Shown piece by piece: positions 1 through 64,000 of a DNA stretch of 64,000 bases. Source of the DNA: Candidatus Delongbacteria bacterium (GTDB taxonomy: Bacteria; UBA4055); the NCBI GenBank assembly GCA_036721445.1, contig DAIMKZ010000001.1:1175-65174 (forward strand), written 5' to 3'. The position numbers and the translations under genes were made by a program. Position 1 is the stretch's first letter. Every line of letters starts with the position of its first letter. Below the pieces are notes generated by a model. The model was not told the DNA's origin, ran no database searches, and was given only the letters and a program-made list of their open reading frames with translations.

Positions 1-405
1 GAATTCAGATACATGTTCAATGTGAATAAAATAGAGCCGGATGTGGATCTTATAAAACTATGCGCCGGAATCAGCAGAAAATTCATTGATTACTCTGTTT
101 CGACAGGGGTCAAAGGTATTGTTGTCGAAGCTTTCGGGCGCGGAAACGTGAACCCTGAAATGAAGGACGGAATACTTGACGCAATCAGCAGGAATATTCC
201 AGTAGTAATAACTTCACGAGTGCCTAACGGAAGGGTGCTGGGTATATACGGATACGAAGGCGGCGCGAAACAGCTTGAAGATAACGGTGCGATCATGGGT
301 TATGACCTTAACAGTGAAAAAGCCAGACTGAAACTGATGGTTCTGCTCGGAATGGGAAAATCTACAGCCGAAATAAGACAGATATTCAAAGATGACAGAG
401 GGTAA
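1..405 (+). CDS. L-asparaginase, C-terminal fragment (5' end lies outside the window)
   Basis: ORF is open to base 1. 'GIVVEAFGRGNV...ITSRVPNGRV' matches the C-terminal domain of type I asparaginase/glutaminase. Confidence 0.65.
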   Translation, partial: EFRYMFNVNKIEPDVDLIKLCAGISRKFIDYSVSTGVKGIVVEAFGRGNVNPEMKDGILDAISRNIPVVITSRVPNGRVLGIYGYEGGAKQLEDNGAIMGYDLNSEKARLKLMVLLGMGKSTAEIRQIFKDDRG

Positions 406-425
406 TTATAAGAGCATTATCGGAA

Positions 426-854
426 TTGATGAATAATAAAAAATTCATAAGCATATCTTTATTTGCGTATGCCTTTCTGATCATATTCATTTCTCATCTG
501 CAAATGAATGATTCCGGTCAGGGGTTTATTAAAATAAACGATAAAGTGCTCCACATGTCTGAATATTTTATTCTCGGTATCCTTTCTGTGAGATATATTA
601 TGGTGGTTCTGGGAAAAAAGCCTGCTCAATCTTATTTTCTGACATTCGTTTGCTGCGCATTATTCGCAGTAACGGATGAAATCCATCAGGGATTTGTAGG
701 ATATTTTGATTCAGGAATCTTCGGAGGTATCAGAAATCCTGATCTTTTTGATTTTTTTGCCGATTCATCAGGTATAGCAGTTTCATTATTTGTTATTTAT
801 TTTTACAGAAATTCAAGAAAAAATTCAAAATATATACGGGAACAAAATGACTGA
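426..854 (+). CDS. VanZ-like family membrane protein
   Basis: Four predicted TM segments and a 'TDEIHQGFVGYFDSGIFGG' motif typical of VanZ. Confidence 0.55.
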   Translation: MMNNKKFISISLFAYAFLIIFISHLQMNDSGQGFIKINDKVLHMSEYFILGILSVRYIMVVLGKKPAQSYFLTFVCCALFAVTDEIHQGFVGYFDSGIFGGIRNPDLFDFFADSSGIAVSLFVIYFYRNSRKNSKYIREQND

Positions 855-3819
855 AGAAAAGAAAATTACAAGAATAACCGGCGCATCTGTTTTTATCATC
901 TCAGCGATAATGTATATGATAACAGTAGCTTCTACTACTTCATTCTGGGATTGCGGAGAGTTCATTACTACTTCATATATTCTCGGGATACCCCATCCTC
1001 CCGGAGCGCCTTTTTACCTGATGCTGGGAAGAATATTCTCTATGATACCGATAGTTGGAGATATCGGACTAAGAGTGAATCTGATCTCTGTTTTTTCCAG
1101 CTCGTTTACAGTCCTTTTCCTCTACCTGATATCTGCAAGACTGATTAGAAACTGGCGCGGGAAGACCGAAGATGTTTATGACCTGCTGATAGTGCACGGC
1201 GGATCAGCTATAGGTGCGTTAACTTTCGCATTTACATACACTTTCTGGTTCAACGCTGTCGAAGCAGAGGTTTATGCACTCAGTATGTTCTTCACATCAA
1301 TAATAATATGGCTGACTCTCGTATGGACGGAAAAACATGAAGAAAGCGATTCCTCAAAATTCCTTCTGCTTATCATGCTTCTTGTTGGTCTCGGAACAGG
1401 AGTACATCTCCTAAACATCCTTACTCTACCCGTCAGCATTTTCATCATGTGGTCATATAACAGAAGAACAGCAGTTATTGTAGGAGCCGGGGTAGTCATA
1501 TCGGTAATGGTTCTTTTTGCATTCCCTCTTCACTGGAAAATCTATTCGCTTTTCATTTTCCTGGCGCTTACGCTTTTCTTCAGCAGACTGAAAGACAACG
1601 AAGATATTTCCCTTGCTTTCATTATGCCTCTTCTTCTTATTCTCGGTTATTCAACTTACCTTATGATATATATTAGAGCCGGTCTAAATCCACCTATAAA
1701 TGAGAATGATCCTTCGAACTGGACAAGAATGATGTCATATCTTAACAGGGAACAGTACGGTGATGAGGCCCAGCTTAAGAACGCAATAACTCTGTTCTTC
1801 GGACAACCCAACAGAAAATATCTTGAGTCTCTGGAAAAGATCGGGGCTGTAGCCGGATCTTCTTCTGACCCGTGGGGCGGTCACTGGGCTTTTTTCTGGA
1901 AATACCAGATCGTCGAGATGTATATCAGGTACTTCAACTGGCAGTTCGTCGGTGTGGCGGCGGAGAAATTCAGCAATACTGTTACTCTTAAAGGACTTTA
2001 CGCGATACCATTCCTCGCAGGATTGTGGGGTGCTCTCCACCATTTCTTCAAAGACTGGAAAAAAGCCCTTGCTCTGCTCTTCCTTTTTGTCATAATGAGC
2101 CTCGGTCTTGTAATATATCAGAATCAGGATTTCATGCAGCCCAGAGAGAGAGATTATTTTTATGTCGGGTCATTTTTCATCTTTTCAGTCTGGATAGGAA
2201 TGGGACTTGCCTCGGTACTCGAATCTCTGAAAGAAAAAAACCTCTATAAGCTGATAATCCCCGTTGCTATACTAGGTCTGATCATTCCCGTTTTAGAATT
2301 GAACGCCAATTATTTTCTCTCCAACAGATCGGGAAATTATGTCGCGTGGGACTATTCAAAGAATATCCTCGAAAGCTGCGACGAGAACGGAATTCTTTTT
2401 ACCAACGGCGATAACGATACCTTTCCTGTATGGTATCTTCAGGAAGTTGAAGGAATAAGAACAGATGTTCAGGTGATCAATCTTTCTCTGCTTAACACAG
2501 GCTGGTATATCAGACAGCTTAAGAAAAAGATGCCGGAATACATTAGGTATAGCGAAAAACAAATAGACGAATATTTCGACCAGCATCTCATGACGTCTGA
2601 CGGATTCATGCGCAGATACTGGCCCGAAAAAAAGAAACTTCAGTTGCCTTCTGTAAGCGGAAGCAGCATAGTCGAATGGGAGCTGGGTCCTACGATGCAT
2701 GTAAATATCGGCGGATCGCAGGAGGGTTTTATAAAAATACAGGACCAGATGGTGCTCGAGATAATTGCATATAATGCCCAGATGAACTGGAAAAGACCGG
2801 TATATTTTGCTGTTACTGTTGGAAGCTCGAACTTTATCGGTCTGGATGAGTGGATGAGAATGGACGGTCTCTGCTTCAGAGTAGTTGACTATAAAGCGAA
2901 CAAAGGTATCGATCCTGAAGTTGTTTACGAAAGAGTGCTGGGAAGGTATCTGACCGCATACAGGAATCTTAATAATCCGGATATTTATTACGACGATAAT
3001 ATCATGCGTCTGCTTCAGAATTACAGAAGCGCTTTCATGCAGCTCGCAATATACATAGATGAAAATGACACTCTGAATCATCAACCCGATAAAGAGGTTC
3101 AGGATCTCGTCGCAAATTATAGTTATGATGAATTTAAAAATTTTTCACTTAATGACAAAAAAAGGTATCTCCTTACAAAGATGGAATCGATAATTCCGTC
3201 TTCAGTAATACCTTATTCAAACGAAATGGTAGCTGCGGAGCTAGCGGGAATGTATGCAGATATAGGAGATGAAAAAACCGGAATGGAACTTATAAACAGC
3301 ATCGATCTCGCTTCATTGACCTATAAAAAGCAGACAAGGTTTTTACTGTATCTGATATCAAGGGGGTACGGAAAATCGGCATCCGGTTTACTGGAGAGAG
3401 TTATTGATAACATAGGAAAGCTTTCAGACAGCAAAAGTAAATTTGAACGCTATTTTGAGATCTATGCCGGACTAGTTAAACTTGAAGAAAAAGAATTGAA
3501 GAACACAGTTTCTAAAACCGCTCTGGGCAACATCGAAAAGATAACTGATACGAACTTGAGAAATTCCCTTTTTAAAGAGTTCGCGGTTCTCGCTTATCAG
3601 GGCGGTGATTCTGAATTCGCCGCGGAGGTAATGAACAGATTTATTAAAGAATATCCGGACGATAAAGAGGGGATAGACCTCCTTTACCAGATTTACTACC
3701 TTTCAGGTAATTATTTAAAAGCGCTCGAAACTGCAGATAAATATTTAACCGCTTATCCTGATGATAAGGATTATATTCAGCAGAAAGCCGAACTTGAAAA
3801 ACTTCTTAACAGGAACTGA
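847..3819 (+). CDS. DUF2723 / TMEM260-like GT-C fold membrane glycosyltransferase with C-terminal TPR repeats
   Basis: The likely start is the ATG at 847 (MTEEKK...), not the upstream ORF-track start. N-terminus 'FWDCGEFITTSYILGIPHPPGAPFYLMLGRIF' followed by about 11 TM segments. Soluble C-terminal half has TPR-like repeats (e.g. ...YLKALETADKYLTAYPDDKDY...). Confidence 0.6.
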   Translation: MTEEKKITRITGASVFIISAIMYMITVASTTSFWDCGEFITTSYILGIPHPPGAPFYLMLGRIFSMIPIVGDIGLRVNLISVFSSSFTVLFLYLISARLIRNWRGKTEDVYDLLIVHGGSAIGALTFAFTYTFWFNAVEAEVYALSMFFTSIIIWLTLVWTEKHEESDSSKFLLLIMLLVGLGTGVHLLNILTLPVSIFIMWSYNRRTAVIVGAGVVISVMVLFAFPLHWKIYSLFIFLALTLFFSRLKDNEDISLAFIMPLLLILGYSTYLMIYIRAGLNPPINENDPSNWTRMMSYLNREQYGDEAQLKNAITLFFGQPNRKYLESLEKIGAVAGSSSDPWGGHWAFFWKYQIVEMYIRYFNWQFVGVAAEKFSNTVTLKGLYAIPFLAGLWGALHHFFKDWKKALALLFLFVIMSLGLVIYQNQDFMQPRERDYFYVGSFFIFSVWIGMGLASVLESLKEKNLYKLIIPVAILGLIIPVLELNANYFLSNRSGNYVAWDYSKNILESCDENGILFTNGDNDTFPVWYLQEVEGIRTDVQVINLSLLNTGWYIRQLKKKMPEYIRYSEKQIDEYFDQHLMTSDGFMRRYWPEKKKLQLPSVSGSSIVEWELGPTMHVNIGGSQEGFIKIQDQMVLEIIAYNAQMNWKRPVYFAVTVGSSNFIGLDEWMRMDGLCFRVVDYKANKGIDPEVVYERVLGRYLTAYRNLNNPDIYYDDNIMRLLQNYRSAFMQLAIYIDENDTLNHQPDKEVQDLVANYSYDEFKNFSLNDKKRYLLTKMESIIPSSVIPYSNEMVAAELAGMYADIGDEKTGMELINSIDLASLTYKKQTRFLLYLISRGYGKSASGLLERVIDNIGKLSDSKSKFERYFEIYAGLVKLEEKELKNTVSKTALGNIEKITDTNLRNSLFKEFAVLAYQGGDSEFAAEVMNRFIKEYPDDKEGIDLLYQIYYLSGNYLKALETADKYLTAYPDDKDYIQQKAELEKLLNRN

Positions 3820-4772
3820 TGAGAAAGAATATTTCCAAATACCTGAGGATCGCAGTATCGTTCGTTCTCCTCATCTACCTGTTCTATTATCTTGTGGATT
3901 TTAAAAGCCTTACCGAGATAATTAGAGGATCAAGCCCCAAGTATCTTTTCACAGCAATATTATTTTTTATTTTATCAGTGTTCGCCGCGGCATTCAGATG
4001 GCAGTACGTAGTCACTCTGAAGAACAGTAAATTATCATTCCGATCGTCTCTCCGGGAATATTTTATAGGTATGTTCTTCAACAATTTCCTTCCGGGATCG
4101 GTCGGAGGAGACGTTGTAAGAATAATAGGAGCTGCTGAAGAGATCGGATCAAAAGAGATATCTGTTTCTTCTGTTATTGTTGAAAGACTGATTGGACTTA
4201 TCTCGCTTGTGGCCATAGGTTTGACTGGCATGATATTCTTGAATTTTGATTCGGGATCGGACTTCACGGGAATAAGCATTATTCTGCTCGGCACGCTCAC
4301 AATAATACTTTTCGTACTCATAAACAGGTCCCTTAACAATATTCTCTGCGAGATCATCGAAACATATATCCCGGACAAATTTTCTTCGAATCTTGTTTTA
4401 TACCTCAAGGATTTTTCAGGCTATTCAGAATCGCCCTTCAAATTATTCATAGTTTTTCTGATATCTTTCGCCTTCAAAATACTGGACGGATTTTTTCTTT
4501 ACTTTATATTCAAAAGCCTGGCAATTGATTTAACTTACCCTCACGCCATAGCAATGTTCTCTATAATAAACGTTATTAAAATGATACCTATCTCTCTGAA
4601 CGGCATAGGACTGAGCGCCATATCCTGGGTGATAATTCTTAAAAGCTTCAGCATAGATGAAAATCTTTCAGCTTCCGTCGATTTCCTTACGATAACTATC
4701 TCTCTGCTCGTCAGCGGTATCGGCGGATTACTTTATTTCGCGAAGAACGCCAAAAACCGAAGATCTTACTAG
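3819..4772 (+). CDS. UPF0104 / LPG-synthase-TM (flippase-like) integral membrane protein
   Basis: Eight TM segments with 'FFNNFLPGSVGGDVVR'. Start ATG overlaps the upstream stop (ATGA), suggesting translational coupling. Confidence 0.55.
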   Translation: MRKNISKYLRIAVSFVLLIYLFYYLVDFKSLTEIIRGSSPKYLFTAILFFILSVFAAAFRWQYVVTLKNSKLSFRSSLREYFIGMFFNNFLPGSVGGDVVRIIGAAEEIGSKEISVSSVIVERLIGLISLVAIGLTGMIFLNFDSGSDFTGISIILLGTLTIILFVLINRSLNNILCEIIETYIPDKFSSNLVLYLKDFSGYSESPFKLFIVFLISFAFKILDGFFLYFIFKSLAIDLTYPHAIAMFSIINVIKMIPISLNGIGLSAISWVIILKSFSIDENLSASVDFLTITISLLVSGIGGLLYFAKNAKNRRSY

Positions 4773-6184
4773 TCTATCTGTACTCCGGAAAGCATATTTT
4801 TATTTTGAAGAGCGTGTATTAGCTCATTTCTGTCAACGGCCTTGGACAATGCTTCGTCTATGGTTATCACCTCTTTATTGATCAGCTCTATAAATGAATC
4901 GTTCATCAATCTCTGTCCCTGAGATTTACCGACCTCCATTATTGAAGGTATCTGGAAATTTTTACTTTCCCTGATAAGGTTCGATACGGCTGAAGTAACA
5001 ATCAGTGTTTCATACACAGCAACCCTGCCGCCTTCCTGTTTTTTACAAAGCATCTGAGACAGAACGCCTACAAGAGAATCTGCCAGCATGGCCCTAATCT
5101 GGTTCTGCTGATTTGAAGGATACTGGTCGATTATCCTGTCTACAGTACCTACGGCAGTATTCGTATGGAGCGTACCGAAGACCAGATGTCCAGTTTCCGC
5201 CATTTCTATAGCTATCGATATAGTTTCAAGATCACGCATCTCACCTACAAGGATCACATCAGGGTCTTCTCTTAAGGCAGCCCTCAGAGCTCTTTTAAAG
5301 GACTGGGTGTGGACACCCACTTCCCTCTGATTCACCAGGCATGATTTATTCTGGTGAACGAACTCGACGGGATCTTCGATAGTTATTATATGTTTTTTTG
5401 TTGTCCTGTTCACATAATCAACAAGAGCGGCCAGAGTAGTTGATTTACCCGAACCGGTCGGTCCTGTCACAAGGATAAGTCCTTTTGGAAGAGAGCAAAG
5501 CTCGATAACGTGTTTAGGAATACCTAATACTTCAGGCGGCAGGATCTTAAAAGGTATCTGCCTGAAAACACCTCCTATACCTCTGTGGTCCCTGAATATG
5601 TTCGACCTGAAACGGCATAAACCTTCTATTTCATAGGCGTAATCAGAATCGTTTGTAGCCTTGAATTCTTCAATATTCTTCTGAGGTGTAATGTAATTTA
5701 TTATAGGCCACATGTCATCCTCTGTCATAACCGGAAAATCTTCAAGTTCGACCATCTCGCCGTCAAGTCTGAGCATCGGTCTCGCACCGCTGCTGATGTG
5801 AAGATCGGATGCTCCGTTCTCGATCATATACCTCAGCATATCATCTATCATTACATTTCCGCCTGACTGCTCACTTTGAGTCCTTGAAGTACCGGCCACC
5901 TCATTCTTATTGGATGATCCAGGCACATATATTTCAAAAACGATCGAACTGTCGGATCTTGCAACTTTGATCGATTTTCCGCCGAATTTGAAATTTCCGG
6001 CTTTACCGAAAAAATCATCGCATTCCGAATTCATGGCTTTCAGTTCCCCCGGACCGAATACTGTCTGCGAGAAAACTTTATTTTGCCCGCCTACTACCAT
6101 GTAAGGCGTTTCTCCGGACCTGATAACAGTGCTGTCTGCTCCCTTGGAGACCATCATGTTAAGTATTTTCTCTATATTGCTCAT
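4769..6184 (-). CDS. PilT-like type IV pilus retraction ATPase with extra degenerate N-terminal domain
   Basis: Walker A 'GPTGSGKSTT', 'DPVEF', 'REDPDVILVGEMRD', 'GHLVFGTLHT'. Canonical PilT N-domain 'GASDLHISSGARPMLRLDG' is preceded by about 115 aa carrying a degenerate copy ('GADSTVIRSGETPYMVVGG'). Confidence 0.75.
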   Translation of the reverse strand: MSNIEKILNMMVSKGADSTVIRSGETPYMVVGGQNKVFSQTVFGPGELKAMNSECDDFFGKAGNFKFGGKSIKVARSDSSIVFEIYVPGSSNKNEVAGTSRTQSEQSGGNVMIDDMLRYMIENGASDLHISSGARPMLRLDGEMVELEDFPVMTEDDMWPIINYITPQKNIEEFKATNDSDYAYEIEGLCRFRSNIFRDHRGIGGVFRQIPFKILPPEVLGIPKHVIELCSLPKGLILVTGPTGSGKSTTLAALVDYVNRTTKKHIITIEDPVEFVHQNKSCLVNQREVGVHTQSFKRALRAALREDPDVILVGEMRDLETISIAIEMAETGHLVFGTLHTNTAVGTVDRIIDQYPSNQQNQIRAMLADSLVGVLSQMLCKKQEGGRVAVYETLIVTSAVSNLIRESKNFQIPSIMEVGKSQGQRLMNDSFIELINKEVITIDEALSKAVDRNELIHALQNKNMLSGVQID

Positions 6185-6636
6185 ATAATCTCCACTTTGT
6201 TAATTTTATTCTTGTTGACATATACTTTTTTGCTGTCCTTCATAAAGGTCAGAAAATTCCTGTCTGTATTTAGAAAATCTATGGCTCTGGACCTGTTGCC
6301 CGGAAGTTCCTCGTGAACTGTAAAATTTATTTTCTCTCCCGTTATGAATTGTATGCACAGGCTTTCTTTATCCGGATTCTCCTCAACCTCTCCGATCTCC
6401 GATACATAGAATATCGAATCTATATTCAGGATAGCGAATTTCTGGTCTCCGTTCATGATCATCGCCGGAATGAACTGGGATGTGTCGTTCAATACCTCAA
6501 GAACTGTTTCCTCTCCCGTATGATGGGCTGAAAAACGGTTAAGGAATAGTATCATGTTCGTTTTCTTTATCAATCCTCCGTCCTTGAAGGCTATCTCGAC
6601 TTCCTTCTTCTGTTTTGGGATGTTAAGGTCTTCCAT
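6181..6636 (-). CDS. hypothetical protein, translationally coupled to PilT-like ATPase
   Basis: ATGA start/stop overlap with the downstream ATPase gene. No recognisable motifs and no canonical PilZ RxxxR/DxSxxG motif. Confidence 0.4.
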   Translation of the reverse strand: MEDLNIPKQKKEVEIAFKDGGLIKKTNMILFLNRFSAHHTGEETVLEVLNDTSQFIPAMIMNGDQKFAILNIDSIFYVSEIGEVEENPDKESLCIQFITGEKINFTVHEELPGNRSRAIDFLNTDRNFLTFMKDSKKVYVNKNKINKVEII

Positions 6637-6640
6637 TTAC

Positions 6641-7786
6641 TCACTCCGTTTTTGAATTGAAGTTCTCAAGTAATTTACTGAAATATAAGAATCCAGCCAT
6701 CATGGCTTTCTCATCCGGATTGTAAGACTGATGATGAAGACCGTAAGATGTATTTACGTCATTTCCGGCACCCAGCCATGCGATAGCTCCGGGTACTTTT
6801 CGGATCATGAACCCGAAATCTTCTCCTGTCATCTTCTTTTCACAATCCGTAACGGTGATCCCTTTTCCAAAATCAGTATTCTTTATTTTTTCAGCTATAC
6901 TCTTGTTATTTATTGCAGGAATATATTCGCTGTGTATGATCAGTTTTGCTTTTATTCCGAAAGCGATCGATACTGAATTACCAGCGTCTTTGAGTTTTTC
7001 TTTTATTTTTGCCAGATCATCTTCCGAATAAGACCTGGCAGTGCCTTTAATAAACGCCGATGACGGAAGAATATTAGCCGCTTCACCTGCCTGGATCATG
7101 CCTATAGAAATAACATTCTCTTTTACAGGATCAAGAAATCTCGGTTCGATTGTATTGATAAGATTCACCAGAAAAGTTGAGGCTGTGACGAGATCGTTAT
7201 TCTGATGAGGAACTGCGGCATGACCTCCTTTTCCGGAAAGATTGTATTCGAACTCAATCGTTCCGGCGAACATTTTGCCGTCGTTGAGAGCTACAGTTCC
7301 GACCGGGAAATCAACAGTGTTATGTACAGCATAAGCCTCAGATGTTCTGTATTTTTCGAACAGTCCCTCTTTTACCATCAGTTCCCCGCCTCCGAAACCT
7401 TCTTCAGCAGGCTGGAATATCAAAAGTATATTTTTATTAGGTTTTGAACTCTCAATAAACTCTGCGAGAGTAAGCATGATGCTCATGTGAAGATCGTGGC
7501 CGCAGGCATGCATAAAACCTTCATGAACGGAGGCGTAATCCAAGCCTGTTTCCTCTTTTATTTTCAATCCGTCAATATCTGTTCTGAAAGCGATAAAATC
7601 TTCCTGACCGCCATTTTCATATACGGCAATAAAACCTGTTCTTGCCATCTTTTCCAGTCTGAACGAGCTTAAACCTGAAAAAACTTCCCGTAAGTAATCT
7701 CCCGTCTTAAACTCGCTGAATGCCGTTTCAGGTATCTTATGAAGCTCTCTGCGGTGCTGAATAAGCCGGTCAAAAATATCTGTCAT
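6641..7786 (-). CDS. M20D family amidohydrolase (N-acyl-L-amino acid amidohydrolase / hippurate hydrolase-like)
   Basis: 'HACGHDLH', 'FQPAEEGFGG' and 'HNTVDFPVGT' metal-binding and catalytic motifs. Confidence 0.75.
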   Translation of the reverse strand: MTDIFDRLIQHRRELHKIPETAFSEFKTGDYLREVFSGLSSFRLEKMARTGFIAVYENGGQEDFIAFRTDIDGLKIKEETGLDYASVHEGFMHACGHDLHMSIMLTLAEFIESSKPNKNILLIFQPAEEGFGGGELMVKEGLFEKYRTSEAYAVHNTVDFPVGTVALNDGKMFAGTIEFEYNLSGKGGHAAVPHQNNDLVTASTFLVNLINTIEPRFLDPVKENVISIGMIQAGEAANILPSSAFIKGTARSYSEDDLAKIKEKLKDAGNSVSIAFGIKAKLIIHSEYIPAINNKSIAEKIKNTDFGKGITVTDCEKKMTGEDFGFMIRKVPGAIAWLGAGNDVNTSYGLHHQSYNPDEKAMMAGFLYFSKLLENFNSKTE

Positions 7787-7870
7787 AAATCACTTTCCTT
7801 TAAAAATTGGATCTTCACTGAATATAATTTCTACTTACTGCCAATTCAAGTTAAATCTATAAAATATTTC

Positions 7871-9139
7871 TCAGAAAAAACCAGTAACTGTAAGAGAGAC
7901 AGAATTGAATATCCCTCCGAATTCTGATCTTTCAGAACTCCCTGCAAATATATCAGTCCCCAGTTTAACAGAAATATTTTCATCGAAAGAATATTCGATC
8001 TCAGGCACGAAAACGGCAGAGCTGTCGTCAATATTACATACTGATACTATCGACAGAATATAATCATTCTTAATTGTGTAAGACATTGCAACTGCGGCGT
8101 AGTTTTGTGCCAGACCCGACATCTCTCCGCCTGTCAGCCTCAGAAAAGAACTGATATCGTAATCTGAACTTTGTCTTTCTCCCAGACCGTTATAATAATA
8201 TTCAGTAAGAAGGTAAAGACCGCTGCCGAAAGTATAATCGAATCCGGTAGTAAGCTGAATGTATGATGAATCAGCGTCCAAAGCCTCCATGCCGTGATAT
8301 CTGGGATTAATGAAAGCTCCTTCGAACCTGTATCCTATCTCATTAAATATCTCACCTGACAGATCCGCACCTATCTGGATCTTTTCGGGTACGCCCAAAA
8401 GCTCACCGTCGTCTGTTTTGTCCCGTATTCCGGAAAAAGAGTATTCAAATCTTCCAGCAGTAGATTTGATCCTGGCTCCGTACTTCCAGTGGTCGAAATC
8501 GCTTCCGGGTGATGTAATTATCTGAAGAGACGAATTATCTCCGAAGAAAAACGCAAGATTGACAGCGAGGACACCTATCTTTGACGCGTCAGGAGCGGTA
8601 GGGTCCTTGATGTTCCAGACATCCGTAGGATTAAAAGCGTATCCTGTTCCCCATGCTATCTGCTGCTTTCCGAATGTGATATCAAAAGAGCTGTAGAATA
8701 GTTTGATTAGGGCTCTGTCGAGCACTATCGTTTCTTTAGGATAAAAAGAGGAGTATGACAGATGATCGAAATATCCTGAAGAATATATCTCAAGCAGCCG
8801 GTCCGCAATGATCCTCTCTTCCATTTCGAGACCGTCATACATTTCCTGATAATACTTATTTATAATTTCCGAATAAATGCTCACATCCTTGAAGGTATGG
8901 AACGGGTCCAGAGGTTTCATATCATATCGGTACAGCAGATGTGATTCGATCTTTCCTCTGTTCTTAATATCGTAATTGCCTTCAAGCCTGAACAATGCGT
9001 TAGACGATGTCACTTCGTTCTTGCCGTCAAAGTAATTTATACTTGACTCGAGATAACCTCCCAGTCTGATTGTCTCATCTGCCTTAGAATGATTAAATAG
9101 AGCTAAGACCGATAATGCAAAGAATAATATTTTCATCAA
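7871..9139 (-). CDS. putative outer-membrane beta-barrel protein
   Basis: Signal peptide (MMKILFFALSVLALFNHSKA), alternating amphipathic beta-strand pattern, and C-terminal '...TGFF' aromatic beta-barrel signature. Confidence 0.5.
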   Translation of the reverse strand: MMKILFFALSVLALFNHSKADETIRLGGYLESSINYFDGKNEVTSSNALFRLEGNYDIKNRGKIESHLLYRYDMKPLDPFHTFKDVSIYSEIINKYYQEMYDGLEMEERIIADRLLEIYSSGYFDHLSYSSFYPKETIVLDRALIKLFYSSFDITFGKQQIAWGTGYAFNPTDVWNIKDPTAPDASKIGVLAVNLAFFFGDNSSLQIITSPGSDFDHWKYGARIKSTAGRFEYSFSGIRDKTDDGELLGVPEKIQIGADLSGEIFNEIGYRFEGAFINPRYHGMEALDADSSYIQLTTGFDYTFGSGLYLLTEYYYNGLGERQSSDYDISSFLRLTGGEMSGLAQNYAAVAMSYTIKNDYILSIVSVCNIDDSSAVFVPEIEYSFDENISVKLGTDIFAGSSERSEFGGIFNSVSLTVTGFF

Positions 9140-9154
9140 TGACTCCTAAGGATA

Positions 9155-9889
9155 TTATCTTTTTAGGTATCTCTCTGTGAACATATCTTCAGGAAGTTCG
9201 ATATCGTACTGAATATCTGAAGTTCGAATTACAGTTCTTGAGTCTTTCAGTATATCCTTCATCACAACTTCCCCGGCTGTCCAGTATCCCTGAACTTTTT
9301 TAATATCTTTTACTGTCAGACTCTTCCACAAATTATCATTTTCATCGTAAAACTCAGCCCCGGAGGCTAGGAAATTAATTTTATCTATCCACATGAAAAA
9401 TCTGCTGTAGCTCTGATCCTTTTCCTTTGCTTTAAATTCGATCTTATAGCAGTCTTTTCCGTCCCTCGCTTCTTCACCGTTCAGGCTATAGTCGTAATCT
9501 TTCCTGTTATCTGACATCGACATATCGTCATATGAGAAATCCGAATTGTTCGCAGACTGTTTCTTCTGATGTGAAGCGATCTTTCTGACCCTGTTGGTCC
9601 TGTTCGAATAGAACCAGATATCGTCACCGTCATTGAGCATAAGCACCTTCATTCCCTGTATCCTTTTCGGCTCGATATATTCCATCAGCATCATCTCATT
9701 ACCGTTCTTTGCATAAGCCTTCATAACAGATGTCCTGACGGTTCCGTCGGCACGGTACACTTCTTCAGTATTGACCGATACCATTGTTATAAAATTTTCA
9801 TTAGCCTCGCTTTTATCAAGGATTTCGTCAACTGTAATTGCCGCACAGCTGACAACAAATCCGCAGAGCATTAAAACATACGCTTTCAT
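9155..9889 (-). CDS. LolA-like outer membrane lipoprotein-sorting family protein
   Basis: Signal peptide, about 240 aa. The family typically sits directly downstream of MMPL/RND exporters, and the start overlaps the MMPL gene stop here. Confidence 0.5.
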   Translation of the reverse strand: MKAYVLMLCGFVVSCAAITVDEILDKSEANENFITMVSVNTEEVYRADGTVRTSVMKAYAKNGNEMMLMEYIEPKRIQGMKVLMLNDGDDIWFYSNRTNRVRKIASHQKKQSANNSDFSYDDMSMSDNRKDYDYSLNGEEARDGKDCYKIEFKAKEKDQSYSRFFMWIDKINFLASGAEFYDENDNLWKSLTVKDIKKVQGYWTAGEVVMKDILKDSRTVIRTSDIQYDIELPEDMFTERYLKR

Positions 9890-12669
9890 TTTTTTCCTCC
9901 GTTTATTCCGATCCTGTCTTTTAAAGAGATCATGGCCGGTAAAAGAAAAGCCGAGCTAATGAAACATGATCCAACACCCAGAACAAGAACTATACCCATG
10001 CTTGCTAGACCTCTATGAGTTGCTATTCCTATGGATCCGAAACTTATCATTGTCGTGAGTGATGTGAGAAGTATTGCCTTACCGGTGAATTTTGTGACTT
10101 TATCTATGGAATTTCTTCCCTCGATCATGTATCTGTGGAGCATGTGTACACCGTCGTCTATGCCTATTCCTATAATAATTGGCAAAGCCATGTAGTTATT
10201 GATATTGAGCTTCATTCCAAAAAGATACATCAGTCCGAGCATCCATACTGAACCGATCGCGAGTGGTACAAGAGCCATAAGAGTGTATTTGAAAGATCTG
10301 AAATCAAGCGTTAGCAGTATTATGATAACTATTGTTCCGAAAAGTATGGACATTGAACCTTTATCTTTCATTATGTCGATAAAGATCAGCATGAGTACGG
10401 GAAGACCGGTTATGTGCTCGTCTATTCTTGAAGTCTGCTCATGGAATCTATTGAGATTCCTCTCCTCCCAGATATTGTTTTTAGGGTAGATAGAAATGAG
10501 AAATCTTCCTGTGTTCTCATTGTAATATCTCTCTTTAATATTCGACGGAAAGGTTTCGAATGATACGATCGTCGTATCAGAGATGTTGTAGAGCAGCTCA
10601 CGGAGTCCGGGCGCATAAGCTTTCTGGAAGGCTGACAGCTTTTCAGCGGCGTCTTCGGTGTTCATGAGCCTGTCGCGGAATTTAAGGATCTTGCTGTCCC
10701 TGTCTTTTTTCCCTGCGATTTCATCGGTTTTAGTTACTATCTTGTTCGACTCTCCCCTGCTCATAACTGAAAGCTCGCCTATCTCAACAAAATTATAGTG
10801 CAGTCTTTCCAGCTCGTCAGCTATTTCTTCCATTTCTTCTGCGTCAACTTCAGGTCTGACCTCAATATTTTTAATTCTGTTTCTGTATTCGGCAAGGAAT
10901 TTCTGATTTTTTCGCTGCTCCTGTTCGGGCTGAAAGAATTCCGACACACATTCAACTCTGCCGATAAGACCTGTTCTGTCAGCAAGTTTTTTGATCTTTG
11001 CGACCTTTGACCTGGCGCTGTCAAGCCCTGTAACAGTGAACATTGCAAAATCAGGCGATATCTCGAATTTATCTATTATCTCGTCCTGGGCGATTATAGC
11101 CGGCATTCCTTCAGGTTCCAGCTTTGTCATATCATATTCATATTCCAGCTTATAAGCACCGTAAACTGAAAGAACTGTCAGGATCAGACTTGCTGTAATA
11201 ACGATAATGATATATGAAGTATGTTTGGATAGTTTTCCTATATTTTCCATAAAATGGAACTGCATGAATTCTGAAACGGCGCGAAATGGTTTAAGTGAAG
11301 CAATTTTGTTAACAGTCTCGTTAAGCGGTTTGATAAGAGGTTTTTTCCTGTTGTCTCTCACAATAAGAGCCGGAAGAAGTACGAACATGGCAGCAAGGGT
11401 CATCATGATTCCTGATCCCATGGCAAATCCCATCTCTCCAAATGCCCTGAAACCCAGGAATATCAGTATAAAAAAGACCATAGCTGTTGTAAGACCTCCC
11501 GTAAGTACTCCGTTGCCTACAGTCTGATACATAGTATCAATAGCCTCTTCGGGGTCTTTGCCGTGATCAAGGGCGTCCCTGTAGCCCGAGAGAAAATGGA
11601 TCGCGAAATCTATTCCGAGTCCGACAAGCATTACTCCGAATGCCGCGGACATAGTGTTCAGGTAGTGAAGGGTTACTGCGAGCAGTCCGGCGACCCAGAT
11701 AATGGAAACAGTAAGAGTTAATATTGAATAAAAGGGAGATTTCCATGACTTGAATGAGCTTATCACAATGAGCATTACGATAAAAAGCGCTGCTACTGTT
11801 GACCATCCGAAATCGTTTACTATCGCCTCCTGCTCCTCATAACCGATTATAGGTGTTCCCGCCAAAGCGAATTCAAGATCGGGAAAACGGTCTTTTATGC
11901 CTGCCATTTCTTCTATTATTATTTCGCACATTATAAGCAGGTTGTCAAAGTCGTCTGTGCTTACAGTAGGCACAATGCTCATAAGGAGCATTTCTCTGTC
12001 TGGTGAGAACATGTATTCATCACCTATAACAAGTTTCGTTGCGCTTTCTTCAGCTTTGACCGTATCCCTGTCAGTCAGGAAAGCGTCGAACGAACTGATG
12101 AAAGCGTAAATATTATTAAGACCGATTACGGCCTGAGCCTCTCCGTCTATTGAGCTCAGATTATCGCTGTCACCCACGAATTCAGATTCGAAATTGTCAT
12201 TTATGTTGGCAAGTATGCCTGCAAAATTCAGATCGGCGTACATTTTTATAAAATTCTTAAGATCTTTGTTTTTCTGGATTATAGCACCATGCTGTCTGAA
12301 AAAATCAACATCCAGTCTGGAATCAACTCTTTTTACAAAATTCACTGTATCGTTTTCAGATATTACTCGAGGTATGAACGCAAACTCTTCAGCGATGATT
12401 TCTGCAGCTTCTATCATCCTTTTCTTATCTTTCGCAGCGCTTTTGATAGTGATCATTATCTGAGCATCGGATGTAAAATCTTCGATTATTCTGTTAAATG
12501 ACTCTACTTGAGGAACATCTGAAGGCATCATATCAGCCAGCTGATTCTTTATTCCCAGGCGCATTGAAAGAAAAAGCTGGAGCACAGTAACACAAATGAT
12601 AAAAAGAATTACCTTCCCGTTATGCCTGATTATAAGTCCGGAAAGTTTTCTGTAGAGTTTCTCTCTCAT
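9886..12669 (-). CDS. MMPL / RND-superfamily exporter
   Basis: Two 5-6 TM bundles each followed by a large periplasmic domain, with 'GIGIDDGVHMLHRY'. The likely start is the ATG at 12669 (MREKLYRK...), 16 nt after the upstream ClC stop. The ORF-track GTG start at 12723 would overlap the ClC gene. Confidence 0.75.
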   Translation of the reverse strand: MREKLYRKLSGLIIRHNGKVILFIICVTVLQLFLSMRLGIKNQLADMMPSDVPQVESFNRIIEDFTSDAQIMITIKSAAKDKKRMIEAAEIIAEEFAFIPRVISENDTVNFVKRVDSRLDVDFFRQHGAIIQKNKDLKNFIKMYADLNFAGILANINDNFESEFVGDSDNLSSIDGEAQAVIGLNNIYAFISSFDAFLTDRDTVKAEESATKLVIGDEYMFSPDREMLLMSIVPTVSTDDFDNLLIMCEIIIEEMAGIKDRFPDLEFALAGTPIIGYEEQEAIVNDFGWSTVAALFIVMLIVISSFKSWKSPFYSILTLTVSIIWVAGLLAVTLHYLNTMSAAFGVMLVGLGIDFAIHFLSGYRDALDHGKDPEEAIDTMYQTVGNGVLTGGLTTAMVFFILIFLGFRAFGEMGFAMGSGIMMTLAAMFVLLPALIVRDNRKKPLIKPLNETVNKIASLKPFRAVSEFMQFHFMENIGKLSKHTSYIIIVITASLILTVLSVYGAYKLEYEYDMTKLEPEGMPAIIAQDEIIDKFEISPDFAMFTVTGLDSARSKVAKIKKLADRTGLIGRVECVSEFFQPEQEQRKNQKFLAEYRNRIKNIEVRPEVDAEEMEEIADELERLHYNFVEIGELSVMSRGESNKIVTKTDEIAGKKDRDSKILKFRDRLMNTEDAAEKLSAFQKAYAPGLRELLYNISDTTIVSFETFPSNIKERYYNENTGRFLISIYPKNNIWEERNLNRFHEQTSRIDEHITGLPVLMLIFIDIMKDKGSMSILFGTIVIIILLTLDFRSFKYTLMALVPLAIGSVWMLGLMYLFGMKLNINNYMALPIIIGIGIDDGVHMLHRYMIEGRNSIDKVTKFTGKAILLTSLTTMISFGSIGIATHRGLASMGIVLVLGVGSCFISSAFLLPAMISLKDRIGINGGKK

Positions 12670-12685
12670 TTTATCTGCCTGAAAT

Positions 12686-14410
12686 TTAAGATTGTACCGC
12701 GCTCTGAGCTCTGATAAGATCACGCAGAGTTACGATTCCTACGATCTTTTCTGACTGCCTGTCCAGAACCGTAAGAACATAAATGTCATATTCTATGAAC
12801 CTGTTGCCGATATCTTTAAGGCTTTCGTCTGAATAACATGTACCTGCCTTGTGTACGGGCGGCATTACTTTATCCTTCAAGGAATTCTGCATTTCTGTTC
12901 TGCCCATGATCCCTTCGAGTTTACCGTCAATTATAAACGGGAATGCTTTGTAAGGATACGATTCGAGGCTGTTCTCGACGGATGAAAGACTCAATTCCGG
13001 AACATAAGCGACTTTCGGATTCATGATTACCGATATCGGAAGATTCTGCCATCCCTGAAGATCTACGGGCGGTTTTATTTTGTGGAATTCGTGGCCGTCC
13101 TGAATAAGCAGAGCTTCATAGAAGTTCATTCCGGAGAATTTTTTCGCAACTGCCTGACTTATTATTATACCTATCATTAATGCGGGCACCAGCTCAAACT
13201 GGTGCGTCATTTCGAAAACTATGAGAACTGATGTCAGAGGCGCGTGAAGCAGACCTCCGAGATACGCGCTCATTCCGACCGCAGCAAGTACAATATGGTC
13301 GGCGGTGGTCAGAGGCAGCCAGATATCGGCAATACCCGCAATAAAGAATCCGCAGAAAGCTCCGATAAAAAGTGACGGAGCGAATATTCCTCCGCAGCCG
13401 CCGAAACTGTAGCTTCCCCATGTTGCGAGCAGTTTTCCCGCAAGCAGTATTCCGGCTATCTGCCAGCCTATCCTGTTGCTCATTGCCTCGGAAAGATCCT
13501 GATATCCTAGACCGAACACACCAATTTTATCAGTTGCCAAATACACCGTGATCCCAATCATCCATGTGATCAGACCTCCGAAAAGCGGGAGCAGCCATCC
13601 GGGTATTTTTTTCTGCTTTTTTAATTTGTAGCGGTATTGAAGAGTAAATTTCTGATACATTGACGCAAGATATGATGCGGCGGCGGCTACAAATGGTACT
13701 ACGGCATAATGGAACCAGCTTATATTCTTGATCGACGGCAGCGAAAATGAAGGCTGCCTTCCCAGGGTGGCAAAAACGACGAACGCACCGACGACCGAAG
13801 ACAGAACTACCCTGCCCAGATATCTGTTGTTAAGATCTCCGACTATCTCTTCGATCACAAAACTGATAGCGGCAAGAGGTGTATTGAAAGCAGCCGCAAG
13901 ACCTGCTGATGCGCCTACAAGATTTGCCGCCCTTTTATTCCTCGGTGAACCTCCGAGCAAACCATCCAGATTCGTCGCAATGCTGCTTCCGATGAAAACG
14001 GAAGGACCCTCCCTGCCGAGACTGTTGCCTCCGCCTATACTGAGAGCGCCTGCAATAAATTTGATTACAGCGGGTCTGATCTTAATATTCCCCATTTGTT
14101 TCCAGTATGAAGACTTAACCTGCGGTATCCCGCTTCCTGCCGCATCAGGGCTCAATACGAACAGTAAAAATCCAACGATAAGCGAGGTTACCGATATCAT
14201 AAGAAAGCTGGCAACGACAAAATATAATTTAGATTCCTCTGCGAAACGAAGGTAAGTAAGAGCGAATATCTTCTTAACCGTGAACATAAACACAACAGCC
14301 GAGAGAGCCGCAGTCATACTGAGTATAAGAGTAACTATTATCGGTCTGGTATTCTCAGGTATCCGCTGCAGGATAGAAGATATGAAATTCTTAAGTTTTC
14401 TATAAGGCAT
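12686..14410 (-). CDS. ClC family voltage-gated chloride channel / H+-Cl- antiporter with C-terminal CBS pair
   Basis: 'GNSLGREGPSVFIGSS' (GxEGP selectivity motif), a second 'GIFAPSLFIGA', and a C-terminal CBS-like domain. Confidence 0.8.
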   Translation of the reverse strand: MPYRKLKNFISSILQRIPENTRPIIVTLILSMTAALSAVVFMFTVKKIFALTYLRFAEESKLYFVVASFLMISVTSLIVGFLLFVLSPDAAGSGIPQVKSSYWKQMGNIKIRPAVIKFIAGALSIGGGNSLGREGPSVFIGSSIATNLDGLLGGSPRNKRAANLVGASAGLAAAFNTPLAAISFVIEEIVGDLNNRYLGRVVLSSVVGAFVVFATLGRQPSFSLPSIKNISWFHYAVVPFVAAAASYLASMYQKFTLQYRYKLKKQKKIPGWLLPLFGGLITWMIGITVYLATDKIGVFGLGYQDLSEAMSNRIGWQIAGILLAGKLLATWGSYSFGGCGGIFAPSLFIGAFCGFFIAGIADIWLPLTTADHIVLAAVGMSAYLGGLLHAPLTSVLIVFEMTHQFELVPALMIGIIISQAVAKKFSGMNFYEALLIQDGHEFHKIKPPVDLQGWQNLPISVIMNPKVAYVPELSLSSVENSLESYPYKAFPFIIDGKLEGIMGRTEMQNSLKDKVMPPVHKAGTCYSDESLKDIGNRFIEYDIYVLTVLDRQSEKIVGIVTLRDLIRAQSAVQS

Positions 14411-15149
14411 CGTCCGCCGCCCTTGATATTAAATCAGTAACCTCCCGCCAGCTGTTTGCCGTGAAATCGGCGGTTGTCAGTTCGCTGTCATCGTTACGGA
14501 ATCCCGTAAAAAGTATAGAGTGCATTCCTGACGATCTTGCTCCTATAATATCCTTATCCTCCCTGTCGCCAATGTGTACCATCTGTTCAGTCCTGCAGCC
14601 GGCTTTCTCGGAAGCGAGTTTGAAAGCTCTCTCGTCAGGTTTTGAAAAACCGGTCTCATCGGAGAAAACGCCGTAGCAGAACCTATCCAGCAGATCATTC
14701 TTCTCCAGAGCCTTTCTCAGCTCTCTTCCGGGCTCGAAGCCTGTATCAGATATTATTATCATTTTATACTTTTCCGATAATTTCCTGATCGAATCCGCTA
14801 TTTCAGGTCTAAGATCAAAATATTTCTTGGTAATTAGGCTTTCATTATAACTTACAAGTTCGGAGAAATCGTTTTCATCAAATTCTACACCAGTAAGTTT
14901 TTCGATATGCCTGAACATTTCGGGAGTAGTCGGTGTCCTTCTGTGATTGTGCCATATATCTTCAAAGTGATCGTAGATCGATCTCATCAGCTTTTCGGAA
15001 GTATCAAAGGTAATATCGTACTTCCCGAATATACGCGACGAATGCTCCACTCTTTCCTGAAATATCTCTTCAGTGAAAGGATAAGGCGCAATCGTGTCCC
15101 AGAAATCTACAGTTACAGCTTTGATTTTCAATGCGGTGATCCTCCTCAT
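14400..15149 (-). CDS. HAD-superfamily hydrolase (subfamily IA-like)
   Basis: Motif I 'VTVDFWDT' and motif IV 'HIGDREDKDIIGA'. Overlaps the ClC start by 11 nt. Confidence 0.6.
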   Translation of the reverse strand: MRRITALKIKAVTVDFWDTIAPYPFTEEIFQERVEHSSRIFGKYDITFDTSEKLMRSIYDHFEDIWHNHRRTPTTPEMFRHIEKLTGVEFDENDFSELVSYNESLITKKYFDLRPEIADSIRKLSEKYKMIIISDTGFEPGRELRKALEKNDLLDRFCYGVFSDETGFSKPDERAFKLASEKAGCRTEQMVHIGDREDKDIIGARSSGMHSILFTGFRNDDSELTTADFTANSWREVTDLISRAADDAL

Positions 15150-15261
15150 TACATACTGTCCCTAAATATATATAATTAATCTTAATCTATCAAGCATTAC
15201 AATTAACTTGCAGAAATAATTGTTTTTGGCTAAATTTGTTCAAAAAAACGGACGCAGTTAA

Positions 15262-16032
15262 ATGGCTTCAAAAATATTTCATGTCGGTATTGATCTTCAC
15301 GGAACTCTGATAACTAATAAAGAATTCCTTTCGGAAGGGTCTGAAAATGAGCTCAGAGAAGTAATTGAATCAAAACCTGACGACATAAAACTCTATTTAT
15401 GTACAGGGAATGACCTTCCGTTCGTAAAACGAAAGCTCGGGAGTCTTGCAGGGCTTTTTGACGGAGCTGTACTGGAAACAGGCTGTGTGATCTCCGAAGA
15501 TATGGAGAAGGAGGAAGTGATCGTTCCCGAGTCCATTGTTGATCAGATCAAAGCCCTCGAGAATACTCTGATAGACTGTGATTATCCCGAGATATATAAG
15601 TTCGCAAGAAGACTCTCTACAATAAGTATGTTCACGAAATATGAATTCAGCCTGGAAGATTTTTTTCAGAAGATAAGCAGTGAGCTTAAATTCATTGATT
15701 TCGCACGAGTTACCCGTTCGAGCGTTGCGGTAGATATTATACCTGCAAAGAGGGACAAATTCAACGGTATCGAATATTTCGGAAAGGGCAGCGGAGTGTT
15801 TGTTTCGGTGGCTGATTCTCTAAACGATCTTGAATGGCTTAAGAAATCCGATATTTCATACATGCCGGGAAACGCTGACCCTGTAACCGTCAGTTTGCTT
15901 GAAAAATCAAAAAAAAGAGTACCTCTCGGTTCTGAACTGGATAACAAAAGCCTGTACATAAGCGGCAGAACTGAAACTTTCGGAGTTATTGATATATTAA
16001 GAAATCTTTTTGATAATTACAGATCGTTCTGA
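15262..16032 (+). CDS. HAD-IIB (Cof/sucrose-phosphatase-like) hydrolase homolog with atypical motif I
   Basis: 'GIDLHGTL' corresponds to DxDGT with His replacing the second Asp. A cap-domain-sized insert and 'ADSLNDLEW' (GDSxND-like) are present. Confidence 0.45.
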   Translation: MASKIFHVGIDLHGTLITNKEFLSEGSENELREVIESKPDDIKLYLCTGNDLPFVKRKLGSLAGLFDGAVLETGCVISEDMEKEEVIVPESIVDQIKALENTLIDCDYPEIYKFARRLSTISMFTKYEFSLEDFFQKISSELKFIDFARVTRSSVAVDIIPAKRDKFNGIEYFGKGSGVFVSVADSLNDLEWLKKSDISYMPGNADPVTVSLLEKSKKRVPLGSELDNKSLYISGRTETFGVIDILRNLFDNYRSF

Positions 16033-16979
16033 TCAAGCATTGAACTGGCTGCTTCAAGATCGATTCTTTTGTCGCTGATATAAATGTTCATATCGTTAAT
16101 AAGTTCTTTTTTTATCAGATCAACCAGCTTTTCCTGTTTGAATACAGAACCGTGAAGAACTACGAAAGGAGCTTTCCTGTCTATATGTTCCGAACAGTTC
16201 CTGACAAGTTCGATAAGCTCCGAGGCTCCCCTCTCAATTATCTCTTCAGCGACTTTACATCCGTTTTCGGCAGCCGCAAAAACCAGTTCGGACGCGGAAG
16301 AAATTACTGACCTTGCATCTCCTTTGTAAATAACCTCGAATAACTCATCCGTTCTTTGAACACCAAAATGACTTTTTACCAAATCTTCAAGTAAAGACCC
16401 TTTTCCAAAATGATAATACGACCTGAAGGCTGCTTTGACCGCCTCTTTTCCGAACCAGAATCCGGAACCTGCATCATCTATCAGATATCCGAAACCACCT
16501 GTTCTGAAAAGGTCTCCGTTCTGATCTTTTCCATAGCATATACTTCCCGTTCCTGATATTAGCAGCAGCCCAGGTTTTTCGGCAAAATATACATTCAGTG
16601 CAAGAAGCGCGTCAGAATTAATGATCAGATGACCTATTGAAATATCATAACCCAGCGCAGCTTTTTTAAAAACATTTCTGAATCTTGTCTCATAATCGTC
16701 TGAAGATGTTCCGGCAAAACCGGCGGTGATATTTATCAGCGTTTTTATCCTCAACCTGTCTTTCAGGTTAATAAAAGCCTCTCTGAACATTGTCAGGACA
16801 TTTTCTTCGAATTCGTCTCCGTTAAGAAGGTTTGAAGGTCCGTAACTTCCGGAAAACGCAATTCTGCCCTCTTTATCAAGTATGGTGATATTTGTTTTTG
16901 TTCCGCCGCCGTCTATACCGGCATAAAGAACTGAAGGCCCGTAAACTTTATTCTCCTGACCGGATTGCAGATCAGTCAT
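16017..16979 (-). CDS. BadF/BadG/BcrA/BcrD-type ATPase (N-acetylglucosamine kinase-like)
   Basis: 'GIDGGGTKT' phosphate-1 motif, about 320 aa ASKHA fold. Confidence 0.65.
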   Translation of the reverse strand: MTDLQSGQENKVYGPSVLYAGIDGGGTKTNITILDKEGRIAFSGSYGPSNLLNGDEFEENVLTMFREAFINLKDRLRIKTLINITAGFAGTSSDDYETRFRNVFKKAALGYDISIGHLIINSDALLALNVYFAEKPGLLLISGTGSICYGKDQNGDLFRTGGFGYLIDDAGSGFWFGKEAVKAAFRSYYHFGKGSLLEDLVKSHFGVQRTDELFEVIYKGDARSVISSASELVFAAAENGCKVAEEIIERGASELIELVRNCSEHIDRKAPFVVLHGSVFKQEKLVDLIKKELINDMNIYISDKRIDLEAASSMLDQNDL

Positions 16980-17787
16980 TCAAATATCCGCTGATAAATT
17001 CAATCTTCTGCATTATTATCATTATCCCCCTTCTTTCAGGCAGCGTTCCCACGATATGATCAAGTTTCCTTATCGTATCATTAGCTTTTTCTGTAGGCAG
17101 AACGACGATCAGGATCTTATGGAATTTTGTGCTTTTATCCGACCATATTTTTCCGAAGAAAGCGCTTTCTTTCATGTACTTTCTTGCGTCTGTTCCCTCT
17201 ATTATAGAAATATCCCTGTCCTTAACTTCTGAAAGTATATCCATGATCTCATGGAATTTCTTTTCGGCCTGACAGAATATCCTCAGCATGGAATATTCTT
17301 CTTTCTGCTTTTTATCCTTACCGGCAGGCAACGCGTATTTCAGAAATTTCTCTCTTACGGCTACCGAGTTTAGCTGAGAACTTATATCGTCCATCGCACC
17401 CGGCTGTCTTAGAGTGCCTGAAACCTGAGACAGGAATCGGATATGCTGGTTCTTCTTCTTTTCGGGAGCTATTATGAAGACCAGAAATTTCACCGGTTTG
17501 CCGTCCATAGCCTCGAACTCTGCTCCGTCCGGATAAATTATTATGCCGATCACGAACTCGTCAATGTTGGGAAGCGCGCAATGCGGGATGGCGATGTTGT
17601 TGCCGAATCCTGTGCTGCCCAGCTCTTCCCTGTCTCTCAATTTTCTTAATACCTCGGTTTTTGAGTGAACTGCGGGACCGGTGCTTCTCAGCACGAGTTC
17701 GGCTATCTGGTTCAGCACTTCATCCTTCGTGTGATGTCCCGAAATAATTTCAATGAGTTCCGGCTTAATATAATCGGATATGTCCAT
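16972..17787 (-). CDS. PTS EIIA (fructose/mannitol/Ntr type, PtsN-like) fused to C-terminal domain of unknown function
   Basis: 'GFGNNIAIPHC' active-site His motif of PTS_EIIA_2 in the N-terminal about 150 aa. About 120 aa of extra C-terminal sequence is unassigned. Confidence 0.6.
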   Translation of the reverse strand: MDISDYIKPELIEIISGHHTKDEVLNQIAELVLRSTGPAVHSKTEVLRKLRDREELGSTGFGNNIAIPHCALPNIDEFVIGIIIYPDGAEFEAMDGKPVKFLVFIIAPEKKKNQHIRFLSQVSGTLRQPGAMDDISSQLNSVAVREKFLKYALPAGKDKKQKEEYSMLRIFCQAEKKFHEIMDILSEVKDRDISIIEGTDARKYMKESAFFGKIWSDKSTKFHKILIVVLPTEKANDTIRKLDHIVGTLPERRGIMIIMQKIEFISGYLND

Positions 17788-17933
17788 AGGATCTCCATTA
17801 ATTTTCCTTCATGAAATCTAAACAAATCAGGGCGGTTCTTCAAGTGGTTTAATCGATATTTTAGTAAAAAAACATTAGAGATTATGAGAATTTATGGTTA
17901 TAATTGGCTGTTAATAAAATGACGGATCGTAAA

Positions 17934-18530
17934 ATGAAAATACTGCTCGCTACACATAACAAAAACAAGATCGTAGAGATAACAAAAGCCCTTGAAGGCT
18001 GCGGATTTGAAATACTGTCTCTGAACGATAAGCCCGACCTTCCGGATGTTATAGAAGACGGAGACACTCTCGAGCACAATTCACTCAAGAAAGCTATGGA
18101 GATATACGAGCATTCCGGAATAATGACCCTTGCCGACGACACAGGACTCGAAGTCGAATACCTTAAAGGAGAACCCGGTGTATATTCCGCAAGATGGGCT
18201 GGTGAAGGGTGTACTTACGACGACAACAACCGGAAGATGCTGAAAGAACTCGACGGAGTACCTGAAGAGAAGAGAAACGCTGAGTTCAGGTGCGTAATCA
18301 CTCTATACGGAAGCGGCGTGCTTAAAACAGCGGACGGCGTGCTGAAGGGAAAGATTATAAAGGAGCCGAAAGGTGTAAAAGGCTTCGGTTACGACCCTAT
18401 ATTCATGCCTGACGGGTACGATATTACTCTTGCTGAGATGCCTCTTGAGGAAAAGAACCTGATCAGCCACAGAGGTCATGCCGTTGCTAAAATGGCGGAG
18501 ATAATAAAGGAAATGAAAAAGGCGGATTGA
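17934..18530 (+). CDS. rdgB: dITP/XTP pyrophosphatase (RdgB/Ham1)
   Basis: 'MKILLATHNKNK...ADDTGLEVEYLKGEPGVYSAR' is the canonical Ham1 motif set. The likely start is the internal ATG at 17934 (MKILLATHNK...) rather than the ORF-track start at 17904. Confidence 0.8.
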   Translation: MKILLATHNKNKIVEITKALEGCGFEILSLNDKPDLPDVIEDGDTLEHNSLKKAMEIYEHSGIMTLADDTGLEVEYLKGEPGVYSARWAGEGCTYDDNNRKMLKELDGVPEEKRNAEFRCVITLYGSGVLKTADGVLKGKIIKEPKGVKGFGYDPIFMPDGYDITLAEMPLEEKNLISHRGHAVAKMAEIIKEMKKAD

Positions 18531-18544
18531 ACCGCCTTTTTTTT
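18515..18544. terminator. bidirectional rho-independent terminator between convergent rdgB and carboxyltransferase genes
   Basis: A5-GGCGG-attgaa-CCGCC-T8. Both stop codons (TGA at 18528-18530 on plus, TAA complement at 18543-18545) fall inside the structure. Confidence 0.5.
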
Positions 18545-20201
18545 AGTACCAGCTTCCGCTGTATAAACGCTGATGATCTTCTTCGGTAAGTATCTTCGGT
18601 TTGATGATCCTTGCGGGTATCACGGGATTTGCAGCTTTCCATTCCGCTTCCCTTTTCTTTCTTAAGAACCCGTCTGCCACGTTCGGGAACAGTTCCATGA
18701 GAAGCTCTTCCTTATAATCTACCGCAAGCTTCACCCAGCCGAATTCCTTCAATATAGGATTCGGCTGTTTTTTATATTGGCTCGTGTCATAAGGAATTTC
18801 TTCCGGACTGCCGCATATCTCTTCTCTGAAATCGGGATCCACCGGGAACGGAGTAGTTCCGTACTGGCCCATCACGAGGTTGACGAACTGGTTGGTGAGA
18901 GTCGTATACTGAGGCTTGCCGTTCTGTTCGTCCAGAGCGAGATTGACCGCCTGGGTGCCTACTATCTGGCTGGTCGGTGTAACAAGCGGCGGGCATCCGG
19001 AATCGAGCCTGCACTTGGGCACGAGATGGAGCGCTCTGTCCATCAGATGGTCCAGTTTCAGCTGCTTGAGCTGCGCGACCATGTTCGTGTACATACCTCC
19101 CGGGATCTCCGCGTTCTTGACCTGCTCGTTGGGTTCCGGGAAGTTGAAATATTTTGTTATAGCCTGAGTATGAACAAGCAGTTCATCCACATTGCCGCTT
19201 TCAGCCGCTGCTATCGCCTTGTCGTAAAGAGCGTCAACCTCAGGGTCAAGTTTATAATCTGCTATATCGAATTCTCTCGGTATCAGCTTTGTTGTATCGA
19301 ACTGCTCAAGCTCTTTTCTTATCTTGGCAAGCTCTTTATCTATCATGCTCACCTGCTTCGCGTCAACTCCGGTATCGATCCCGAGCTTATCGCAGAATAT
19401 CCTTACAAGCTCATAAGCCGGAGCCGCCGGACCTCCAGCGAAGTTATAAAGAACGGTATCGACTATGTCTACACCGTTAACGATAGCTATAAAAACCGAT
19501 GCCAGCCCGTAACCGGGCGTATCGTGTGTGTGAAGGTCGATAGGAATGCTCACCGATTTCTTGAGTTCTCTGATCAGTTCGCCTGTCATTTTCGGGTGAA
19601 TTAATCCTGCCATATCTTTGATTGTAATTATGCCTGCGCCTTCTTTTTCGAGTTCTTTTGCTTTTTCAACAAAATACTGGACATTGAAAATATCACTCGG
19701 TAATTTTTTTCTTTTGAAGAAAGCTTTAACCTTATCTTTGAAAGTGAACCTCGGATCGACGGTGAAACATACTGCGCAGTCAGTTATCCCGCCGTATTTT
19801 TTTACGAACTTAATCGTCGAGGTCATATTGTTTATATCATTCAACGCATCGAATATTCTGACTATGCTGAGTCCTGATTTTAGAGTTTCTTTTGTGAAAC
19901 CCTCAATAACTTCGTCGGGATAAGGCGCGTAACCGAAAAGATTTCTTCCTCTGGAAAGACTTGTCAGTTTTGTGCTGTCACCGACCGCCACCTTTATCTT
20001 TTCCAGCCTGTCCCACGGATTCTCACCCAGATATCTCATGATCGAATCAGGTACAGCCCCCCCCCATACTTCGCAGGCGTAAAATCCGGCTTTCGCGTAG
20101 AACGGAAGAACTCTGTCTACCTGCGCCTGGCTCATTCTTGTTGCGAACTGCGACTGCTGTCCGTCTCTCAGTGTCAGATCTCTTATTTTCAGTTGTCTCA
20201 T
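18543..20201 (-). CDS. oxaloacetate decarboxylase alpha / pyruvate carboxylase 5S-type carboxyltransferase subunit (no biotinyl domain)
   Basis: 'LRDGQQS' and 'EVWGGAVPDS' HMGL-like TIM barrel with C-terminal dimerisation region. No 'AMKM' biotin attachment motif. Confidence 0.75.
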   Translation of the reverse strand: MRQLKIRDLTLRDGQQSQFATRMSQAQVDRVLPFYAKAGFYACEVWGGAVPDSIMRYLGENPWDRLEKIKVAVGDSTKLTSLSRGRNLFGYAPYPDEVIEGFTKETLKSGLSIVRIFDALNDINNMTSTIKFVKKYGGITDCAVCFTVDPRFTFKDKVKAFFKRKKLPSDIFNVQYFVEKAKELEKEGAGIITIKDMAGLIHPKMTGELIRELKKSVSIPIDLHTHDTPGYGLASVFIAIVNGVDIVDTVLYNFAGGPAAPAYELVRIFCDKLGIDTGVDAKQVSMIDKELAKIRKELEQFDTTKLIPREFDIADYKLDPEVDALYDKAIAAAESGNVDELLVHTQAITKYFNFPEPNEQVKNAEIPGGMYTNMVAQLKQLKLDHLMDRALHLVPKCRLDSGCPPLVTPTSQIVGTQAVNLALDEQNGKPQYTTLTNQFVNLVMGQYGTTPFPVDPDFREEICGSPEEIPYDTSQYKKQPNPILKEFGWVKLAVDYKEELLMELFPNVADGFLRKKREAEWKAANPVIPARIIKPKILTEEDHQRLYSGSWY

Positions 20202-20305
20202 GTGTTCCCTTTACTGATTTTTTTACCGAATTTATCTAAAAATATAAGTTTATGCAATAATTTATTATTGAAAAATTTTAATGTATATGTTGAAAATCAT
20301 CAGAT

Positions 20306-23300
20306 TTACTTTATCATTATCATTTTCTTGGTCTGAGCATCTTTCCCGACCCTTAAAGTATAATAATAAACGCCGCTCGTCAGCCTCGAACCGTCAAAAT
20401 CTATGCTGTGACTTCCAGCCTGTATCTTCCTGTTCTCCAACTCAGCCACTTTCCTTCCCGTAACATCATACACTGTAAGCGAAACATAACCATCTTCAGC
20501 CAGGTCGTACTCGATCTTAGTCACCGGATTGAACGGATTAGGATAGTTCTGATATAATTTTGATGATTGGGGAATACCATAGTGATCATCAATTCCTGCA
20601 GGGATACCGATAACAGACCTGAAATGATAATTATCATTAGTTTCCTGTGCCCAGTTCCAGTCAGATCCGTTCCATGTCCCCTTGTACGATCTTCCATAAG
20701 CCGTGGTACCTTCTTCATCCGCTGCTTCGAAAACTGAATAAACAGTACCGTAAGGAGCAGAAAAACCAACCCAGAAATCACCGACAACACGAACCCCGTA
20801 TGATGTGTCGATTCCCCTAAGATCAACTAAAGTATATTCCAGATTATTGGCAGGAGTAACATCGAAAGGAACGATCATCTCATCACCGGGCATTCCTCCT
20901 GCATCATCCCAGATATGGATCATCATATTTTCAGAAATGTGCGAAACATCAGAATAATTCCGTACGAGAAAATAAGGCATATAAAATATCAACTTACTTC
21001 CAGGTGTTGACATCCTTACCGCATAAGCATTATTGTCATCCGCTGTCATGTAATAGCTTCCGATTCCCGAGTCATAAATAAGATGATCCCCTGATATATA
21101 GTAATAATAGCCTGCTGAACTTTCCATTTTGTATATAGATGCATCCCTCGCCCATATCCAGTACTTTACAAATGATCCCACTGGCATTGGAGGTATTGAA
21201 AAATTCCATGTATTGCCTTCAACCTTTATCATTTCTGTTTCTTCTACAGGACCGTCGTTAACCTGATAGTAAACTCGTGTTGAATCAATTCCTGAAACAT
21301 CCCATATACTTGCAGAACTGTTGTAAGTTTGCTCATACGAAGGTCCCCGGTAATGAACCGGTCCAATATGATGAATATAAGGGGGGGCCGGTCTTTCTGA
21401 AGTATATAAATTGAGCGTAATATCATCAATATACATACCGTTGACCTCGTAACCTCCGTCAGATTCGAATAAAAATCTGAAAGCAACAGGGCTGTAAGAA
21501 CCGACAAAATTATCTAGATTAAACTTCACTTCATGCCAGCCGACTCCTTCTCCTGTCCATGTTTTCAGTCTGATCCAGGATGTACCTCCGTCATCTGATA
21601 TTTCAAAATGCATGTAATCGAAATCTTCCTCTATATCGTATTTGCACCAGAAGCTCAGATCTGCCCCTAAATATGACGACCAGTCCATAAGCTCAGCCCA
21701 CTGGGCGTAAGATGTATTGTCGGCAGTATAGACGCTGTCAGGACTTTCAGTTAAAGAATGTGTTGCCGAAGTATATGTTCCTTCTTCAAGCCCCCAGTTC
21801 CCTGTCAGTGTCCAGTTACCGGAACCTGATTCGAAATCTTCGAATATCTCAGTATGTCCTCCAAGCCATTGAACCATATAGCTGTCAGTATTTAAAATAT
21901 TTCCTGCCGAATCTCTTATCGTAAACTTTACTTCCCCGTCCAGAACAGCTTCACTCTCCGCAGGTATAATTCCCGAATAAGTATATTCATGGATCTTGGA
22001 AGGGGTCATCTCGAAATCATACTGAGTTACCCAACCGTCCTTGCTGTAGTGTCCGTTACATGAATCTATCGGAGATTCGTCATAAAAAGTCAGAGTCAGA
22101 TACATAGGTGTGTTAACGAAAGCTATTGTACCTTCCAGTTTGGGAGGAGGAGGTGGTGGATCATGATCTTCTTTGAACCAAATCTCATACGGAGCTGTCG
22201 TGGCTGAATTTCCTCCGATATCATACATATCGAACCAGATCTCACCGGCAGTTTCAGCTAACTCGGCAGGAATAGACAGAGTCCAGACATTTTCTCCGGC
22301 ATATACCATATCGGCATCAGCCGGCTCGAACCAGTAAGGGAACTGATAATGAGCTTTGACTGAATCAACTCCCGATTCGTCTGTAACAGTTAGCTCAAGC
22401 TCCATATCGTTGTTCAGATACGCTCCGATAATACCCTGAAGGAAAAGCCAGTCATTCCCTTTGAGCTGAAGCGGGACAGGCGGCAGATAGTCATAATATA
22501 CTTTAACATCGTCTATGAACCACTGGTCACAATAGTTGCCCTGATAATAGAATCCTATCTGAATATCCTGATCTGCGTATTCTTTTAGAGTGAACTTCTT
22601 CTGCTCCCACGGACTGAAGTCGGGCTCTTCTTCAGGAGGGAAACCCTCATAAAGAACATCGTACGTACTGCCGCCGTCAGTTGAAACGACCATTCTGTGC
22701 AGTTCGTAATATGAAGTCCAGTATGAGCTCTGCCAGAAAGAAACGGTACAGAAATTTGCTGCAGGTAGTGATATCACAGGTGACCATATCCAGTCTGCGT
22801 TGTTAACTTCAGTATCCCAGTGGCATAAAACGGCTCCGCCAGAATGAACAAGAGCACCGTCCATAGTTGTCGCTTTAACAAATCCTGAACCTGCAGTATC
22901 CTGAACCCATCCTGCAGGCGGAAAAGTATCTTCAAAGCCTTCGTTGAGCAGAGGCAGGTCTCTTGACCAATTAATCTCGTACTCGTCAGACCATTGAGCG
23001 TTTCCGTAATTGTCTTCCATATAGAATTTTACTAGACCTGTTGTTCCGTGAGGCTGCCCGGGTATTATTCCTGCAAATGTGTAGGTTCCCTTTGACTGAA
23101 CAAGATTAAAGTCAACCCAGCCTCCGCCAATATCATACTGTCCGAGCATAGGGGAAATAACAGTACTCTGTTCTTGAACTTTTAGTATAAGTTCTGCGTC
23201 TCTATCTTCAAAGTTTTCAAGACCGGCTATTTCTCTTAAAATAGGTGGAAATATTTCAGTAGTATTCTCATAATGTGAAAGTGCGAAATCTATAGCCCAT

Positions 23301-23824
23301 TCGAAATAATCTCCGCTGTCCTCAAATACACTCCAAGTTCCTGCGGAACCAGTATAGCTGTGCGTCAATGAAACTACATCAGATGACACCAGTCTTGGAT
23401 TCCCGCCGCTTAGAGGTTCTACGGATACCCAGAAATCATCAGTGAGAATAATATCCGAATCCGGATAAACAATATTGTAAAAGTCATCAGCCGCTGTTCC
23501 GGCTGCCGATTCCCAAAGTAAAGTTATTCCATCTTTGGCGTACACTCTGTATTTGAAGTCGAAACCCGGATCATACAGATAGGAATCTATGGCATGAAGC
23601 TGAACCGGATATTCAAGATCGAAATCATCACAGTTAACCTTTACGGCTCTCTCGGCTTCAACACCCCATACATAAGCATATCCGGGATAGTAGCCGTACC
23701 ACATTGTGTCTTTTGCCGCGATTTCAGGCCTGATATGAGATATTTTTTCTTTTGTACCGTACCATTCAAATGAATGAACGGCCGATAAGATCAATACCAA
23801 TAATAAAAACATCAGCCTTCTCAT
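20306..23824 (-). CDS. large secreted protein with T9SS (Por) C-terminal sorting domain
   Basis: Signal peptide, 1172 aa, internal poly-Pro linker 'DHDPPPPPPK'. C-terminus 'YQNYPNPFNPVTKIEYDL...GVYYYTLRVG' matches the T9SS CTD consensus. Confidence 0.7.
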   Translation of the reverse strand: MRRLMFLLLVLILSAVHSFEWYGTKEKISHIRPEIAAKDTMWYGYYPGYAYVWGVEAERAVKVNCDDFDLEYPVQLHAIDSYLYDPGFDFKYRVYAKDGITLLWESAAGTAADDFYNIVYPDSDIILTDDFWVSVEPLSGGNPRLVSSDVVSLTHSYTGSAGTWSVFEDSGDYFEWAIDFALSHYENTTEIFPPILREIAGLENFEDRDAELILKVQEQSTVISPMLGQYDIGGGWVDFNLVQSKGTYTFAGIIPGQPHGTTGLVKFYMEDNYGNAQWSDEYEINWSRDLPLLNEGFEDTFPPAGWVQDTAGSGFVKATTMDGALVHSGGAVLCHWDTEVNNADWIWSPVISLPAANFCTVSFWQSSYWTSYYELHRMVVSTDGGSTYDVLYEGFPPEEEPDFSPWEQKKFTLKEYADQDIQIGFYYQGNYCDQWFIDDVKVYYDYLPPVPLQLKGNDWLFLQGIIGAYLNNDMELELTVTDESGVDSVKAHYQFPYWFEPADADMVYAGENVWTLSIPAELAETAGEIWFDMYDIGGNSATTAPYEIWFKEDHDPPPPPPKLEGTIAFVNTPMYLTLTFYDESPIDSCNGHYSKDGWVTQYDFEMTPSKIHEYTYSGIIPAESEAVLDGEVKFTIRDSAGNILNTDSYMVQWLGGHTEIFEDFESGSGNWTLTGNWGLEEGTYTSATHSLTESPDSVYTADNTSYAQWAELMDWSSYLGADLSFWCKYDIEEDFDYMHFEISDDGGTSWIRLKTWTGEGVGWHEVKFNLDNFVGSYSPVAFRFLFESDGGYEVNGMYIDDITLNLYTSERPAPPYIHHIGPVHYRGPSYEQTYNSSASIWDVSGIDSTRVYYQVNDGPVEETEMIKVEGNTWNFSIPPMPVGSFVKYWIWARDASIYKMESSAGYYYYISGDHLIYDSGIGSYYMTADDNNAYAVRMSTPGSKLIFYMPYFLVRNYSDVSHISENMMIHIWDDAGGMPGDEMIVPFDVTPANNLEYTLVDLRGIDTSYGVRVVGDFWVGFSAPYGTVYSVFEAADEEGTTAYGRSYKGTWNGSDWNWAQETNDNYHFRSVIGIPAGIDDHYGIPQSSKLYQNYPNPFNPVTKIEYDLAEDGYVSLTVYDVTGRKVAELENRKIQAGSHSIDFDGSRLTSGVYYYTLRVGKDAQTKKMIMIK

Positions 23825-23960
23825 AACTCACCTCTGCCAATTAATTTTAACTATTTGGTTTCAATATAATACAGTTTAGCGTTTCCGCAAAGATAAAAAA
23901 AATATATTTTTATCGGCGATTTTTTTATTATCTTTAATCCTGTGTAAATTCAGGAACGAA

Positions 23961-24563
23961 ATGAAAATACTGCTGCTGGACAATTACGACTCTTTTACCT
24001 ACAATCTCAAGGCTCAGCTCGAACGGTGCTCTTATGGTTCCGAAGTGACGGTAAAAAGAAACAGAGATGCTTCGGTATTCGGTCAGGAACTAGACTGTCT
24101 TGTCGTATCTCCCGGACCGATGACGTGGAGAGAAACTGGTGTGCTGAAGGAACTTTTCGTAAAGCGTATCGTGCCTGAAAAGATCCCGTACCTGGGAATA
24201 TGCCTCGGAATGCAGTTTCTGGCTGGATATTACGGGCTCAAAGTTGACAGAATAAGTAATCCTGTTCACGGTTCGGCAGTTGAAATAATACACGACGGCG
24301 GCAGGCTTTTTAAGAACATTCCCGTTACTTTTACAGCCGCAAGATACAACTCACTGGGAATAGTCAGCATTGGGCCGGGAATAAAAGAAATGAACGGACT
24401 TGCTTTCACATCGTACGAGAAAAAGACAGGAAATGTAATGTCTCTTGAGCACAAAGAACTCCCTTTTGCCGGATTCCAGTTCCACACGGAAAGCTTTCTT
24501 ACGAATTCGGGAGACGGACTTATATCAAATTTCATGGAATTATACTGTGAAGATCGGTCTTAA
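23961..24563 (+). CDS. pabA: aminodeoxychorismate/anthranilate synthase glutamine amidotransferase component II
   Basis: GATase1 'GICLGMQ' Cys and 'FQFHTES' His-Glu. Followed by pabB and pabC. Confidence 0.75.
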   Translation: MKILLLDNYDSFTYNLKAQLERCSYGSEVTVKRNRDASVFGQELDCLVVSPGPMTWRETGVLKELFVKRIVPEKIPYLGICLGMQFLAGYYGLKVDRISNPVHGSAVEIIHDGGRLFKNIPVTFTAARYNSLGIVSIGPGIKEMNGLAFTSYEKKTGNVMSLEHKELPFAGFQFHTESFLTNSGDGLISNFMELYCEDRS

Positions 24564-25857
24564 TTCACATACTCAAAAGATCTCATGGGACTTCGAACTG
24601 CTTTTTACTCTCGTTGAAAAATACGACGGAGCCTGTCTCTTCACTTCCACAGATGACAGAAGTTACGGAAAGAATATCTTAGGCATCAACCCCGTAATGA
24701 CTTTCAATGATATATTTTCTCTAGATAGCTTCCTAAAAGAGAACATATCTAACTCTGAATTTCCTCTCGTGATCGGACACATAGCTTATGATCACAAAGA
24801 CCGGCTTGAAGAGAAAGGACTGTTCGGGAATGTGCACGAAGATCTGATGCCTGAGGTAGAATTCAGAGTCTTCGAATATTACATTATTGCCGACAATTCC
24901 GACCATTCTGTACTGAGAACCGTAAAACTGGATCTTCCGTTCAAATATATAGCCGTTGATCCGGATAAAATCTTTAATCATTCCGCTGAAGAATTAAAAG
25001 GCGGCAGCTCTAAATATCACAGTAGTTCATTAACTAGGTTCGAATTCGAAAAAAATGTGGAAAAGATCAGAGATTATATTCTTTCCGGTGATATATATCA
25101 GGCCAATCTGACCAGGAAGATCACGGCGGAGACCACATTTTCTCCGTTTGAACTGGCCCTGAGGCTGAAAGATTCCAATTCGATCGAATTCGGTGTCTTT
25201 GCAAAATCCGGCGAAAACTATGTGATATCTACAAGCCCGGAAAGATTCATGAAGATCGAAAACTCAATACTTACATCCTCACCTATAAAAGGAACCGCTC
25301 CGAGGTCAGATGATGCTGAAACTGACCTTTATAATCTGGAGACGCTTTTAAACTCAAAAAAAGAACTCGCCGAACTGGCAATGATAGTGGATCTTATCAG
25401 GAACGATATGAATAAGATATGCACTGAAGTTAAAGTTGAAAATTTTCCGATAGTTATGAGACTGAAAAATGTCTATCATCTTTATTCTGACATTTCGGGC
25501 AGGCTCCGCACCTCCAGTTTTTCTGAGATCACAAGGGCATTGTTCCCCGGAGGCTCTATCTCAGGCTGTCCTAAAATACGGGCATGTCAGATAATAGAGG
25601 AGCTTGAAAAGACCGGAAGAGGACTTTACACCGGAAATTTCGGTTATATCAGCTTTAACGGAAATATGGATTTCAATATAATGATACGCACGCTGTTCTA
25701 TAATAAAGGCAGCATTTCATTCAATGCCGGCGGCGGAATAACTCTTCTTTCTGATCCGGAAAGCGAGTTCATAGAGACCGTGCACAAGGCAAAAAACATC
25801 TGCAGCGCAATCGATCTGGAGGAAGTATGGGAAGAAAAATCCTTCTTGACGGAGTGA
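24547..25857 (+). CDS. pabB: aminodeoxychorismate synthase component I (chorismate-binding enzyme)
   Basis: 'GDIYQANLTRK', 'PGGSISGCPK' and 'GLYTGNFGYIS' chorismate-binding motifs. The ORF-track start (24445) overlaps pabA by 119 nt. The first in-frame candidate that couples to the pabA stop is the GTG at 24547, so the start is uncertain. Confidence 0.65.
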   Translation: MKIGLNSHTQKISWDFELLFTLVEKYDGACLFTSTDDRSYGKNILGINPVMTFNDIFSLDSFLKENISNSEFPLVIGHIAYDHKDRLEEKGLFGNVHEDLMPEVEFRVFEYYIIADNSDHSVLRTVKLDLPFKYIAVDPDKIFNHSAEELKGGSSKYHSSSLTRFEFEKNVEKIRDYILSGDIYQANLTRKITAETTFSPFELALRLKDSNSIEFGVFAKSGENYVISTSPERFMKIENSILTSSPIKGTAPRSDDAETDLYNLETLLNSKKELAELAMIVDLIRNDMNKICTEVKVENFPIVMRLKNVYHLYSDISGRLRTSSFSEITRALFPGGSISGCPKIRACQIIEELEKTGRGLYTGNFGYISFNGNMDFNIMIRTLFYNKGSISFNAGGGITLLSDPESEFIETVHKAKNICSAIDLEEVWEEKSFLTE

Positions 25858-26636
25858 TCAAATATAAAGACAGCGTAAATATACGACCCGACTCGCACGC
25901 CCTGAATTTCGGTACGGGACTGTTCGAAACCGTACTTTATGATAAAAACCGGCTGTTCTTTTTTAACGATCACATTGAAAGATTAAGATCATCTAGCGAA
26001 GAACTGCATCTGCCGCTTCCGCGCTTCGGCCATGTACCTGAAAATCATATAAAAGAACTTATCTCGCAAAATGGTATTACAGACAGTACCGCCCGTGTCA
26101 AGATACTGTATGCTCCTTTGTTCGACGAAGAAAAATGGAATCTGCTCGTCACGGTATCAGATTACGAAAGAACTGCCGTTCCTGTTACAGCGACCGTTGA
26201 TTTAAGAGTAAAGGAAAATTATTTAAGCCGATTCAAAACAATATCATATATGCAAAACAGGATATGTTCAAAGAACAGCACCGTAAATGAAGAAACGCTT
26301 TTCGTTAACGGATCCGGGCATATTACCGAGGGTTCAAGATCGAATCTGATCGGTGTAAAGAATAATGTCCTGTATTTTACCGGAACGGAAGAATATTACC
26401 TTCAGGGGATAATGCAGAAAAATATCATCAGAGATCACAAAAAAATCGGATTCATTGAAGCTATCGCCCTTAACGGCGGATTTTCTCCCGATAACCTCGG
26501 TTCGTACGATGAGATAATGATCACCAACAGTCTCATTATAGCTAAGCCCGTTGAAGCTGTCGAGTACGGAAATATAAAATATCCTTTCAGTTCTAGAAAA
26601 CACACGGATTATATCTTAGATTTCTACACAAAATAA
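25827..26636 (+). CDS. pabC: aminodeoxychorismate lyase / class IV aminotransferase fold
   Basis: Class IV PLP fold-sized at about 270 aa, directly downstream of pabAB with a 31-nt overlap. Confidence 0.6.
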   Translation: MGRKILLDGVIKYKDSVNIRPDSHALNFGTGLFETVLYDKNRLFFFNDHIERLRSSSEELHLPLPRFGHVPENHIKELISQNGITDSTARVKILYAPLFDEEKWNLLVTVSDYERTAVPVTATVDLRVKENYLSRFKTISYMQNRICSKNSTVNEETLFVNGSGHITEGSRSNLIGVKNNVLYFTGTEEYYLQGIMQKNIIRDHKKIGFIEAIALNGGFSPDNLGSYDEIMITNSLIIAKPVEAVEYGNIKYPFSSRKHTDYILDFYTK

Positions 26637-26641
26637 AAAAA

Positions 26642-26657
26642 GCCCGGATAACCGGGC
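26642..26657 (-). terminator. rho-independent terminator (oriented for the minus-strand lipoprotein gene)
   Basis: GCCCGG-ataa-CCGGGC, followed on the minus strand by T7-A-T4. On the plus strand it is followed by an A-rich rather than U-rich tract. Confidence 0.45.
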
Positions 26658-26667
26658 ATTAAAAAAG

Positions 26668-26895
26668 CTACTCACTTATCGCAGGCTCAACAGAACCCTG
26701 AACTATCTCCCTGATCATTTCATATTTGACCATGATAGAGTCTCTTTCCAAGATAACCTTCTTGATCTGCGTTTCAAGACCGGCCTTTTCGGCTCTTAGA
26801 TTTGCGTTTTCAAGTTTAAGCCTGTTCAGCTCCTCCTTAGAACAGCCTGCCAAAAATATAGATCCTGCGATGAGAACAAACAATATTTTTTTCAT
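26668..26895 (-). CDS. small lipoprotein with coiled-coil
   Basis: Signal peptide plus lipobox 'LAGC'. Heptad-like 'LNRLKLENANLRAEKAGLETQIKK'. Confidence 0.5.
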   Translation of the reverse strand: MKKILFVLIAGSIFLAGCSKEELNRLKLENANLRAEKAGLETQIKKVILERDSIMVKYEMIREIVQGSVEPAISE

Positions 26896-26964
26896 TAATT
26901 CCTCCGTCCCTCAAAATTATCAGTGTATTATACAACAATAAAATTAAATGTCAAGCTGAAAGTT

Positions 26965-28095
26965 CTATTCTGCGGTCACTTTATAATTCACTCCCCTCTC
27001 TTTAAGATACTTCATCATCGACCTGAAGCAGGCTTCGTCTTTTCCTAAATATTCAGCGGGGCTCAAACCTGTTTTTTTATACAAACCCTTCGCGAGAAGA
27101 TCCACTGCCGCCGTACATGAATATCCGGTCGTTCTGGCCATTGAGGATGTTTTTGTTTTTCTGCAGAACCTGTCATGAAGATCGTAAGTATATTTTACTT
27201 TTTTACCTTTCTCTTCACCTTCTACGATTACTCTCATTATCGTGAATTCATCCTCGAACCTGCCGAGTTTCCAGTTCGAGTCGGTAAAAAGAACTTTCTC
27301 GGTCATTTGAAGGGGCGAAACGGATGTGCCGTTTATGGTGACAGGCTCTTTTGAGAAAAATCCCGACTCTCTCAATATTCTTACTTTCTCAATATATCCG
27401 GGATATCTCATGGTTTTTTCTTTAAGATTCGGAATTTCAGGAAAATTCTTCAGGATCGATCTCAAGCCGTCCGAGTTCCATGCCTCGAGAGTGCCAACAT
27501 CTTCAAATTCCAGAAGTTCAGGATCGGAAAGCGCTTCTTTTGTTACAAGCACGCCGTACTCTTTGTATCTGGCAGGCCGCACATACTCCTCGATCACATC
27601 ACAAGGTGAGAACGGTGCCTTATACTCCCACGGCCAGGTCCTCTGAGCCGGAAGACCGCCGACAAGACAGAGATATGAAGATACTTTCATCCTTTCGTTA
27701 TGGTATCCCAGAATAACATTGCACATACCCGGAGCTACGCCAATGTCGGTAACGGCGGTAACGGTATGTTTCTTTGCAAGTTTATCCAGAGGAGAAGAGT
27801 CTTCCGGAAAAAATGCTATATCCACAACATTTTTCCCGCATTCGATCACGGTTCTGACTGTTTCATAACCCATGAATCCCGGCACAGCATCGACGACTAT
27901 ATCGGAGTCTGCTATAAGCTTGCTGAGTTCTGCTTTATCACGCAGATCAGCTACCGAGGTTTTTATGCCGTCCTCTTTTTTAAGTATATCAAGCGCCGGT
28001 CTATTAATGTCGGCCACTTTCACAACATATTTACCGTTCAGATCACGGGCTATAGCGCTGCCGACCATCCCGGCGCCCAGTACAGTTATTATCAT
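26965..28095 (-). CDS. saccharopine dehydrogenase family NAD(P)-binding protein
   Basis: N-terminal Rossmann 'VLGAGMVGSAIARDL', about 376 aa, typical of the saccharopine/carboxynorspermidine dehydrogenase family. Confidence 0.65.
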   Translation of the reverse strand: MIITVLGAGMVGSAIARDLNGKYVVKVADINRPALDILKKEDGIKTSVADLRDKAELSKLIADSDIVVDAVPGFMGYETVRTVIECGKNVVDIAFFPEDSSPLDKLAKKHTVTAVTDIGVAPGMCNVILGYHNERMKVSSYLCLVGGLPAQRTWPWEYKAPFSPCDVIEEYVRPARYKEYGVLVTKEALSDPELLEFEDVGTLEAWNSDGLRSILKNFPEIPNLKEKTMRYPGYIEKVRILRESGFFSKEPVTINGTSVSPLQMTEKVLFTDSNWKLGRFEDEFTIMRVIVEGEEKGKKVKYTYDLHDRFCRKTKTSSMARTTGYSCTAAVDLLAKGLYKKTGLSPAEYLGKDEACFRSMMKYLKERGVNYKVTAE

Positions 28096-28104
28096 TGAAC
28101 TCTC

Positions 28105-28641
28105 CTATTTGCTGAGTACAAATTTACTTGTTATAAGGTAACCGTTCTTAAGCGTGTCGGGATCTGAAGAAGCGCCCTGTTCATAAATATATCCTTCGAA
28201 TTTCGCTTCAATAATTTCTTCAGGCACAAGGCGGAGTACTTTTATAAAGGTCTGTCCGGCATTCCCGCTCGTATTCCATATATAATAATCCCCGTACTCA
28301 GCTGATTTCATTTCTATTTTGTTCACGGGATCGTCGCTGATGTAAACGATAGAGTCCTCATCTGTTCCGTCCCACCTGAATTTTACAGTCCATTTGTCTT
28401 CTGAAGTAGTCTCTGCCGAAAATGTATAAGTATTTCCATACTGATATAGACATTCCACATAACTTCTGGCAGTAAAACTCTTCACCGATTCTATTCCGTC
28501 AGGATTGTTAACCGGGTTTTGTGCCAGATCGATCATGAGTCCGTTCGTGAATTCAGGCGGGTCATTATTCTCTTCCTCGCATGAAGTAATAAACATTACG
28601 GCAATGATCCCGACTGCTGCCAGACTAATAATTTTTTTCAT
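28105..28641 (-). CDS. lipoprotein, function unknown
   Basis: Signal peptide plus lipobox 'ITSC'. Confidence 0.45.
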   Translation of the reverse strand: MKKIISLAAVGIIAVMFITSCEEENNDPPEFTNGLMIDLAQNPVNNPDGIESVKSFTARSYVECLYQYGNTYTFSAETTSEDKWTVKFRWDGTDEDSIVYISDDPVNKIEMKSAEYGDYYIWNTSGNAGQTFIKVLRLVPEEIIEAKFEGYIYEQGASSDPDTLKNGYLITSKFVLSK

Positions 28642-28659
28642 AACGGCCTCCGTTTGTAT

Positions 28660-30462
28660 TTAATCGTTCCTTCTGTCCATAAGATACCATTTATCGGATT
28701 CGGACAGCGTCTTTTCTTCAGTTCTCTCTTCTTTTTTTACAGGTTCGCCTTCGCTGATTAACTTTTTAGAAGCGAATCTTCCGTAGGTTGTCTGCGGATA
28801 TCTGTCCCTGATCTCTTCATAAATCCGGCCGGCCTTCCCGTAATTCTTCAGCAGTTTTTCTTCTATCATAGCTGCAGCCTGAAGTATCTGCGGAGAAAGA
28901 GGGCTGTCCTGATATTTTCTTGCAATTACAAGATATTCGTCCGCTGCTTCCTGATACAGCGAGTCAAGAAATTTCCCCGACGAAATGTTAAAAAAATATT
29001 TTGCGGAGTCTTCGATCACCTCAACAGGTTCAAGTCCCTCCCTTATCCTTATATAATTCGCGCCTGCAGTCTCAGGGTATTTTAACAGCACCGAATCAGA
29101 TAAATTAGAGTATCTTGCACTGTCGGCCATTATAAGCGAGATCATTGCCGCCGAAGCTTTATGAGGGTAGTTTCTTTCGGCAGACAGCTCTTCGAACAGT
29201 ACTAAAGCAGTATCCTGAAATCCCATTTCGAACATCGCAGATTCTGCGAGTGAATGTTTATCTTTTATATATGACGATTCAAGGCTTTTCTTCTGTTTAA
29301 TAAGCTCACTAGTTTTAGTTTCATCAACCGACCTTTCTATTTTTGCAGCAAGACTGTCATTTATTTCGGGGTACTCTTCCACTTTTTTCTTAAGCGAGCG
29401 GTAGTTCCTGATAAGATTTTTTCTTGCAACCGCCTTCTGATAAAAATCGTTCCTTCTGTCGTACCATCCGCTGGAGTCATACATATCTTCAGCCGAGTAT
29501 AGATCCTTCTTCAGATTGAAATAGTACTCGCCGAAATAATAAGCCGTTTCCGAAAGATCCGGCCCGTTCTTCTGATCCTTGGGATTTGTCCTTAATATCT
29601 CGTCAAGTTTATTATAAGCTTCTTTTTCCATAGCGTTCTGAACATAGAAGTCGGCTAATTTCACATCTCCCTTCAGCGAATATGCCGCATACTCCGGATC
29701 AGAAGTTATTCTCTCCAGTATGGAGACAGCCTCATCAGTATCTCCCAGATTTTTTAAAGCATCTGCGTAATTGAGTGTATATTGAAATATTTTCTCCCTT
29801 TCATTATGAAGATCTATCAGTTTTTTGTTTATTTCCGCGGATGTTTTATATTCTCCTAATTGGTCCGCGAGCACGGAACTGCTTTGAAGAACAGATATCC
29901 TGTCTATATCATTTTCAGCCTTTTCTGCGGATCTCAGCAGACCCTGCAGGGCTTTGACGCTGTCTCCCTGTGAAAGGCTCATTTCCGCGCCCAGTTTCAA
30001 AATTTTGTATGGCTCAATATTTATATTCTCGCTGCTTATTGTTTCCATGATCCTGCCTGCTTCGTCATAATTTTTCAAAGCTATCTCGACTTCAGCCAGA
30101 TATACTTTTGCCTGGTCCCGCAGATCAGAATCAGGGTAGTTAGTCAGAAGTTCGACGAATTTCTTTTGCGCTTTATAATTATCATCCTGTCTCATATAGC
30201 AGAGACCCATCATGAGAAGCGCGTCGTCCACCCACTTGCTGTCTGGATAGAACTCCAGTATCTTTGAAAGTTCTTTTATACTGTTCTCATACAGTGCTTT
30301 ATCGGTAATATTTTTCTCGATCCTTTTTTTTTCAGCTGAATTATAACTTTCCCTGGCGTTAAAATACATATTGTAATAAGCGCATCCCGAAATTATCAAC
30401 ATCCCGAAAAGCAGAAAATATGTACAAATTTTCTTTTTCAAGAATTCATCCTGTTCTTGCAC
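28660..30462 (-). CDS. tetratricopeptide-repeat protein with N-terminal membrane anchor
   Basis: Single N-terminal TM and multiple TPR-like helical repeats. Last gene of a long minus-strand operon. Confidence 0.55.
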   Translation of the reverse strand: MQEQDEFLKKKICTYFLLFGMLIISGCAYYNMYFNARESYNSAEKKRIEKNITDKALYENSIKELSKILEFYPDSKWVDDALLMMGLCYMRQDDNYKAQKKFVELLTNYPDSDLRDQAKVYLAEVEIALKNYDEAGRIMETISSENINIEPYKILKLGAEMSLSQGDSVKALQGLLRSAEKAENDIDRISVLQSSSVLADQLGEYKTSAEINKKLIDLHNEREKIFQYTLNYADALKNLGDTDEAVSILERITSDPEYAAYSLKGDVKLADFYVQNAMEKEAYNKLDEILRTNPKDQKNGPDLSETAYYFGEYYFNLKKDLYSAEDMYDSSGWYDRRNDFYQKAVARKNLIRNYRSLKKKVEEYPEINDSLAAKIERSVDETKTSELIKQKKSLESSYIKDKHSLAESAMFEMGFQDTALVLFEELSAERNYPHKASAAMISLIMADSARYSNLSDSVLLKYPETAGANYIRIREGLEPVEVIEDSAKYFFNISSGKFLDSLYQEAADEYLVIARKYQDSPLSPQILQAAAMIEEKLLKNYGKAGRIYEEIRDRYPQTTYGRFASKKLISEGEPVKKEERTEEKTLSESDKWYLMDRRND

Positions 30463-31943
30463 ATGTCCTCAACAGCTCTGAAATTCACTTTACCATTTCC
30501 CATCAGAGGCAGTTCGTCAAAATAAATGAATTTTTTTGGTATCGAGATCGGAGGAAGTTCGTTACCAAGATTTTTTTTCATTTCTGTATCGCTCACATCT
30601 TTTGTTACAGCCACGACAATATCCGCGCCTTTCGTTATATGAGGTATCTCTACTGCACAGCACTGATATTCTTCCCCTATGTATTTCTCGACCGCATTCT
30701 CCACAGCTGTCAGCGACATCATCTCCCCGCCTATCTTGACAAATCTTTTCAGCCTGCCTTTATGCCAGAGGTAACCATCATCGTCAATAAGCCCGATATC
30801 GCCGGTATCGTACCAGTTGTTGTGTATGTGAAGGGATGTCTCCTCCATATCACCGAAATAACCCTTCATTACAAGCCTTCCTTTTACATATATTTTTCCT
30901 TCCTGACCTCTTGGAAGTTCCTGTTCAGTGTCAATGTCTATTATTTTAACTTCAACATCCGGTAAGGGCTGGCCTATGCTGCCGAACTTGTTGTTCTCAA
31001 AAGTATTTACAGATATTACAGGGCTTGTTTCAGTCGTACCATAACCTTCGAGGACATCGACACCGTGCTTGGATTTATAGCTGTCTTTAATATTTCTGGT
31101 AAGCTTGTCGCCGCCGGCCATTATTATTCTCAATGTTTTAAAATCGCCGGGTTCTGATTTCTGGCAGTACCCTCTCAGAAAAGTCGGAGTTGCTGTAATT
31201 ATCGTATTGCTGTTCTTTTTTATTCCTTCAGCCACGAATTTATATTCAAGAGGATTCGCATAGGTATTGACAGCAGAACCTGAAATCAATGGTAAAAAAA
31301 ACGAGGTTGTTAAACCGTAAATGTGAAAAAGAGGAAGAACTCCGGTGAAAATATCTTCCCTGCCGAAATAGAAAAGTTTTCTTAACGCATCAATATTGGA
31401 CAAAATGCTGTCGTGTGTAAGCATTACGGCTTTCGGTTCTTTTTCGCTTCCAGTTGTGAACAAAAGTACCGCAATATCCCCGGGAGCTTTTTTTGCCGCG
31501 AAAGTAAAGGGTGAAAAGGATTTTACAAGAGCTTTCATCTTCTGGTAAAGACTGAGGGATGCGACTATATCTTCGGCGAATATCATGTTGTCATCCTCTT
31601 TCACTCCGAGTCTCTCGCACAATTTTCTTGAAGTAATCACGGTCTTGAATCCGCATCTTCTTCTGGCGTAAGCTATGTTATTCTCCGCACCTGTCGAATA
31701 ATTTATCATGACGGGAACTTTCCCCGATATCAGCACGGCCAGAAGGCTGATAAACGCCCCTCCGGACATGGGCATCATCAGTCCAACGAACTCGTCGTCA
31801 TAACCGTTGATCAGGTCGCTGAAAATGAACGAGGATATCAGCATTTTCTTGTATGAATAGTTTTTACCTGTGGCGCTGTCGATAATGGCTGTATGGCCTT
31901 TGAGATCCAGTGCTACTTTGATTATTTCTTCATGAAGACTCAT
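30438..31943 (-). CDS. AMP-dependent synthetase/ligase (acyl-CoA or acyl-ACP synthetase-like)
   Basis: 'LLFTTGSEKEPKAVMLTH' AMP-binding motif, 'EGYGTTETS' and 'YDTGDIG'. Confidence 0.7.
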   Translation of the reverse strand: MSLHEEIIKVALDLKGHTAIIDSATGKNYSYKKMLISSFIFSDLINGYDDEFVGLMMPMSGGAFISLLAVLISGKVPVMINYSTGAENNIAYARRRCGFKTVITSRKLCERLGVKEDDNMIFAEDIVASLSLYQKMKALVKSFSPFTFAAKKAPGDIAVLLFTTGSEKEPKAVMLTHDSILSNIDALRKLFYFGREDIFTGVLPLFHIYGLTTSFFLPLISGSAVNTYANPLEYKFVAEGIKKNSNTIITATPTFLRGYCQKSEPGDFKTLRIIMAGGDKLTRNIKDSYKSKHGVDVLEGYGTTETSPVISVNTFENNKFGSIGQPLPDVEVKIIDIDTEQELPRGQEGKIYVKGRLVMKGYFGDMEETSLHIHNNWYDTGDIGLIDDDGYLWHKGRLKRFVKIGGEMMSLTAVENAVEKYIGEEYQCCAVEIPHITKGADIVVAVTKDVSDTEMKKNLGNELPPISIPKKFIYFDELPLMGNGKVNFRAVEDMCKNRMNS

Positions 31944-32431
31944 GTAATATCCTGAATTTTTTTTAATGTTGAAGTTGTTGATCTGAAAGGAATTAGAGGG
32001 ATGACTGAAACTCTGCCCCCGTTCATCTTCACGATATCGGAACCGACAATATATTTCTTGCTGGAAGGATCTGTTTCATCAGGGTCATAATCGCCGCCTT
32101 TTATAAGAATGTCAGGAACGATGTTTTCAATAAGTCCCAGAGGCGTGTCCGTTCCGAATATGACAGTATAGTCAACCGCTTTCAGAGAATCGATCAAATA
32201 CGCTCTGTCCGACTCACAGTTAACAGGCCTGCCGTCACCTTTAAGTCTTTTTACAGACAGGTCGCTGTTCACACCTACAATGAGTATTTCCCCGAGCTTC
32301 TTCGCGCTGTTAAGATACTCTGCGTGACCTCTGTGAAGGATATCGAAAACCCCGTTCGTAAAAATTATACTTTTCCCGGACTTCCTGAGCTCCGGAACAG
32401 TTTTAAACAGCTCTTTTTCGGACAGTATCAT
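31940..32431 (-). CDS. hldC: D-glycero-beta-D-manno-heptose 1-phosphate adenylyltransferase (stand-alone HldE domain II-like)
   Basis: 'FTNGVFDILHRGH' cytidylyltransferase-fold HxGH motif of RfaE domain II, 163 aa. Confidence 0.7.
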   Translation of the reverse strand: MILSEKELFKTVPELRKSGKSIIFTNGVFDILHRGHAEYLNSAKKLGEILIVGVNSDLSVKRLKGDGRPVNCESDRAYLIDSLKAVDYTVIFGTDTPLGLIENIVPDILIKGGDYDPDETDPSSKKYIVGSDIVKMNGGRVSVIPLIPFRSTTSTLKKIQDIT

Positions 32432-33442
32432 TTATTTCCCTTTTATTATTACACCGGATTCTTCCAGTCTTATTTTCAGCTGAACAGGATCAACCGGTAT
32501 TATGCTGACATCTTCAACAACGATGGACGCGGCGAAGTTTGCTATCGTACAGGCTTCTTCAAAAGAAGAACCGGCGCACATGAAGGCCACAATCGACGAA
32601 ATCACTGTGTCCCCGGCTCCGGAAACATTTGCTATCTTAGCCGACTGTGCCGGAACGATCTTCATAATTGCGTTACTGTCGAAAACGGCCATTCCCCGTT
32701 CACTCAAAGTGATCACCAAATGTTTTAGTTCGAGCCTGTTCATAAGATCGATCCCGGCTTTCTCGATTTCACTTTCGGTCCTGATCTTTCTCTTAAGAAT
32801 ATCCTCGGCCTCTTTCAGGTTGGGCTTAAAAACATCTGCACCTTTGTAACTTAAGAAATTCTTCGATTTCGGATCGACAGCTGTCAGTATCTTTTGTTCA
32901 GCCGATATTTTCATGACGCTTTTTATAATATTAGGAGTCAGAACGCCTTTGTTGTAATCCTGAAATATAACGGCGTCCATCCTGCCGGATATACCTGCGA
33001 ACGACTCAATAAGCTTCTTTTCAATATTTCCCGAAATATAATCCGTGCTTTCTTTATCGAACCTGACTACATGCTGATTTAAGGCGAGTATCCTTGTTTT
33101 CACTGTGGTCGGTCTTTTTTTGTCGATCAGAATGTTTCCCGTATCCAGACCGTGCGTCCTGAAATTGTCGATAAAGGACGATCCGCTCATATCGCTTCCT
33201 ATGACGCCAAAAGAATGCGCTTTAGCTCCAAGAGACATCACATTAAGACTTACATTCGCAGCACCGCCGGGTTTGATCTCCTCTCCGGTAACATTTACAA
33301 CAGGCACGGGAGCTTCGGGGGATATTCTTTCTGTTCTTCCCCAATAATAGACATCGAGCATCACATCGCCTATTACGGCTATTTTCACACCCTTCATCGC
33401 CTTCAGAAAATTCTCATATTCTTTCTGTCTGATCTTTACCAT
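32432..33442 (-). CDS. hldA: D-glycero-beta-D-manno-heptose 7-phosphate kinase (stand-alone HldE domain I-like, PfkB family)
   Basis: 'IAVIGDVMLDVYYWG...RISPEAPVPVV' and C-terminal 'VSGAGDTV' PfkB motifs. Confidence 0.7.
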   Translation of the reverse strand: MVKIRQKEYENFLKAMKGVKIAVIGDVMLDVYYWGRTERISPEAPVPVVNVTGEEIKPGGAANVSLNVMSLGAKAHSFGVIGSDMSGSSFIDNFRTHGLDTGNILIDKKRPTTVKTRILALNQHVVRFDKESTDYISGNIEKKLIESFAGISGRMDAVIFQDYNKGVLTPNIIKSVMKISAEQKILTAVDPKSKNFLSYKGADVFKPNLKEAEDILKRKIRTESEIEKAGIDLMNRLELKHLVITLSERGMAVFDSNAIMKIVPAQSAKIANVSGAGDTVISSIVAFMCAGSSFEEACTIANFAASIVVEDVSIIPVDPVQLKIRLEESGVIIKGK

Positions 33443-34053
33443 GGTGTTTTTCCTTTTTTTACATTACCGGCTTTATCAACAAAATAAAACTCGGACGACA
33501 ATCTGAACATTTGCTCATCTCCCCTGGAATTTCCGAAACATATGATCCTGTACTCCGGATCATAGAACTCCGACTCTTTTATCCTGATTACTTTTTCGGA
33601 GTAATTGCAGTTCTTTCTTTTCAGCCTTCCTGTTAATATCCCGTGCTCTTTTTCTGTCTCGGTGCAGATGCAACCGTCAAAACCGCGTTTCTTTGAAACA
33701 TAATCCATATAAATATCGGGTGATGCCGTTACTACTATTATTTTACAGCCCAGTTTTCTAAAACTGTCTATTTTTGCTTTGACTTTGGGGAATATATGAA
33801 GCTGCCTGTTGAAACTTTCAAGTTTTTCACTGATTTCGCCTGTGCTCATACCCTTATAGATCAGTTCAAAACTTCTCTTTTTTGCTTCATCTCTCGTAAT
33901 GAATTTAAAATAATATTCTACCACGATGAAAATAAGGTCGGGTAGCGATTTGAAAAATTTCTTATAACCCGAGAAAAACAGCAGTGACCTGAAATAAGAA
34001 TCTCCCTTTATATAAGTACCGTCAAAATCTGTAAATACAATCCTGCCGCTCAA
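33436..34053 (-). CDS. HAD-IB family phosphatase (candidate GmhB-function analog)
   Basis: Motif I 'FTDFDGTY', 'VVTASP', C-terminal 'FGNSRGD'. Sits between the CDP-alcohol transferase and the heptose kinase. Confidence 0.5.
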   Translation of the reverse strand: MSGRIVFTDFDGTYIKGDSYFRSLLFFSGYKKFFKSLPDLIFIVVEYYFKFITRDEAKKRSFELIYKGMSTGEISEKLESFNRQLHIFPKVKAKIDSFRKLGCKIIVVTASPDIYMDYVSKKRGFDGCICTETEKEHGILTGRLKRKNCNYSEKVIRIKESEFYDPEYRIICFGNSRGDEQMFRLSSEFYFVDKAGNVKKGKTPW

Positions 34054-34067
34054 AACTTCGCTCCGTA

Positions 34068-35630
34068 TTATTTTACTTCAACAAATATCTTCTTACTCCT
34101 GCTTCCGTATGAAATTATATTTCCTTTTACTACACTAATTCCCTTAAGATCGCTGTCAGGAGCTGTTAATACCCTTTTTATCGCATTTTGGATACTTCCC
34201 TGGAAAACAGATTTCTCAATATCTACAGTATATATAAGATCCTTCCCTATTTTATTTGCTATCATAAAGATATTTCCGTTTTTTGAGGATAGGTTCTTAA
34301 TATAGAATTCGCTCTTGATCTTAAAACTGCTCTGAGAGAGAAGATCCGTTGTATTTTTGAGTTCCGCGACAGGACAGAAATAAAGATGTCCTGAATAAAT
34401 ATAATCGTTGATCAGAAGATATTTTACTGAATTGAATTCTGCCGCACCGAGAGTGGAAGAAGAGGATAATCCTGTTGAAAACTCGTTCGTAATATGAATT
34501 TTCTTTGACAGCATCAGGCTGTCCTTCTCTATCTCAATCACTTTATTTATGCTATCGTCGATAAGATAAATATGCTCTCCGATATTTTCGATATCCTTGA
34601 CATTGGTAATAGATTCCGGAAGATCGCAGTAGAATTGCACGGCTCGATCATTATCTATGCTGTTGTAGACGTATAATCTTGACAATCTGTTTTTTCTGGA
34701 TGCAGCTATTATTATCCTGTCATCAGTGCTTGTTATACCCGCTATTCTCAGATCGTCATTTTTCTCGATATTTATCAGATCATACGACTGCCATTTGATT
34801 GCTTCAGCATTGCTTTCAAATTTATTTTTTACAAGATCGAGAAAATATGGAGAGATCAGGAACATAAGCACTATCATGAATATACTGCTTATATAATTGT
34901 ATACTTTTCTGTGACCCGGAGCAAGGCTGAAGAGATAATCGATCAGGGAATAAAGAGTTACGCTGATAACAAGGAACGAAATAAGGAACGTTACCAGATA
35001 GCTTATTTTAAAATCGATGTAGTTCAAAGACAACATCATGGCAGAAAGTACAACCATAAGTCCTATAATGGTATAGAGGAGCCCTCCTTTTATTTTGAAA
35101 ATATAAACTACCAGAAGGTTCAGCGCAATGCCTGTCATTAGTGAGTAGATCAGAAAGCGTCCGGGTATAACCCCGCTGTCCTGGATTGTGTTTATCATCA
35201 GCGCGTACATAAGCAGGTACTGGCCTCCGAACTGAACTCCTCCCTTCAGCTTTCCCGAAAACCTGGCGCCCATCACAGTGCCTGAAAAAGAAGCGAATAT
35301 TCTTACATAGGCGACAACAATATCCCTGAAAAAAAAGAATACTATGAACCATATGGGGAAAAGTCCGTGATAAGCCAGCGCGAAAAAATAAAAGAATCTC
35401 GATATGGAATCCGAGAGAGGATCAAGTATCTTTCCCAGATCGGTAACCAGCTTGTCTCTTCTCGCAACATATCCGTCGATTATATCTGATACTTCGGAAA
35501 GGCTCATTATAACATAAGCAATGATAAGAAGTTTGATATTACCGCTGAATATCAGAAGAACTCCTATTATCGTGAGTATTATCCTTGATACGGTTATCGC
35601 GTTGACCTTATTATAGTACTTTGAATCCAA
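34068..35630 (-). CDS. CDP-alcohol phosphatidyltransferase family protein with about 270 aa C-terminal extramembrane domain
   Basis: Exact D-x2-DG-x2-AR-x8-G-x3-D-x3-D motif ('DIIDGYVARRDKLVTDLGKILDPLSD'), about 8 TMs, then a soluble C-terminal domain of unknown fold. Confidence 0.7.
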   Translation of the reverse strand: MDSKYYNKVNAITVSRIILTIIGVLLIFSGNIKLLIIAYVIMSLSEVSDIIDGYVARRDKLVTDLGKILDPLSDSISRFFYFFALAYHGLFPIWFIVFFFFRDIVVAYVRIFASFSGTVMGARFSGKLKGGVQFGGQYLLMYALMINTIQDSGVIPGRFLIYSLMTGIALNLLVVYIFKIKGGLLYTIIGLMVVLSAMMLSLNYIDFKISYLVTFLISFLVISVTLYSLIDYLFSLAPGHRKVYNYISSIFMIVLMFLISPYFLDLVKNKFESNAEAIKWQSYDLINIEKNDDLRIAGITSTDDRIIIAASRKNRLSRLYVYNSIDNDRAVQFYCDLPESITNVKDIENIGEHIYLIDDSINKVIEIEKDSLMLSKKIHITNEFSTGLSSSSTLGAAEFNSVKYLLINDYIYSGHLYFCPVAELKNTTDLLSQSSFKIKSEFYIKNLSSKNGNIFMIANKIGKDLIYTVDIEKSVFQGSIQNAIKRVLTAPDSDLKGISVVKGNIISYGSRSKKIFVEVK

Positions 35631-35705
35631 TTTTCCGCCGTTTATCTTTATATCAGATAAGAATATAATAAATTATAATTGTATTGTCATCATAAATGTT
35701 GAATC

Positions 35706-36830
35706 CTAGTCCGCAATTTTCACCAGTTCCTTCTCTATACTTTCCCAAACAAGTTCTGATTCAGCTTTTATACAATTGCTCTTATATGAATTGTATTTTC
35801 TATCATCATTAAGCAGACCGTTTATCTTTTCAGCTATAACATCTTCATTTTCCGGATCAGTAACTTCACCGACGTTGTAACCTTTAATATATCTCGACAT
35901 TTCAGGAAAATCGGATGCTATCTGCGGGATTTGAGCCTGTATCAGTTCGAACATTTTATTCGGTGCGGAATAGTAATAGCTTTTACCATAATTCTTTATC
36001 AGGCACAGACCGATATACGCGCAGACTGTGTAATTGATAAGTTCACTGTGCGGAAAAGGACCTGCAAAATATACCCGGTGACCTATGCGGAGCTTAGCTG
36101 CGAGATCTCTGAGCCTGTACTTTTCCGATCCGTCTCCGATAAGAACAAGAACGGCGCACTCATCAACCTTTACGAACGATCTGATAATTCCGTCCAAACC
36201 GTTGTTTACAAGAAAATGACCCTGATACAGAACGATCCTCTTGGCCTTATCGATACCTGCAGTATCGTGAAGAATATCCTTGTTTGCAGGGATATCTTTC
36301 TTTAACGGCAGGTTCGTAAAGACACGAACTTCCTTAATCCTGTATATACTTTCGAGCTCTTTCGCTATAGGTGCTGATACTGTGATGACACTTTTTGCGC
36401 CTTTAATAAAGGCCTTTTCATAACTGGTCCAGAATTTTTTAGCCGCGGGTCTGTCCTCGACCTGCGAATTTCCGTGCCAGAATTCATGAGCGTCGTAGAT
36501 ATAAGGTTTCCTTTTGAGTCTCGACGCAAAAAAAACAGGAAGCAGAGGAAAGATGTCGTGAGAATAGAGGACCGTGCATTTTTCGAAAATAAGAACCAAG
36601 AAAAGTTTTACCCAGAATATCATAATGTTAAGGACAAGCGGCAGAGTTTTAAAAAGTCTGATCCTCTCGTTTTCTATCCCTTCCCAGCCTTTAAGTTCAT
36701 CATTATCATACCTGATACCTATTACTTTGACCTCATAGCCGTTTTTCAAAAAGCTACGCGCGACCTTGTACCCCCTATACTCATGGTGAAGCGTGTCAAA
36801 AACAGCGAATATTATCTTTTTTCTGATCAA
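35706..36830 (-). CDS. glycosyltransferase family 4-like (GT-B)
   Basis: 374 aa GT-B architecture. C-terminal half has an EX7E-like region ('GEVTDPENEDVIAEKI'). Confidence 0.55.
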   Translation of the reverse strand: MIRKKIIFAVFDTLHHEYRGYKVARSFLKNGYEVKVIGIRYDNDELKGWEGIENERIRLFKTLPLVLNIMIFWVKLFLVLIFEKCTVLYSHDIFPLLPVFFASRLKRKPYIYDAHEFWHGNSQVEDRPAAKKFWTSYEKAFIKGAKSVITVSAPIAKELESIYRIKEVRVFTNLPLKKDIPANKDILHDTAGIDKAKRIVLYQGHFLVNNGLDGIIRSFVKVDECAVLVLIGDGSEKYRLRDLAAKLRIGHRVYFAGPFPHSELINYTVCAYIGLCLIKNYGKSYYYSAPNKMFELIQAQIPQIASDFPEMSRYIKGYNVGEVTDPENEDVIAEKINGLLNDDRKYNSYKSNCIKAESELVWESIEKELVKIAD

Positions 36831-37615
36831 TTAAGTATATCTTTATTTAATCTGTAGAATCCCTTAAAATTTTCAGGTTTAAGCCAGTAATAGCTCAATC
36901 CCTGCGTGTCTGATTTAACTACTTTATTTTTTGATTCCGACGCGTAAATAACATTAAAACTGTCTGGGGATGAAACATCCGTTATCATTCCGAACATTCC
37001 GTCATTCAATACTACCAGATCTCCGTTCCTGATATCGTTTTTCTTTAACTTTGATGAATTTTTTAGTATTTCTTTTGAATCCATGTAACCTTTGAACTTC
37101 ATCTTGTTCTCTGCAGCGGAATTTCTCCATATAGCACATATAAGATGTGAATTGTCCGCAGCTCTGTCTTTATCCGGATCGGCACCGAGCCTGAATTTCA
37201 GGCCCTCATATTTTGACGCCCACTTATTGACCGAAACCGCGAAATTTAGAGGTACGGATACGGTCGGATCTGCGCTTTTCTGTTCGAAATTTGAGGCGAA
37301 TTCATCTTCGAACTGTGCGGTCATTTCATCCTCTCCGTCAAAATACTCGCCGTCAATTCTGTTCTGTTCGGCATCGTCCGCCGCCGGATCGAATTTCTGT
37401 TCTTTTTCCGAGGCAGCAGACGCTTTTTTATCTTTAAGATTTTCAATTTTTTCACCGGTCCTGACATTTTTATCATGGTCATAGAACATAAAATACCAAA
37501 CAGCAGCTGCTGCAATTACAAGAATAATCAGTGCCGTGAAAATATCGAAAATGCGGGCAAAGAAACCTCCTTTGCTTTTCTTACTGCTTTTTTTCATTCT
37601 GCTTTTTTTTGCCAT
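36827..37615 (-). CDS. membrane-anchored hypothetical protein
   Basis: Basic N-terminus, one TM, acidic low-complexity linker, about 130 aa C-terminal globular region. ATGA-coupled to the GT4 gene. Confidence 0.4.
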   Translation of the reverse strand: MAKKSRMKKSSKKSKGGFFARIFDIFTALIILVIAAAAVWYFMFYDHDKNVRTGEKIENLKDKKASAASEKEQKFDPAADDAEQNRIDGEYFDGEDEMTAQFEDEFASNFEQKSADPTVSVPLNFAVSVNKWASKYEGLKFRLGADPDKDRAADNSHLICAIWRNSAAENKMKFKGYMDSKEILKNSSKLKKNDIRNGDLVVLNDGMFGMITDVSSPDSFNVIYASESKNKVVKSDTQGLSYYWLKPENFKGFYRLNKDILN

Positions 37616-37642
37616 AATCTTTCATCCCTGTTTTTACATAAT

Positions 37643-38221
37643 TCATATCAGATATACAAAGAGCTGAAAACATCCTATTATGAACCCGAGCACTCCGCCG
37701 AAATAAGTTACATATGCAAGCTGTGTTCTCGTTACGCTCAGGATTATCTCTTCAAGCCTTTCAAGTGAAAATTCTCTTACTTTTGTTTTTACCGTCTCCC
37801 TGATGTCAAGTTCTTCTAGTACTGCGGGAAGCTCTTTATCCATCATTTCGATCACTTTATCAGAGATCATCTTTTTAATATCGGATGTTATGAAGGACGA
37901 GAGAATTCCGAACTGACCGTACATATTTTCGAGAGCATCGTATATCTTTCTTCTTACAGATTCTTTTCTGAATAGTTCATGAAGCGAATCGTTCGTCAGA
38001 AGGTGATCCCCGACAGTGTTCCCAATTTTCTCGGCAAGATTATCGTGCTCTTTGGGTATTACCCCCGGAGTAAAAGGAATCCTGAGCCCGAAGATGATCA
38101 CAGGATTGAACGGCCTGAAAAGCATCTTTATTGCGAGATAGTTGGTAAGCAACCCGATCAGCGCACCTATCAGCGGTGGCAGTATATACTTCAGAATTTC
38201 AATACTCAATTCACACCTCAT
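37643..38221 (-). CDS. small membrane protein (possibly DUF445-like)
   Basis: N-terminal TM 'LPPLIGALIGLLTNYLAIKMLFRPF' and C-terminal TM. Weak resemblance only. Confidence 0.3.
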   Translation of the reverse strand: MRCELSIEILKYILPPLIGALIGLLTNYLAIKMLFRPFNPVIIFGLRIPFTPGVIPKEHDNLAEKIGNTVGDHLLTNDSLHELFRKESVRRKIYDALENMYGQFGILSSFITSDIKKMISDKVIEMMDKELPAVLEELDIRETVKTKVREFSLERLEEIILSVTRTQLAYVTYFGGVLGFIIGCFQLFVYLI

Positions 38222-38948
38222 TTGTTTTTACAGCTACTGCCTGATACCTGTCAAGTTTCTTGTTCCGCGTCTGCTTTCTGCTCAGGAAAGGAAGCAGTTT
38301 TACTAATTTAAATCCGTTTTGTTTTAGAAGCTCTTTTATCTCTGTTGGTGAATAGCCTCTTTCATAATGAGTTTCCTCAAAAGTGACGAACCTTCCGTCC
38401 TTTTCCTTTATAAAGAACTTCATCCTGCATTCCAGAATAAGAGTGTCCATATCGAATTCGGAATCATAGGAAATAAAAAAATCTTCAGTCTCCTCGATCT
38501 TAACCCCTTCCCATTCATTTACAAGACCGTAGATCGAATTAAAATCGAACAGGAGAAGACCGTCTTCATTTAAAACTTTATTACAGCCTCTGAAAAACGA
38601 TAACAGATCTTTGGTTTTTTTAAGGTAATTCACAGTATCGAAAACTGATATCAGATTATCATATTTTTTGTCCGATCTGAAATTTTTCATATCGCCGACG
38701 GCAAATTCGCTTCCGGGCAATTTTTTCCTGGAAATATTCACCATTTCACGGCTGATGTCGAAACCTGACACTTTGTAACCAAGCTGCCTGAAGTAGACAA
38801 GCTCCTCGGAAGTACCGCAGCCGGCATCCAGTATATTTGTCCTTTTTCCTCCTGACGACAAGATAAGATCATCTAGACAGTCAACGAGCTCCTGATAATC
38901 AAAAGGGCTCATTATAAGATCGTAATACTTCGCAATTCTGTCAAACAT
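38211..38948 (-). CDS. class I SAM-dependent methyltransferase
   Basis: 'ILDAGCGTSE' motif I and 'FDIS' motif II. Confidence 0.65.
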   Translation of the reverse strand: MFDRIAKYYDLIMSPFDYQELVDCLDDLILSSGGKRTNILDAGCGTSEELVYFRQLGYKVSGFDISREMVNISRKKLPGSEFAVGDMKNFRSDKKYDNLISVFDTVNYLKKTKDLLSFFRGCNKVLNEDGLLLFDFNSIYGLVNEWEGVKIEETEDFFISYDSEFDMDTLILECRMKFFIKEKDGRFVTFEETHYERGYSPTEIKELLKQNGFKLVKLLPFLSRKQTRNKKLDRYQAVAVKTNEV

Positions 38949-39739
38949 TACTGCTCATCCTTTAAGTGTTTATTTATTATTCTGAACATATCCCCGAAAA
39001 CGGCCGGTTGCGCGCATATAATGCACCCGTTGTTTAGAAAACCGCCTTCTCCCCTAAAGTCACTTACAGCTGCTCCCGCTTCCTTCGCGATTACAACTCC
39101 TGCGGCCATATCCCAAGGTGACAGCCACCCTTCAAAGAATCCGTCGAACCTTCCCGCAGCAACATAGGCAAGATCAAGTGCCGCACTTCCCATTCTGCGT
39201 ATTCCTGAAGATGAAGCTAGTATTTCCGACAGACAGGTAAAATATTTATCTCTCTTACAGGGTCTTCTGAATGGCATACCGGTGGCTATCAGACATTGAC
39301 TTATTACTTTAGGGGACGATACCTGAATTTTACTTCCGTTCAAAAACGATCCTCCTCCCTTAAAGGCATGGAAAAATTCATCTGAGTAAGGGTCATATAT
39401 TACACCTGCCTGAATATCGCCTTCCGTATAAAAACCTATTGAAACGGCGCTGTGCTTCAGTCCGTGTATAAAATTGGTCGTTCCGTCTAGAGGGTCGATT
39501 ATCCACAGATCGTTTTTGGGCTCAAAGCTGCCGCCGTCCTCCTCGGCCAGAAAGTTATGGTCCGGAAATTCCTGCAGGATGATATTTTTTATCATATCCT
39601 GACATTTGACATCTGTTTCTGTTATGTAATCCGAAGGTGATTTTATTGTAATTCCGGAAGGCTCGGATTCTCTGATCACTTCTCCTGCTGCGCGTGCCGC
39701 CTTAACTGATATCTGAATTATTTTCGAAAGAGCTACCAT
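38948..39739 (-). CDS. suhB: inositol monophosphatase family protein
   Basis: 'WIIDPLDGTTNF' and 'DPYSDE' metal-binding motifs. Confidence 0.8.
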   Translation of the reverse strand: MVALSKIIQISVKAARAAGEVIRESEPSGITIKSPSDYITETDVKCQDMIKNIILQEFPDHNFLAEEDGGSFEPKNDLWIIDPLDGTTNFIHGLKHSAVSIGFYTEGDIQAGVIYDPYSDEFFHAFKGGGSFLNGSKIQVSSPKVISQCLIATGMPFRRPCKRDKYFTCLSEILASSSGIRRMGSAALDLAYVAAGRFDGFFEGWLSPWDMAAGVVIAKEAGAAVSDFRGEGGFLNNGCIICAQPAVFGDMFRIINKHLKDEQ

Positions 39740-40455
39740 TTTACTTTTTTCCTGTTCAGATAATGCTGAGCTTCTTTATGTCCCAGCCTTGCAGCTTTCT
39801 TTGTGTAGAAAAGATTTTTATCTCTCTGTTTCATTGTTTCATAAACGATCCCGATATTGTAATATGCATCTGCGTGATTTTTATCAAGCTCTATCGCTTT
39901 CATATAATGATTCAACGCCATTTCCATGAAACCTTTAGCATATAAAGACGCTCCGATATTGTTATTGATGTCGGCGGAATTCGGGTCGAGTTCAAGAGCT
40001 TTCCTGTAATACGCAAGAGCCTCATCGTAATCTTTCAGAACATGATATACACCTCCGAGTCCTTTATATGCCGCCGGCGAACCGGGATTTAGTTCCGCGA
40101 CCTTCAGATAGGATTCAACTGCATGGTTATAGTAACCTTTTTTACGGTATGCTATGGCTTTGTTAAGATAAGCCTCGTGATAATCCTTATTGACGGCAAT
40201 AGCCTGATTGTAATAAATGATCGCCTTATCATAATCACCCAGCTTCACATGGCAGACGCCGAGATTATAATACCCCTCCGCAAATCCGGGATTTTTTTTC
40301 ACTGATTTCTCAAAATGAGATATAGCCTGAATTACCATACCTTTCTGATAGGCTTCAATTCCGTCTGCGAAGAAATTATCAGCTTTTACTTCGGCAGCTG
40401 ACAGCATCAGTATCAAAAATAAATATTTAAGCATTGTCTCTCCGTTTAATTTCAA
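39733..40455 (-). CDS. secreted TPR-repeat protein
   Basis: Signal peptide and about 6 canonical TPRs (e.g. 'AEGYYNLGVCHVKLGDYDKAIIYYNQAIAVN'). Confidence 0.6.
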   Translation of the reverse strand: MKLNGETMLKYLFLILMLSAAEVKADNFFADGIEAYQKGMVIQAISHFEKSVKKNPGFAEGYYNLGVCHVKLGDYDKAIIYYNQAIAVNKDYHEAYLNKAIAYRKKGYYNHAVESYLKVAELNPGSPAAYKGLGGVYHVLKDYDEALAYYRKALELDPNSADINNNIGASLYAKGFMEMALNHYMKAIELDKNHADAYYNIGIVYETMKQRDKNLFYTKKAARLGHKEAQHYLNRKKVKW

Positions 40456-42130
40456 TACAGTGATAGAAATTTTTCAGTTCCTCGATTTTTCTTTCATACT
40501 TCAGAAAATCTTTTTTTGAAGGTTTGCCAAGTTTCTCTGCTGTCTCCTTCGCGATACTCATATAGTCTTTTCTGAATTTTTCAATATCATTAAGAGATAT
40601 TTTTTCTGTATCGAAATCGTCGTTTATACTGAATTCTCTGAAACTGCTTTTATGCCCGATATACCTCCATTCTGAAGTGACTGGATCAAAACCGTACAAT
40701 TTAAGGAACCTTTCACCATATTCTGCTATGAATTCTATTGCATCAATTATGTACCTTACGTCATTTTCTGTGAATATCCAGTGAAGATTTACTCTTACCC
40801 ATCCGGGTTTTACGCCGGAGATACCTTCACCAACGACAATTTCCCTGTATTTCAAAGACATTTCATTTGAAATATGGAGAAGTCTGTGACCGTAGGGTCC
40901 CGCACATGAACAGCCGGCCCTTGACTGAATCCCGAAAAGGTCGCTTAAAAGCCTTGTTACCAATCTTGGATGAAGGTATTTGTCGAGATGCCTAATATTG
41001 AAAGACACAATCGCAATTCTCTTATGCGGATTTTTATTCCCCATTATCTCAACTTTACCGCTGTTCCTGAAATGACCGAAGAAAAGCTTCTTATTTCTAT
41101 CCTCCAGTTTTTCGATCTCTTTGGTACCTATCCTGCTTTTCAACTCCATTGCAAAAGCTGTTTTTATTGTCTGAAGAATGGGAGGAGTGCCTGCCTTTTC
41201 TCTTGTTTCAATGTCCTTGGAATAATCCTGATCCGTAAAACCTACGAAGTCGACTGTTCCTCCGCCTGCAGTTGTAGGAGGAAGATCCGAACGGTACAGT
41301 TCTTTTCTGAAGATGAGCACTCCGGCGCTTCCCGGACCTCCGAGAAACTTATGCGGCGAGAAAAAAACCGCATCAAAATAACTTGTTTCATTTTTTCTCA
41401 CATTAATATCGGTATAAGGTGCGACTGCTGCAAAATCAAAGAAAATATATGCGCCGTTACTATGAGCTATTTTCGCAAGTTCATATGTATCTGTTATAAT
41501 ACCTGTAATATTTGATCCGGCCGAGAAAGAACAGTATTTCACTTTATCTTTGTACTTATCTTTTTTCAGCTCAAGATCAAGCATTTCCTTGTCAATTTCA
41601 CCTTCATCGTCAAGTTCAATAACCACTATATCCGCGAAAGACTCTCTCCACATAACTTCATTTGTGTGGTGTTCATAAGGACCTATGAAAACGACCGGCC
41701 TGTCGATCTTTATCTTTTCAAGGATGCTGCAGGATTCACAGCCCAGACTCTTTATTGAAGAAAACATCCTGTCTTTTGTGTGGGGAGGTATGTATATACC
41801 TAGTATCTCCTGAAGCCTCTTCAGAGCGCCTGTCGATCCTGATCCGACCGAGATTATCTTGTAATTTTCATCCGTATTTACAAGCTCTTTTATTTTTTTT
41901 TCTGCCCCGTGAAGAAGTGTTGTCAGGTATTCTCCGGAGTAATCGTCAGTAGTATGTGTATTTGCGTAAGATTTTTCAATATTCTGAAGTTTTTCTTCAA
42001 TGAATTTCAGGTTCCTTCCCGAAGCAGTGTAGTCGGCATAGAAAAGGTTCCTTTTCCCGAACGGGGTTTCGAACACTGAGTCGATGCCTATTATCTGATC
42101 CCTTACAAAATCTGCGCTTATCTTTTTCAT
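40427..42130 (-). CDS. aminotransferase class V fold PLP-dependent enzyme (cysteine desulfurase-like), extended 567 aa form
   Basis: 'SPHKFLGGPGSAGVLIF' PLP-lysine motif and 'AGCSCAGPYGH'. Extra N- and C-terminal regions. Confidence 0.6.
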   Translation of the reverse strand: MKKISADFVRDQIIGIDSVFETPFGKRNLFYADYTASGRNLKFIEEKLQNIEKSYANTHTTDDYSGEYLTTLLHGAEKKIKELVNTDENYKIISVGSGSTGALKRLQEILGIYIPPHTKDRMFSSIKSLGCESCSILEKIKIDRPVVFIGPYEHHTNEVMWRESFADIVVIELDDEGEIDKEMLDLELKKDKYKDKVKYCSFSAGSNITGIITDTYELAKIAHSNGAYIFFDFAAVAPYTDINVRKNETSYFDAVFFSPHKFLGGPGSAGVLIFRKELYRSDLPPTTAGGGTVDFVGFTDQDYSKDIETREKAGTPPILQTIKTAFAMELKSRIGTKEIEKLEDRNKKLFFGHFRNSGKVEIMGNKNPHKRIAIVSFNIRHLDKYLHPRLVTRLLSDLFGIQSRAGCSCAGPYGHRLLHISNEMSLKYREIVVGEGISGVKPGWVRVNLHWIFTENDVRYIIDAIEFIAEYGERFLKLYGFDPVTSEWRYIGHKSSFREFSINDDFDTEKISLNDIEKFRKDYMSIAKETAEKLGKPSKKDFLKYERKIEELKNFYHCIEIKRRDNA

Positions 42131-42212
42131 AATTATTTATCCCTGCTTTAGATCCGAGCCATAAATATAAATAATATCAACATCGATTTCTATACAAAAA
42201 GTAAAAGAATTT

Positions 42213-44060
42213 TTACTGATTATCCGGCACACAGATTTTCATAACACATTTCTTACAATCGAATTCAAGGATGTACTTACGGTCATTGAGAACAAGACAA
42301 AGCGGCTCGCTCATCTTTGCCGTTCCTCCGTATTTTGAGCATGAACCGAGATGATATTTCAGACAATGTCTGGATGTCATAAGGACTTTTATCTGTTTTC
42401 TCTCCGATATCTCATAAGCATTTTCGACAATTTCAGCACCGCAAGACTTGTAATATTCGCGGGATAATTGATTTGATACATTGTAAGACCGGTCAATTTT
42501 AGCTACGGGAGAATAAATCTTTCTTTTAGGCTGAAGCTTTGGCGGGCGAATGTAGTTCTTTAGCCTTATTTCCAATAATATCTTCAGCATTTCTCTTCTC
42601 CATCCGTTTATAACAGATACGGGAATAAAAATATCCTGTCCCGATGCTATCCCGATTTTGATAACACTGAATATCGTACTCCCTGTTTTGGACATCTGCT
42701 TTCTGATATTTTCTTCAGAGACCGAAGCATCTTTAGCTTTTGTTCCTTGGTGCGGGAATTGCGATTCCGCCTTATTTCCGTCCTCATCAGACGCTATAAT
42801 GGTGAAAATTCCTTCTGATTCCGAAATGTCTATTACTGCGCCCACACGCCTTTCGGCACCAGATAATACAGCCTTTTCGAATGAAGGATTTTCGTTCCTG
42901 AAAATATCAGTTCCGATGAATTGAGGCATTTTTTTGAACGGTGATATTTTCTCACCGTCAACAGAATTAATATTTACTCCGTCGACTTCCCCGTTCCTGC
43001 CGGTCCAGCAGATACCGTCACCGTTTTTTAGATCGTGTCCACGATCAAGGATGAAATGATTTCTTTCTATATTCCTGACCTTACCTATAAATTCTCCAAG
43101 TGAACTCTGACCTTTATCTGATATAACTGATCCTTTCCTACCATAGTAAAAATATTGTGTAAAACCTCTGTTGAAGGATTTATCGGGGTCCGGACTGTAG
43201 CTTAAATTCACTTTGCCTGATGATGCTCTGCAGTATTTTCCATTGCTCTCTGCAACGATCCTGTCAAGTTCCTGCGAATATTTTGCGGTCACATTGCCGA
43301 TATAAGGAGCGTCTTTCAGCCTTCCTTCTATCTTGAAAGAAGTCACACCTGCATCGATCATATCCTGCAAATGCCCTGACATGGAAAGATCGTTTGTCGA
43401 GAGCAGATATTTATTCTCTGCTATCACATTTCCTTTTTCGTCGGTAAGATCGAAAGGAAGTCTGCAGACCTGCATGCACTCTCCCCTGTTCGAGCTCCTT
43501 CCGGAGAGAAACTGCGAGAAATAACACTTTCCCGAGTATGAAACGCACAATGCACCGTGAACGAACGCTTCGAGCTCAATATCTGGGACTTCCTTATGTA
43601 TCTTCCGTATCTCTTCCAGGCTAAGCTCACGGGCTAGGATCACACGCGAAAAACCGGAATCCCGCAAAAACCTTATGCGTCCGGCATCTTCATTGCCGCA
43701 TTGGGTCGAAGCAATGATTTCAATGGGCGGAAGATCGAGCTTCAGTATTCCCATATCCTGAATTATAACAGCGTCAGCACCTGATCGATAAGCTTTGTTC
43801 AGTGAACCCTGAACTTGATTTTCTTCTCCGTCATAGAATATCGTATTTATCGCGACATATACTCTTGCATAGTACTGACGGGCGAATGAACAAAGTTTTC
43901 CGATATCGTCCCAGGAATTTCCGGCAGCTTTACGGGCCGAGAAACCTGGTCCTCCGATATAAACAGCGTCAGCTCCTGACATTACGGCCAGCATACCTGA
44001 CTGCAGATCTTTAGCAGGCGACAGCAGCTCGAGACGTATTTTATCCGGTTTTCTCATCAT
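42213..44060 (-). CDS. U32 family enzyme (RlhA/YdcP-length; formerly peptidase U32)
   Basis: 'ELLSPAKDL...GADAVYIGG' N-terminus, 'ALCVSYSGKCYFSQF...GECMQVCR' Cys cluster, plus a C-terminal extension with additional CxxC/Cx4C motifs. Confidence 0.7.
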   Translation of the reverse strand: MMRKPDKIRLELLSPAKDLQSGMLAVMSGADAVYIGGPGFSARKAAGNSWDDIGKLCSFARQYYARVYVAINTIFYDGEENQVQGSLNKAYRSGADAVIIQDMGILKLDLPPIEIIASTQCGNEDAGRIRFLRDSGFSRVILARELSLEEIRKIHKEVPDIELEAFVHGALCVSYSGKCYFSQFLSGRSSNRGECMQVCRLPFDLTDEKGNVIAENKYLLSTNDLSMSGHLQDMIDAGVTSFKIEGRLKDAPYIGNVTAKYSQELDRIVAESNGKYCRASSGKVNLSYSPDPDKSFNRGFTQYFYYGRKGSVISDKGQSSLGEFIGKVRNIERNHFILDRGHDLKNGDGICWTGRNGEVDGVNINSVDGEKISPFKKMPQFIGTDIFRNENPSFEKAVLSGAERRVGAVIDISESEGIFTIIASDEDGNKAESQFPHQGTKAKDASVSEENIRKQMSKTGSTIFSVIKIGIASGQDIFIPVSVINGWRREMLKILLEIRLKNYIRPPKLQPKRKIYSPVAKIDRSYNVSNQLSREYYKSCGAEIVENAYEISERKQIKVLMTSRHCLKYHLGSCSKYGGTAKMSEPLCLVLNDRKYILEFDCKKCVMKICVPDNQ

Positions 44061-44169
44061 GACTGAATTGTAATCCTATAATAAGGAAAAAGCAATTTCT
44101 AAATATAAAGTTTGATAAAAACGAATTAATAAAATAAATTACAGGATAATTTGAAAGACGGGAGTGCCG

Positions 44170-45267
44170 ATGAAAATACCTTTTGTTGATCTTAAAGCTA
44201 ATTATCTTTCAATAAAAGACGAGATCGATAACGCTATAAGCAGCGTAATTAACCGGACGGCTTTTATAAAAGGAGAGGAGCTGGAGCAATTCGAGAAGAA
44301 CTGGGCAGAAATGTGCGGTGCGGCTTTTTGCGCCGGAACATCGAACGGAACAGCTTCACTTGAGCTTATACTGAGATCTTTAAATATTGGTCCCGGAGAC
44401 GAAGTTATATGTCCGTCGCATACATTCATAGCGACCGCTGAAGCCATAGTGAACTGCGGTGCGAAACCGGTATTCGCCGACTGTCACGACAGTACGGCGC
44501 TGATAGACGCGAACGAGGTCAGAAAAGCTTTGACAGATCGAACGAAAGCTGTCATAATTGTCGATCTTTACGGTCAGCCGGCAGATCATGATGCTGTAGT
44601 AGAAGTAGTGGCTGATAAGGAAATTACAGTTATTCAGGATGCTGCCCAGTCGCATCTTGCGGAATACAAGAAAAAACCCGTCGGCAGCTACGCAAAAGTG
44701 ACGTCTTTCAGTTTCTACCCAGGCAAAAACATGGGAGCTTTCGGGGATGCGGGAGCAGCCGTTACGAACGACGAAGAACTTTTTAAAAAAATAAAAATGC
44801 TTTCTGACCACGGAAGAACAACAAAATACGAACATCAGTTCCCCGGTACGAATGCAAGAATGGATAATCTGCAGGCCGCGATCCTCAAAGTAAAAATGAA
44901 ACACCTTTCAGAATGGAATGAAAAAAGACGAAAGATAGTAAAAAAATACAAGAACGCTCTGGAAGACCGTATCGCTTTTATTGACGAGGAATCTTTTGCA
45001 CGATCGGTCTATCATCTGTGCGCGGTAAGAACACCGTACAGAAAAGATCTGATCAAATTCCTTGAAGAACATGAAGTTTCAACCGGAATACATTATCCGA
45101 TACCTCTTCACATGCAGCCCGCTTTCAAAGAGCTCGGATACAATGCGGGAGATCTTCCAAGATCTGAGAAAATATCTGAAGAGGTCATGTCGCTTCCTGT
45201 ATTCCCTGAAATGACAGACGAACAGACGGATTTTGTAATTGATCAGGTAAAAGAGTATTTCAGATAA
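44170..45267 (+). CDS. DegT/DnrJ/EryC1/StrS-family sugar aminotransferase (ArnB/perosamine-synthase-like)
   Basis: 'SFSFYPGKNMGAFGDAGAAVTND' PLP-lysine motif. GGGAG sits 7 nt upstream of the ATG at 44170. Confidence 0.8.
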   Translation: MKIPFVDLKANYLSIKDEIDNAISSVINRTAFIKGEELEQFEKNWAEMCGAAFCAGTSNGTASLELILRSLNIGPGDEVICPSHTFIATAEAIVNCGAKPVFADCHDSTALIDANEVRKALTDRTKAVIIVDLYGQPADHDAVVEVVADKEITVIQDAAQSHLAEYKKKPVGSYAKVTSFSFYPGKNMGAFGDAGAAVTNDEELFKKIKMLSDHGRTTKYEHQFPGTNARMDNLQAAILKVKMKHLSEWNEKRRKIVKKYKNALEDRIAFIDEESFARSVYHLCAVRTPYRKDLIKFLEEHEVSTGIHYPIPLHMQPAFKELGYNAGDLPRSEKISEEVMSLPVFPEMTDEQTDFVIDQVKEYFR

Positions 45268-45277
45268 TGAGGCTGTT

Positions 45278-46159
45278 ATGATTTCAAAACCAGTATCACT
45301 AGTACTTCCGGCTTATAACGAGGAAAAAGCTATAGCTGCTTCTCTGGACAGGATCATCTCTTTCATGAGAGATCATTTTGAAGACTTTGAAGTTATTGTC
45401 GTGAATGATGCTTCGACAGATAACACAGCCGGTGAAGTTTCAAAATTCTCTGAAGTAACACTTGTGTCTCACCCCTATAACAAGGGAAACGGATCAGCTG
45501 TGAGAACAGGTATCAGGAATGCTAAGAAAGAATTCGTTGTTATGATGGACGCCGACGGACAGCATGAAATAGCTGACATAGAAAAGATCGCTGAGCTGCT
45601 GGGCGTTTATGACTGTGTTGTCGGAGCCAGAACTGCGTCTTCAGAAGGCTCTTTTCACAGGAATATCGCAAATGTTTTTTATAACTGGCTTGCAAGCTAT
45701 GTTACAAATGTCAGGATCGAAGATCTGACAAGCGGTTACAGGGGATTCAAAACCTCTGTGATCAAAAAATTCCTTTATATGTTCCCAAACGGATTTTCTT
45801 ACCCGACCACTTCCACTCTGGCAATAATTAAAGCCGGGTATAATCTCAAGTACTGCCCGATACATACAAAAAAGAGGATAGGCAAAAGCAAGATCAGGAT
45901 ATTCAGGGACGGCTTCAGATTTCTTCTGATCATAATTAAGATCACCATGCTTTTCTCTCCTCTAAAAGTTTTTCTACCCGTCAGCCTTATTTTTGTACTT
46001 GGAGGTCTGGCTCATATGTTCTATAAAATAATCCTTCTTGGAGCAAGGTACACGCAGTTCTCTATCTTTCTGATAAGCGTGGGCGTAATAATCTTTCTGA
46101 TAGGGCTGCTTTCTGAGCAGATATCCACACTGCGTTACGATAAAGTCGAAGAGGACTGA
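45278..46159 (+). CDS. GT2 polyprenol-phosphate glycosyltransferase (DPM1/ArnC-like) with C-terminal TM hairpin
   Basis: 'VLPAYNEE', 'VVNDASTDNT', 'DADGQH' (DXD) and two C-terminal TMs. Confidence 0.75.
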   Translation: MISKPVSLVLPAYNEEKAIAASLDRIISFMRDHFEDFEVIVVNDASTDNTAGEVSKFSEVTLVSHPYNKGNGSAVRTGIRNAKKEFVVMMDADGQHEIADIEKIAELLGVYDCVVGARTASSEGSFHRNIANVFYNWLASYVTNVRIEDLTSGYRGFKTSVIKKFLYMFPNGFSYPTTSTLAIIKAGYNLKYCPIHTKKRIGKSKIRIFRDGFRFLLIIIKITMLFSPLKVFLPVSLIFVLGGLAHMFYKIILLGARYTQFSIFLISVGVIIFLIGLLSEQISTLRYDKVEED

Positions 46160-46164
46160 TAAAA

Positions 46165-47247
46165 ATGATCCACATCGTTATCGGAACAAAAGCTCAGCTT
46201 ATCAAAATGGCCCCTGTCATGAAGGAATTGAGCCTGAGAGGGACAGACTACAATTACATCTCGACCGGTCAGCATAAAGAAACTATCGAAGACATTCTGG
46301 ATAATTTCAAGATCAAAAAACCTGACATTCAGCTTTATTCCGGAAAAGACATCACTTCAGTTCTGTCTATGATAATCTGGTCTATGAGAATACTTACCCG
46401 ATCGCTTTTTAGAAGAAAAATGATTTTCCGGAATGATAAAAAAGGAATAGTTCTTGTTCACGGGGATACCCTCAGCACGGTTATCGGTGCTCTGATGGGA
46501 AAATTTTCCGGGCTTAAGGTCGGTCATGTCGAATCAGGCTTAAGGTCATTTAATATTTTTCAGCCTTTCCCGGAAGAAATTTTCAGAAAGATCACTTTTA
46601 GGCTCTCAGACATGATGTTCTGCCCCGGAGAATGGGCTGTTAATAATCTCAGGAAATATCGCGGCATGAAGATCAATACGCATTTGAACACTCTTTACGA
46701 TTCTCTGAATTATGCCGCTCCCGCGATAGGACTCATCAATGATGTGCAGATACCTCGTGACGAATTTGCCGTTGTCACTCTTCACAGATTCGAGAATGTA
46801 AAGAACAAAGAAATGCTTGAAAAAATAATTGATCTTCTCGTTTTAGTCTCGAAAAAGATCAGGCTTTTATTCATTCTTCATAATATTACAGAGAAAAAAC
46901 TGATACGGTACGGCCTGATTGAAAAGCTTCGGAACGATCCTTCAATTGAGCTCAGAAAAAGATATGACTATTTCAGATTCATCAAGCTGATAAAAAATGC
47001 CGAGTTCGTAATATCCGACGGGGGAAGCAATCAGGAGGAATGTTCCTATCTTAAAAAACCCGTCCTTCTGTTCCGCAATGTCACTGAAAGAAATGAAGGC
47101 CTGGGTCAGAATGCAGTGATCTCAAAATTCGATCAGAACATCATCATGCATTTTGTTGAAAACTACAAAGAACTTAAAGGACCGGAAACAGATGAAAGTA
47201 TAAAACCCTCGGCGATCATAATAAACAATTGCATTGACTTTATCTGA
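46165..47247 (+). CDS. UDP-N-acetylglucosamine 2-epimerase-like protein
   Basis: 'VIGTKAQLIKMAPV', 'VHGDTLST', 'HVESGLRS' and 'SDGGSNQEE' correspond to WecB/Epimerase_2 motifs. Confidence 0.65.
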   Translation: MIHIVIGTKAQLIKMAPVMKELSLRGTDYNYISTGQHKETIEDILDNFKIKKPDIQLYSGKDITSVLSMIIWSMRILTRSLFRRKMIFRNDKKGIVLVHGDTLSTVIGALMGKFSGLKVGHVESGLRSFNIFQPFPEEIFRKITFRLSDMMFCPGEWAVNNLRKYRGMKINTHLNTLYDSLNYAAPAIGLINDVQIPRDEFAVVTLHRFENVKNKEMLEKIIDLLVLVSKKIRLLFILHNITEKKLIRYGLIEKLRNDPSIELRKRYDYFRFIKLIKNAEFVISDGGSNQEECSYLKKPVLLFRNVTERNEGLGQNAVISKFDQNIIMHFVENYKELKGPETDESIKPSAIIINNCIDFI

Positions 47248-47286
47248 GGGGTTATATATCATTGGCCGAATATAAAAACGGATAAG

Positions 47287-48510
47287 ATGAAAACACTAGT
47301 TCAGCTATATTTGAAAGACCTGTTGAGAAATAAAATGCTCGGCCTTATGGTTCTACTTGTTCCGATAATATTTTATCCCCTTATTTACTGGGGAATAAAC
47401 CAGTTCCTTATGGTCAAAACCGGTTTTTCGGACAGCAGGAAACTTACACTTTCCTATACTATTGAACAGGACGAGTTTTTACAGCTGGAAGATTCTCTGA
47501 TGGCAGTAAAGAACCTGATACTTGAAAGAACCGATAATTCAGACACAGGTAAAGATAGGATGCAGCTGATCGTTTCCAATAAAGGAGGACTGCCTCTTTA
47601 CTCCGTAATTATGGACAGCTCAAATTCGAATCACAAAGAGTTTTATCCCAGGATCGAGAATAAGCTTATCGGTTTTTATGAAACGAAAAAAAAAGAGTTA
47701 ATAGAAAATAAAGGATTCGAGAATGAATATTTTGACGTATTTCAAATTGAAACCAGAAATTCGGAAGGAGAGCATGAGATCATAAGAAAAATGCTCTCGC
47801 TCCTTATACCTCTGTTATCCGTTATCTCAATAATATCAGCTGCCGCCGCCGCGTCTGTTGAAATTACATCCGGCCAGTCGGAAGACAGAACGGCAGAGAC
47901 ATCACTGACACTTCCTCTGAAAAGGGAGAGCGTTATTATTTCGAAACTGCTGACCGTTAATATTTACGCATTGCTTGCAGGAACTGTCAATTTTGTTTTC
48001 CTTGTAGTTTTCATAATTACCATCTTCAGTTCCCTGATAACAGGAGTCTCGGAAGATATGACCGGGTTCAGCTGGAGTGAAATTTTCAGTCTGAATATTA
48101 TTATTATCGCACTGGTCTCGCTTCTTCTGACTTCCTTCTTCGTAAGCGTTATTTTTATTACAGCTTCAGGCTTTGCTTCTAAAAGAAAAGAGGGAGGTGT
48201 CATGATATCGCCTTTTACGGCTTTTCTGACATATCTTCCTCTTGTCCTTGTCATACCTGCGGTAGATCCCAATATTTTCATAGCTGCGACGCCTGTTCTG
48301 AACATATCCTTCTGTCTGAAACTGCTGATCGAGAACAATACCGACTTGATTTTCATGGCCGAAACAGCTCTATTTTCGATCCTGTGGCTTGTGATAATAT
48401 ATAAACTTTTCTTCCCGTTCCTCGTTGAAGAGGAAGTGCTTCTGGGTTATTCAGGCTCATCCATAACAAAAAAAATAAAAACAAAGTGGTCAAGATGGAA
48501 GAAACGATAA
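47287..48510 (+). CDS. ABC-2 type exporter permease
   Basis: N-terminal TM, large extracytoplasmic loop, then 5 TMs. Immediately upstream of an ABC ATPase. Confidence 0.55.
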   Translation: MKTLVQLYLKDLLRNKMLGLMVLLVPIIFYPLIYWGINQFLMVKTGFSDSRKLTLSYTIEQDEFLQLEDSLMAVKNLILERTDNSDTGKDRMQLIVSNKGGLPLYSVIMDSSNSNHKEFYPRIENKLIGFYETKKKELIENKGFENEYFDVFQIETRNSEGEHEIIRKMLSLLIPLLSVISIISAAAAASVEITSGQSEDRTAETSLTLPLKRESVIISKLLTVNIYALLAGTVNFVFLVVFIITIFSSLITGVSEDMTGFSWSEIFSLNIIIIALVSLLLTSFFVSVIFITASGFASKRKEGGVMISPFTAFLTYLPLVLVIPAVDPNIFIAATPVLNISFCLKLLIENNTDLIFMAETALFSILWLVIIYKLFFPFLVEEEVLLGYSGSSITKKIKTKWSRWKKR

Positions 48511-49256
48511 CTATAAAAGAACTGAACAAGGAATTTTATGATCCTCAGAGAGGAACTGTAAAGGCTGTGAACAATATAAGTTTTACCGCCTATAAAGGCG
48601 AAGTGTTCGGACTTTTGGGACCGAACGGCGCGGGAAAGACTACGACTTTAAGAATGATGGCTACTCTGATGCAGCCGGATTCAGGTTATATCAGCATCGC
48701 GGGATTCAGCACCTCGGAAAACCCTGAGGATGTCAGAAGGTCTATCGGGTACATGTCTTCGAATACAGCTTTATATCCAAGGCTGTCGCCAAGAGAGATC
48801 ATAAGATATTTTGCCGAGCTTAACGATTATCCTGAGAGCGAGATAACTTTAAGGGTCGAACAGCTCATAAGCTATTTTGGTATAGGTGAATATGCTGACA
48901 CTTATTCTGAAAAACTTTCAACAGGTATGAAGCAGATAACTTCTATCGCAAGAACGATCGTTCACGATCCAGCGGTTCTTATCCTTGATGAACCCAGTTC
49001 CGGACTTGATGTAATCGTTTCTCAGAAGATACACAGCTACATAAAAGACCTTAGAGATCAGGGCAAAACTATTATATTCTCTTCCCATAATATGGGGGAA
49101 GTGGAAAAGATCTGCGACAGAATAGGGATCATTAACAACGGAAAACTGCTTGCGGTAGGAACAATAGAAAACCTTCGCGAGCAGACAGGAGAATATTACA
49201 TGGAGAATATTTTCATCAAAGTAGTAAACGAATTTGAAAAAAAGACGGTTTTATGA
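48495..49256 (+). CDS. ABC transporter ATP-binding protein
   Basis: Walker A 'GPNGAGKTT', signature 'LSTGMKQ', Walker B 'ILDEPSSGLD' and H-loop. Confidence 0.85.
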   Translation: MEETITIKELNKEFYDPQRGTVKAVNNISFTAYKGEVFGLLGPNGAGKTTTLRMMATLMQPDSGYISIAGFSTSENPEDVRRSIGYMSSNTALYPRLSPREIIRYFAELNDYPESEITLRVEQLISYFGIGEYADTYSEKLSTGMKQITSIARTIVHDPAVLILDEPSSGLDVIVSQKIHSYIKDLRDQGKTIIFSSHNMGEVEKICDRIGIINNGKLLAVGTIENLREQTGEYYMENIFIKVVNEFEKKTVL

Positions 49257-49441
49257 AGATAAAGAGCAGAAATAAAACAACAATGCTGAAAGAGGATACA
49301 TCCCCGCTTTCATTTATTAAAGGAACTCCTGTACTCCCTGCTCTATCAAAGAAGAATGTGGACGAAATAATCGATCTGCTTGAAGAACTTGACGCGGAAA
49401 GCAGATTTTACAACGAGGAAGACAGTACTGAAACTGAATAA
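49253..49441 (+). CDS. small acidic hypothetical protein (62 aa)
   Basis: ATGA-coupled to the ABC ATPase stop. Acidic C-terminus. No homology is recognisable by eye. Confidence 0.3.
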   Translation: MKIKSRNKTTMLKEDTSPLSFIKGTPVLPALSKKNVDEIIDLLEELDAESRFYNEEDSTETE

Positions 49442-49453
49442 AGGACGAAAATA

Positions 49454-50191
49454 ATGAGACTCGAAAATTTTACACATATAATAGACCTGGAAAAAGTGGA
49501 TTCTACAAATTCATATCTGAAAAAAAATTCCGATGACCTGAATACTGGTACAGTTCTTTTCGCAAAAGATCAGACAGGAGGTAAGGGCAGGCTCGGCAGA
49601 AGCTGGTACGGCGAACCGGGTAAAAGCATTTTCTGTTCATTCCTGATCAAAAATATTTACGAGAGTTCAGACGCCATAAGGCTGTCATTCCTGTTTTCAC
49701 TGGCAGTAAAAATGATGCTCACAAAATACATCGACTCCGGCAGAATAGTTCTGAAATGGCCCAACGATGTGACGGTATCAGGAAAAAAGATATGCGGAAT
49801 ATTATCCGAATATTCAAAAGAATGCGTAATAATCGGAATCGGAATAAACATTATGGATTTCATACCTAAGGGAAATATCTCTTATCCTTACACTTCAGTC
49901 GAATCAGAAGCAGTTGATCCGCCTGATATTGAAATAATTAAAAATGAGCTCGTCGAATCTGTTAACATGGTGTACAGAAGGTACTGTACGAATACAGCGA
50001 GCGATATACCTCTGATATGGTTCAGGGAAGCTGATATAAAAGGAAGGCCTGTTACTGTCAGCATTGAAGGAAAAGCTACAAGCGGTGTTATAGATTCAAT
50101 AGACGACCTGGGATGTCTGATAATTAATAACGGTCACGGGTTAAAGGAGAGAATTTTTTACGGGGATGTGATATACAATGATCAATTTTGA
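49454..50191 (+). CDS. birA: biotin--[acetyl-CoA-carboxylase] ligase (catalytic domain only, no HTH)
   Basis: 'GGKGRLGRSW' (GRGRxGRxW) and 'KWPNDV' motifs. Confidence 0.75.
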   Translation: MRLENFTHIIDLEKVDSTNSYLKKNSDDLNTGTVLFAKDQTGGKGRLGRSWYGEPGKSIFCSFLIKNIYESSDAIRLSFLFSLAVKMMLTKYIDSGRIVLKWPNDVTVSGKKICGILSEYSKECVIIGIGINIMDFIPKGNISYPYTSVESEAVDPPDIEIIKNELVESVNMVYRRYCTNTASDIPLIWFREADIKGRPVTVSIEGKATSGVIDSIDDLGCLIINNGHGLKERIFYGDVIYNDQF

Positions 50192-50819
50192 TTTTGCCAG
50201 AAAAGAAATGATCTCTAATCAGCTAAAAAAAAGAGGTATAGCTGATAAAAGAGTTCTAAAAGCCTTCCAGGAAATTCCCAGACATATCTTTGTTCCCGAG
50301 GACAATATTGAGCACTCATACGACGATTCCGCTCTGCCGATAGGATACGGACAGACTATATCTCAGCCTTATATTACTGCCCTCATGACACAGATGTTGA
50401 GACCTCTTGAAGATGAAGTCATTCTTGAGATAGGTACAGGTTCCGGATTCCAGTCCGCGTTACTTTCAAAACTCTGTAAATATGTAGTATCTGTCGAAAG
50501 GATCCCCGAACTTGTCGGGTTTTCCAGAAACAATCTTCAAAAACTGAAAATAGAAAACATACAGGTCTTTGTAGGAGACGGAACTCTGGGTTGGAAATCT
50601 GAAGCGCCTTATGACGGAATAATTGTTTCTGCCGGAGCAAAAGAAATTCCTCAGTCACTTATAAATCAGCTTAAACCGGGAGGAAAGCTGATAATACCTC
50701 TTGAGCACGAGAATTACCATAAGCTGTTCAGAATAAAAAAAGAGGAAACCGGCTTTATTAAAGAGGAGATAATCGACTGCATGTTCGTACCTCTGATAGG
50801 GAGAGGGTATGATGAATAA
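50178..50819 (+). CDS. pcm: protein-L-isoaspartate O-methyltransferase
   Basis: 'GYGQTISQPY' and 'LEIGTGSGFQSALL' motifs. Confidence 0.85.
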   Translation: MINFDFARKEMISNQLKKRGIADKRVLKAFQEIPRHIFVPEDNIEHSYDDSALPIGYGQTISQPYITALMTQMLRPLEDEVILEIGTGSGFQSALLSKLCKYVVSVERIPELVGFSRNNLQKLKIENIQVFVGDGTLGWKSEAPYDGIIVSAGAKEIPQSLINQLKPGGKLIIPLEHENYHKLFRIKKEETGFIKEEIIDCMFVPLIGRGYDE

Positions 50820-51717
50820 ATATTTTATTTTATTCTTAAAAGGGATCGGTGTCGGTATCGCAAATATTATTCCCGGTGTTTCAGGCGGAACGATAGCATT
50901 GATCACGGGAATATTTGAAACTCTTTTAAATTCTATAAAATCTTTTGACATTAAGGCTGTAAAACTCATTTTCAGCGGAAAATTTAAAGATTTTACAGAA
51001 CACACGAACCTTTACTTTCTGATCTCGGTATTCGGAGGAGCAGGTACGGGAGTTTTCGCACTGTCCTTTCTACTGGGTTCACTTTTCGAGAATTATCCGA
51101 AATACGTATGGTCTTTTTTCTTCGGGCTGATCCTGGCATCTGTGTATTTTGTCGCGAAAAAGATCAGTAAATGGAATGCGGGCGTAGTATTATCTCTAAT
51201 ACTCGGAACCTTAATAGCCTTACTCATCATTAATGTATTTGATCCGGCATCGGAAAATTCATCCTATCTATATTTATTCATCTGCGGTATCGTGGCTACA
51301 TGCAGTATGATACTGCCGGGTCTCTCGGGGTCGTTCGTGCTGATCCTTCTGGGTAATTACGAGCTTGTAATGATCCAGTCGGTCAAAACAGTGAACTTAC
51401 ATGTTCTTATACCTGTTTTCCTTGGTGCTGCAGCCGGAATAATTGCTTTTTCTCATGTCCTTTCATGGGTATTTAAAAAATTCAGGGATCTTACTATAGC
51501 CCTTCTTTCAGGATTCATTTTGGGTTCTTTAACTTTATTGTGGCCTTGGAAGGATGCTGTCACAAAAGTATTCGAGAACGGAAAAGAAAAAGTGATAGGC
51601 TACAATTATTTTTTACCAGAATCGTTTTCATTGGAAGTGATTCTCGCAGTATCATTGATGATTGCCGGGGTTATTATAATATGGATATTGGAGAAATATT
51701 CTATTGATAAAAACTAG
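50809..51717 (+). CDS. DUF368 family membrane protein (PopT-type undecaprenyl-phosphate translocase family)
   Basis: Internal repeat with 'IPGVSGG' and 'LPGLSGS' motifs, about 8 TMs. Confidence 0.65.
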   Translation: MMNKYFILFLKGIGVGIANIIPGVSGGTIALITGIFETLLNSIKSFDIKAVKLIFSGKFKDFTEHTNLYFLISVFGGAGTGVFALSFLLGSLFENYPKYVWSFFFGLILASVYFVAKKISKWNAGVVLSLILGTLIALLIINVFDPASENSSYLYLFICGIVATCSMILPGLSGSFVLILLGNYELVMIQSVKTVNLHVLIPVFLGAAAGIIAFSHVLSWVFKKFRDLTIALLSGFILGSLTLLWPWKDAVTKVFENGKEKVIGYNYFLPESFSLEVILAVSLMIAGVIIIWILEKYSIDKN

Positions 51718-52877
51718 ATGTTCTTCAGAATCTTAGAAAATGCAGAAATAAATAATTCTATTTCCCCTTCATTAATAATAAGTGGAGGAAGCAGTCTCAG
51801 GATGTTTCCCTGCGTCATGTTCACGAATATTTTTTCTTTTTGAAACAATTCTGAAATTTTATTCTCGTTTCTCAGTATTTCTATTCCGATCATCAATCCT
51901 AAACCGGATATTCTACCGATAAGTTCCGGATGTTTATTCCTTAATTCCACTGCTTCATCAACAAGCATGCCGCCTTTTTTACTGACATTTTCCAGGAAAG
52001 TCTTGCGGTTTATCGTTTTTATAGTTTCGAGCCCGGCGGCGCAGGAGACCGGATTGCCGCCGAATGTAGAACCGTGCTCGCCGTAACCCAGAATGTCGCA
52101 GTGCTCCCTGCCTGCCATCAGAACTCCGAGAGGCAGGCCCCCGCCTATAGCTTTGGCAGTTACGGCGATGTCGGGAACTATCCCGAAATGTTCAAAGCTG
52201 AACAATTTACCCGTCCTTCCCATTCCGGACTGTATCTCGTCAGCCATAAGAACAGCTTTGAACTTCGCGGTTCTCTCGCTGAGTTTGCGCGCAAACTCAC
52301 CGTCCGCGACATTAACACCGCCCTGACCCTGAATAAATTCAACGAAAACACCGGCTGTATCTCCGTTGATCTTGTCGAGATCACCTGTATCGTTGAATTT
52401 GAGAGTCATTACATTTGGAACGCCTCCGGGGAAATTATACGGTGATGAGTTGTCAGGGGCGGTCACTGACGCGGCGGCCAAAGTCCTTCCGTGGAAGGCC
52501 TGTGAAAAAGTAATGATAGTGTTTTTCCCGTTTGCCTTTCCATACTTACGGATAAGTTTCATTCCTGCTTCTATGGCCTCTGTACCGGAATTTGTGAAGA
52601 ATACTTTTTCCGCAAAGGTATTATTAACCAGATATTCAGCCAGTTTCCCGACAGGTTCAGCCTCAAAATAATTTGACAGATGACTGAATCTTTCAAGCTG
52701 AGCTTCTATCGCGTTATTTACATTAGATACATTATACCCGAGTGCATTTACTCCGAGCCCGCCGAACATATCGAGATATTTCCCGTCTTCTGTGATCAGG
52801 TAACATCCTTTGGATCCGGTAATCCTTTTTTCTATTCTTTTGTACACGGGTATAAAATATTTTTCGAACTCAGTCAT
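51714..52877 (-). CDS. argD: class III aminotransferase (acetylornithine/ornithine aminotransferase-like)
   Basis: 'FTNSGTEA', 'DEIQSGMGRTGK' and 'TAKAIGGGLP' motifs. Confidence 0.7.
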   Translation of the reverse strand: MTEFEKYFIPVYKRIEKRITGSKGCYLITEDGKYLDMFGGLGVNALGYNVSNVNNAIEAQLERFSHLSNYFEAEPVGKLAEYLVNNTFAEKVFFTNSGTEAIEAGMKLIRKYGKANGKNTIITFSQAFHGRTLAAASVTAPDNSSPYNFPGGVPNVMTLKFNDTGDLDKINGDTAGVFVEFIQGQGGVNVADGEFARKLSERTAKFKAVLMADEIQSGMGRTGKLFSFEHFGIVPDIAVTAKAIGGGLPLGVLMAGREHCDILGYGEHGSTFGGNPVSCAAGLETIKTINRKTFLENVSKKGGMLVDEAVELRNKHPELIGRISGLGLMIGIEILRNENKISELFQKEKIFVNMTQGNILRLLPPLIINEGEIELFISAFSKILKNI

Positions 52878-53001
52878 TTAATCTCCGAATGATTTTAACT
52901 GAAAAATAAGAATAATCCGTCCTTTTTTCAAAACATTTAAAATAAATCTGTTGCAGATGCGTTCACTGTACCAAAAGGCAAACAAAAAAAAGGAGATCAA
53001 A

Positions 53002-53553
53002 ATGAAAAAACTATTAACGACGCTGATACTGGCAGGAGCACTTCTGATCGCAGCTTCGGCACAGGAAACTTCCACTCCTCCGGCAACTTCAAAACCGGGT
53101 ATGGGACCGGGATTCAATATGGAAAACTGTACTGGAAACGGACCCGGTGTAATGGGTCATAAAATGGGTAATGACCATAACAGCCGTTTTAAAAAAGGCG
53201 GAATGGGAAGAGAAAACTGCGGACCGGCAATGATGGAACAGCTCGGTCTTTCAAAAGATCAGTCCGAGAAAATTCACCAGATCAAAATGAAATACGAGAA
53301 GAACGAGATCGGAATGGAAGCTGATCTTAAGAAACTTAAGATAGATAAACATGAAGCAATGAGGAATATGAATTTTGAAGAAGCTAAGAAGATCGTAAAG
53401 CAGATGTCGGAGATCAGATCAAAAAAGAATCTTTCAAAGATCGATGAAATGGCAGAGATCACAAAAGTACTGAGTAAAGAACAGCTTGAAAAATTCAAAG
53501 AACTTCACAGCGGACAGGGATTTATGAAACATAACATGAAAATGAAGAAATAA
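53002..53553 (+). CDS. periplasmic Spy/CpxP/ZraP-like protein with Met/Gly/His/Cys-rich N-terminal region
   Basis: Signal peptide; the likely start is the ATG at 53002 with AAAGGAG upstream. 'LGLSKDQSEKIHQI' LTxxQ-like motif and K/E-rich helices. Confidence 0.5.
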   Translation: MKKLLTTLILAGALLIAASAQETSTPPATSKPGMGPGFNMENCTGNGPGVMGHKMGNDHNSRFKKGGMGRENCGPAMMEQLGLSKDQSEKIHQIKMKYEKNEIGMEADLKKLKIDKHEAMRNMNFEEAKKIVKQMSEIRSKKNLSKIDEMAEITKVLSKEQLEKFKELHSGQGFMKHNMKMKK

Positions 53554-53570
53554 ACATAATATCTATCTAT

Positions 53571-53600
53571 CGGGGCAGTTTTTTTGACTGCCCTTTTTTA
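53571..53600 (+). terminator. rho-independent terminator
   Basis: GGGCAGT-ttttttg-ACTGCCC followed by T6. Confidence 0.6.
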
Positions 53601-53891
53601 TTTCAGGTGATATAAAAGAACACCGGTCAGGATCAGCAGGTATCTGTAATCAGGCTTTTCGTATAATTTGGTTTTCAGAAACTTCTTAGCTGTAAGAAGC
53701 AGTAAAAGAGAAGAAAGCGATATAAAACCTGTAAGGCTGACACCTGTCACGAAATAATAACAGGATAAAACGACTGAGGCCGCTATCAGCGGGGTGGTTA
53801 TGATAGTGAACAGGCCGGCTCGAAAGACGACATAGATAACTTCAAAGGACAGTACGATCATCAGCAATGTAAGAATAATTCTTTCAGGCAT
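53598..53891 (-). CDS. small 3-TM membrane protein, coupled to heptosyltransferase gene
   Basis: 97 aa, three hydrophobic helices. Overlaps the upstream GT9 gene stop by 8 nt. Confidence 0.35.
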   Translation of the reverse strand: MPERIILTLLMIVLSFEVIYVVFRAGLFTIITTPLIAASVVLSCYYFVTGVSLTGFISLSSLLLLLTAKKFLKTKLYEKPDYRYLLILTGVLLYHLK

Positions 53892-54888
53892 TCAACATTC
53901 CACATATTTTTTCGTAAACATTATCCGGCGAAATCTCCATCATGCAGCGGAAATGTTTTTTCGGACATTTTTTTCGTCCGAAGTGAGTGCATGGTCTGCA
54001 CTTGAGATGATCCGTCTGAAGCACCTGATAGTTCACTGAGTAAGGGAAGAAACCGAATTCTTCAGTTGTGCTTCCGAAAATGGCAAGTATCTTTTTGTCA
54101 AAACATTCCGCAAGATGCATCGGGCCGTTATCGTTGGTAACTACGAGATCGGCGAATTTGAGTACTGCTGCAGTCTGCTGAAGATCGAGCTTCCCTGTAA
54201 GATCTTCACATTCCGACCTGTTCTCATCTGAAATATACTCCCCTATCATTTCTTCTTCGCTGCCCTTACCGAGTATAAATATCTTCCTTCTCACAGTTTT
54301 TGAGAGGGTGATCTTTCTTACAAGTTCTCTGAAATATTCCTTGGGCCACATTTTTGTGTAATAACTTGCTCCCGGTATAAGAGCTATATAATTCGTATTA
54401 TGAAGATCGAACCTGCGAACTGTTTCGAGTTCTGTTTCCTTGTCTATCCCGAACTTCAGTTTCCATTTAGCCGGTGTCTTGATCCCTGCTTTCTCAAGCG
54501 CAGCGAAATACATTCTTGTGGCGGGAATTATTTCCTTGTATCCTCTCTTAAAACACACCAGAAGGAACCTCTCGATAACGCGTTTGTTATATGAAAAAAC
54601 ATTTTTTTTGAATCTTGTCAAGTACCTCGTTTTTGAATTCTTATGAAGGTCAAAAATAAAATCATAATGTGTCCTGGATATATCTTTTCTGATCTTTTTA
54701 AGCCCGGCTCTGTCTTTAAACACCATAAGCCTGTTGACCAGAGGGTTAGTATTGAGAGCATCGGAGTATTTCTTTGAAATAACCCAGTCAATCTGCGAAT
54801 CGGGAAATTCTTTTTTAAGAACATCAAGCACCGGAGTAGCCAGCAGGATGTCTCCCATCGATGAAAATCTGAGTATCAGTATCTTCAT
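53884..54888 (-). CDS. GT9 ADP-heptose:LPS heptosyltransferase
   Basis: 'ILILRFSSMGDILLATPV' N-terminus and 'NDNGPMHLA' C-terminal motif. Confidence 0.75.
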   Translation of the reverse strand: MKILILRFSSMGDILLATPVLDVLKKEFPDSQIDWVISKKYSDALNTNPLVNRLMVFKDRAGLKKIRKDISRTHYDFIFDLHKNSKTRYLTRFKKNVFSYNKRVIERFLLVCFKRGYKEIIPATRMYFAALEKAGIKTPAKWKLKFGIDKETELETVRRFDLHNTNYIALIPGASYYTKMWPKEYFRELVRKITLSKTVRRKIFILGKGSEEEMIGEYISDENRSECEDLTGKLDLQQTAAVLKFADLVVTNDNGPMHLAECFDKKILAIFGSTTEEFGFFPYSVNYQVLQTDHLKCRPCTHFGRKKCPKKHFRCMMEISPDNVYEKICGMLNA

Positions 54889-54955
54889 GTTGTTTCTCCT
54901 TTTAAAAAAAATGCGACGGGTTCCGTCGCATTTGTACTATATTCGATGATTCGAT

Positions 54956-55165
54956 CTATATAGTTTTTACGTCTTGAGCTTGTGGACCCTTGTCGTTCTC
55001 GATCACTTCGAATTCTACTTTTTGTCCGTCCTGAAGAGTTTTGAATCCTTCATTCTTGATCGCAGAATAGTGAACGAATATGTCTCTTCCGCCGTCGGTT
55101 GTTATGAATCCGTATCCTTTTGAAGAATCGAACCATTTTACAGAACCAGTTTCGCGCTCTGCCAT
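54956..55165 (-). CDS. cold-shock protein (CspA family)
   Basis: '[15 protein letters not shown]' RNP1 and 'DIFVHYSAI' RNP2. An intergenic region of about 265 nt upstream is consistent with a long regulatory 5' UTR. Confidence 0.9.
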
Positions 55166-55429
55166 CTTTGCTACCTCCTAATTAAAATTTGTTTAAGAGC
55201 AGGTCTCAGTCTTAAATCAGTCCGACTGTAAAACCTCTCTGCTCATGGATCTTACCACGGCGAATAAATTTAATACATTATTTTCTCATTGGCAAGATAA
55301 ATATTCGGATAGTCAAAAAAATAGTTGTTAATAATTAAGTTGATTTTTATGTTTTTTTTCGCTAATTTATATAACGGCTCGGGAGAACATCCCCCTGCTG
55401 TTTATACTAAAATAAAGCGGGAGAGCATC

Positions 55430-56842
55430 ATGAGAAGATCGGTCCAATTGTTTTTTGTACTTATTATTTCAGTACTGTTGCATTCACAGGAATCAGAACT
55501 GGAAAAATATAAGAAAATGCAGCAGCAGGATATTGACCAGTGGAAGCAGGAAAGGGATGCCGAGCTTGATGCTTACAAAGCAAGAGTAGAGAAAGAAAGA
55601 AAAGAGTGGGCAGAGTATGTGAAGGGTGTAAGGCAGAAGTGGGGTGAATTTTCAGATACAACACCTAAAGTATGGTCGAATTATGGTAATGATCTGAACT
55701 CTCTGGGCCGGGTGGATTTTGATAATAACAAGGTAGAGATCGCAGCTTTGGTCGAAGGAGACGATCCTGCCGCTGCTGAAATACTGATAGAAAAACAGCT
55801 TGAAATACTGCTGAACGAGAAAGAAGAGGGTACCGACAACAAATTCATGGAAGGCCAGATCGCTTTTGAAAAGTCAGACGATGAGAATCAGAAAAAACTT
55901 CTGGAAATGGAAAAGAAATTCGAAGAGCAGAGAGCAGAAATAGAAAGAAAGAACATGGCTCAGAAAGAAGCGCTGGAAAAAAGAAAAAGGGAACTTGAGA
56001 TACAGGCGATGGAGAAAAAGCTTGCTGAAGAAAAGAAAGCTGCCGAAATGAAAAAAATCGAGGAAGAACAGGAAAAAATAAGAAAAAAAGAACAGGAAGA
56101 AAAAAGAAAGCTGGCAGAAGAAAAAGCAAAGCAGGAAAAAAAGATAGTTAAAACTGTCGACTCCTCAAACAGTAAAGACTTCGTTAAGGAAAAAGTAAAG
56201 CATCAGGTAAAAAAAGAAGTTGTTGTCGGTGAAGACGGCAAGGCAAGAACAAAATACTCCGTCAGTCTTGAGATGGTACCTAACAGTATTCAGAAAAGAG
56301 CGGAGAATTACATAGATCTAATAAAGAGCTACAGTGAAAAAAATGATGTGGAAGCAGCCCTTGTTATGGCTCTGATACATACCGAATCAGCTTTCAACCC
56401 CAAGGCTTTCTCAAGAAGACCCGACGGAACGCCTATGGCTTGCGGACTGATGCAGATAATCCCATCTCAGGCAGGAAGAGATGCACACAAAGCTCTTTTC
56501 GGGACAGACAAGATCGTTGAATCAGAATACCTGTTCGACCCTGAAAATAATCTTAGAATGGGTACTTGGTATGTAAAATGGCTTTCTAAATGGTGGACCA
56601 ACTACGAAAATAAAAATTTCAAACGAACAAGCAGCAAACTGAAAAACGAATATTACGCTATCTCGTCATATAATCAGGGTATGGGAACTATTCTAAACAA
56701 GGCATATAAAACCCATAAACTCATCGATAAATCTGAACAGGAAACTTATACTATTCTTACTACCGAGAAAAATGTTCCGAAAGAAGGCAGGGATTATCTG
56801 GAAAGAGTCACGAAAAGGAAGGAGCTTTACAAGAGCAACTGA
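55430..56842 (+). CDS. membrane-bound lytic murein transglycosylase (MltC/SLT-domain) with long K/E-rich coiled-coil region
   Basis: Signal/anchor 'MRRSVQLFFVLIISVLL'. SLT motif 'HTESAFNP...GLMQI...YNQG'. The start is taken at the ATG at 55430, since the longer ORF-track start lacks coding character. Confidence 0.7.
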   Translation: MRRSVQLFFVLIISVLLHSQESELEKYKKMQQQDIDQWKQERDAELDAYKARVEKERKEWAEYVKGVRQKWGEFSDTTPKVWSNYGNDLNSLGRVDFDNNKVEIAALVEGDDPAAAEILIEKQLEILLNEKEEGTDNKFMEGQIAFEKSDDENQKKLLEMEKKFEEQRAEIERKNMAQKEALEKRKRELEIQAMEKKLAEEKKAAEMKKIEEEQEKIRKKEQEEKRKLAEEKAKQEKKIVKTVDSSNSKDFVKEKVKHQVKKEVVVGEDGKARTKYSVSLEMVPNSIQKRAENYIDLIKSYSEKNDVEAALVMALIHTESAFNPKAFSRRPDGTPMACGLMQIIPSQAGRDAHKALFGTDKIVESEYLFDPENNLRMGTWYVKWLSKWWTNYENKNFKRTSSKLKNEYYAISSYNQGMGTILNKAYKTHKLIDKSEQETYTILTTEKNVPKEGRDYLERVTKRKELYKSN

Positions 56843-56901
56843 CTATAAGAGTGATCATCAATTAAAATAAAATTTTAAGAATTAACCGGACGGAATATCT
56901 T

Positions 56902-57372
56902 ATGAATTACCTGACTGAAGAAGGGATGAAAAAAATTGTTGAAAAACTATACAACCTCAAACATGTTGAAAGATCTTCTATATTGAAAAGAGTTACAGAC
57001 GCGAGAAAACTCGGGGACCTGAGGGAGAACGGAGATTACAAAGCGGCAAGAGAAGACCTGACCAACATTGACATCAGGATCAATGAACTTGAAAAATATA
57101 TAGCTGAAAGCCAGATAATCAAGAGGGGTAAATCAAATAACAAAGTTGTCAGAATTCTAAATACCGTAAAGATAAAAGACCATACCAGAAATAAAGAGCT
57201 GGTCTACACTCTTGTATCACAGGCTGAGGCCGATCCTGTGGAAGGTAAGATTTCTGCGGACTCTCCAATAGGAAAAGGTCTGCTCGGTAAAAAGGCAGGT
57301 GAAAGATTTATCATAAATATACCTGCCGGCGAACTGGATGTTGAGGTCATTGAAATAACTTCAGAAGAATAA
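56902..57372 (+). CDS. greA: transcription elongation factor GreA
   Basis: 'LTEEGMKKI...GDLRENGDY...SPIGKGLLGKK' motifs. Confidence 0.85.
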   Translation: MNYLTEEGMKKIVEKLYNLKHVERSSILKRVTDARKLGDLRENGDYKAAREDLTNIDIRINELEKYIAESQIIKRGKSNNKVVRILNTVKIKDHTRNKELVYTLVSQAEADPVEGKISADSPIGKGLLGKKAGERFIINIPAGELDVEVIEITSEE

Positions 57373-57388
57373 ATATAACGGAGTATAT

Positions 57389-58135
57389 ATGTCAGGTCAT
57401 TCCAAATGGGCTACGATAAGAAGAAAGAAAGAAAAGATCGATGCGGCGAGAGGCAAGATTTTCACTAAATATCTGAAAGAAGTGATGACGGCTGCAAAAC
57501 TTGGCGGAAGTAATGAAAGCGCAAACCCAAGGCTTAAAACTGCGATAATGAAAGCCAAATCAGCGAATGTTCCCCTGGAAAGCATTACTAAGGCAAAGCT
57601 GAAAGGTGCCGGAGAGCTTCCGGGTATCCACTATGAGGACATCAATTATGAAGGTTACGGCCCGGGAGGAGTTGCGGTTATCGTTGAAACTATGACTGAC
57701 AATAAAGTAAGAACCGTAGGTGAAGTACGCCACCTCTTTACAAGGTTCGGAGGAAATCTGGGCGAGAACGGATCCGTCGGCTGGATGTTTAAAAAAATCG
57801 GACAGATAATAATCAGCGCTGAAGGAAAAGACGAGGATGCTGTACTTGAGGACGCTCTGGAAGCCGGAGCTGAAGATATGGTGAGAGAAGATGATAAATT
57901 CGTTATAACGACAGCCTTCGAGGATTATCTATCGGTATGCGACAAGCTCGAGAAGAAATATGAATTCGAATCGAACGAAGTAACCATGATCGCAGATAAC
58001 GAGGTTAAAGTACCTTCAGATAAAGTCAAAAACCTGATCAGCCTCCTTGAAGCGCTGGAGGATCTGGACGATGTTAACGATGTTTACAACAATGCCGATA
58101 TAGACGATGCCGATGTTGAAGCGATGGATAAATAA
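57389..58135 (+). CDS. yebC: YebC/PmpR family DNA-binding transcriptional regulator
   Basis: 'MSGHSKWATIRRKK' N-terminus. Conserved position upstream of ruvC-ruvA. Confidence 0.9.
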   Translation: MSGHSKWATIRRKKEKIDAARGKIFTKYLKEVMTAAKLGGSNESANPRLKTAIMKAKSANVPLESITKAKLKGAGELPGIHYEDINYEGYGPGGVAVIVETMTDNKVRTVGEVRHLFTRFGGNLGENGSVGWMFKKIGQIIISAEGKDEDAVLEDALEAGAEDMVREDDKFVITTAFEDYLSVCDKLEKKYEFESNEVTMIADNEVKVPSDKVKNLISLLEALEDLDDVNDVYNNADIDDADVEAMDK

Positions 58136-58635
58136 TGAGAATACTTGGAATAGACCCGGGAATTTCGTGCACCGGTTATGCCGTGCTTGATCAGGGCGAT
58201 GACGGGGCGGTTTCTCTTGTTGAGCTCGGCGTCATCAAAACATCTCCTTCAGAAACCATATCTCAGAGGCTTAAAACGATCTTTGAAGGTGTAGAGGAAG
58301 TGATTGTTTCTCTTGAGCCTGAACACCTCGCCATAGAAACAGTGTTCGTCGGTCGGAACGTTCAATCGGCATTAAAGCTCGGTCAGGCCCGCGGTGTGTC
58401 TATTGTCGCAGCGGCGAAAGCCGGTCTCGATGTAATGGAATTTTCTCCCAGAGAGGTAAAGCAGAATATCACGGGCAACGGAAATGCAACGAAAGAGCAG
58501 GTACAGTTCATGGTAACTTCGATCTTAAAACTGACCAAAGTTCCCAAACCGAACGATGCGGCGGACGCCGTCGCAATTGCACTTTCATTTATTCAGACCT
58601 ACAAATACAGATCGCAGATCAACAAACTGAGATAG
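58135..58635 (+). CDS. ruvC: crossover junction endodeoxyribonuclease RuvC
   Basis: 'ILGIDPGISCTGYAVL' with catalytic Asp and RNase-H fold length. Confidence 0.9.
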   Translation: MRILGIDPGISCTGYAVLDQGDDGAVSLVELGVIKTSPSETISQRLKTIFEGVEEVIVSLEPEHLAIETVFVGRNVQSALKLGQARGVSIVAAAKAGLDVMEFSPREVKQNITGNGNATKEQVQFMVTSILKLTKVPKPNDAADAVAIALSFIQTYKYRSQINKLR

Positions 58636-58639
58636 AATT

Positions 58640-59239
58640 ATGATAGAAATGCTTACAGGTGAATTAATTCAAAAAGAACCGTCCAGGATAATTATCAGCT
58701 GCGGAGGAGTGGGATTTGGAGTTATCATTTCATCGCACACATATTCTTCTCTTGGAGACATTGGATCTGTCCAGACACTTCACACATTCTTCAAGGTGAG
58801 AGAAGATGATATGTCACTTTATGGATTTTCGGATAAAAAAGAAAAGGAACTTTTTCTGCACCTGAGCTCGGTATCGGGAATAGGGCCGCGAACAGCGATC
58901 CAGGTACTTTCAGAGATCAAATATGACCGGCTTTTTTCTGCGATCACATCCGCCGATGTTACGCTCATATCTCAGGCGCACGGTGTAGGTAAGAAAACCG
59001 CACAGAAAATAGTATTCGAATTAAAAGACAAGATCGGCAGCATCGACGGTATATCCGCTTTGGGAGCTGTAATGGGAGCTTCGTCTGAAAATTCTGAGGC
59101 AGTTACTGCACTTGTCAGACTCGGATACAAAAATGCAGATGCGAACATTGCCGTAGCCCGGATAATTAAAGAAAAAGGTAAAGATGTTTCTACTCAGGAG
59201 ATAGTTAAGACCGCTCTGATGGAAAGAATGAAGAATTAG
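58640..59239 (+). CDS. ruvA: Holliday junction branch-migration protein RuvA
   Basis: 'MIEMLTGEL...' OB domain, HhH 'SVSGIGPRTAIQV' and C-terminal RuvB-binding domain. Confidence 0.9.
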   Translation: MIEMLTGELIQKEPSRIIISCGGVGFGVIISSHTYSSLGDIGSVQTLHTFFKVREDDMSLYGFSDKKEKELFLHLSSVSGIGPRTAIQVLSEIKYDRLFSAITSADVTLISQAHGVGKKTAQKIVFELKDKIGSIDGISALGAVMGASSENSEAVTALVRLGYKNADANIAVARIIKEKGKDVSTQEIVKTALMERMKN

Positions 59240-59306
59240 AACATTTATCATATCATCAAAGTCCTTTTCATTGTTATATTGCATTTAAGGAAAAAGGACG
59301 GACAAA

Positions 59307-59546
59307 TTGAAAAAGCACATTAATATAGATATAAAGGGAATGCACTGCGCCAGCTGCTCATCGCTTGTTACCCTGTCGCTGAAGAACCGAAAGGGTATCG
59401 AGGATGTTTCAGTGAATCTTCTTATGAACAGTGCCGCTTTGATTATAGATGACCGGGAAATCGGTGTTCCTGACATTATTGAAATAATAAACGATCTGGG
59501 TTACAAGGCTTCTTTGGCAGAGGAAGGCGTAAAAAAAAAGCCCTGA
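59307..59546 (+). CDS. copZ: heavy-metal-associated (HMA) domain ORF; probably the N-terminal metal-binding domain of CopA separated from the ATPase body by a frameshift
   Basis: 'GMHCASC' MxCxxC motif. TTG start. Stop TGA at 59544 lies immediately after the A9 run 59531-59539. Confidence 0.6.
59531..59539 (+). other. A9 homopolymer at the junction of the HMA ORF and the CopA core reading frame (candidate slippage / frameshift site)
   Basis: Nine consecutive A's. Deleting one A fuses the two reading frames. Confidence 0.6.
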
Positions 59547-59620
59547 ATGATGAAAGTTTAAAGTTCAGAAAGCTGTTTTTTCTCTCCCTAATATTCGCCT
59601 TCCCTGCCTTTATTCTGGGG

Positions 59621-61468
59621 ATGTTTTTTATGGAACATCCCCTTTTTTATTATCAGAATTACATACTCTGGTTCCTGGCCACTCCCGTCCAGTTCTATGC
59701 CGCGAAAGATATGTATATAAGCGCTTTTAAAGCTTTAAAGAACCGGAGTGCGAATATGGACTCTCTTGTAGTCCTAGGTACAAGTTCAGCATATTTTTAC
59801 AGCGTTTTTCTGGTTCTTTCACACGATCATCATAACTATTTCGAGGCCAGTGCCGTTCTGATCACGGTCGTCATACTCGGAAGATACCTTGAGGCAGTCG
59901 CTAAAAGAAAGACCGGTCAGGCAATAGAAAGTCTGATGAAGCTCTCCCCTTCCAATGCAACGGTGATCCGTGACGGCAATGAAATACTTATAAGCATCGA
60001 TGATATCAAGATCGGAGATATTGTGATCGTAAGACCGGGAGAAAAGATACCTGTTGACGGAACTGTCACCGAAGGAAGTTCAAAAGTTGATGAAAGCATG
60101 ATAACGGGAGAATCGGTCCCGGTTTCAAAAAAAGAAGGTACAAAAGTCATTGGAGCCACAGTTAATCAGTTCGGAGTTTTTAAGTTCCGTGCAGAAAAGA
60201 TCGGATCTGATACTGTTCTTTCCAGAATTATTAAGCTTGTCGAAGATGCACAGAGTAAAAAGGCTCAGATCCAGAGGTACGCAGACCTTATATCCTCGTA
60301 TTTTGTTCCGGCCGTACTTGGAATTGCATTTCTTACATTCGTCATCTGGCTTACGCTGGGGTATGAATTCAATTTCGCGATAATGACGGCCGTCTCTGTC
60401 CTTGTCGTCTCTTGCCCGTGCGCTCTCGGACTTGCTACACCCACTGCCATCATGGTAGGATCCGGGATCGGAGCAAAATACGGTATTCTCTTCAAGGGCG
60501 GAGATTCTCTTGAAACTGCGCACAGGCTGAAGAACATCGTTTTTGATAAAACAGGCACCCTTACGATAGGCCGACCGGTCGTAACGGATATGATCGATGT
60601 TGAAGATAACAAGAACATGATACTCCTTGCAGCCTCTATGGAAAAACAAAGCGAACACAGTCTTGCAAAAGCAATACTTGAAAAAACCAGCGGAGAGATA
60701 CTTTACGCTGCAAAAGATGTTCAGGCGGTATCAGGTCACGGAATTACGGGTGTGATCGAAGGCACTCCGTATTTTCTTGGAAATGAGGCGTTAATGCAGA
60801 AAAACGGAATTGATATAAGCACGCAAGTGGAAACGATAAAAAAGCTCGAAAAAGAAGGAAAGACCGTAGTAATTTTAGCTTCAAAGGACGGAGTTCAAGG
60901 CATCATCGGAATCGCGGATGATGTCAAGGAAACCGCAGCTGAGGCCGTTGCAGATCTGAAAAAGGCGGGGCACAAGATATTCATGATAACAGGTGATAAC
61001 GAAACTGCCGCTCAGAATATAGGAAAAATACTCGGGATCGATCAGGTCTATGCCCGGACTCTGCCGGAAAATAAATCTGAAATAGTCAAAAAGATAAAAG
61101 AAACAGGCCCGACAGCTATGATCGGCGACGGCATTAATGATTCTCCCGCACTTGCCGAAGCAGATATAGGTATCGCGATGGGATCAGGAACAGATGTAGC
61201 GATTGAGACCGGTAATATAGTTCTTATGCGTAACGACCTTGAAGATATTTCAAAAGCTATCAGACTCAGCAGACTCACGATGAACAGGATCAGACTCAAC
61301 ATGTTCTGGGCCCTGTTTTATAATGTATTGGGTATACCGGTCGCCGCGGGAGTATTCTATGCCTGGACAGGCTGGCTCTTAAGCCCGATGATAGCCGGAA
61401 CAGCAATGGCGCTAAGTTCAGTCAGCGTCGTTACCAGTTCGCTTTTGCTCAGGTATAAAAAACTGTGA
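59621..61468 (+). CDS. copA: copper-translocating P1B-type ATPase core (CopA); frame is open upstream to 59522 without a start codon
   Basis: '[10 protein letters not shown]', 'DKTGTLT', '[10 protein letters not shown]', actuator motif 'TGES' and 8 TMs. The frame-2 translation upstream of the first ATG reads '[33 protein letters not shown]', a typical CopA linker plus the first TM helix (TM-A). Confidence 0.8.
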
Positions 61469-61474
61469 TCTGAT

Positions 61475-61783
61475 CTACTTTCTCATCCTGCAGCCTGTAG
61501 AACCTCCCCCTCCGCCGAAAGTCGCGGCAACACCCAGCAGAAATCCAAAGTTATACCAGGTTCCGTTGTTGTGAACTTCATATATTCCGATATTATCATT
61601 GAACAGTGAAATTACAAATGTGATCGGAGAGATCGTCCCGTGCCAAATCCCGTACCAGAAACCGGCAGGTTCTTTCGTGAATTCAGTAAAAGTGATCGCA
61701 TTATTCGGTCCAGCCGTGCAGCCTGCGATTACAAGAAGTGCAATTACGCATGAAACAACTAATACTTTTTTTTTATTTTTTAT
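61475..61783 (-). CDS. putative small lipoprotein with Gly5 C-terminal tail; no canonical start codon
   Basis: Minus-strand frame is open for about 102 codons: '(I)KNKKKVLVVSCVIALLVIAGC|TAGPNN...WYNFGFLLGVAATFGGGGGSTGCRMRK*'. Lipobox 'IAGC'. AAGAGGA sits about 5 nt upstream of an ATA codon at 61783-61781. Missed by the ORF track because no ATG/GTG/TTG is in frame. Confidence 0.35.
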   Translation of the reverse strand: MKNKKKVLVVSCVIALLVIAGCTAGPNNAITFTEFTKEPAGFWYGIWHGTISPITFVISLFNDNIGIYEVHNNGTWYNFGFLLGVAATFGGGGGSTGCRMRK

Positions 61784-61792
61784 CCTCTTTTT

Positions 61793-62116
61793 TTATCTCT
61801 TGTTCTTTTTCGGTTTAGGCAGCGGAAGTTCTTTCTCTGTAACTTTGACAAGCTCGGAAAGCCAGTCGGGGTCATCGAGATTGTCTATTAGAAAATAATT
61901 CTTTGCGCCTGTGTAAGGCGGAGCTTCTTCGGGTTCGCCTATGTATTTTCTGCCTGCTTCAGTAGGCTTGATAAAAAGCTGGTTGTCAGCCAGAATTGCA
62001 GTCATTTTCCCGTTGAGAAATATTCCGTACTCACCGAACATTTTCTTTGCTGTCACTTCGCCTGCGCCTTCAAGCTGCTCGAGTATATAATCCGCGAAAT
62101 CTTTGTCTGTAGCCAT
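61793..62116 (-). CDS. TfoX N-terminal domain-containing protein
   Basis: 'KKMFGEYGIFLNGKMTAILADNQLFIK' resembles the TfoX_N family. Confidence 0.55.
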   Translation of the reverse strand: MATDKDFADYILEQLEGAGEVTAKKMFGEYGIFLNGKMTAILADNQLFIKPTEAGRKYIGEPEEAPPYTGAKNYFLIDNLDDPDWLSELVKVTEKELPLPKPKKNKR

Positions 62117-62135
62117 AACTCCCCCGCTGATCTGA

Positions 62136-64000
62136 TTATTGAAAGTCCATTAAAGATTCATCTATTCCTTTTCTGATCTCGAACCAGAAGTTTAAGGCAG
62201 CCTCATGCTTATCGTTATCGAACTGCTCAATCCAGTATTTCAGATCTTCCCTGCTCTCGCCGTCAACATCCCGCTTCCTTTTGAGGAAAGCGTGAATAAA
62301 ATCAATATTTCTTTCCGATTCGAGAAATACTGTTGCGTTGCGGGAATTTATCCTGCTTGCTGTGAATGAAACGGCCGAATTGAATTTTTCCTTCATTCCG
62401 TATATATATCCGATTATCTCAGGCATCATTTCCTCTGCCCATGCTCTGTGGAACCTGCATATTCCCATGTTGTCGAGGACGAGTTCCTGTTTCAGTCTTT
62501 CGGCACAGAATCTTCCCAGATCTCTCGGAGGTACAAAATCGTTCCCGTAATACATGTAGTATTTGCCCATGATAGCCATCGGTGCAAGAACTCCGGGTGT
62601 CCAGTACTGGTTCGGCGCCATCCAGCCTCTTCTTCCGTTTGATATAAAAACAAAGCTGTTAATGATCTTTTTGCCTGTCATTTTGTGTATCTTTCTTGCC
62701 CATTTTCTCACTCCTTCCGACAGATCAATATCGCCTTTCCCTTCAAGTATCGAATCAATAAGCTCAATCCCGAGTTCAGCGTTGTGCATCGAATCTTTTA
62801 CTACATCGAATTTTTCGATCGAGAATTTTGGAAGTTTTGATACGCCGAGCTGATCTTTTGAGAGTATTCCTTCATTTAACAGTTCCATGAACCACGAAAG
62901 AACGCACCCGCAGTTTATAGCGTCGAGCCCAATTGTGTCGCAGTAGTGATTAAGCATTTCCGCAGCTCTCTGGTCGAATATCCCGCACTGAGGTCCCAGG
63001 GTCTGATAAGGTTCATAATCTTTCTTATATTCCCCGTTCATTTTTTTGCACACAGCCGCGCACGGTTCCCCGCATGTGGACTGCTGTTTTTTCTCGATCG
63101 TCTCCTCGTTGAACTGCTTCAGATAGTGTGAGGAAATGTATTTCTCATTCAGATCGAGCCTTTCAACTTCGGTCATGTATATCGATTTATAATTGAAAGC
63201 TATTATTCTGCCTTTGAGAGTAGCATAATTCACTCCAAAAGTTCCGCCCGTGCCGAATTTGGGATCGAAACGGTATTTCGTGGTGCTTTCAAAATCCTTT
63301 GCCGCAAGCTTCTGCTCATACTTCTGCCTGAACCATTCGTCAGCAACATTCCTGTCCCTGAAATCCTCATCAACTTTAGTTCCGCCGTAAATTATCGAGG
63401 CTATACCGTGATCCTGATACAATTTGGAACCGAATCCTCCCCTGCCTGCCCATGTATCAACATAAGTCAGCTTACCTTTGACAATCGGGACTGAACAAAT
63501 GCCTCCGAAATCGGTCTGCTTCGAACCCGGTCCTGTGGCAAGTATTCTCGGATCTTTCTCGTATCTTGAGCCGAACTGTTTATAAGTATGGTCCATGAGA
63601 GAATATATCCCTTTTCTGCCGCTTTTCCAGACGCTTTCTATATCTGCCGGCACGATCTCAACTTCGATCTCATCTCCGTGATTCCTGTTCAGGTAGAGTA
63701 TTGATTTTGAAGCGGCTTTTCCCACAATACTGACCATATTGATCCCGAGATTGTCAAAGACCAGCCCTGCCCCGCCCATTGAAGATATGTAAAAACCTCT
63801 CCAGCACGGAGAATATCCTGTAAAAATAAGCCTGTTCGATCCTGGAAAAATTGAGCCTGCAAAGAGTCCCGTACCGATGTTGAGCGACCTGTAATTATCA
63901 GACATGTGTATCCCGAGATCGACCGGACCGAAATAATCTCCGACCTTGTAACGCCTGACTTTGTAAAACCCGTTCGAGGCGTCAACGAGTAAAACTTTTA
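62136..64000 (-). CDS. aldehyde:ferredoxin oxidoreductase family (tungsten/molybdopterin), N-terminus truncated by window edge
   Basis: The frame remains open upstream of the ORF-track ATG to the window end ('KVLLVDASNGFYKVRRYKVGDYFGPVDLGI-MSDNYRSL...'), matching the AOR N-terminal 'ILRVDL..G' region. 'CGEPCAAVC' Fe-S Cys cluster and 'CDTIGLDAINCG' motifs. Confidence 0.7.
   Translation of the reverse strand, partial: KVLLVDASNGFYKVRRYKVGDYFGPVDLGIHMSDNYRSLNIGTGLFAGSIFPGSNRLIFTGYSPCWRGFYISSMGGAGLVFDNLGINMVSIVGKAASKSILYLNRNHGDEIEVEIVPADIESVWKSGRKGIYSLMDHTYKQFGSRYEKDPRILATGPGSKQTDFGGICSVPIVKGKLTYVDTWAGRGGFGSKLYQDHGIASIIYGGTKVDEDFRDRNVADEWFRQKYEQKLAAKDFESTTKYRFDPKFGTGGTFGVNYATLKGRIIAFNYKSIYMTEVERLDLNEKYISSHYLKQFNEETIEKKQQSTCGEPCAAVCKKMNGEYKKDYEPYQTLGPQCGIFDQRAAEMLNHYCDTIGLDAINCGCVLSWFMELLNEGILSKDQLGVSKLPKFSIEKFDVVKDSMHNAELGIELIDSILEGKGDIDLSEGVRKWARKIHKMTGKKIINSFVFISNGRRGWMAPNQYWTPGVLAPMAIMGKYYMYYGNDFVPPRDLGRFCAERLKQELVLDNMGICRFHRAWAEEMMPEIIGYIYGMKEKFNSAVSFTASRINSRNATVFLESERNIDFIHAFLKRKRDVDGESREDLKYWIEQFDNDKHEAALNFWFEIRKGIDESLMDFQ

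Follow-up and report, generated by a model that had tools for sequence, protein, structure and literature searches.

A close counterpart of the locus described here is rsbW of Listeria monocytogenes, in which a third-base G-to-A change turns the start codon from ATG into ATA in natural or selected populations; neither the Shine-Dalgarno sequence nor the reading frame is damaged, and the natural mutants make a reduced but still detectable amount of protein (PMC13068326). Initiation at AUA in E. coli reaches about 0.02-3% of the AUG level, i.e. it is 30- to 5,000-fold weaker (bioRxiv 10.1101/063800). A second set of counterparts comprises genes whose poly(A) frameshifts are rescued by transcriptional slippage, as in Buchnera and Blochmannia, in dnaX of Thermus, and in mxiE and spa13 of Shigella, slippage being efficient on runs of nine A (PMC5009743); about 40% frame change was measured for an A9 run in an E. 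coli reporter (PMC3711429). Finally, a programmed -1 frameshift in E. coli copA allows one locus to give both a small HMA chaperone-like protein, CopA(Z), and the full-length pump, through a change of frame at a domain junction (Meydan 2017, as cited in PMC7558416 and PMC5009743).

The window analysed here is a stretch of 64,000 nucleotides from a Candidatus Delongbacteria bacterium, and the gene in question is a small lipoprotein gene on its minus strand. Like rsbW, this gene carries a third-base G-to-A change at the start with its Shine-Dalgarno sequence and frame intact, and its translation would likewise be lowered rather than abolished; unlike in rsbW, where the effect has been measured and is adaptive, the altered codon sits in a slippery A10/A9 run and is known from sequence alone. 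With the poly(A) slippage genes it shares 9-10 A within the coding sequence, a productive frame that would be reached in part of the mRNAs or ribosomes, and a tract length that varies between close genomes. Those genes keep a canonical start, whereas the run considered here starts within what was once the start codon. The locus is an ordinary start-codon-loss allele of a known though uncurated family, and we consider the chance somewhat better than even that the ATA allele represents a recent start-codon knock-down, or a nascent pseudogene, of a conserved lipoprotein gene. It offers a dated natural example of ATG-to-ATA start loss inside a slippery A-run, and could be used to test how much protein AUA initiation and poly-A slippage yield outside model organisms.

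A lipoprotein reading frame between TfoX_N and copA

The initial annotation had noted an uninterrupted minus-strand frame with a lipoprotein signal peptide, wedged between copA and a TfoX_N gene and lacking a usual start codon. The features of this region are as follows.

61793..62116, minus strand: upstream TfoX_N gene (Pfam PF04993, E=5e-17)
61783..61789, minus strand: Shine-Dalgarno-like AAGAGGA, as read from the sequence
61781..61783, minus strand: ATA, the only in-frame near-cognate codon in the window allele, abutting the Shine-Dalgarno sequence with no spacer
61774..61776, minus strand: ATA at the ancestral ATG position, 7 nt after GAGG, +1 out of frame in the window
61766..61774, minus strand: poly-A tract, A9 in the window and A10 in five near-identical assemblies
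61475..61777, minus strand: lipoprotein gene body, 100 codons plus stop, starting at an AAT that aligns with the Met of relatives
61718..61777, minus strand: signal peptide with a KKK n-region, the h-region VLVVSCVIALLV, and the lipobox IAGC at 61729-61718
61720-61718, minus strand: codon of the predicted lipidated Cys, residue 20, as read from the sequence
61478..61516, minus strand: Gly5 run and basic tail, GGGGGSTGCRMRK

Translation bears this description out. The frame (61792..61478) is open from the TfoX_N stop codon, TAA at 61795-61793, to a TAG at 61477-61475, and translates as KKRIKNKKKVLVVSCVIALLVIAGC...FGGGGGSTGCRMRK before the stop; read on from TfoX_N it can also be written KKRIKNKKKVLVVSCVIALLVIAGCTAGPNN...FGGGGGSTGCRMRK, on the same strand and with the same end at 61477-61475. 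The translation and the mechanical ORF list agree that the frame has no ATG, GTG or TTG ahead of the signal peptide; its first ATG lies three codons before the stop. For this reason the frame is absent from the list, and gene callers, which require one of these three codons, skip the gene. The alternative ATG at 61751-61749 encodes 16 aa only (MRNCTSCNRRLHGWTE, then a stop), as originally reported. On the other side lies the P-type ATPase gene copA, which is encoded on the plus strand, convergent with the lipoprotein gene, and ends at 61468. An Rfam search of 58000-64000 returned no match.

Two details of the initial annotation required revision. The T9 and T6 runs that had been placed at 61756-61771 are, on the plus strand, a T9 at 61766-61774 and a T6 at 61776-61781, with a T7 at 61788-61794. 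Likewise, AAGAGGA had been described as lying about 5 nt before an in-frame ATA; the motif occupies 61789-61783 and the codon 61783-61781, a spacing of zero, and this lack of a spacer led us to reject the ATA at 61783-61781 as a good start.

The translation contains every feature by which lipoprotein signals were recognized, namely a charged n-region, a hydrophobic h-region, and a lipobox (pattern [LVI][ASTVI][GAS]C) within about 15-35 residues of the start. By these signal features, its product is a putative bacterial lipoprotein of the Lgt/LspA substrate class. The TfoX_N stop lies 16 nt ahead of the ancestral start position, so the TfoX_N and lipoprotein genes probably share a transcript.

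A widespread and uncharacterized lipoprotein family

A word-index search with the 102-aa translation recovered 395 homologous proteins at E<=1e-3, with E-values for the match to the window protein down to 5e-48. Nearly all of these homologs are 94-110 aa long and lack a Pfam domain, and the closest come from Candidatus Delongbacteria assemblies (P0001, 79% identity over 97% of the query; P0002, 88% over 74%). An exhaustive search with a profile of 112 members extended the family to 1,878 clusters (50% identity), of which 1,018 reached E<=1e-10, and a tblastn-confirmed scan of species-representative genomes located at least 579 family loci. Among the matches listed, these loci span Chloroflexota, Actinomycetota, Spirochaetota, Acidobacteriota, Verrucomicrobiota, Bacteroidota and others, and the cultured actinomycetotal carriers include Janibacter, Oerskovia, Actinotalea, Georgenia and Cryobacterium.

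Throughout the family, a lipobox signal peptide is followed by a CxAGPN motif, an aromatic-rich helix, a YEVHNNG loop, and a Gly-rich C-terminal helix with a basic tail. The motif string reads GFWxGxWHG...YEVHNNGxWYNFGF, and the C-terminal consensus is FGGGGGGAxxRRxx. Across 112 aligned homologs, the lipobox Cys, F40, G43, W45, G47, S57, L58, F59, N70, G72, W74, Y75, G78 and G82 are invariant, while G23 and N25 of the CxAGPN motif and E67 are nearly so; the window sequence carries every invariant column. Over the mature part, comparison of the window copy with five relatives gives dN/dS values (Nei-Gojobori) of 0.05-0.24, synonymous changes far outnumbering non-synonymous ones, a pattern indicating that purifying selection acted during the history of the gene. 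The initial annotation had proposed conservation as a check on the frame: it is indeed kept in relatives, where it begins with ATG, and dN/dS is well below 1. Because of the 395 homologs and the large excess of synonymous changes, the minus-strand frame is, on this evidence, a real conserved gene rather than a chance ORF, and by its alignment it is the local ortholog of a widespread, uncharacterized family of lipoproteins of about 100 aa.

This family of 1,878 clusters across many phyla is without a Pfam or NCBIfam model. With the window protein, no Pfam family, the glycine-zipper lipoprotein families included, scored above its gathering threshold, the sole match being DUF7537 at E=0.28; when ten longer family members were searched against Pfam, no model matched the lipoprotein module. 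An NCBIfam search likewise placed no family above its cutoff for the window protein. A weak likeness over the signal peptide and first helix was seen to NF045606, the J517_1871 family lipoprotein of Acinetobacter, which is matched by 24 of the 112 family members (best E 1.5e-5). The window protein itself scores 23.1 bits against NF045606, below the curated 60-bit cutoff and with only profile positions 3-63 of 133 aligned, and membership was rejected on that score. Annotation has overlooked this conserved gene in the window and in no fewer than three annotated public assemblies (JGI, NCBI, ENA).

Predicted structure and membrane topology

An AlphaFold2 model built from the 112-sequence alignment has a moderate pLDDT of 67.7, and comprises the signal-peptide helix and two further helices.

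61601..61660, minus strand: predicted helix 1, residues 40-59, FWYGIWHGTISPITFVISLF, carrying the motif GFWxGxWHG...SLF
61502..61561, minus strand: predicted helix 2, residues 73-92, WYNFGFLLGVAATFGGGGG, from the AlphaFold2 model

Both helices are of moderate hydropathy, about 1.0-1.2 on the Kyte-Doolittle scale over 15 residues, and helix 2 is probably a C-terminal membrane anchor. Two longer family members help to deduce the topology. In P0121 (211 aa), the lipoprotein module is tandem-duplicated within one protein; its helix 2 is longer and forms a clear membrane segment, after which come KK and a new signal-like helix. In P0205 (328 aa), the module forms the C-terminal end of a fusion with a DUF975-like polytopic membrane protein. 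From the AlphaFold2 helices, their moderate hydropathy, the Gly-rich and basic tail, and the membrane segment of P0121, we infer a topology in which the lipid anchor would lie outside, followed by an aromatic-rich interfacial helix and the short conserved YEVHNNG loop, after which the C-terminal helix would cross inward and leave the basic tail in the cytoplasm. No PDB relatives were found by sequence profile, and a Foldseek search of the model against the PDB gave no match (best E=2.4).

Gene neighborhoods and the proposed copper link

The Gly-rich, Cys-containing tail near a copper locus had initially been considered suggestive. Developed into an explanation, this would make the lipoprotein an accessory that handles copper for the neighboring copA and binds metal through its Gly/Cys tail. 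In its favor, the tail has one Cys, and the close relatives L007, L088, L090 and L095 also have copA next to the gene. The two genes are, however, convergent and do not form one operon, and the adjacency is limited to the Delongbacteria-type lineage. Around distant family members (74 upstream and 76 downstream neighbors), no Pfam family occurs at more than 7 loci, the most frequent being uridine kinase (PRK) upstream and P5C reductase downstream. P-type ATPases account for 2 of the 74 upstream neighbors, and both also match Cation_ATPase_C, which suggests that they are of a non-copper type. The C-terminal Cys is absent from most members and is not a conserved alignment column, and no CxxC, HMA or Met-rich motif was found in the window lipoprotein. 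With neither a metal-binding motif nor family-wide linkage to copper genes, a role as a copper chaperone or resistance accessory was rejected; we judge it very improbable, and the earlier suggestion drawn from the tail finds no support here. A functional guess based on operon context was also rejected, as neighbor enrichment across 78 loci revealed no conserved partner.

Loss of the ATG start codon

The TfoX_N-lipoprotein-copA arrangement, with an ATG start about 7 nt after GAGG, was found in L007, L088, L089, L090 and L095. The start region reads GAGGTTATA ATG AAG AAA AAA GTA in L007 and L095, GAGGGTATA ATG AAT AAA AAA TTG in L088 and L089, and GAGGATATG ATG AAT AAA AAA TTG in L090. In L006, where the 5' half of the gene resembles that of the window and the gene neighborhood differs, it reads AAGGATAAAA ATG AAG AAA AAA GTA. 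The consensus in relatives is GAGG(T/G/A)TAT(A/G) ATG AA(G/T) AAA AAA, with a GAGG or AAGGA element kept at the same spacing before the ATG. A canonical start was likewise present at all 78 homologous loci from distant species that could be analysed among the matches listed in the species-representative scan (76 ATG, 2 GTG). These starts lie 13-41 codons before the lipobox Cys, the commonest position being 19 codons (33 of 78). At that position the window has AAT and its siblings ATA, and neither allele has a canonical start within the family range. Since no non-canonical start was seen among the six close relatives (L006, L007, L088, L089, L090 and L095) and the 78 distant loci all start canonically, a conserved regulatory non-canonical start of the infC type was rejected.

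The exact TfoX_N protein of the window also occurs in five other contigs, from JGI, ENA and NCBI sources. These siblings are 99.8-99.96% identical to the window, and their annotations leave the interval from TfoX_N to copA without a gene. Each of the five reads AAGAGGATAAAAA ATA AAA AAA AAA GTA TTA, i.e. T+A10, and the start region, GAGG-ATAAAAA-ATA-AAA-AAA-AAA-GTA, places ATA in frame 7 nt after GAGG. As seen in L001, the frame of the A10 allele is TAA AAA ATA AAA AAA AAA GTA (stop, then KIKKKVLVVSC...), and the TAA two codons upstream of ATA leaves no other start possible there. The window lineage thus differs by two G-to-A changes, from ATG AAG AAA AAA GTA to ATA AAA AAA AAA GTA; the changes of ATG to ATA and of AAG to AAA removed the canonical start and created an uninterrupted T+A10. 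Among the relatives with an ATG, the nearest is L095, whose DNA matches the window at about 89% identity across 57629-62116; the loss of the start is therefore recent.

A sequencing error that conceals a real ATG would take a single base change beside a homopolymer. The same ATA and the same AAG-to-AAA change are, however, common to six assemblies (two from JGI, two from ENA, one NCBI MAG, and the window), which excludes a base-calling error at the start codon, and we give this explanation next to no credence. Exact-pattern scans of metagenome contigs for the start region gave no match; the pattern matches the known loci, and the collection does not contain these contigs. Of the outcomes that the initial annotation had bracketed (a real gene using an ATA or ATT start, a gene hidden by an error, or one recently decayed), the gene has proved real, with an ATA at the ancestral ATG position. 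An error in the start-codon base falls away given the six assemblies, and the ATA start holds in part: the A9 of the window, in place of A10, throws the well-spaced ATA out of frame, and the in-frame ATA is unspaced.

In the window, A9 also places the lipoprotein frame in frame with TfoX_N: the stretch 62116-61777 is divisible by three, with a single TAA between the two frames. Read in this way, the lipoprotein would be a C-terminal extension of TfoX_N made by stop-codon readthrough. The frames differ in the A10 siblings, L007, L088 and L090, which marks the relation in the window as a coincidence, and an internal lipoprotein signal peptide on a cytoplasmic domain would make no sense. A readthrough fusion was rejected because its frame relation is absent from relatives, and we assign it a negligible probability.

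Similarity to the L007/L095 lineage is mosaic across this region, the 5' half of the lipoprotein gene resembling L006 instead. Identity to L007 is about 78% for TfoX_N and drops to about 70% over the 5' half of the lipoprotein gene, then rises to 95-100% between about 61600 and the 3' end of copA. This jump in identity inside the lipoprotein gene points to recent recombination or transfer, with a breakpoint at about 61600-61650. Upstream of TfoX_N, the window carries an aldehyde:ferredoxin oxidoreductase-like gene (62136-63905, minus strand), where the about 89%-identical relatives L007 and L095 have an unrelated gene (L007:2-796 and L095:4501-5301, with a weak HD-domain match in L095); a synteny break thus lies right beside the TfoX_N-lipoprotein pair. 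Separately, L002 (MAG GCA_964533025.1) reads GGAAAAGAAGG at 954-958, equivalent to window 61506-61510, where all others have GGAGGGGGAGG. Four clustered G-to-A differences there change GGGGG to GGKEG in the Gly run, and represent either a variant or an assembly artefact.

Length of the poly(A) tract

Over 5,208 aligned bases, the window and L001, the longest of the siblings, are 99.96% identical, differing by one SNP and one indel, and the indel is A9 versus A10 in the tract at the former start codon. A10 is present in five of the six assemblies, and A9 was seen once, in the window. With A9 instead of A10, the ATA at 61776-61774 falls one base out of frame and reads IKKKY before a stop. Taken at face value, and on a single observation of A9 that may be an assembly error, a tract in the 5' coding region would switch frame among genomes that are 99.96% identical. 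Classical contingency loci retain a good start codon. Here, the efficient start upstream of the tract that phase variation calls for is lacking, the codon being ATA in every assembly.

It is quite possible, with a probability we place a little short of even, that the A9 of the window arose when assembly or consensus calling lost one base from the longest homopolymer of the region, and that the true allele is A10. Consensus sequences go wrong most often in the length of homopolymers, no run in the shared 5.2 kb is longer than A10, and A10 is the allele of five of the six assemblies. However, 15 homopolymers of at least 6 nt are shared with L001, and the other 14, including an A9 in copA, agree, so runs are not shortened as a rule in the window assembly. 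Tracts of A10 are, moreover, hypermutable in vivo. Such an error bears only on the frame of the ATA, and not on the loss of the ATG.

A frame change at a poly(A) run in copA

The neighboring copA is itself split, at an A9 run at 59531-59539 (window 59307-59625, plus strand). The HMA ORF ends ...EEGVKKKP at a stop, and the remainder, from the first membrane helix of the ATPase onward, is encoded in the -1 frame, which offers no start codon ahead of 59621; the site reads GTA AAA AAA AAG CCC TGA. The eight lineages examined (the window, L088, L090, L091, L092, L093, L094 and L095), with CopA identities of 68-94%, have the same layout: an HMA ORF of 77-92 aa reaches a stop one codon past an A9 or A10 run, and the ATPase follows in the -1 frame. 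All 26 of the closest CopA homologs are called without the HMA domain, and more distant ones (<=61% identity) have it fused. No conserved RNA structure was found downstream of the run.

The run looks like a candidate for conserved programmed slippage, if transcriptional, or for -1 frameshifting. Standard decoding would give a CopZ-like protein, and slippage (+1A or -1) the full-length pump. As in E. coli copA, one locus would provide both a small HMA protein and the pump; unlike the E. coli case, as outlined in the papers that cite it, the logic is reversed, standard decoding yielding the HMA protein of 77-92 aa and slippage the pump, and the site is an A9/A10 run without conserved downstream structure. 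In the literature searched, no mention of such a copA slippage arrangement was found. This frame change is the more valuable by-product of the analysis, and deserves a study of its own.

Expression of the ATA allele

The G-to-A changes removed the ATG and left an ATA at the ancestral start, inside the T+A10 run. Under the start-codon knock-down that we favor, any remaining translation would rely on weak AUA initiation, and in the A9 allele of the window the frame would also have to be restored, either by a +1A transcriptional slip or by a -1 slip of the ribosome on A_AAA_AAA_AAG. Expression would consequently be strongly reduced or absent, the body being still intact presumably because the loss of the start is young. 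Several results argue for such a knock-down: the ATG-started syntenic orthologs in five relatives, the canonical starts at all 78 distant loci (most often 19 codons before the Cys), and the size of a family (395 matches, 1,878 clusters) in which the lipobox Cys and motif residues are invariant. The ATA is common to six assemblies, and the A10 allele has a TAA two codons upstream. Moreover, the change is recent on the L095 comparison, the gene has a history of purifying selection, AUA is a weak initiator in E. coli, and the Listeria rsbW mutants make less protein.

The same locus has properties that fit a gene still in use. Its body contains no stop or frameshift, the Shine-Dalgarno sequence is retained, and ATA is the sole allele in six assemblies, where it is not obviously being purged. 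Runs of A9 or A10 slip at high frequency, and the copA of this clade appears to rely on a similar run, so the A9 allele need not be dead. The gene may thus still be functional, starting at AUA with correct spacing and giving a low-abundance envelope protein, with the A9/A10 tract tuning or phase-varying its output by DNA slippage between alleles, or by RNA polymerase or ribosome slippage within a cell. This we regard as possible but doubtful. Beyond the intact 100-codon body and Shine-Dalgarno sequence, it draws on the ATA standing exactly at the ancestral ATG position, and on a tract whose length varies among 99.96%-identical assemblies in which the equally long copA A9 run is invariant. The window sequence ATA AAA AAA AAG TAT TAG is also laid out like the copA site, the -1 frame carrying the protein in both. 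Slippage on nine A is efficient (PMC5009743, PMC3711429), and translation from ATA is detectable in Listeria. Against a functional gene stand the absence of non-canonical starts from the 78 distant loci and 6 close relatives, the 30- to 5,000-fold weakness of AUA relative to AUG in E. coli, the good start codons of classical contingency loci, and the single observation of A9, itself a possible assembly error.

On a broader and more speculative view, A9/A10 runs may be a regular expression device of the Delongbacteria-type lineage, in which case the lipoprotein gene would have come under the regime proposed for copA, where a +1A or -1 slip joins the HMA domain to the pump; the lipoprotein would be translated from AUA, the tract would set or phase-vary the in-frame fraction, and the gene would be no pseudogene; we consider this unlikely. 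Further A/T runs of nine occur in the window at 30324-30332, 41893-41901 and 47686-47694, together with a C9 at 20057-20065, all inside long uninterrupted open frames. If RNA polymerase slips on A9 in the source organism, the genes containing those runs would also give mixed products.
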